Made by a program: the position numbers and the translations under genes
The notes under the pieces: generated by a model
Seen by the model: only the letters and a program-made list of their open reading frames with translations
Database searches by the model: none
What the model was told of the DNA's origin: nothing
Shown here: piece by piece, positions 1-26,608 of the stretch
Layout of the letters: every line of letters starts with the position of its first letter
How positions within the stretch are numbered: the first letter of the stretch is position 1
Assembly: GCA_963693365.1 (NCBI GenBank)
Contig: CAVNZM010000052.1
Location: 1-26,608 of the forward strand
DNA: 26,608 nt
Direction of reading: 5' to 3'
DNA from: Amoebidium appalachense
Lineage: Eukaryota; Protista; Ichthyosporea

Positions 1-334
1 AAAAGAAAAGACGAAGAAAGAGGAAAAAGAAAAGAAAGCAGGACAGAAAACACGAACAGCAAAACACAGTTATAACCGAAGATATTCATGTACACATAAC
101 ATGTACTTGTGTCTCCCTCACTGGGTAGACTCGTGTACCTATAATCAGTTGCTGTAATCGATATCTAAACACACGAATATAGCCGACACAACACGATTAC
201 AAGTACTCAAATACACTGGAGATCGATGTCATAATTTACGTACAAGGAGCACATCTTTTTCATTAAGTAAATGAATGAAAACATAACACGAACTGAGAAG
301 ATCTTACAATATGTAAATACTACGTATTATAACA
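1..334 (-). mobile_element. LTR family B, 5' part of a diverged copy running off the window edge
   Basis: Ends ...GAGAAGATCTTACAATATGTAAATACTACGTATTATAACA, matching the termini at 13097, 16790 and 19162 and the reverse complement at 17130. It interrupts the family C gag-like sequence at 335. Confidence 0.85.
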
Positions 335-449
335 TCTTGTGAGGCCAACCTCTGCTCCAGTAGTTGGACTAGTTGCTGCAACTGGAAGTTGTCAGACATA
401 GTGTCGTGTATGATGGGTAGCTAGTCTATGTGTTTTGTGCACTGAAAAC
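335..449 (-). mobile_element. Leader and start of the gag-like ORF of retroelement family C (ATG at 399), cut by LTR B
   Basis: Reverse complement of ~23080-23206; reads MSDNFQLQQLVQLLEQRLASQD versus MSDNLQLQQLVQLLEQRLASQD at 23141. Confidence 0.65.
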
Positions 450-898
450 GACAGTAGAACTTAGTGTAAATCAAACGTTCTGCTTCCCATGTTTGTGACA
501 TGGGAGGCACTGCTTTATATAGTCGTTAACACCTAAATACATATTACCTTCCTGTAGAACTGGTCTTTCTCTAGCTGATGGTATTATTGATCAATTACCA
601 CGCTTTTACTGTACACGTGCTATACAGTGGAGATCTAATAAGTATAAGGTGGCATCATTTGCATGCCCAAACAACACACACACACACCAGTTTAACCGGT
701 CATGTATCGCCAAATGTAGTTTGATAGACCACATAATACCGCAACACACACACGTCACATTCACAACAGACACCCAGAAAGATAGCCTACCTGTAAATTA
801 CAACATCCTTGATTTTATACTAAACACGCGTAACTACGACCTGTTTATTAGATGTATTGATTGGCTTGAGAAACACATCACTACAAAATTATAGCGCA

Positions 899-902
<4 letters not shown>

Positions 903-964
<62 letters not shown>
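903..964. repeat. (CA)n microsatellite
   Basis: Pure dinucleotide run. Confidence 0.97.
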
Positions 965-965
<1 letters not shown>

Positions 966-997
966 CCAGCTGATACCGAGTGTCCCGAGGGGAGCCC

Positions 998-1001
<4 letters not shown>

Positions 1002-1036
<35 letters not shown>
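1002..1036. repeat. poly(A) tract
   Basis: 35-nt homopolymer. Confidence 0.95.
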
Positions 1037-1037
<1 letters not shown>

Positions 1038-1365
1038 GGGGAACCCCAACTAATTGATTTCTCCTTGTAGTCTTTATGGTGTCTCGTAGAGAAAGTAAAC
1101 CCTGATATATAGTCACCACCCGACATCTATGTACGTGATCATGATATACCGCTGAGGGGATATTCCGAGCAAACCCCCCCCCCCCATACCTGAGACTGGT
1201 TCTCTTTGCCTCGAGTAAACAGCGTAAACCCCTTGGCCACCTCATGGTGGCCTCGTGTGCACCCTGGTGGTGGGCCATGTACAGCATGGCCGAAAAGAGA
1301 GCACAATGAAAACAAGTCGTTAAAGATATAAAAGTTAACTGTGCACGTTGAGTGGCTAGTTAACT

Positions 1366-1737
1366 TGCACTAAAGCACACAAATAAACGTGTTTAACACA
1401 CCAATTGCAGTTAAACGTAAATCTTACTTCACACAACTAAAAATATTCTGAGAATATCCGGGAATAAAGCACACTACCACTCTAAGAATAGAATCCTGTG
1501 GCAAATATAGACATGACATCATCTGAACCGGGAATATTAATTAATGAGCACAATTAGCACGTTGCTAGTGAAGCTCGTCATTGGTACAGTTTTGGCTCAA
1601 ACATATAACTACCATATATGAATATGACCGTAAACAAAAGCTCTATGCACTCGAGTGAGTGTTGAACCAATTATTCAATTGCTCAGAAACTTTCTCTAAC
1701 AGACATTGCTAGCCGGGAGTACCAGTGTACTCCAACA
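1366..1737 (-). mobile_element. LTR-like repeat family C (5' end TGTTGGAGTACAC), inserted into an LTR B copy
   Basis: Near-identical inverted copy at 22720-23090, with a TGTTG start. It abuts LTR B internal sequence at 1738. The 3' end of the LTR is not resolved. Confidence 0.75.
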
Positions 1738-1835
1738 CTCCGATCGTTCCGTGTTTTGTTGTTGTGTGTTTGTGGTGTTTTCACACTGCACCACTGTGTC
1801 TCTGCTTACGTCCCAAATACTTATATAATTTAACA
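1738..1835 (+). mobile_element. LTR family B, 3'-terminal ~100 bp
   Basis: Matches ~17308-17406 and the reverse complement of 12173-12270; ends ATAATTTAACA. Confidence 0.85.
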
Positions 1836-1933
1836 TGTCCGTGTGCTTGTGCGTGTGTGTGCGTGTGCGTGTAGGCGCATGCGCGTGCGCGTGATCGTGC
1901 GTTTTTAGTGTGTGTGTGGCAGTCTGTCTGTCT

Positions 1934-1970
<37 letters not shown>

Positions 1971-1998
1971 GCCGTGTGTGTGTGTGTGTGTGTGTGTG
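1836..1998. repeat. Compound (TG)n/(TGCG)n microsatellite
   Basis: Directly visible low-complexity dinucleotide repeats. Confidence 0.9.
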
Positions 1999-2920
<922 letters not shown>

Positions 2921-2933
2921 TGACACCTCTGTG

Positions 2934-2989
2934 CGAAACGATACGAAACTCAACTTCTAAGTCTTGCTATGAATCATGGGAAGATGACA
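2934..2989 (-). mobile_element. 5' tip (~45-55 bp) of LTR family A
   Basis: AAACTCAACTTCTAAGTCTTGCTATGAATCATGGGAAGATGACA is the reverse complement of the start of the LTR at 14779. Confidence 0.85.
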
Positions 2990-3136
2990 GGGGGGGGGGG
3001 GACTCCGAGGGAGGAGGGGTCTCTCTCCCTTCCTGGGCCTGCGCTTTTTGGCCAAACATCTCGCTCCCCCTTGGCCCCACCCACCTCCTTACTATCAGCG
3101 CCTAAATCTATCAAGTATAGTATCACAGTGTATTGA

Positions 3137-3319
3137 TGTTGGAATACGTCACTACGTACTAGGACAGCAAGAGTCTTGAAGTATGTATGTGTCTTAGCTT
3201 TGTTTGTATTCGTATCTGCTCTCCTTCTTTGTGCTCTCCCCCCTCTCTCCCCTTTTCTCTTTTCTTTCTCTCTCTCTCCCTCTCCCCCCCCCCCCCCCCC
3301 CCCCCCGTATCTCTCTCTC
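3137..3319 (+). mobile_element. LTR-like family D, 5' fragment interrupted by LTR A
   Basis: Homologous to 1999-2250, with shorter CT and C tracts. Confidence 0.75.
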
Positions 3320-3863
3320 TGTCATCTACCATGGTTAACGGCAAGAGTCTGACTTAGAAGTTGAGTTTTACACATGTTTATTAGTTTGTTGTTGTTCGTT
3401 TCCTTTTCCCTTTTCCTTTCTTCCTTCCTTTCTTTCCTTTCCGTTTCAGTGTGCACAGATATCTTAGTTCTGTGTACACATCGAGCCATTTAGCCCGCAC
3501 ACACGTAATGTTGTTTGCGTCAATGTCTAAATATGTTGTCCAATCAGATCTCGTTATATTTTCCCAAATATAGTAACCTACATTCCTCCTTCATTCTACT
3601 CGATTCCTTTCCCATTCCATTCCTTTCTATCCTCATTCCTTTTCCTTCTTGTCCCACGACGTAGAATTGCTCCAAGTTCCCCAGCTATTAGGAATACTTA
3701 TATTTAGACGTGTTATGTTAAGAACATGTATAAATATATGATGTGAACTAATAGATACATAAGTGGTTTCATTTTATTAAATGTTTCCGTACTTTCATTA
3801 GAAGATTACTTTCATTAGAAGATTGCAATATATCAAGTTCTACGTGTCGACAGGCATTTCGAT
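3320..3863 (+). mobile_element. LTR family A, 3'-truncated diverged copy
   Basis: Starts TGTCATCTACCATGGTTAACGGCAAG; colinear with 14779-15260 and the reverse complement of 9140-9655. Confidence 0.85.
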
Positions 3864-3880
3864 TTTCGTATCGTCCTCGA

Positions 3881-4522
3881 TCACACTTTCTTCGCTAGTG
3901 GAGAGGGGGGTTCGTTATTCGAAATTCGAGCTAAACTGGTGACACTGCATGCTGTTGTGTAAGCCCGTGAATTAAGTGGACCACATGGAACCACTGTGCC
4001 CATACAACAGTCTAAAGTTCGTGGTGGTGGTGCGCCGGCAGCGAGTTTTATTTTACACGTTGCGATATTTGACGCATCTACCGGGAGGTGAATACCTGTG
4101 GTGGTAATTAATATGCGAGAAACAGCTGTCTCCTCCGCACTCCCACGCAACCACCACACCGGAATACTACACCTGCGATTTTCCTTAGCATACATGAACG
4201 AAAGTTCTGCAGCACCGTAATCAATTCGTCCCTGTTGTGGCCCCATGAAATCAACACCTAATAAGGCATCATATGGTAGATTATCAATCACATGCCATCT
4301 GTGCACCACTAGAGCAGATTCGTTGGGAATGGCGAGAGTGAGAGATATACTTCCTTGGCATGTCATTTCGTTACTTTGTGCATCCAGTACACTAAAATTA
4401 GGAACATACTGAATTCGTTTTCTTGCCACTACAGGGAGAGATTCGTATAATGCTGTGCTTATACAGCTATGGCTAGCACCAGAGTCGACAACTACTGTGA
4501 TTAGCTTCCCATGCACATACAT
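3881..4522 (-). pseudogene. Retropepsin-type aspartic protease, Ty3/gypsy-like pol fragment
   Basis: VHGKLITVVVDSGASHSCIS catalytic motif and YDALLGVDFM C-terminal motif; no gag or RT linked within the window. Confidence 0.8.
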
Positions 4523-4660
4523 TCGCGCAAGTGTGGCTGTGCATTTTCTTTCGTGGGTTAATGTGCATTGGGGGGGAGGGGGGAGGGGGGGGGGGGGGGG
4601 GATGTGCTGTTTATTAACATTGCACTGGAAACAATGACAAAAAACCCTTGCATATCTGTG

Positions 4661-6394
4661 TTATCGGGCCAGCAGATCAGATAATAACAAATCCACGGTT
4701 GTTCTACTAAGATACAACGGGGAGCCACTCCAGTAGCCATAATGATCCCCGTCGTCATTGCCTTCGGGCCGTCCATGTGACCAATGATACGTGTCTACCA
4801 TTTTGAAGCCATATCTTGCTACAAGTTGCTCGGTAGCCGCATTGACGTGCCTTACTCGATGAGGAATTCTCAGGAAATTGGAATTACTTGTTGCCGGCAT
4901 TGACAGAAAATATGCTCTACCCCTACGAATAACATTGCCACATTCCTTCGCTATTACCTTCAACATGCAGGTTTCGAGAGATTGGAGTGTCTCGGCTGGT
5001 GTATGCTGATAAACGGACCATAGCCCATGATCAATAATAATGACGTCTGCACCCCAGCATTGGCCGGTGCCATTTCCTGGGGGTTTCAGCTGGGAAGAAC
5101 AAATGTACCCTTGGAATCTGAAATCCAACGTGGGTGCATTTTCAATCACGTTTGTCGTTTGATGATGGTACAGCCATTTGTCCCCATACTCAAAGGTGAT
5201 GTTTGGTGGTGCTAGAAGCATGGCCAAGTCTGCATAAAGCTCACGTGTGATTGAGTCACCAGCAATAAACATTTTGGAAATGTTAACAGCCTTAAGTGCC
5301 GATGCAATATCTTCTGGTTGGCTTTGTCGCTTCATATTTGCGACAACGTCCATTATGGGGCAGTACAAAAACTGGTTCATGTGTGCTTGCGGCATCCAAA
5401 TAAACGAATCGGACCAATAGTTGAGAGACTCGGTCACATTTGCAGTATTATTATCGGAAATCGAAGAATACAGCAGTTGTTCAGGAAACATACGACCAGC
5501 CTGACTCTTTCGCACCCATACCCCACGCTGTAGACCCGTGTAGTTGAGTGTTACCGTCTGACCATGCTGTACACAGTTGGACAGCAGATCCTGATCTCTG
5601 CTAAAACGGCTATCTGCGGCCATAAGGCTGAACACGGCCAGGGTTCCGTCCTCGTGTGTTCGGTATTTTGCTGTACGCTCAGTGCAATTGACATTGCTGC
5701 AAGACTGGTTGTAAAGTAAAGTGGGAACATCTTGGAGGAAGACTCGTAACACAAAAGTGTGCATTCCTGCTTCATATGGTATGAAGCTTATGGTGTAGTT
5801 TTTTTCACACACAACCTCCTCCCGTGGACCGAATTCGTTTTCACCGATTTCAATGTTCTGTGGTGTCATGAGCTCGTTGTCTCTGTCGGCCACTGTATGG
5901 TTCAAGCACCGCTGCTTACCGACATGGACACGTGCTACTTGACGCATGTTGGTGGAAATGATTTTCACGTATAGCTCGTCCTCTGTGTCCGGCAGTTGAC
6001 AGGTTTTAGTGATGGTAATGTTAAAGGCCTGTCCAACCTCAAGACGTTTGCCGTCAGCCCAGTCACCGATGTGTGGCTCGAGGTTAAGCTGCAAATGGGG
6101 ATCGAGAAAATAACAGGCTCCCAACCGCATTGCCGGTTGTTGTTGTGAAGGAGGGATGGCTGGTTGGGAGGATACTACTCTGTTCCACCATGGTGCAAAA
6201 GTGCTTTGTTCCGGCTGCCCGGCTTTGCTATAATTGAAAAGAGGACTATCATAGAAGGACGTAGCTGGTGACAGGGACAATTTGGAGAGACCCAGGCCCA
6301 ATGTGACTACCAAAACAATGACTAACAGTATTAATTTCCACGTATGTCTATTGATCGCCATACGTTTTCGAATGGCAAGTATGCCCTTATTCAT
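4661..6394 (-). CDS. Type II membrane SGNH/GDSL-like (PC-esterase / NXPE / TBL-like) O-acyltransferase or esterase, single exon
   Basis: Uninterrupted ORF with candidate ATGs at 6394 and 6361; basic residues then a hydrophobic anchor (WKLILLVIVLVVTLGLGL); Ig/filamin-like strand motif YTISFIPYEAGMHTFVLRV; catalytic-type motifs IAGDSITRELY and DGDHYG; many N-x-S/T sequons. Confidence 0.75.
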   Translation of the reverse strand: MNKGILAIRKRMAINRHTWKLILLVIVLVVTLGLGLSKLSLSPATSFYDSPLFNYSKAGQPEQSTFAPWWNRVVSSQPAIPPSQQQPAMRLGACYFLDPHLQLNLEPHIGDWADGKRLEVGQAFNITITKTCQLPDTEDELYVKIISTNMRQVARVHVGKQRCLNHTVADRDNELMTPQNIEIGENEFGPREEVVCEKNYTISFIPYEAGMHTFVLRVFLQDVPTLLYNQSCSNVNCTERTAKYRTHEDGTLAVFSLMAADSRFSRDQDLLSNCVQHGQTVTLNYTGLQRGVWVRKSQAGRMFPEQLLYSSISDNNTANVTESLNYWSDSFIWMPQAHMNQFLYCPIMDVVANMKRQSQPEDIASALKAVNISKMFIAGDSITRELYADLAMLLAPPNITFEYGDKWLYHHQTTNVIENAPTLDFRFQGYICSSQLKPPGNGTGQCWGADVIIIDHGLWSVYQHTPAETLQSLETCMLKVIAKECGNVIRRGRAYFLSMPATSNSNFLRIPHRVRHVNAATEQLVARYGFKMVDTYHWSHGRPEGNDDGDHYGYWSGSPLYLSRTTVDLLLSDLLAR

Positions 6395-6773
6395 TTTGAA
6401 CACGTTCAAAGTATCATACGGTGATTGAAGAACAAAAACCATCACCTGTCATGATGTCCCTAGTTGCTACCAACTGAACCGGGTCAGACTCAAAACGCCG
6501 TTCACCTAGCATCTTAAGCTCGGACGCCCCGCCAGACGAACACCAGCGCGCATTGTAAACGCATTGGTATCATAAATTGAAGTTGATACGAGTTACCATT
6601 GTAGTTAGCTCTGAAATATGCGAGATATAAATAACACAATGTCTGTAATCTCAAGAGTAAACAAAGCATTCACAAAGAAACGTGTAGCTACTGTATGTGC
6701 GCGTTGCTAGCTAGACAAGGATCTGAAGCTTGAGTCGGCATGGGACAACGGGACTGTGGGAAGAGAACGGGGT

Positions 6774-6823
<50 letters not shown>

Positions 6824-6832
6824 TTTTTGTGC

Positions 6833-6899
<67 letters not shown>
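6774..6899. repeat. poly(G) tract (6774-6821) followed by (TA)n (~6838-6899)
   Basis: Directly visible. Confidence 0.95.
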
Positions 6900-6901
<2 letters not shown>

Positions 6902-7556
6902 GAATTTATTCCTACGTTTCTATTTTTGAAATGCTCCGTTTCCGAAATAGGCGGCAGGGCCCAAAAAGCATGGACTGTACACTAATTGACCACCGAATTT
7001 TTTAGCACCAGCCACCAGGGAAAATGCTATTGGATAGCATAAAGGGTACGTCAGGGTTGTGGGGTTTTGGCTGCGCTACCAGTGTGCCTCTAACTCAAGC
7101 GTATTGTCAGAATTTCTAAATCGCATTGGCGGGGTTCGTCTCATTTAACGGCTCGTATAGACCCCGACTATTATTAAATTTGACAACCAATTTCAGATAA
7201 TTTTACACTCCTTTAGCCATTACACACCCCGATAGACAAATATAGGTTCATATTCCGGCCTTGAGTGCCAAAATAACCACCTGACCACCCTAACCCTTGG
7301 AAAACACCCATTTCTATATTAAAAAACACCAAAATACACTATTGTGACCTATCTTACTGCTACGAGAAACCAATCCAGCACCTCACAGCTTTACTCGTTT
7401 TGACCCCCTGAGCTTTTAATAAATATATCGTAAATACGGCAATTTTGAGTCGTACCGCAGCCCTGGGAGGCTGGGGTACCTACGAATTCGTACGTACGCA
7501 GACTGCTGAATTATCACTACTTGGCCAGATGTCCCCCCCCCTCTTTAGCATGAGCA

Positions 7557-7600
7557 TGATTGCGCAAACACTCGATTGATCCGAATTTCTGCCGCATAAC
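7557..7600 (+). repeat. Left (sub)terminal inverted repeat
   Basis: 15-bp and 17-bp blocks identical to the reverse complement of 11858-11889, separated here by 12 extra bp. Confidence 0.75.
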
Positions 7601-7853
7601 TCATTTTGAGCACGGTGCGCGCAAAAAAATGACCGAAACTCGACGCACCCGCGGCATCGTTTTCGTTTTCTTTATCAGCCGGTGGTGTTACTTTTGTTCA
7701 AAACTTTCCACGTAACGCTTCGTTTTTTACTCTACTATTATTTTATTTCTTTGGGGGTTTATTTTTTTTTTGTCGCCGCCCATGAGCTGGCATTAGCTTT
7801 GTTAGCCCCTAGTAACACTAGAACTGCATGTCTTTTCTCACACCATTACCACC

Positions 7854-8580
7854 ATGGGCATCCAGGGGCTGTTACAGGTGCTAGACTTGAAACAAGAACA
7901 ACGCACAGATATAACTGAAGAATTGCGTGGCAAAGTAGTAGCAGTAGATGCTATGTGTTTTCTTCATCAGGCAATTCCACGGCAAAGTGAAAGCTGCGGT
8001 CGGAAAGAAACAGTTTGCCAATCAACCGATTGAGAGGAAAGATCTAGCTACCATTGAAAACAGTTTCATGAAAAAGGTAGATGAGCTAGAGTATTCAGGC
8101 GTTCAAGCAAGATATGTTTTTGATGGTCGTAGGTTAGAGCATAAATTAGAAGACGAAACAAGGAAAAAGAAAATCACAGATGCACGCGAAACACTAAAAG
8201 CAGTCGGTGCAGCAGCTACAGATGAACAGTACGCGGCGGCGGCTGAGCTGGACAATTCAATCGTCCATGCTGCAATCAGTGCTCTTACACAAGACCCAAA
8301 AACCCCCGTTATAGTAGCCCCATACGAGGCAGATGCACAGCTTGCTTACATGGTGCATAGTAAACAAGCGGATCTGGTGATAACAGTCGACTCTGGTGAT
8401 AACAGTCGACTCGGATCTACTTTTGTATAATCCCCCGATTTAGGGAAATGGAAAAATGCGTCCAAAGAACACAAAGATCTTAGATCTTACTTCAGTCAGA
8501 ACCCACAGTTAGCCGAAAAATATGGAATGAAATTAATGTCTTTTAAAAACAGGCGGGAGCGCCTTAAACAGGAGGACTAG
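7854..8580 (+). pseudogene. Exo1/FEN1/XPG-family 5' nuclease, disrupted
   Basis: ATG 7854 reads MGIQGLLQVL...LRGKVVAVDAMCFLH (XPG-N). After a frameshift near 7970 come RYVFDG and VIVAPYEADAQLAYM...VITVDS(DLLLY) (XPG-I). A 19-bp tandem duplication at ~8376-8413 breaks the frame. No H3TH motif is seen; the end coordinate is approximate. Confidence 0.85.
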
Positions 8581-8874
8581 GGATAAAAGTAGGTACTAAA
8601 TGATACTGCAAACTAATGTAACACGATTTTGAATCATTCTTCTTTGACATTTGTAATGTTCTTTGTGTGCTGTTTAATAAATACAACAAAACCACAAAAG
8701 GTGGTGAGCTCAATTGTGCATTCTCCGTGAGCTGTATTTGAAATCCCCCCGCCCCCCCCCCTCCCCCCCCCCCCCTCTCCCCCTCCCCCCCTCTCCCTCC
8801 CCCCCCTGCCCCCCCCCCCCCTTCCCCCTCCCCCCAAACCCACCCTTGGCATTCCCCCCCCCCCTCCCCCCGCA

Positions 8875-9655
8875 TGTTGTTTTGTGTGGGTAAACGGAGA
8901 AGCAGAGAGCACAGATGGGTGTTATGTTATACACAACACAGAGACACACGGGAGAAACACAACCGGAGAGGTGGAACGGTTACTGGGACCATAGGAAATG
9001 AATTCGACTGCTTGATAGTTATTTCAAGATGAAGTTCCTTTTATACTCAGGAATGTGAAATCGATAAGCCAATCAAAAGAACGAAAACTCTATTTTCCAA
9101 TCAGAAAGACGAAAACTATGAGGGTAAAATAAATCGATCGAAATGCCTGTCGACACATAGAAGATAAAACGCAATCTCCTAATGAAAGTAATCTTCTAAT
9201 AAAAGTACGGAAACATTTAACAAAATGAAACCACTTATGTATCTATTAGTTCACATCATATATTTATACATGTTTTAAACATAACACGTCTAAATATAAG
9301 CATTCCTAATAGTTGGGGAACATAGAGCAATGCTACGTCGTGGGAAAAGAAGGAAAAGGAATGAGGATAGAAAGGAATCGAATAGAATTAATGAGGAATG
9401 TAGGTTACTATATTTGGGAAAATATAACGAGATTTGATTAGACAACATATTTAGACATTGACGCAAACAACAATACGTGTGCGCGGGCTAAATAGCTCGA
9501 TGTGTACACAGATCTAAGATATTTGTGCACACGGAAACAGAAAGGAAAGAAAGAAAGGAAGAAAGGAAAAGGGAAAAGAAAACAACTACAACAAACTAAT
9601 AAACATATATAAAACTCAACTTCTAAGTCTTGCCGTTAATCATGGGAAGATGACA
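8875..9655 (-). mobile_element. Solo LTR, family A (781 bp), TSD CCGCA
   Basis: TG...CA termini; CCGCA at 8870-8874 and 9656-9660; lies in a C-rich tract between the two convergent genes. Confidence 0.93.
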
Positions 9656-9667
9656 CCGCATCCCACC

Positions 9668-9699
<32 letters not shown>

Positions 9700-9938
9700 C
9701 CGGCCCCCCACAAAAAAGAAAGTTATAAAACAAAACACAAAACATGTACAGAAAGCAGGGCAATATTGAATCAAACTATCATACCTACCTACAACTAGTA
9801 GCACGTTATTTCCTCTCTCATTTATAAAACCAATTAAGAACACACAGCCAATCAGATGGCTTTTTCCCCCTTAAACTCTAAATTAACAAACCGGAAAAAC
9901 GCCAGAGAGAGAGAGAGGGAGGAGACATAAGGCCTTGC

Positions 9939-11636
9939 CTACAACATATCACGAATGAGGGGAGGCATCATGTTGAACAGAAACGTGACAGCCTTTGCTA
10001 TGTACCCCTGCATTCCTACCACATTTTGCTCAATCGTATTAGACATGGCGGCAAATTCCTTCATACGGCTAATAGCGCGCTCAACATGCACACGCACATT
10101 TGCCAGACGCTGAGAGTAGGTTGCGTCTTCAGCATTTAACACCCCTTCATCTACAAAAGCAGGTAGCAAAAGCTCACCCCCCTTTTTTGCTATCAATTCA
10201 AACACTCTGAAACCCTCATCCGCTAAAATCTGATCCCCAGATTCGATCTGGGAGAGGAACCCATCCACACAGTGCAGTTAGTGCCGGATCAGTAATGCTA
10301 CCACCATGCCCATCGGATATGTATCTTATTTTCATGTCTGGTGTTATAACAACTAAATATATTATTGTGTAACGGGATTTGTAGTTGGAGTAGAATAACC
10401 TTTTTCCTTCCAGATCCGCCGGAATTTCCACCTGCACCTCCGTGCAATCAATAATGAAGCGCACTTTATCCCACGGACCAATGAAACACCTCGCCTTCTT
10501 TTTCGAAAGTTCCTCCACCGTGGGTGCAGCCTAAAAAAAAAGAACTTGGGCCGCCGCGAGAATTTCACAGTTTAAGTTGAATATATCAGATAGCCTACGA
10601 GCAGGCACACCAGCAAAATAGCGAAGCAACCCATGTGTGAGCCCGTGCCTCAGGCGCATGTGGGTGTATAGGACACCGTCCTCAGAAGAAATAACCCGTC
10701 CATCTTTTGCCTTCAATTTTCTTTCTTTCTTCTTGAGTTCCTTCACAATACCCACCACATTTAGTAAGTCCTCGTATTGGGGAAGGCCCGTAAAAATTCT
10801 TACCGAGGAGTCCCTTTCCTTTTCGGCCAAGCTGGCAAGAGCCTCAACTGAGACTGCATGCACGTTTTGTTTGGCTAATTTTTGGTTCAGTTTTAGTATT
10901 TCCTTCTTCTGCTCCAGAACTTTTAACTCCAACAACTTCCTCTCTTATTCTTTCTGTTCTATTACGGCAGTTGCAGCTAGTAGCTTAGCAAGGTCTTGTT
11001 TCAGCCGTGCATTTTCTTGCCTCGTACTCAAAAGCTCCCGTTCAATATCTCCCCCCCTACTTCCTTTTCTATGCGCGTTTTGCTTCTTACTTTCTGTCTT
11101 TTTCCACGTTCGGTGCCATCATCTCCTTCGTATCCCCCGTGCGCACTTTTCTTTCCGCTCACCTTTTCCTCGGCGTTGCGATTCAACTCTTCTGTCATAT
11201 GAGGAACAGCTTTTGCCATCCGCTCGACAGATGCATTAGTGAGCACAGGATCCTTCGCACGTCCCAATGGGACTGCATCAGCCGTAAGGGCACCATTGCA
11301 AATGTGCTCGGGTTTAAAATGATCCTGGCACACAGAAAGCTTCTTAAGTCGTGGAATGCATGAGGCAGGACGCCCAACCTTCTTTTTTTTGTTCTTAGTG
11401 GGGCTTGTCTTGCTCTTTTTTATGTTTTGTGGTAGTGGATGTGCAAGTGGATCTCTCAGGTGATTGAGAAACAGCTTTTCTTTCTCTAAGTATTTCTTTG
11501 TCTTTCCTAGCAGGGTGAGCCACACTATTCTTTTTTTTATGTTCTCTTCCGTTCTTTCTGTGCTTATATGAAAATATTTCAGGTGGGGTGTTTTGGTTGA
11601 TTCATTGCGACACCATTCAGCTACACACCCAGGCAT
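9939..11636 (-). pseudogene. THAP zinc finger + HTH + DDE_Tnp_4-type (Harbinger/ISL2EU-like) transposase
   Basis: MPGCVAEWC...W...VCQDHF...AVP (THAP); FTGLP...MRLRHGL (HTH); FIIDCTE, YSNYK, GGSITD, ILADEGF, RVHVERAISRMKEF (DDE core). Split over four ORFs by frameshifts and one in-frame TAA near 10945. Confidence 0.9.
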
Positions 11637-11857
11637 CTTGCTAGATCTCTCACACTCCCGGCAAGAAGATGGACCAATTAGCCCGCAACCAGTGCAATAA
11701 TAAAATAATATTTGTGCTTTATTATAGTATTTTAGACACACAGTGCCCAAAAAAACAGCCCTCTAGAACCTTTGAAGGCGCAGCCCGGTCGTTGAAGTCA
11801 GAGGGAAAAGTTCTTCTTTACTGTCGGTGCAGTGTGGGCGAATGCGCTTCGGATTAC

Positions 11858-11889
11858 GTTATGCGGCAGAAATTGTGTTTGCGCAATCA
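11858..11889 (-). repeat. Right (sub)terminal inverted repeat
   Basis: GTTATGCGGCAGAAATTGTGTTTGCGCAATCA, reverse complement of the blocks at 7557-7600. Confidence 0.75.
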
Positions 11890-12172
11890 GTGCTGATCTC
11901 TATAGATCATTTAGCCCCTAGAATCTCAGTAATCGTGAAAGTTTTCAAAATTCCGAACTTATCACCTTCTAGATCTAATGGCCTATCGTTATTTAGGCAA
12001 ATTCCGAGGATTTCGACACCCTTCAGGGTCATATTCAGTATTCAATCTATCCTAGATCACCTTGTTAATGCTGCCCAGTATGATATTGTGATACGGTGTC
12101 TTAAACTTTCTATCGGAGCTACCGATGCTAGCCTCTGCTTACCCATAATATGTAAGAGGGGTGTCGTATACT

Positions 12173-13097
12173 TGTAAAATTATATAAGTATTTGGGACGG
12201 AAGCAGAGACACAGTGGTGCAGTGTGAAAACACCACAGACACACAACAACAAAACACGGGACGATCGGAGCAGTGTACACAACAGACATCAATGTTTAGA
12301 CACGACTAAACTCAATTTATTTTGATCTCGAATAAATACCTGAAATTCCCTTAAGTTAAATCCATACATGATTTCCGACCAGTCGGAAATCAGATCTGTC
12401 TCTAACAGAAACCAATCACTAAGAACCAATTGCTTTCAGATAGATCTGGTACGCGGAGACGTACACGATAGGATACAGACACTAGTTAAGATCAACTCGT
12501 GTCATTATCAAGGAAGTTCTAACCTATGATACACTGCAAATACTCAGACATACCACACTTAACCTTGATGATTGGTTAAAGCTCGGCAACACATGAAAAC
12601 TAAAGTAAATTAATGAAGTCTGATCACACATGTCAACCTAAGTGTAGCCTAAGTGTGTTACCGTCCAATTAACACACATTAATTAACACAAATCTACCTA
12701 ACATATATTAGTAGAAAAGAAATACGATTATACGTGACATGAAGACAAGGAGAGAAAGAAAAGAAAATAAGGAAGGAGAAAGAGAAAGGAGAAGAGAGCA
12801 CAGATCAGCAAACAAGATAGTAATAGTATAACTATAACTAGAGATATTTATGTACACACGAACATGTACACGTCTCTCCCTGAGTGGGTGGATCCGTGTA
12901 CACACATATAGATATTCTAACTGATATTACAATACACGATTAAAGCCGATACAACACGATTACAAGTATACAAGCATATCGGAGATCGATGCTACACTTT
13001 ACATAATAGGAGTGTGGCATTTACACTAAGCATATGAACTGAAACATAACACAAACTGAGAAGATCTTACAATATGTAAATACTACGTATTACAACA
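12173..13097 (-). mobile_element. 3' LTR of copia family B (925 bp)
   Basis: TG...CA termini; preceded on the minus strand by a PPT and copia RT-RNaseH; several other partial copies in the window. Confidence 0.92.
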
Positions 13098-13109
13098 TCC
13101 CCACTTAAG
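13098..13109 (-). promoter_or_regulatory. Polypurine tract of copia B (CTTAAGTGGGGA)
   Basis: Abuts the LTR start; near-identical PPT abuts LTR A at 22416-22427. Confidence 0.8.
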
Positions 13110-13247
13110 ACTTTGAAGTTTGTGTTATCATATCCCCACTGAACTAGTGAAATCTCCCCACTTGAGAACAGAAACGAAAAAAAAAAGAAAATTAAGGTGT
13201 GTACTTCTCCGGGGGGGGGGGGGGGGGGGGGAGGGGGGGGGGGGGGG

Positions 13248-13281
<34 letters not shown>

Positions 13282-13589
13282 AAGGGGGGGGGGTGGGGGG
13301 GGGAAGGGGGGGGGGGGGAGGAACCGGGGCAAAAACAACAGAGATGTATAACTTTTATAGTCGGGGTGTGACTAACTGGTTTGAAACCAGTGAAAGATAG
13401 AGTAGAATCGCGATACAGGTCAAACCATATATAAAAACCCTAAGTGGGCATACCCACAAAGGCAATATACATATGAAATAATGATGGTGGTAAATTAAGT
13501 AGTAATCATTCCAGCCGGGAGGCAGTGTTGATGCATCTGCTGTCCAGGGCCCCAGCCGTAGTAGAAAACCACACGTGAAGTAAGATGGT

Positions 13590-14778
13590 TCAATCGACAA
13601 TGTCCGGCACACAAAGTCGGGCACGATGGGTGATGTGACTCGGGCCAGGGAGGGGCTTGGTGAGGATGTCGGCCAAGTTGTGAGCTGACTCGACGTAGTG
13701 GATAACAACATCCCCACTGGCAATGTAGTCTTTGGTGTTATGGTACCGGACAGCAATGTGTTTGGTACGGTGCTTGATGCCGGTGGAGTTGACGATGGCA
13801 ATGGTCGACTGGTTGTCACAATACACCGGAGTCGGAGCAAGCATGGGGCAGCCGAGTTCCTTGAAGAGGTCACGGACCCAAGCAACTTCCTGGGTGCCGG
13901 CATTGAGAGCAATCAGCTCAGCTTCGGTGGTGCTGGTGGCCGTGATGGGCTGGAGCTTGGATTACCAGATGATGGGCATACCAGCAAACTCGATGATGTA
14001 ACCGGTGGTAGACTTCTTGCTGTCAGCACAACCAGCAAAGTCAGCATCCGTGTAGCACTCGAGTATGGGGGGCTTGGTGGCCGAGTACTTGTAATCAATG
14101 CCAAGGTCAATGGTGTCGAGGAGGTACCGGGCCACACGACGGAGAAGGTCCCAGTGAGTCTTGCCGGGGTTGGTGCTGAACCGACCAAGGAAGCCGAATG
14201 GCACAGGCAATGTCGGGACCTGTGCACCGTGCCACCCAGAGAAGGCGGCCGAGTAACTCACGGTAGGGCACGGTGAACGGTTGGGGGGGGGCAGTCAGCC
14301 AGGGAGACGGTGGTGCCTGCAGGGATGGGGGTAGACTTGGACTTGGCATCGGTGAGGTTGAAGTCGTGGATGATATCCATGATGTAAGACCTCTGGTGCA
14401 TGTGTAGGTGATGGGGATCGGAGTGATTAAAATCAACACCGAGCATACGGCCAAACGGACTCATACGACAGCTGGCCATCTTGCTGATGTGGGCAGCCAG
14501 GTCACTGGCAGCAGTAGAACCCCGGGTGTTGGTGATGGTGGAGTTGTCGACGTAGTTACCAGCCCGAACCACATCGTTGTTGGGGAAGAACCGGAGGTAG
14601 ATGCACGGGTCGGTCTTAGTACGGGTCAGGCCATGGGCAAGAAGAATGCCGTCGAGGAAGTCGTACCAGGCCTTGGAGGCTTGCTTGAGGCCATACAGGG
14701 CTTTCTTGAGTCTCCAGACCTTTTCAAGGGTGGCCATGGTGATGAATCCCGGTGGCTGTTTCATGTAGATGGTCTCGG
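13590..14778 (-). pseudogene. Ty1/copia reverse transcriptase-RNase H fragment (family B)
   Basis: ETIYMKQPPGF, LKKALYGLKQAS, YVDN (from YVDD), YRELLGRLLW, YTDADFAG, YCDNQS, RTKHIAVRYH, NLADILTKPL; several frameshifts; cut upstream by the LTR A insertion. Confidence 0.95.
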
Positions 14779-15524
14779 TGTCATCTTCCCATGATTCATA
14801 GCAAGACTTAGAAGTTGAGTTTTGTATTTGTTTATTAGTTTGTTGTAGTCTGTTTCCTTTTCCCTTTTCCTTTCTTCCTTTCTTTCTTTCCTTTCTGTTT
14901 CCGTGTACACCGATATCTTAGATCTGTGTACGTATCGACATACTTAGCTCGCGCTCACGTATTGTCGTTTGTGTCAATATCTAAACATGTCATCCAATCA
15001 GATCTCGTTTGTATTTTCCCAAATATAGTAACTTACATTCCTTTCCCATTCCTTTCTCACGACGTAGCATTGTGCTATGTTCTCCAACTATTAGGAATAA
15101 TTATATTTAGACGTGTTATGATAAGAACATGTATAAATGTATGATGTGAACTAATAGGTACATAAGTGGTTTCATTTTGTTAAATGTTTCCATATTTTTA
15201 TTAGAAGTTTCTTTCATTAGAGGATTGCATTTTATCTTCTATGTGTCGACAGACATTTCGATCGATATATTTTACAATCATAGTTTTCGTCTTTCTGATT
15301 GGAAAATAGAGTTTTCGTTCTTTTGATTGGTTTATCGTTTTCACATTCCCAAGTATAAAAGGGACTTCATCTTGGAATAAATATCAAGCAGTCGTATTCA
15401 TTTCCTATGGTTCCAGAAATTGTTCCACCTCTCCGGTTGTGTTTCTCCCGTGTGTCTCTGTGTTGTGTATAACATAGCACCCATCTGTGCTCTCTGCTTC
15501 TCCGTTTACCCACACAAAACAACA
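14779..15524 (+). mobile_element. 5' LTR of copia family A (746 bp)
   Basis: TGTCATC...AACAACA; followed immediately by a PBS-like motif and gag. Confidence 0.92.
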
Positions 15525-15548
15525 GGTTTACGGCCCCTTTGCACGCTA
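15525..15548 (+). promoter_or_regulatory. Primer-binding site of half-tRNA type (GGTTTACGGCCCC...GCACGCT)
   Basis: Directly after the LTR's CA; resembles the copia GGTTATGGGCCCAGCACGCT half-tRNAiMet PBS. Confidence 0.55.
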
Positions 15549-15599
15549 ACACACAATCTCGGTACAACCGCCAAATTCCTCCATCTTACTGCTTCAATC

Positions 15600-16765
15600 A
15601 TGACTGACAAACCGTCGTACATCAACCTTCCAATATGGAATCCGTCCGAGAAAAGAGACGAGAAACGTCTCAATTATTTCGAATGGGAACCACTCATTCA
15701 CCGGTTCATAAGAACAACCATTGCCGAGAAATTCGTTGACGCTATGAAGAGGCCACAGTGGGTTGACGGCACTGAAGCCAACCAGTGGCTAGGCTACGCC
15801 ACCAAGGACTCCTACAAGAAAGCTTCCTACGTCCTTGACCAGATCCTCAACCAGTCCGTCCATCCGACCGAGCTCTACGACTCCGGCCGGATGCAAGACG
15901 GTGTCCACGGTGGAGAAGTCTTCCACAACCTGCGTATGGCGTATGTGGCAGAGAAGGAGGCCCGTGTCACCCAGATTCAAGTCACCTACGAGGAGCTTGA
16001 ACTAAGAGACTACCCCAACGTCACAGCATACCTCACCCGCCTCCAACGTCTGCTGGCTACGACACTTGCCCGCCTCGACGAGCCCTTCCAGCACAAGGAT
16101 GTCGTACGTAAGTTCTTCCTTCACCTCCGGAAGAACACGGCCCTGGTCTGCTCCGACATTGAACGTCTCTGCTCCGACTACTGGATGAACAACAAGGCCT
16201 ACCCATCCTTCAACCAGCTCATCAGTGACATCCGAGGAGCTGAAATCCGTGCCGGCCTCATTGACGCAGGCACTGGTGCAACCGTCAACAACCGTCCTCT
16301 TCGTGCACTCCAGAGCAGAATGCTTCCCCCCGGTGACCTCCGTAACCGTATCCCTCGACGTGAGCATACACCTCACCGTTCCCCGTCCCGTTCCCGTGAT
16401 CCTCGTCCGTCCTCCAAGTCACCCGGCCCCCGTTCAACTTCCCCTTACCACCGTGGTAACAGGGACAACCGTAACCGACAGCACAACACCAAGAAGGTGG
16501 AGTGTTCCTACTGCCATGAGCCCCACCACATCACAGCATGCCCGGAGCCTGGCTGTGCTGTTGCTCGTCGTGCCAAGCAGGAGAAAGGCAACAAGAGTGT
16601 GCAATTTGCACTCATCTCCTCCACCGGCACACCCGACCGTGACGACCCCGTCTGGGACAGTGCTTGTAATGCACACATCTGCCCCATCAAGGAGTATTTC
16701 TCCTCCCTTACCCCGTGTCCCCCCACCCCCATTCATGGCCTCGGCACCGTCAATGCCACACACCG
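15600..16765 (+). CDS. Copia gag (zinc knuckle) + start of protease, truncated
   Basis: ATG 15600 MTDKPSY...; CSYCHEPHHITAC knuckle; VWDSACNAHIC copia protease motif; truncated at a 25-bp LTR B remnant. Confidence 0.88.
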
Positions 16766-16790
16766 TATGTAAATACTACGTATTACAACA
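16766..16790 (-). mobile_element. 25-bp 5' tip of LTR family B
   Basis: TATGTAAATACTACGTATTACAACA, identical to 13073-13097. Confidence 0.85.
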
Positions 16791-16822
16791 CAGCTGCCCT
16801 ACTCTAACCCCCCGGGGCCCTG

Positions 16823-16866
<44 letters not shown>

Positions 16867-17129
16867 ATGCCGGGATCTCCCCGAGGGTGCCCCACCCTTG
16901 CTAACCACCCATTCCCCCGAGGCTCAGCCCCGGAGGCCCGCCCGCTGCCCCAGCACCACGTTGACACCTCCTGCTTCCGGGAGCTGCTGGCCCCCTACCC
17001 AGACCAATCATTCGCCGCGCAGCTCCTCCGTAACCAACTTCCCCGGACCCGACGACTCCGACCTTACCTGCAACCGGAGCCCTGCCCCTTCCCCTTCTGG
17101 GTCCACAAGTTCCTATCCGTTCCCCTGGG
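16791..17129 (+). pseudogene. Ngaro/DIRS-type RT ORF N-terminal remnant
   Basis: HVDTSCFRELLAPYPDQSFAAQLL and CPFPFWVHKFLSVPLG resemble the pre-RT region of YR retroelements; GC-rich; the TSD of the intervening LTR ties it to the YR-containing flank. Confidence 0.5.
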
Positions 17130-17406
17130 TGTTGTAATACGTAGTATTTACATATGGTAAGATCTTCTCAGTTTGTGTTATGTTTCAGTTCATATGCTTA
17201 GTGTAAAAGCTACACTCCTATTATGAGGAATTTCAGGTATTTATTCGAAGATCAGAATAAATTCAGTTTAGTCGTGTCTAAACATTGATGTCTGTTGTGT
17301 ACACTGCTCCGATCGTTCCGTGTTGTGTTGTTGTGTGTGTCTGTGGTGTTTTCACACTGCACCACTGTGTCTCTGCTTTCATCCCAAATACTTATACAAT
17401 TTAACA
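17130..17406 (+). mobile_element. Internally deleted solo LTR, family B (277 bp), TSD CTGGG
   Basis: Both LTR B termini are present, joined near 17225; CTGGG at 17125-17129 and 17407-17411. Confidence 0.9.
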
Positions 17407-17435
17407 CTGGGCTCAAACCCCCCCCCCCCCCCCCC

Positions 17436-17980
17436 ACACCAGGGAGCCCCTCCTCTCCTCCCACCTCAGCCTACTCCATGGCCAGTGCCCCACCAAAGCC
17501 TCCTCGGCCAATCTCCGGCTATGGACGGCCCTCATCGTCGGTTTCTGTGGTCTCCTCCGTTCGGGGGAATTTACCTCCAAGACCCTGACTTCCTTCGACC
17601 CGTCCCGTCACGTTAAAACGGAAGGACGTGACCCTCAGCTACACCCCCACCGCCCATCTCCTCCGGCAGTTCCTGGATACAACGTCCGGTCAACCCGACG
17701 ACCCCCTGTTCAGTCTCGGTGGCATCCCCTACACCAAGGATGCTTTCTCTGCCGACTTCCGTGCCCTCCTCTCCCGGGCAGCCTGAGGCCTCTCACCCTC
17801 CCGGTTTGCCGGCCACAGCCTCCGAATAGGGGGGGCCACAGCCCTGGCTGAGGCCGGAGTCGACGACTCCCAGATCAAACAACTCGGCAGATGGTCCTCC
17901 GACTGTTTCCTGATCTATACTCGACTTCGCCCGCCCTCCATTGCTGCCACTACCACACGTGTATTCGCCTCTATTCTCTT
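17436..17980 (+). pseudogene. Tyrosine recombinase of an Ngaro/DIRS-class retroelement (absent from the ORF track)
   Basis: Manual translation: LWTALIVGFCGLLRSGEF ... DDPLF ... RAA*GLSPSRFAGHSLRIGGATALAEAG...IKQLGRWSSDCFLIYTR, giving the catalytic R, HxxR, W and Y residues; one in-frame stop and a deletion or frameshift. Confidence 0.92.
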
Positions 17981-18014
17981 AAGTGAAACCTTTGGAGCAA
18001 GCATACTGCTCTCG

Positions 18015-18676
18015 TGCCGTGGTTTACAACCATTGCAGGTTCACTTTCGTCCAAGGGGACGTCCCCCTAGAGGCAACACACGTCCCGGAGTAGTTTTCAT
18101 AGAGGTTTTATTTGTGGAGTTTTATTGACATAAATATTTTTCTGGGTAAACACGTAGGATGGGTGTCCGATATCAACATAACTTGAACCATGTAGGCTTC
18201 GTTTCGTGTTTTAGCAGCTCGCGTTCGGCTGCCCGCATACGGGCACCTATTAGCCGATCAAAACATCAGATTCCACAGATCACTAGACCGAGTTTGATTG
18301 GCTCAACATCAGATTTCAACATAACACTAGATCGATTTTGATTGGCTCAGATCGGGAGCCTTAGGTATATAAGCACGACAGTTTTTAGCAGATCAGCAAG
18401 CAACAGACACATCTTCTGTGTTTGGCACCTACAGCTTTACAGCTATATTTTCTTTTCACCCACCCACATACACCCAACACTCAACCCCCATTGATCCACA
18501 CATACGTGCTGTTTTTTCACGGGGCGAAGACTTCCCCCGTTTTTTGGGCACAAGGACCTCACGGATCAATAAATTGATGACTGGGGGCTTGCCGTGGTTT
18601 ACAACCATTGCAGGTTCACTTTCGTCCAAGGGGACGTCCCCCTAGAGGCAACACACGTCCCGGAGTAGTTTTCATA
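18015..18676 (+). repeat. Split direct repeat end (B1 18015-18101, A2 18102-18589, B2 18590-18676) of an Ngaro-like element
   Basis: Two identical 87-bp copies downstream of YR; the spacer contains ATTGG boxes (~18297, ~18341) and TATATAA (~18366). Confidence 0.8.
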
Positions 18677-19162
18677 ATTAATGAAGTCTGATCACACATG
18701 TCAACCTAAGTGTAGCCTAAGTGTGTTACCGTCCAATCAACACATATTAAGTAACACAAATCTACCTAACATATATTAGTAGAAAAGAAATATGAGTATA
18801 CACATGAAGACAGGGAGGGAAGGAAAAGAAAATAAGGAAGGAGAAAGAGAAAGGAGAAGAGAGCACAGATCAACAAACAAGATAGTAATAGTATAACTAT
18901 AACTAGAGATATTTATGTACACACGAACATGTACACGTCTCTCCCTGAGTGGGTGGATCCGTGTACACACATATAATTATTCTAATTGATATTACAATAC
19001 ACGATTAAAGCCGATACAACACGATTACAAGTATACAAGCATATCGGAGATCGATGCTACACTTTACATAATAGGAGTGTGGCATTTACACTAAGCATAT
19101 GAACTGAAACATAACACAAACTGAGATGATCTTACAATATGTAAATACTACGTATTATAGCA
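18677..19162 (-). mobile_element. LTR family B, 5' half (target of the Ngaro-like insertion)
   Basis: Highly similar to ~12608-13097; junction CATA|ATTAATGAAG versus GTAA|ATTAATGAAG in the intact LTR. Confidence 0.88.
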
Positions 19163-20114
19163 GGGGCCCCTCAGCCTGCCCAGGAACCGGGGGCGCCGTC
19201 CAGACGAAATGCTTGCATACGCCACGGCCGCACCCGCGCGGGAAAATCACCTCAGAGGGGCGCAGAGGCACACTTGCCGAAGCCAACCCCTGAATGACGG
19301 GCCACCACGACGCCATATCCCACACTGGAACGACGAGGATGCCCGCTGCACCTTCCCGCTGCACCTTGGCCACCGTTCGCTTGATCAGCGGGAACGGGGG
19401 CGCCCACCAGCTTGGTGCCGTCCACGGCACCGCCAACCCGTCTGCCATCCCACTGGGGGCCCCTGCCTGGGCCCACACATCAAACTCGGCCTTCACTGCC
19501 GAGGTGTGGGTGGCAAACCGATCAACTTCGGGCTGCATGCCCAGCAGCCACTCCACCCGCTCGACTGCCTCCGGCGTGACTTGCCATTCATGCCGGGGGT
19601 CCACCCGCGACAGCCAATCTGCTCGGTCGTTGAGCTCACCCGGGATGTAGGCCACCTCCTGTGGCCAAGGCAACCCGTGGTCGAGGCACAACTGCAGAAG
19701 CTGCCACAGAATGCGCTGCATCGAGGGGCTGCCGCTGCCCTTTTCCCGCACGGCCCCAAGGGCCGCCTGGGCATCGGTATGCCACTGCACCCGCTGCCCA
19801 CGGAGGGCTTCCTGCACTGGCAGGGCAGGGCTCTGATAGGCCTCCAACAGGCCCTCACACTCCGCAATCGCGGCCGCCCGCGGAGCTTCGTCGGCTGCCC
19901 ACCTGCCCGCCGCCTCAAGCCGCAGGGGCAGGGGATCCCGCCACTTGAAGCACGGCCCCCCAGCCGTGTGTGGTGGCAGCATCCGTGATGAGCGTAGCCG
20001 TGACCGGGTTGCAGGGCCATATCTCCGCCCGAGGCAACCGGCCAATGAACTGGGGCGTCCGACCGATAATCCGTAACTGACGCCCCGAAAGCCGAACGAA
20101 ACTGCGCCAATTTC
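19163..20114 (-). pseudogene. DIRS/PAT-like RNase H + DNA adenine methyltransferase-like domain
   Basis: TDAATTHGWGAV (other frame), VQWHTDAQAA and YIPGELNDRADWLSR (RNase H); PEVDRFAT, WWAPPFPLI and ILVVPVWDMASWWP (DIRS MT domain). Confidence 0.88.
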
Positions 20115-20857
20115 TGTCATCTTCACTTGATTCTCAGCAAGACTTAGAAGTTGAGTTTTGTATTTGGTTATTAGTTTGTTGTAGTTTGTTTCCTTTTCCT
20201 TCTTCCTTTCTTTCTTTTCTTTCTGTTTCCGTGTACACCGATATCTTAGATCTGTGTACGTATCGACATACTTAGCTCGCGCACACGTAATACTATTGTC
20301 GTTTGTGTCAAAATCTATATATGTCATCCAATCAAATCTCGTTAGTATTTTCCCAAATATAGTAACTTACATTCCTTTCCCATTCCTTTCTCACGACGTA
20401 GCATTGTGCTATGTTCTCCAACTATTAGGATTGATTATATTTAGACGTGTTATGATAAGAACATGTATAAATGTATGTTGTGAACTAATAGTTACATAAG
20501 TGGTTTCATTTTGTTAAATGTTTCCGTGCTTTTATTAGAAGTTTCTTTCATTAGAGGATTGAGTTTTATATTCTATGTGTCGACAGACATTTCGATCGAT
20601 ATATTTTACACTCATAGTTTTCGTCTTTCTGATTGGAAAATAGAGTTTTCGTTCTTTTGATTGGTTTATCGTTTTCACATTCCCAGGTATAAAAGGGACT
20701 TCATCTTGGAATAAATATCAAGCAGTCGTATTCATTTCCTATGGTTCCAGAAATCGTTCCACCTCTCCGGTTGTGTTTTTCCCGTGTGTCTCTGTGTTGT
20801 GTATAACATAACACCCTCTGTGCTCTCTGCTTCTCCGTTTACCCACACAAAATAACA
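20115..20857 (+). mobile_element. Solo LTR, family A (743 bp), TSD ATTTC
   Basis: TG...CA termini; ATTTC at 20110-20114 and 20858-20862. Confidence 0.93.
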
Positions 20858-21640
20858 ATTTCCCCCGCGTAGGGCGGCATACACTGGCCGCACCAACGTC
20901 AGCATGTGGGGAGTGGCAGCCCGCAGACTCATGACCACCCCCAACCACCGGGTGACTTGCTTCTTTTCCACCCATCGCTTGCCCTTGCGAGCCTTGGCCA
21001 TCACCCGCTTGATCTCCTCCACTGCACCAGCTTCTCCATACAATAGGTGGCGGTAGAGGCCAACACACCTGCGGCAAGGTCGACATGGATGCCTAGATGG
21101 TCGAGATGGTCGGTGGGCTCCCACTGGCCCTAAGCTCCGTATTTCGGCTCAGGCCCGTTGCCTCGAGCTGCCCCTCAACAACACCGCGAGTTCGCAGCGC
21201 CTTTAGCGGCCGTTCGACGACCCACCAGTCGTCCAAGAACGCTAACGTGCGCACACCGCGCCGGTGAAGACGCCGACCGAACTCCTTCATGAGCCGCATG
21301 AAGTAGTATGGGCTGAGGGAATAGCCGAAAGGCAGCACAGTGTACTGATACAGCTGCCCGCCAACCCGAATATGAAAATATTTACGCCACCGTGGCGCAA
21401 TTGCCAGCGCAAAGTAGCCGTCTTTCAGGTCGAAACTGAAGCCGTGGTCACCTGGCTGAGCAATGACCTGCAGGTCATGATCACTGAGCGTCTCGTACTT
21501 GAGGCCCCGCTACACGGCACACTCATTCACTGGGCGCATGTCGATTATCAGCCACACTTTACCGTTTGGTTTCCGCACCCCAAACGTGGTCGACACGCAA
21601 TGCTTCCTGGACTCGTCGATGGGTTCAAGTGCGCCCTTAC
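20858..21640 (-). pseudogene. DIRS/PAT-like reverse transcriptase
   Basis: KPNGKVWLIIDMRPVN, SFDLKDGYFAL, YQYTVLPFGYSLSPYYF, LAFLDDWW; has an in-frame stop and frameshift; continuous with 19163-20114 across the solo LTR. Confidence 0.92.
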
Positions 21641-22415
21641 TGTTGTTTTGTGTGGGTAAACGGAGAAGCAGAGAGCACAGATGGGTGTTATGTTATACAC
21701 AACACAGAGACACACGGGAGAAACACAACCGGAGAGGTGGAACGATTTCTGGAACCATAGGAAATGATTTCAACTGCTTGATATTTATTTCAAGATGAAG
21801 TTCATTTTATACTCAGGAATGTGAAATCTATTATCCAATCAGAAAGACGAAAATTATGAGGGTAAAATAAATCGATCGAAATGCCTGTCGACACATAGAA
21901 GATAAAACGCAATCTCCCAATGAAAGAAATCTTCTAATAAAAGGTACAGAAACATTTAACAAAATGAAAACACTTATGTATCCATTAGTTCACATCATAC
22001 ATTTATACATGTTCTTAACATAACACGTCTAAATATAAGCATTCCTAATAGTTGGGGAACATAGAGCAATGCTACGTCGTGGGAAAAGAAGGAAAAGGAA
22101 TGAGGATAGAAAGGAATAGATTGGGAAAGGAATCGAATAGAATTAATGAGGAATGTAGGTTACTATATTTGGGAAAATATAACGAGATCTGATTGGACAA
22201 CATATTTAGACATTGACGCAAACAACAATACATGTGCGCGGGCTAAATAGCTCGATGTGTACACAGATCTAAGATATTTGTACACACGGAAACGGAAAGG
22301 AAAGAAAGAAAGGAAGGAAGAAAGAAAAAGGGAAAAGGAAACAAACTACAACAAACTAATAAACAAATGAAAAACTCAACTTCTAAGTCTTGCCGTTAAT
22401 CATGGGAAGATGACA
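21641..22415 (-). mobile_element. 3' LTR of a copia family A element (775 bp)
   Basis: Full LTR A; no TSD (CTTAC vs TCCCC); a PPT abuts its 5' end. Confidence 0.9.
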
Positions 22416-22427
22416 TCCCCACTCAAG
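22416..22427 (-). promoter_or_regulatory. Polypurine tract of copia A (CTTGAGTGGGGA)
   Basis: Adjacent to the LTR start; one mismatch from the family B PPT. Confidence 0.8.
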
Positions 22428-22719
22428 GGTTGGAAGGTGGGTTCTCGTGAAGTTTGTTGATGTGACTGTTGATGTCAATACTCTCACACTTGTAGAAGCA
22501 GGTGCCGTGACGTCACAGTCAAGTTTCCCCACTCGAGAAGACAAATGGAGAAGACTTGAAGGGGCAAGCCGGGGGAGAAAACCAAAACGGAAGAAGCACA
22601 CAACGGCGGCTGCTTCGGAAGACTCGGAACATGACGGTAGCCAACGACGATATATATTTATAGAAGAAAACACTAGTGTATGTGTGACGTGTTGGTGGCT
22701 AATGTTTTATACTGGGGCC

Positions 22720-23277
22720 TGTTGGAGTACACTGGTACTCCCGGCTAGCAATGTCTGTTAGAGAAAGTTTCTGAGCAATTGAATAATTGTTTCAACACTC
22801 ACTCGAGTGCATAGAGCTTTTGTTTACGGTCATATTCATATATGGTAGTTATATGTTTGAGCCAAAACTGTGCCAATGACGAGCTTCACTAGCAACGTGC
22901 TAATTGTGCTCATTAATTAATATTCCCGGTTCAGATGATGTCATGCCTATATTTGCCACAGGATTCTATTCTAGAAGTGGTAGTGTGCTTTATTCCCGGA
23001 TATCCTCAGAATATTTTTAGTTGTGTGAAGTAAGATTTACGTTTAACTGCAATTGGTGTGTTAAACACGTTTATTTGTGTTTTCAGTGCATGCACAAAAC
23101 ACATACTATTATTTACTAGTTACCCATAATACACGACACTATGTCTGACAACTTACAATTGCAGCAACTAGTCCAACTACTGGAGCAGAGGTTGGCCTCA
23201 CAAGATGCAATCATTTCTGACTTACAGAAGGAACAACGTGCACTAGAACTAGCTTCTATGAACACAATGTCCAACAG
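22720..23277 (+). mobile_element. Family C LTR-like repeat (22720-23090) joined by deletion to leader and gag-like N-terminus (ATG 23141)
   Basis: Inverted copy of 1366-1737 directly fused to the inverted copy of 335-449; coiled-coil-like MSDNLQLQQLVQLLEQRL. Confidence 0.7.
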
Positions 23278-23546
23278 GGTGTTGGGGCAGTTAGCAAAGT
23301 CGGCATCAGATAACACTCCAGCAAGGGGGTGTTGTCGTCGGATGCAGACTTGTCGTAGTGGAGGCCGAGGTTGGATGTGCCGATTAGGTACCGAACTACA
23401 CGGAGCAGACATTCCCATGCAAGTTTGGTGGGGTTGGCACTGAATCTGCCGAGGTAGCCGATGGCAAAGGAGATGTCGGACCGGGAACAACGAGCAACCC
23501 ATAAAAGACGGCCGAGGAGTTCACGGTAGGGAACGTTTATGGGTAT
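23278..23546 (-). pseudogene. Second Ty1/copia RT/RNase H junction fragment (not evident in the ORF track)
   Basis: Manual translation NVPYRELLGRLLWVARCSRSDISFAIGYLGRFSANPTKLAWECLLRVVRYLIGTSNLGLHY...LECY/SDADFANC; paralog of ~14030-14280. Confidence 0.88.
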
Positions 23547-24162
23547 CTCGCCCCCTCCTCTCTACTCCTTATTCCAAGTAAACGTCACCATATAAGATCA
23601 AAATAAAAATCCTAAATCCAGAAAGTGGTAAATTGTCAAATTTCAGAAAAGCGTCAATTTTGGAATTTTTCAAGACACAATCTGGAATTTATAAGCTTTA
23701 TAAGAAATCTTAAATTGTAATTAAACTTATTTCTTCAAACAGTAGTAATTCTAGTACCTTTTTGAATAGAGATGGATTATGGTTAATCCCTTAGATTCAT
23801 GAGTCTAAGTCCTTTTAGGTTGGAGCACCGCGAAAGTTCCGTAGGCTTCCGTAGGTACCAATTCCTACACTATTTTATATCTAGTTCTGTCAGGATATAA
23901 GATGAAAAATACAATCCTAAATACAACATGTGATCGAAATCCAAAAAATCGTCAATTTTGGAAATTTAGCAGATGAGGGATTGAGATTAATAAAAATATT
24001 AAAGAGTTATTAAATTGGTTTTGTAGCATTTTGTTAGAAATTCCGTGCTATGTTAATAGTACTGTAGCAGTAGGAGTAGAATTTAATTATTCAAGAATAG
24101 GAAAGAGAAAAGATGTATAACAGCATTCATGTGATAAAAATGTAATAAATATAGCATTAGTA

Positions 24163-25505
24163 GGTATAGTAGTTTAATATTAATGTTTAGCAAGAGTGGA
24201 CAAAGTAGAAATAAATATAAATACAATAGTGATAAGAGGAGTAGGTCTAATCGTGGGATTAGAAAGTGATAAATGAGGAAGAGGATTAACCGGAGAATAT
24301 GGATAGTTAATCGTGGAATAGAAGCTACATTAATGTTGGTAGTTGCTTTATTAATGAAGTATAGAAAATAGAACGAGTATAGTTTTTTTATTATTAATTC
24401 AGATTTAATAGAAAGTATAAGTTACTATACTCTCAGATAATCCTATATATAATGTGATTCTTACAATTAGCACTCCCGATGGTCGTATGCATACATATCT
24501 AATTAGGTTCATTAAGTCCATGACTATGTATCATATGAAATATTATTTAATAGCCCATACGGCAGATCTACCGTGTAATGTTGTATCAATCTTCATAAAA
24601 TTAGAAAGGTTGAATCTAAACAACATTCAATTATTAAATAATAATAGTAGAGTATTAGGGCAATAATTCTGTAGAGTAATAGTACCTTAAACGAATCTGG
24701 ATAATCTATTCTATCCACTTGGAATTTCTGGACTTAATAAAAATTTTATAGGTAATAAAGGAAGGAAGTACTATTAACATAGTACTTAATTAGTATAAAA
24801 GTATGATCGTAAAGAGTAGATGCTTGTACTTCACGAGCTTGTCGTATCGTCCTGATAAGAGCATAAGATTATTCTTTTAGGAAAGAATCTCTTAAGAGAC
24901 TTTACCTGGCTCTCTAATAAATAGAGTAGTTACATTATTCAATTAGTAGGAAAGCATCACTTTAAAGAGGAGGTTCGAGTACTTCCCGAGTTTGTTGTAT
25001 CGTGATGATAAGAGCATAAGACTATTCTTTAGTAAGGTAGTTCTTAAGAAACACTAACTAGCTCTCTAATAAATAGAGTAGTTACACTATTCAATTAGTA
25101 GGAAAGCATCACTTTAAAGAATAGGTGTGAGTACTTCCCGAGTTTGTTGTATCATGATGATAAGAGCATAAGACTATTCTTTAGTAAGGTAGTTCTTAAG
25201 AAACACTAACTAGCTCTATAAATTTTTAGAACTGTTATTATTTTATTAGTAAGAAAGAGAAATTAATAAATATGGTATTAATAGATATAGTAGTTTAAAT
25301 AGTAATGTTTAGCAAAATGGATAAAGTAGAAGTAATCGATTTAATATAAATACAATAGTAATAATAGGAGTAGGCTTAATCGCGGGATTAGAAAGCTATG
25401 AATTAGAAAGAATAATGGAATTAACCGGAGAATATGGATAGTTAATCCTTGAGTATTGAATAGTAACTACATTAAGATTAGTAATTACTTTATTAATGTA
25501 TGAAA
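24163..25505. repeat. Diverged ~200-bp direct repeats (~24163-24365 and ~25285-25505)
   Basis: Shared blocks TAGTAGTTTAA, AATGTTTAGCAA, GGAGTAGG, GGGATTAGAAAG, TTAACCGGAGAATATGGATAGTTAATC. Confidence 0.8.
24811..25218. repeat. Tandem repeat, ~152-bp unit, ~2.7 copies
   Basis: Units start at ~24811, ~24964 and ~25116 (GATAAGAGCATAAGA core). Confidence 0.88.
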
Positions 25506-25526
25506 GATAATGGTTACAGATTATTC

Positions 25527-25680
25527 CATTAAAGACAAGGGATGCTGATTATTGCATTAAAGACAATGGATGCTGATTATTGCATTAAAGACAATGGATG
25601 CTAATTAAAGTATAAAAATTAATGGATGCTGATTAATGCATCAAAGGTAATGGGTGCTAATTAATGCTTTAAAGGAAATG
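25527..25680. repeat. 28-bp minisatellite (CATTAAAGACAATGGATGCTGATTATTG), ~5.5 copies
   Basis: Directly visible tandem units. Confidence 0.88.
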
Positions 25681-25764
25681 AAATATTGAGTGTTGAAAGG
25701 CTTAGTAATACACCAAAGGTGGTGGAACGTTAAGTAATGCAGAAAAGGTAATGTATGAAAGGTA

Positions 25765-25895
25765 GTAAGATGCGGAATAAAGTATAAAGATAGCGAAATG
25801 TGGAATAATGTATAAAAAATAGCGAGATGCGGAATAATGTATAAAAGATAGTAAGATGCGGAATAATGTATAAAAGATAGTAAGATGCGGAATAG
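25765..25895. repeat. 29-bp minisatellite (GTAAGATGCGGAATAATGTATAAAAGATA), ~4.5 copies
   Basis: Directly visible tandem units. Confidence 0.88.
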
Positions 25896-26380
25896 TGAGG
25901 CGTAAAAAATGCGGGGAGAGGGGAAAGATAACCAGAGGATAAAAATCCTGAGAATAATAAAACCAAATAGGGATAAGAATAATTAGATAGTATAGTGTAA
26001 ACGAAATGGTATAAGGATGAAAAGAATCAAATAATAGGATTACGACAAAGATAAGAAGACATTAGGTCAAGAAGGTAAGATGTTAGGATTATATAATTAA
26101 TTAATAGATGAAAATTTACGAAAGAATAATAGATCGAAGACGATAAAAGATTAATGGAATAAAGAAGTAATATCGGTAAAAAGAATAGTAAAGTGATAGC
26201 AATGGCTAGGGAAAAGAATAATAGTAACATTATTAAAACTCTAGTTAGAATTTAACCTCATAAGACTATTTGTCATTGTACTTTTAATACAATTCGTCGA
26301 CCAAATTTCACATAGAGATTCCTTAATCTAGTACTCAAATTAATTGATAGTAGGATTTTCGCCAGAAATGGCCCAACTTT

Positions 26381-26541
26381 CTTAGGAAGGGTCCAAACTC
26401 GCTTAGAAAAGATCCAACTAGCTTAGGAGAGATCTTGCGCACTTAAGAAAAATCCTGTACACTTAGGAGAGATTCTGCGCACTTAAAAAAGATCCTGCGC
26501 ACTTAGGAGAGATCCTGCGCACTTAGGAGAGATTCTGCGCA
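26381..26541. repeat. 20-bp minisatellite (CTTAGGAGAGATCCTGCGCA), 8 copies
   Basis: Units at 26381, 26402, 26422, 26442, 26462, 26482, 26502 and 26522. Confidence 0.92.
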
Positions 26542-26608
26542 GTTACAAGGAACCTTATCGCTAGATAGAAGTCTATACTCTTGTCTTAACCGGCAAACAA
26601 ATCTACAG

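Follow-up and report, generated by a model that had tools for sequence, protein, structure and literature searches.

The window, which is the whole stretch of 26,608 nucleotides analysed, was found to contain two decayed genes enclosed by an inverted repeat at 7546-11902, and this segment is with high confidence a terminal inverted repeat (TIR) transposon of the ISL2EU type with an Exo1-type nuclease as its second gene. The element is about 3.6 kb long when a younger solo LTR is left out. The Pfam domains place the nuclease on the forward strand and the transposase on the reverse strand, and the TIR arms lie outside both, in agreement with the sequence-only reading of two convergent genes within one inverted repeat.

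The left TIR (7546-7600, forward strand) was found to have a decayed outer end with the terminus lying within 7546-7548, and the right TIR (11858-11902, reverse strand) was found to end in the outer junction TCTCTA-TA, like the YqaJ-type relative L022, where the junction TATAGA is present as in the window element. The TIRs contained perfect arms of 15 nt (7557-7571/11875-11889) and 17 nt (7584-7600/11858-11874), the left pair being separated by 12 extra bases relative to the right. The match between the two ends is beyond chance because none of 1000 shuffles reached their local alignment score of 45 (mean 18.8, maximum 34). Measured from the inner TIR ends, the gene starts lie 254 and 219 bp inward; measured from the termini, the distances are 308 and 263 bp. 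The earlier figure of 220-250 bp inside the repeat therefore applies to the inner ends but not to the termini.

The motif at 7553-7595 was also found to open two contigs of sequencing run X1 with unlike interiors and one contig of run X15. Three element ends were read as TTTAG, TATAGAG and AATAGAG, and the GG termini usual for ISL2EU were found at none of the three. On these letters, the target site duplication (TSD) may be TA, which would make the termini GAG, or it may be AT, in which case the termini would be AG and one side would carry a mutation. The 3-bp flanks of the element contained no TWA duplication.

Between the 3′ ends of the genes, a C-rich low-complexity tract was found at 8745-8874 (no strand assigned), followed by the presence of a solo LTR of the form TG...CA at 8875-9655 on the forward strand; the tract resumes at about 9661-9710. 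The LTR is a later insertion and not a part of the DNA transposon. It had been given as 8875-9660, and its presence is borne out with the right end moved to 9655, as 9656-9660 and 8870-8874 are the two copies of its 5-bp TSD, CCGCA. Copies of the LTR with 85-90% identity were found in the window at 14776-15524, 20115-20857 and 21641-22415, and its read depth in runs X1 and X2 was very high. The window as a whole was found to be crowded with nested element fragments.

The nuclease and the transposase

The second ORF (7854-8580, forward strand) was found to be a broken, intronless Exo1-type nuclease of the XPG/FEN1 family, containing XPG_N from 7854 (E 8e-7) followed by the presence of XPG_I (E 1.6e-8). 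Human Exo1 was its closest match among solved structures (E 2.7e-6), and the claim of an XPG/Exo1-family 5′ nuclease gene is upheld by these matches. The N and I regions of Exo1 with their acidic metal-binding motifs were present, the retained motifs being VAVD, VFDG, APYEAD and ITVDSD, and the last acidic motif and the H3TH region fall in a deleted part. The gene is broken by one extra base near 7973, by a 19-bp tandem duplication at 8374-8411 and by an internal deletion at 8437, followed by the presence of a 47-codon tail and a stop. At the 8437 junction (forward strand), relatives were found to contain further DNA on both sides, 162 bases or more behind it and 118-136 or more before it, in pieces that are not joined. 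The 47-residue tail did not match the collected Exo1-like proteins, and the SWIM module was not detectable in this copy, the gene of which is deleted at 8437. No Pfam match was found for YqaJ in the six element pieces scanned or for Myb in the element.

The transposase (9939-11639, reverse strand) was found to be a broken ISL2EU-type protein containing THAP (about 11627-11418), a coiled-coil, HTH_Tnp_4 (about 10689-10624) and DDE_Tnp_4 (about 10452-9972). The THAP match (E 2e-4) falls just short of the Pfam cut-off and the HTH_Tnp_4 match (E 0.047) is weak; DDE_Tnp_4 was matched as two separate segments (E 4.5e-16 and 1.1e-13). The THAP, HTH and DDE domains of ISL2EU and the DDE triad were present. 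The protein was colinear with YqaJ-paired ISL2EU transposases, shared 28-34% identity with the ISL2EU-type proteins P0157-P0160 and matched the motifs of the ISL2EU rows of the alignment. Its catalytic spacings of 22, 29, 22, 18, 22 and 3 agree with the PHIS motif D(19-29)K(29)D(18-40)D(11-19)P(18-28)R(3)E (PMC4122938), which is common to all PHIS groups. The earlier assignment to a THAP-DDE transposase of the ISL2EU type is supported by the colinearity, the triad and the spacing.

Frameshifts were found near 11050 and 10275 and stops at 10945-10947 and 10531-10533. Two extra C nucleotides at 11050 in runs X1 and X2 were considered as a sign of an assembly error hiding an open frame; this was rejected, as the frame stays broken with them, and only the homopolymer length at 11050 is in doubt. 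In a tree of 25 rows, with near-duplicates, fragments and partial rows left out and with no Harbinger, Spy, Nuwa or Pangu rows, the transposase was placed on a very long branch among the ISL2EU-type rows as against three prokaryotic outgroup rows (100/99); a placement outside the other 21 rows was not rejected (p-AU 0.31).

The nuclease was found to nest among Exo1-like proteins and away from viral FEN-like proteins in a tree of 41 rows hand-picked from 93, partial rows being left out. Its branch is long and remote from canonical Exo1s, to which the nuclease is no more than 39% identical, and P0001, known from its protein sequence, is a sister and second member of the lineage (46% identity, support 99/98). 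An origin from a host or a virus had been suggested; the Exo1 type and the placement among Exo1-like proteins fit this in part, but the viral FEN-like type tested does not fit, and the nuclease was likely captured from a eukaryotic host.

Diverged relatives and related loci

In a diverged relative, the nuclease is present together with the transposase and both ends. Contigs of run X10 were found to cover both genes and both ends, one of them spanning 11647-11904 at the right end; these pieces are short, with a depth of 2-6 and no bridge between the genes, and are compatible with the same or a separate insertion site. The X10 sequence differed from the window at 30 of 681 bases in the nuclease region (4.4%) and at 48 of about 1,116 bases in the transposase (4.3%), which accords with the similar decay of both genes noted before. 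The X10 nuclease contained neither the extra base at 7973 nor the 19-bp duplication, the X15 nuclease also lacked this duplication, and both are longer than the window gene. Between the window and X10, 8 of 15 listed nuclease differences were synonymous as against 22-29% expected (p 0.009-0.037), the list omitting differences near contig ends. Coverage by run X9 was confined to 7830-8000 and 8191-8366, and X15 depth was higher on the 3′ piece of the nuclease. X10 left the flanks uncovered and the LTR nearly so, an absence not counted as evidence. Runs X1 and X2 are not independent of the window because they match it nearly letter for letter and may be the reads from which it was derived.

Among 25 fetched ISL2EU loci, a canonical YqaJ partner was found in 14 and an Exo1/XPG-family gene in none, so the Exo1-transposase pairing is lineage-restricted. 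The 14 YqaJ-paired loci were convergent like the window element, and the nuclease occupies the position of YqaJ as the convergent second gene. A SWIM module, which is not a published ISL2EU criterion, was found in 11 of 12 YqaJ ORFs checked. The protein P0133, known here from its protein sequence, was found to contain an Exo1-like domain fused to this ISL2EU ORF2 module (E 6e-6; hhalign E 1.4e-4), the sole match under E 1 among about 160 XPG-search proteins and cluster members. Pfam found no transposon domain in 18 chosen long or odd Exo1 matches, and it also missed the SWIM of P0133. An AlphaFold model of P0133 built from the single sequence was too low in confidence for use (pLDDT 35).

A word-index protein search with the HTH-DDE read-through retained 4 of 6396 candidates, and one with the DDE piece 10219-10530 none of 479. 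The transposase alignment found no fused nuclease-transposase among 7237 proteins of 836-2385 aa, in what is a weak search. Viral contigs contained no match for the DDE piece, P0091, alignment A3 or the TIR pattern, and the nuclease alignment found five FEN-like loci in them; the DNA fetched for these loci contained no ISL2EU transposase. No match was found in plasmids, and the ESM Atlas contained generic DDE_Tnp_4 and XPG clusters only. A full-text literature search, with Repbase and Dfam outside its scope, found no description of an ISL2EU transposase paired with Exo1, in line with the earlier statement that none was known; nor was any tested function or measured activity of the ISL2EU second gene found there.

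A variant of ISL2EU and the proposed role of its nuclease

ISL2EU is a group of the PHIS superfamily (Han et al. 2015, PMC4482050; Han et al. 2014, PMC4122938). The window element shares with it a transposase of THAP, HTH and DDE_Tnp_4 domains in which the same motifs recur, an organisation in two ORFs, short TIRs, a 5′ nuclease as second ORF (convergent in the loci fetched) and an apparent AT-rich 2-bp junction. It differs in having an Exo1/XPG second ORF of PIN-like fold instead of lambda-exonuclease-type YqaJ, termini beginning with TAG, AG or GAG instead of GG, an apparent lack of the A|AT|T target, and a likely non-animal host, whereas the 25 families in PMC4482050 are all from animals. 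The element is a variant of ISL2EU, which is a better term than the new architecture proposed before, its pairing being undescribed in the literature searched.

PIF/Harbinger, Nuwa, Pangu and Spy have a related DDE_Tnp_4 core with shared motif spacing, but in PMC4482050 their second ORF is Myb/SANT, unknown or absent, their described transposases contain no THAP and their TSD is TWA, CWG, TNA, ANT or none; the Myb/SANT second ORF and TWA duplication of PIF/Harbinger were both absent from the window element. Eukaryotic Exo1 of the XPG/Rad2 family shares XPG_N and XPG_I with the Exo1 signature, but the window gene is intronless, long-branched, inside TIRs and short in its C-terminal tail. The accessory nuclease of AcademX is of the XPG type. 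AcademX, too, is a DNA transposon that carries an accessory nuclease, as described for the Academ superfamily in PMC10045372, but it is set apart by its description, with another transposase superfamily and a 3-4 bp TSD, the window transposase being of the DDE_Tnp_4/ISL2EU type.

The best explanation of the whole, held with somewhat better than even confidence, is a dead ISL2EU-type copy with an Exo1-type second gene doing the end-trimming job of YqaJ. The nuclease likely fills the job of the YqaJ exonuclease of described relatives. Given the identity of the element, end trimming is marginally favoured as that role by analogy, because lambda-type YqaJ and Exo1 share 5′-to-3′ exonucleolysis at DNA ends. 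In this reading, TIR binding would fall to the THAP and HTH domains, and excision and insertion of the element to the DDE core. The nuclease would trim the 5′ (non-transferred) strand at transposase-made ends, clearing leftover flanking DNA, and the trimming would let insertion finish with a 2-bp duplication.

A role at the donor site, where the nuclease would resect the excision break to promote homologous recombination and copy-back from the sister chromatid with a rise in copy number, has perhaps a one-in-five chance; resection is an activity of Exo1 and of lambda-type exonucleases alike, and this role fits all sequence evidence as well as end trimming does. The gain from an own copy would be less clear, since host Exo1 is normally available. 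Kojima (PMC10045372) ties the accessory enzyme of Academ elements to the length of the TSD, an indication that the enzyme of this other superfamily acts at integration. The nuclease is rather improbably cargo, a processed Exo1 copy gained by one small family after the loss of YqaJ and with no role in transposition. Such a gain would agree with the absence of the pairing from all 25 other loci, with the lack of a detectable SWIM in the window copy and with the exchangeable accessory genes, such as TET/JBP, that DNA transposons carry (PMC12730594); but the relatives show an open frame and a synonymous excess, the existence of a further family member with 46% identity speaks for persistence over a long time, the nuclease lies exactly at the ORF2 position and an Exo1-SWIM fusion exists elsewhere (P0133).

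That a decayed host Exo1 duplicate came to lie by chance beside a transposase relic, with an inverted repeat that is part of only one of them or of neither, is very improbable. The crowding of the window with nested element fragments speaks for chance, but the TIRs enclose exactly the two genes at similar distances, both genes diverge to the same extent in X10, where both ends are covered as well, the terminal motif is found again beside a different flank and interior, and the nuclease sits on a long branch remote from canonical Exo1s.

An unrelated 5′-to-3′ nuclease replacing YqaJ in the same position would argue that the element needs the activity and not the fold, and suggests that elements of the ISL2EU kind probably depend on a 5′ nuclease for their movement. 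ISL2EU would then join the few cut-and-paste systems bringing their own end-processing enzyme, and a direct test of the need for the second-gene nuclease would become obvious. The group would also reach beyond animals, and, as a warning, some of the divergent genes annotated as "Exo1" in protists and algae would be transposon genes.

A stronger form, in which the 5′-nuclease step is obligatory in ISL2EU transposition and host Exo1 replaced the second gene more than once, in the likely ichthyosporean lineage and in the P0133/P0091 lineage, is tentative and on balance doubtful. In the best tree the window nuclease was not grouped with P0133, and a single origin of the two Exo1-derived groups (the window; P0133/P0091) was not rejected (p-AU 0.36). 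As to direction, a change in which Exo1 took the place of YqaJ would be the simpler assumption.

Anatomy and ends of the element

The stretch at 7546-11902 was found, from its sequence, to be a real, decayed ISL2EU-like element containing an Exo1-type gene in place of the YqaJ second gene. An imperfect inverted repeat, about 45-55 bp long, marks its two ends; within it, arms of 15 nt and 17 nt pair perfectly, and 12 additional bases separate these arms on the left side. Local alignment of the two ends scored 45 against a maximum of 34 over 1000 shuffles, and the core 13-mer was found within the window at two sites only, both being the element ends, so that the inverted repeat claimed by the sequence-only reading around both genes was borne out. 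Its domain assignments were also recovered in Pfam, with XPG_N and XPG_I on the forward strand from 7854 and THAP, HTH_Tnp_4 (both weak) and DDE_Tnp_4 on the reverse strand from 11639. A solo LTR was present between the 3′ ends of the two genes, as had been proposed for 8875-9660; its right boundary was found at 9655, and the LTR (8875-9655) was flanked by the 5-bp duplication CCGCA. Three further copies, 85-90% identical, were found in the window. The element without the solo LTR was 3,571 bp long.

The three element ends observed were TTTAG, TATAGAG and AATAGAG. These would fit a TA duplication (7546-7547 / 11901-11902) or, if one side has mutated, a duplication of AT. They depart from what PMC4482050 gives as usual for ISL2EU, namely GG termini and an A|AT|T target. 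Both junctions of the YqaJ-type locus L022 were TATAGA, as at the right end of the window element, and such ends therefore already occur among ISL2EU-type elements. L022 (4913-8776), L024 and L025 were eukaryote-type ISL2EU elements on long contigs labelled archaeon and bacterium, with YqaJ present in L022 and L024 and a near-perfect terminal repeat in L022; these contigs are likely to be eukaryotic host DNA binned there.

The nuclease and the transposase

The best solved match of the nuclease was human Exo1 (E 2.7e-6), and 269 matches at E <= 0.001 were obtained among the 1.84 billion representatives searched. The top match, P0001 from an Amoebidium parasiticum transcriptome record, was 46% identical and formed with the window nuclease a long-branched pair (support 99/98) within Exo1-like proteins and apart from viral FEN-like proteins; the identity of this pair to any canonical Exo1 was at most 39%. 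The source of P0001 suggests that the host of the element may be ichthyosporean-like. The nuclease had been read as Exo1/XPG and possibly viral, of which the Exo1 type held and the viral FEN-like type tested did not. The acidic motifs of the N and I regions were retained as far as the internal deletion.

The transposase, read through two stops and two frameshifts, was 28-34% identical to four ISL2EU-type proteins and could be aligned without large gaps with the transposases of YqaJ-carrying loci. It contained the DDE triad, with a motif spacing that agrees with the PHIS motif in the available text of PMC4122938. In a 25-row tree its branch was very long and joined the ISL2EU-type rows, apart from the three prokaryotic rows, and a position inside or just outside the ISL2EU-type rows was compatible with the data (p-AU 0.31, no Harbinger or Spy rows). 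Because the tree contained no Harbinger or Spy sequence, the ISL2EU assignment, which agrees with the earlier one, is based on the motifs together with the THAP domain and layout. The C run at 11051-11057 was two bases longer in the sequencing runs X1 and X2, and the shorter run in the window is likely a homopolymer assembly error; the frame was broken with either length.

Association of the two genes

Runs X1 and X2 agreed with the window, which may have been derived from them. The nuclease gene was covered in X1 at >=80% identity by the window's own contig only, and two more contigs (depth 648 and 193 against 162) contained the terminal motif 7553-7595 followed by unlike interiors. In X15, this motif was also present with another flank and interior. 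Short low-depth contigs of X10, a run labelled as a different organism, were found across both ends and both genes. Their nuclease region differed from the window at 30 of the 681 bases compared, and their transposase at 48 of about 1,116; the X10 nuclease contained neither the extra base at 7973 nor the 19-bp duplication. At 8437, X10 and X15 both contained additional DNA, a minimum of 162 plus 118-136 bases, and the window nuclease copy is therefore internally deleted. In the coding part before the deletion, 8 of 15 listed differences were synonymous against 22-29% expected (p 0.009-0.037). Sequence comparison thus shows joint presence and equal divergence of the two genes and, from these 15 differences, apparent recent selection on the nuclease; no X-run contig spanned both genes, and no second insertion of the pair was seen.

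Among 25 other ISL2EU loci retrieved with the transposase alignment (21 metagenome and 4 genome-contig loci), a convergent YqaJ-type gene was found in 12 of the 21 and 2 of the 4; these counts cover chosen ORFs only in Pfam, with one of the 12 slightly below the YqaJ cut-off and several contigs too short for a second gene. The Exo1 profile matched no ORF of >=40 aa in any of the 25 loci, and the pairing is therefore not general among ISL2EU. Joint presence of both genes was seen in the unjoined X10 contigs and not in these loci.

A SWIM profile built from 11 YqaJ ORFs was scanned against about 160 proteins and matched P0133, an 803-aa Exo1-like protein (E 6e-6), with no other match below E 1. 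Both the CxC-x8-CxH core and the T...W residues that follow it were confirmed by profile alignment (E 1.4e-4). P0133 is, at the level of protein sequence, independent evidence linking an Exo1-like nuclease with the SWIM module of ISL2EU ORF2. The nuclease precedes SWIM in P0133 whereas SWIM precedes YqaJ in YqaJ proteins, so the change was no in-place domain swap. SWIM was absent from the internally deleted window nuclease copy. In the best tree P0133, P0091 and P0018 were separate from the pair of the window nuclease and P0001, and a single origin of both groups was compatible with the data (p-AU 0.36). These three are divergent Exo1-like proteins that group together and come from marine-type records and Telonema subtile; since the C-terminus of P0133 is the ISL2EU ORF2 SWIM module, their annotation as Exo1 may conceal transposon genes.

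The folds of YqaJ-type and Exo1-type enzymes are unrelated and their 5′-to-3′ exonuclease activity is shared, so this activity is what the exchange of one enzyme for the other points to. The element would be mobilised by transposase-driven cut and paste, with the non-transferred 5′ strand trimmed by the nuclease at the element ends. The main rival, which would draw on the same activity, is that the nuclease resects the donor site and favours copying back of the element. Passive cargo is less likely in view of the apparent selection on the nuclease, and the absence of the pairing from the 25 loci would favour it. Chance neighbourhood is also less likely, both genes and both ends being present in X10 with equal divergence of the genes.

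The window element would work like ISL2EU, yet it contains no YqaJ gene. The accessory nuclease of AcademX is of the XPG type. It is mentioned in the accessible text of PMC10045372, and YqaJ is the ISL2EU second gene in that of PMC4482050, PMC4122938 and PMC9179366; term counts in the PMC4482050 supplements were XPG 0, SWIM 0 and YqaJ 13. The pairing of Exo1/XPG with ISL2EU was not found in the available sections of PMC12730594, PMC11244446, PMC8204020, PMC5499597 and PMC5751038, and no paper joining ISL2EU with XPG was found in the open full-text literature, which does not include subscription journals, Repbase Reports or Dfam.

Other features of the window

On the reverse strand, 4661-6448 is an open frame of 595 codons that begins with a hydrophobic N-terminal region and matched no Pfam family at E 0.1. 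Its GDS and DxDH-like motifs resemble those of SGNH-type acyl esterases or transferases, and it looks like an intact host gene amid element debris. A retroviral-type aspartyl protease frame was present at 3881-4660. Copia-like fragments at 13590-16772, with RT/RNase H-like pieces (13590-14917, reverse strand) and a gag-like frame (15381-16772), were interleaved with copies of the solo-LTR family. GC-rich fragments of a tyrosine recombinase (17405-18128, E 1e-3) and a reverse transcriptase (19155-21509, E 1e-13) suggest a DIRS-like retroelement broken up by LTR insertions. The AT-rich end at 24000-26608 (GC 27-32%) contained tandem arrays of 153 bp (24783-25182), 28 bp (25492-25687) and 20 bp (26382-26565). 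Many long poly-C/poly-G tracts were found, at 2200, 3280, 4570, 6775, 8745, 9670, 13210, 16830 and 17420, and the solo LTR was inserted within one such tract.
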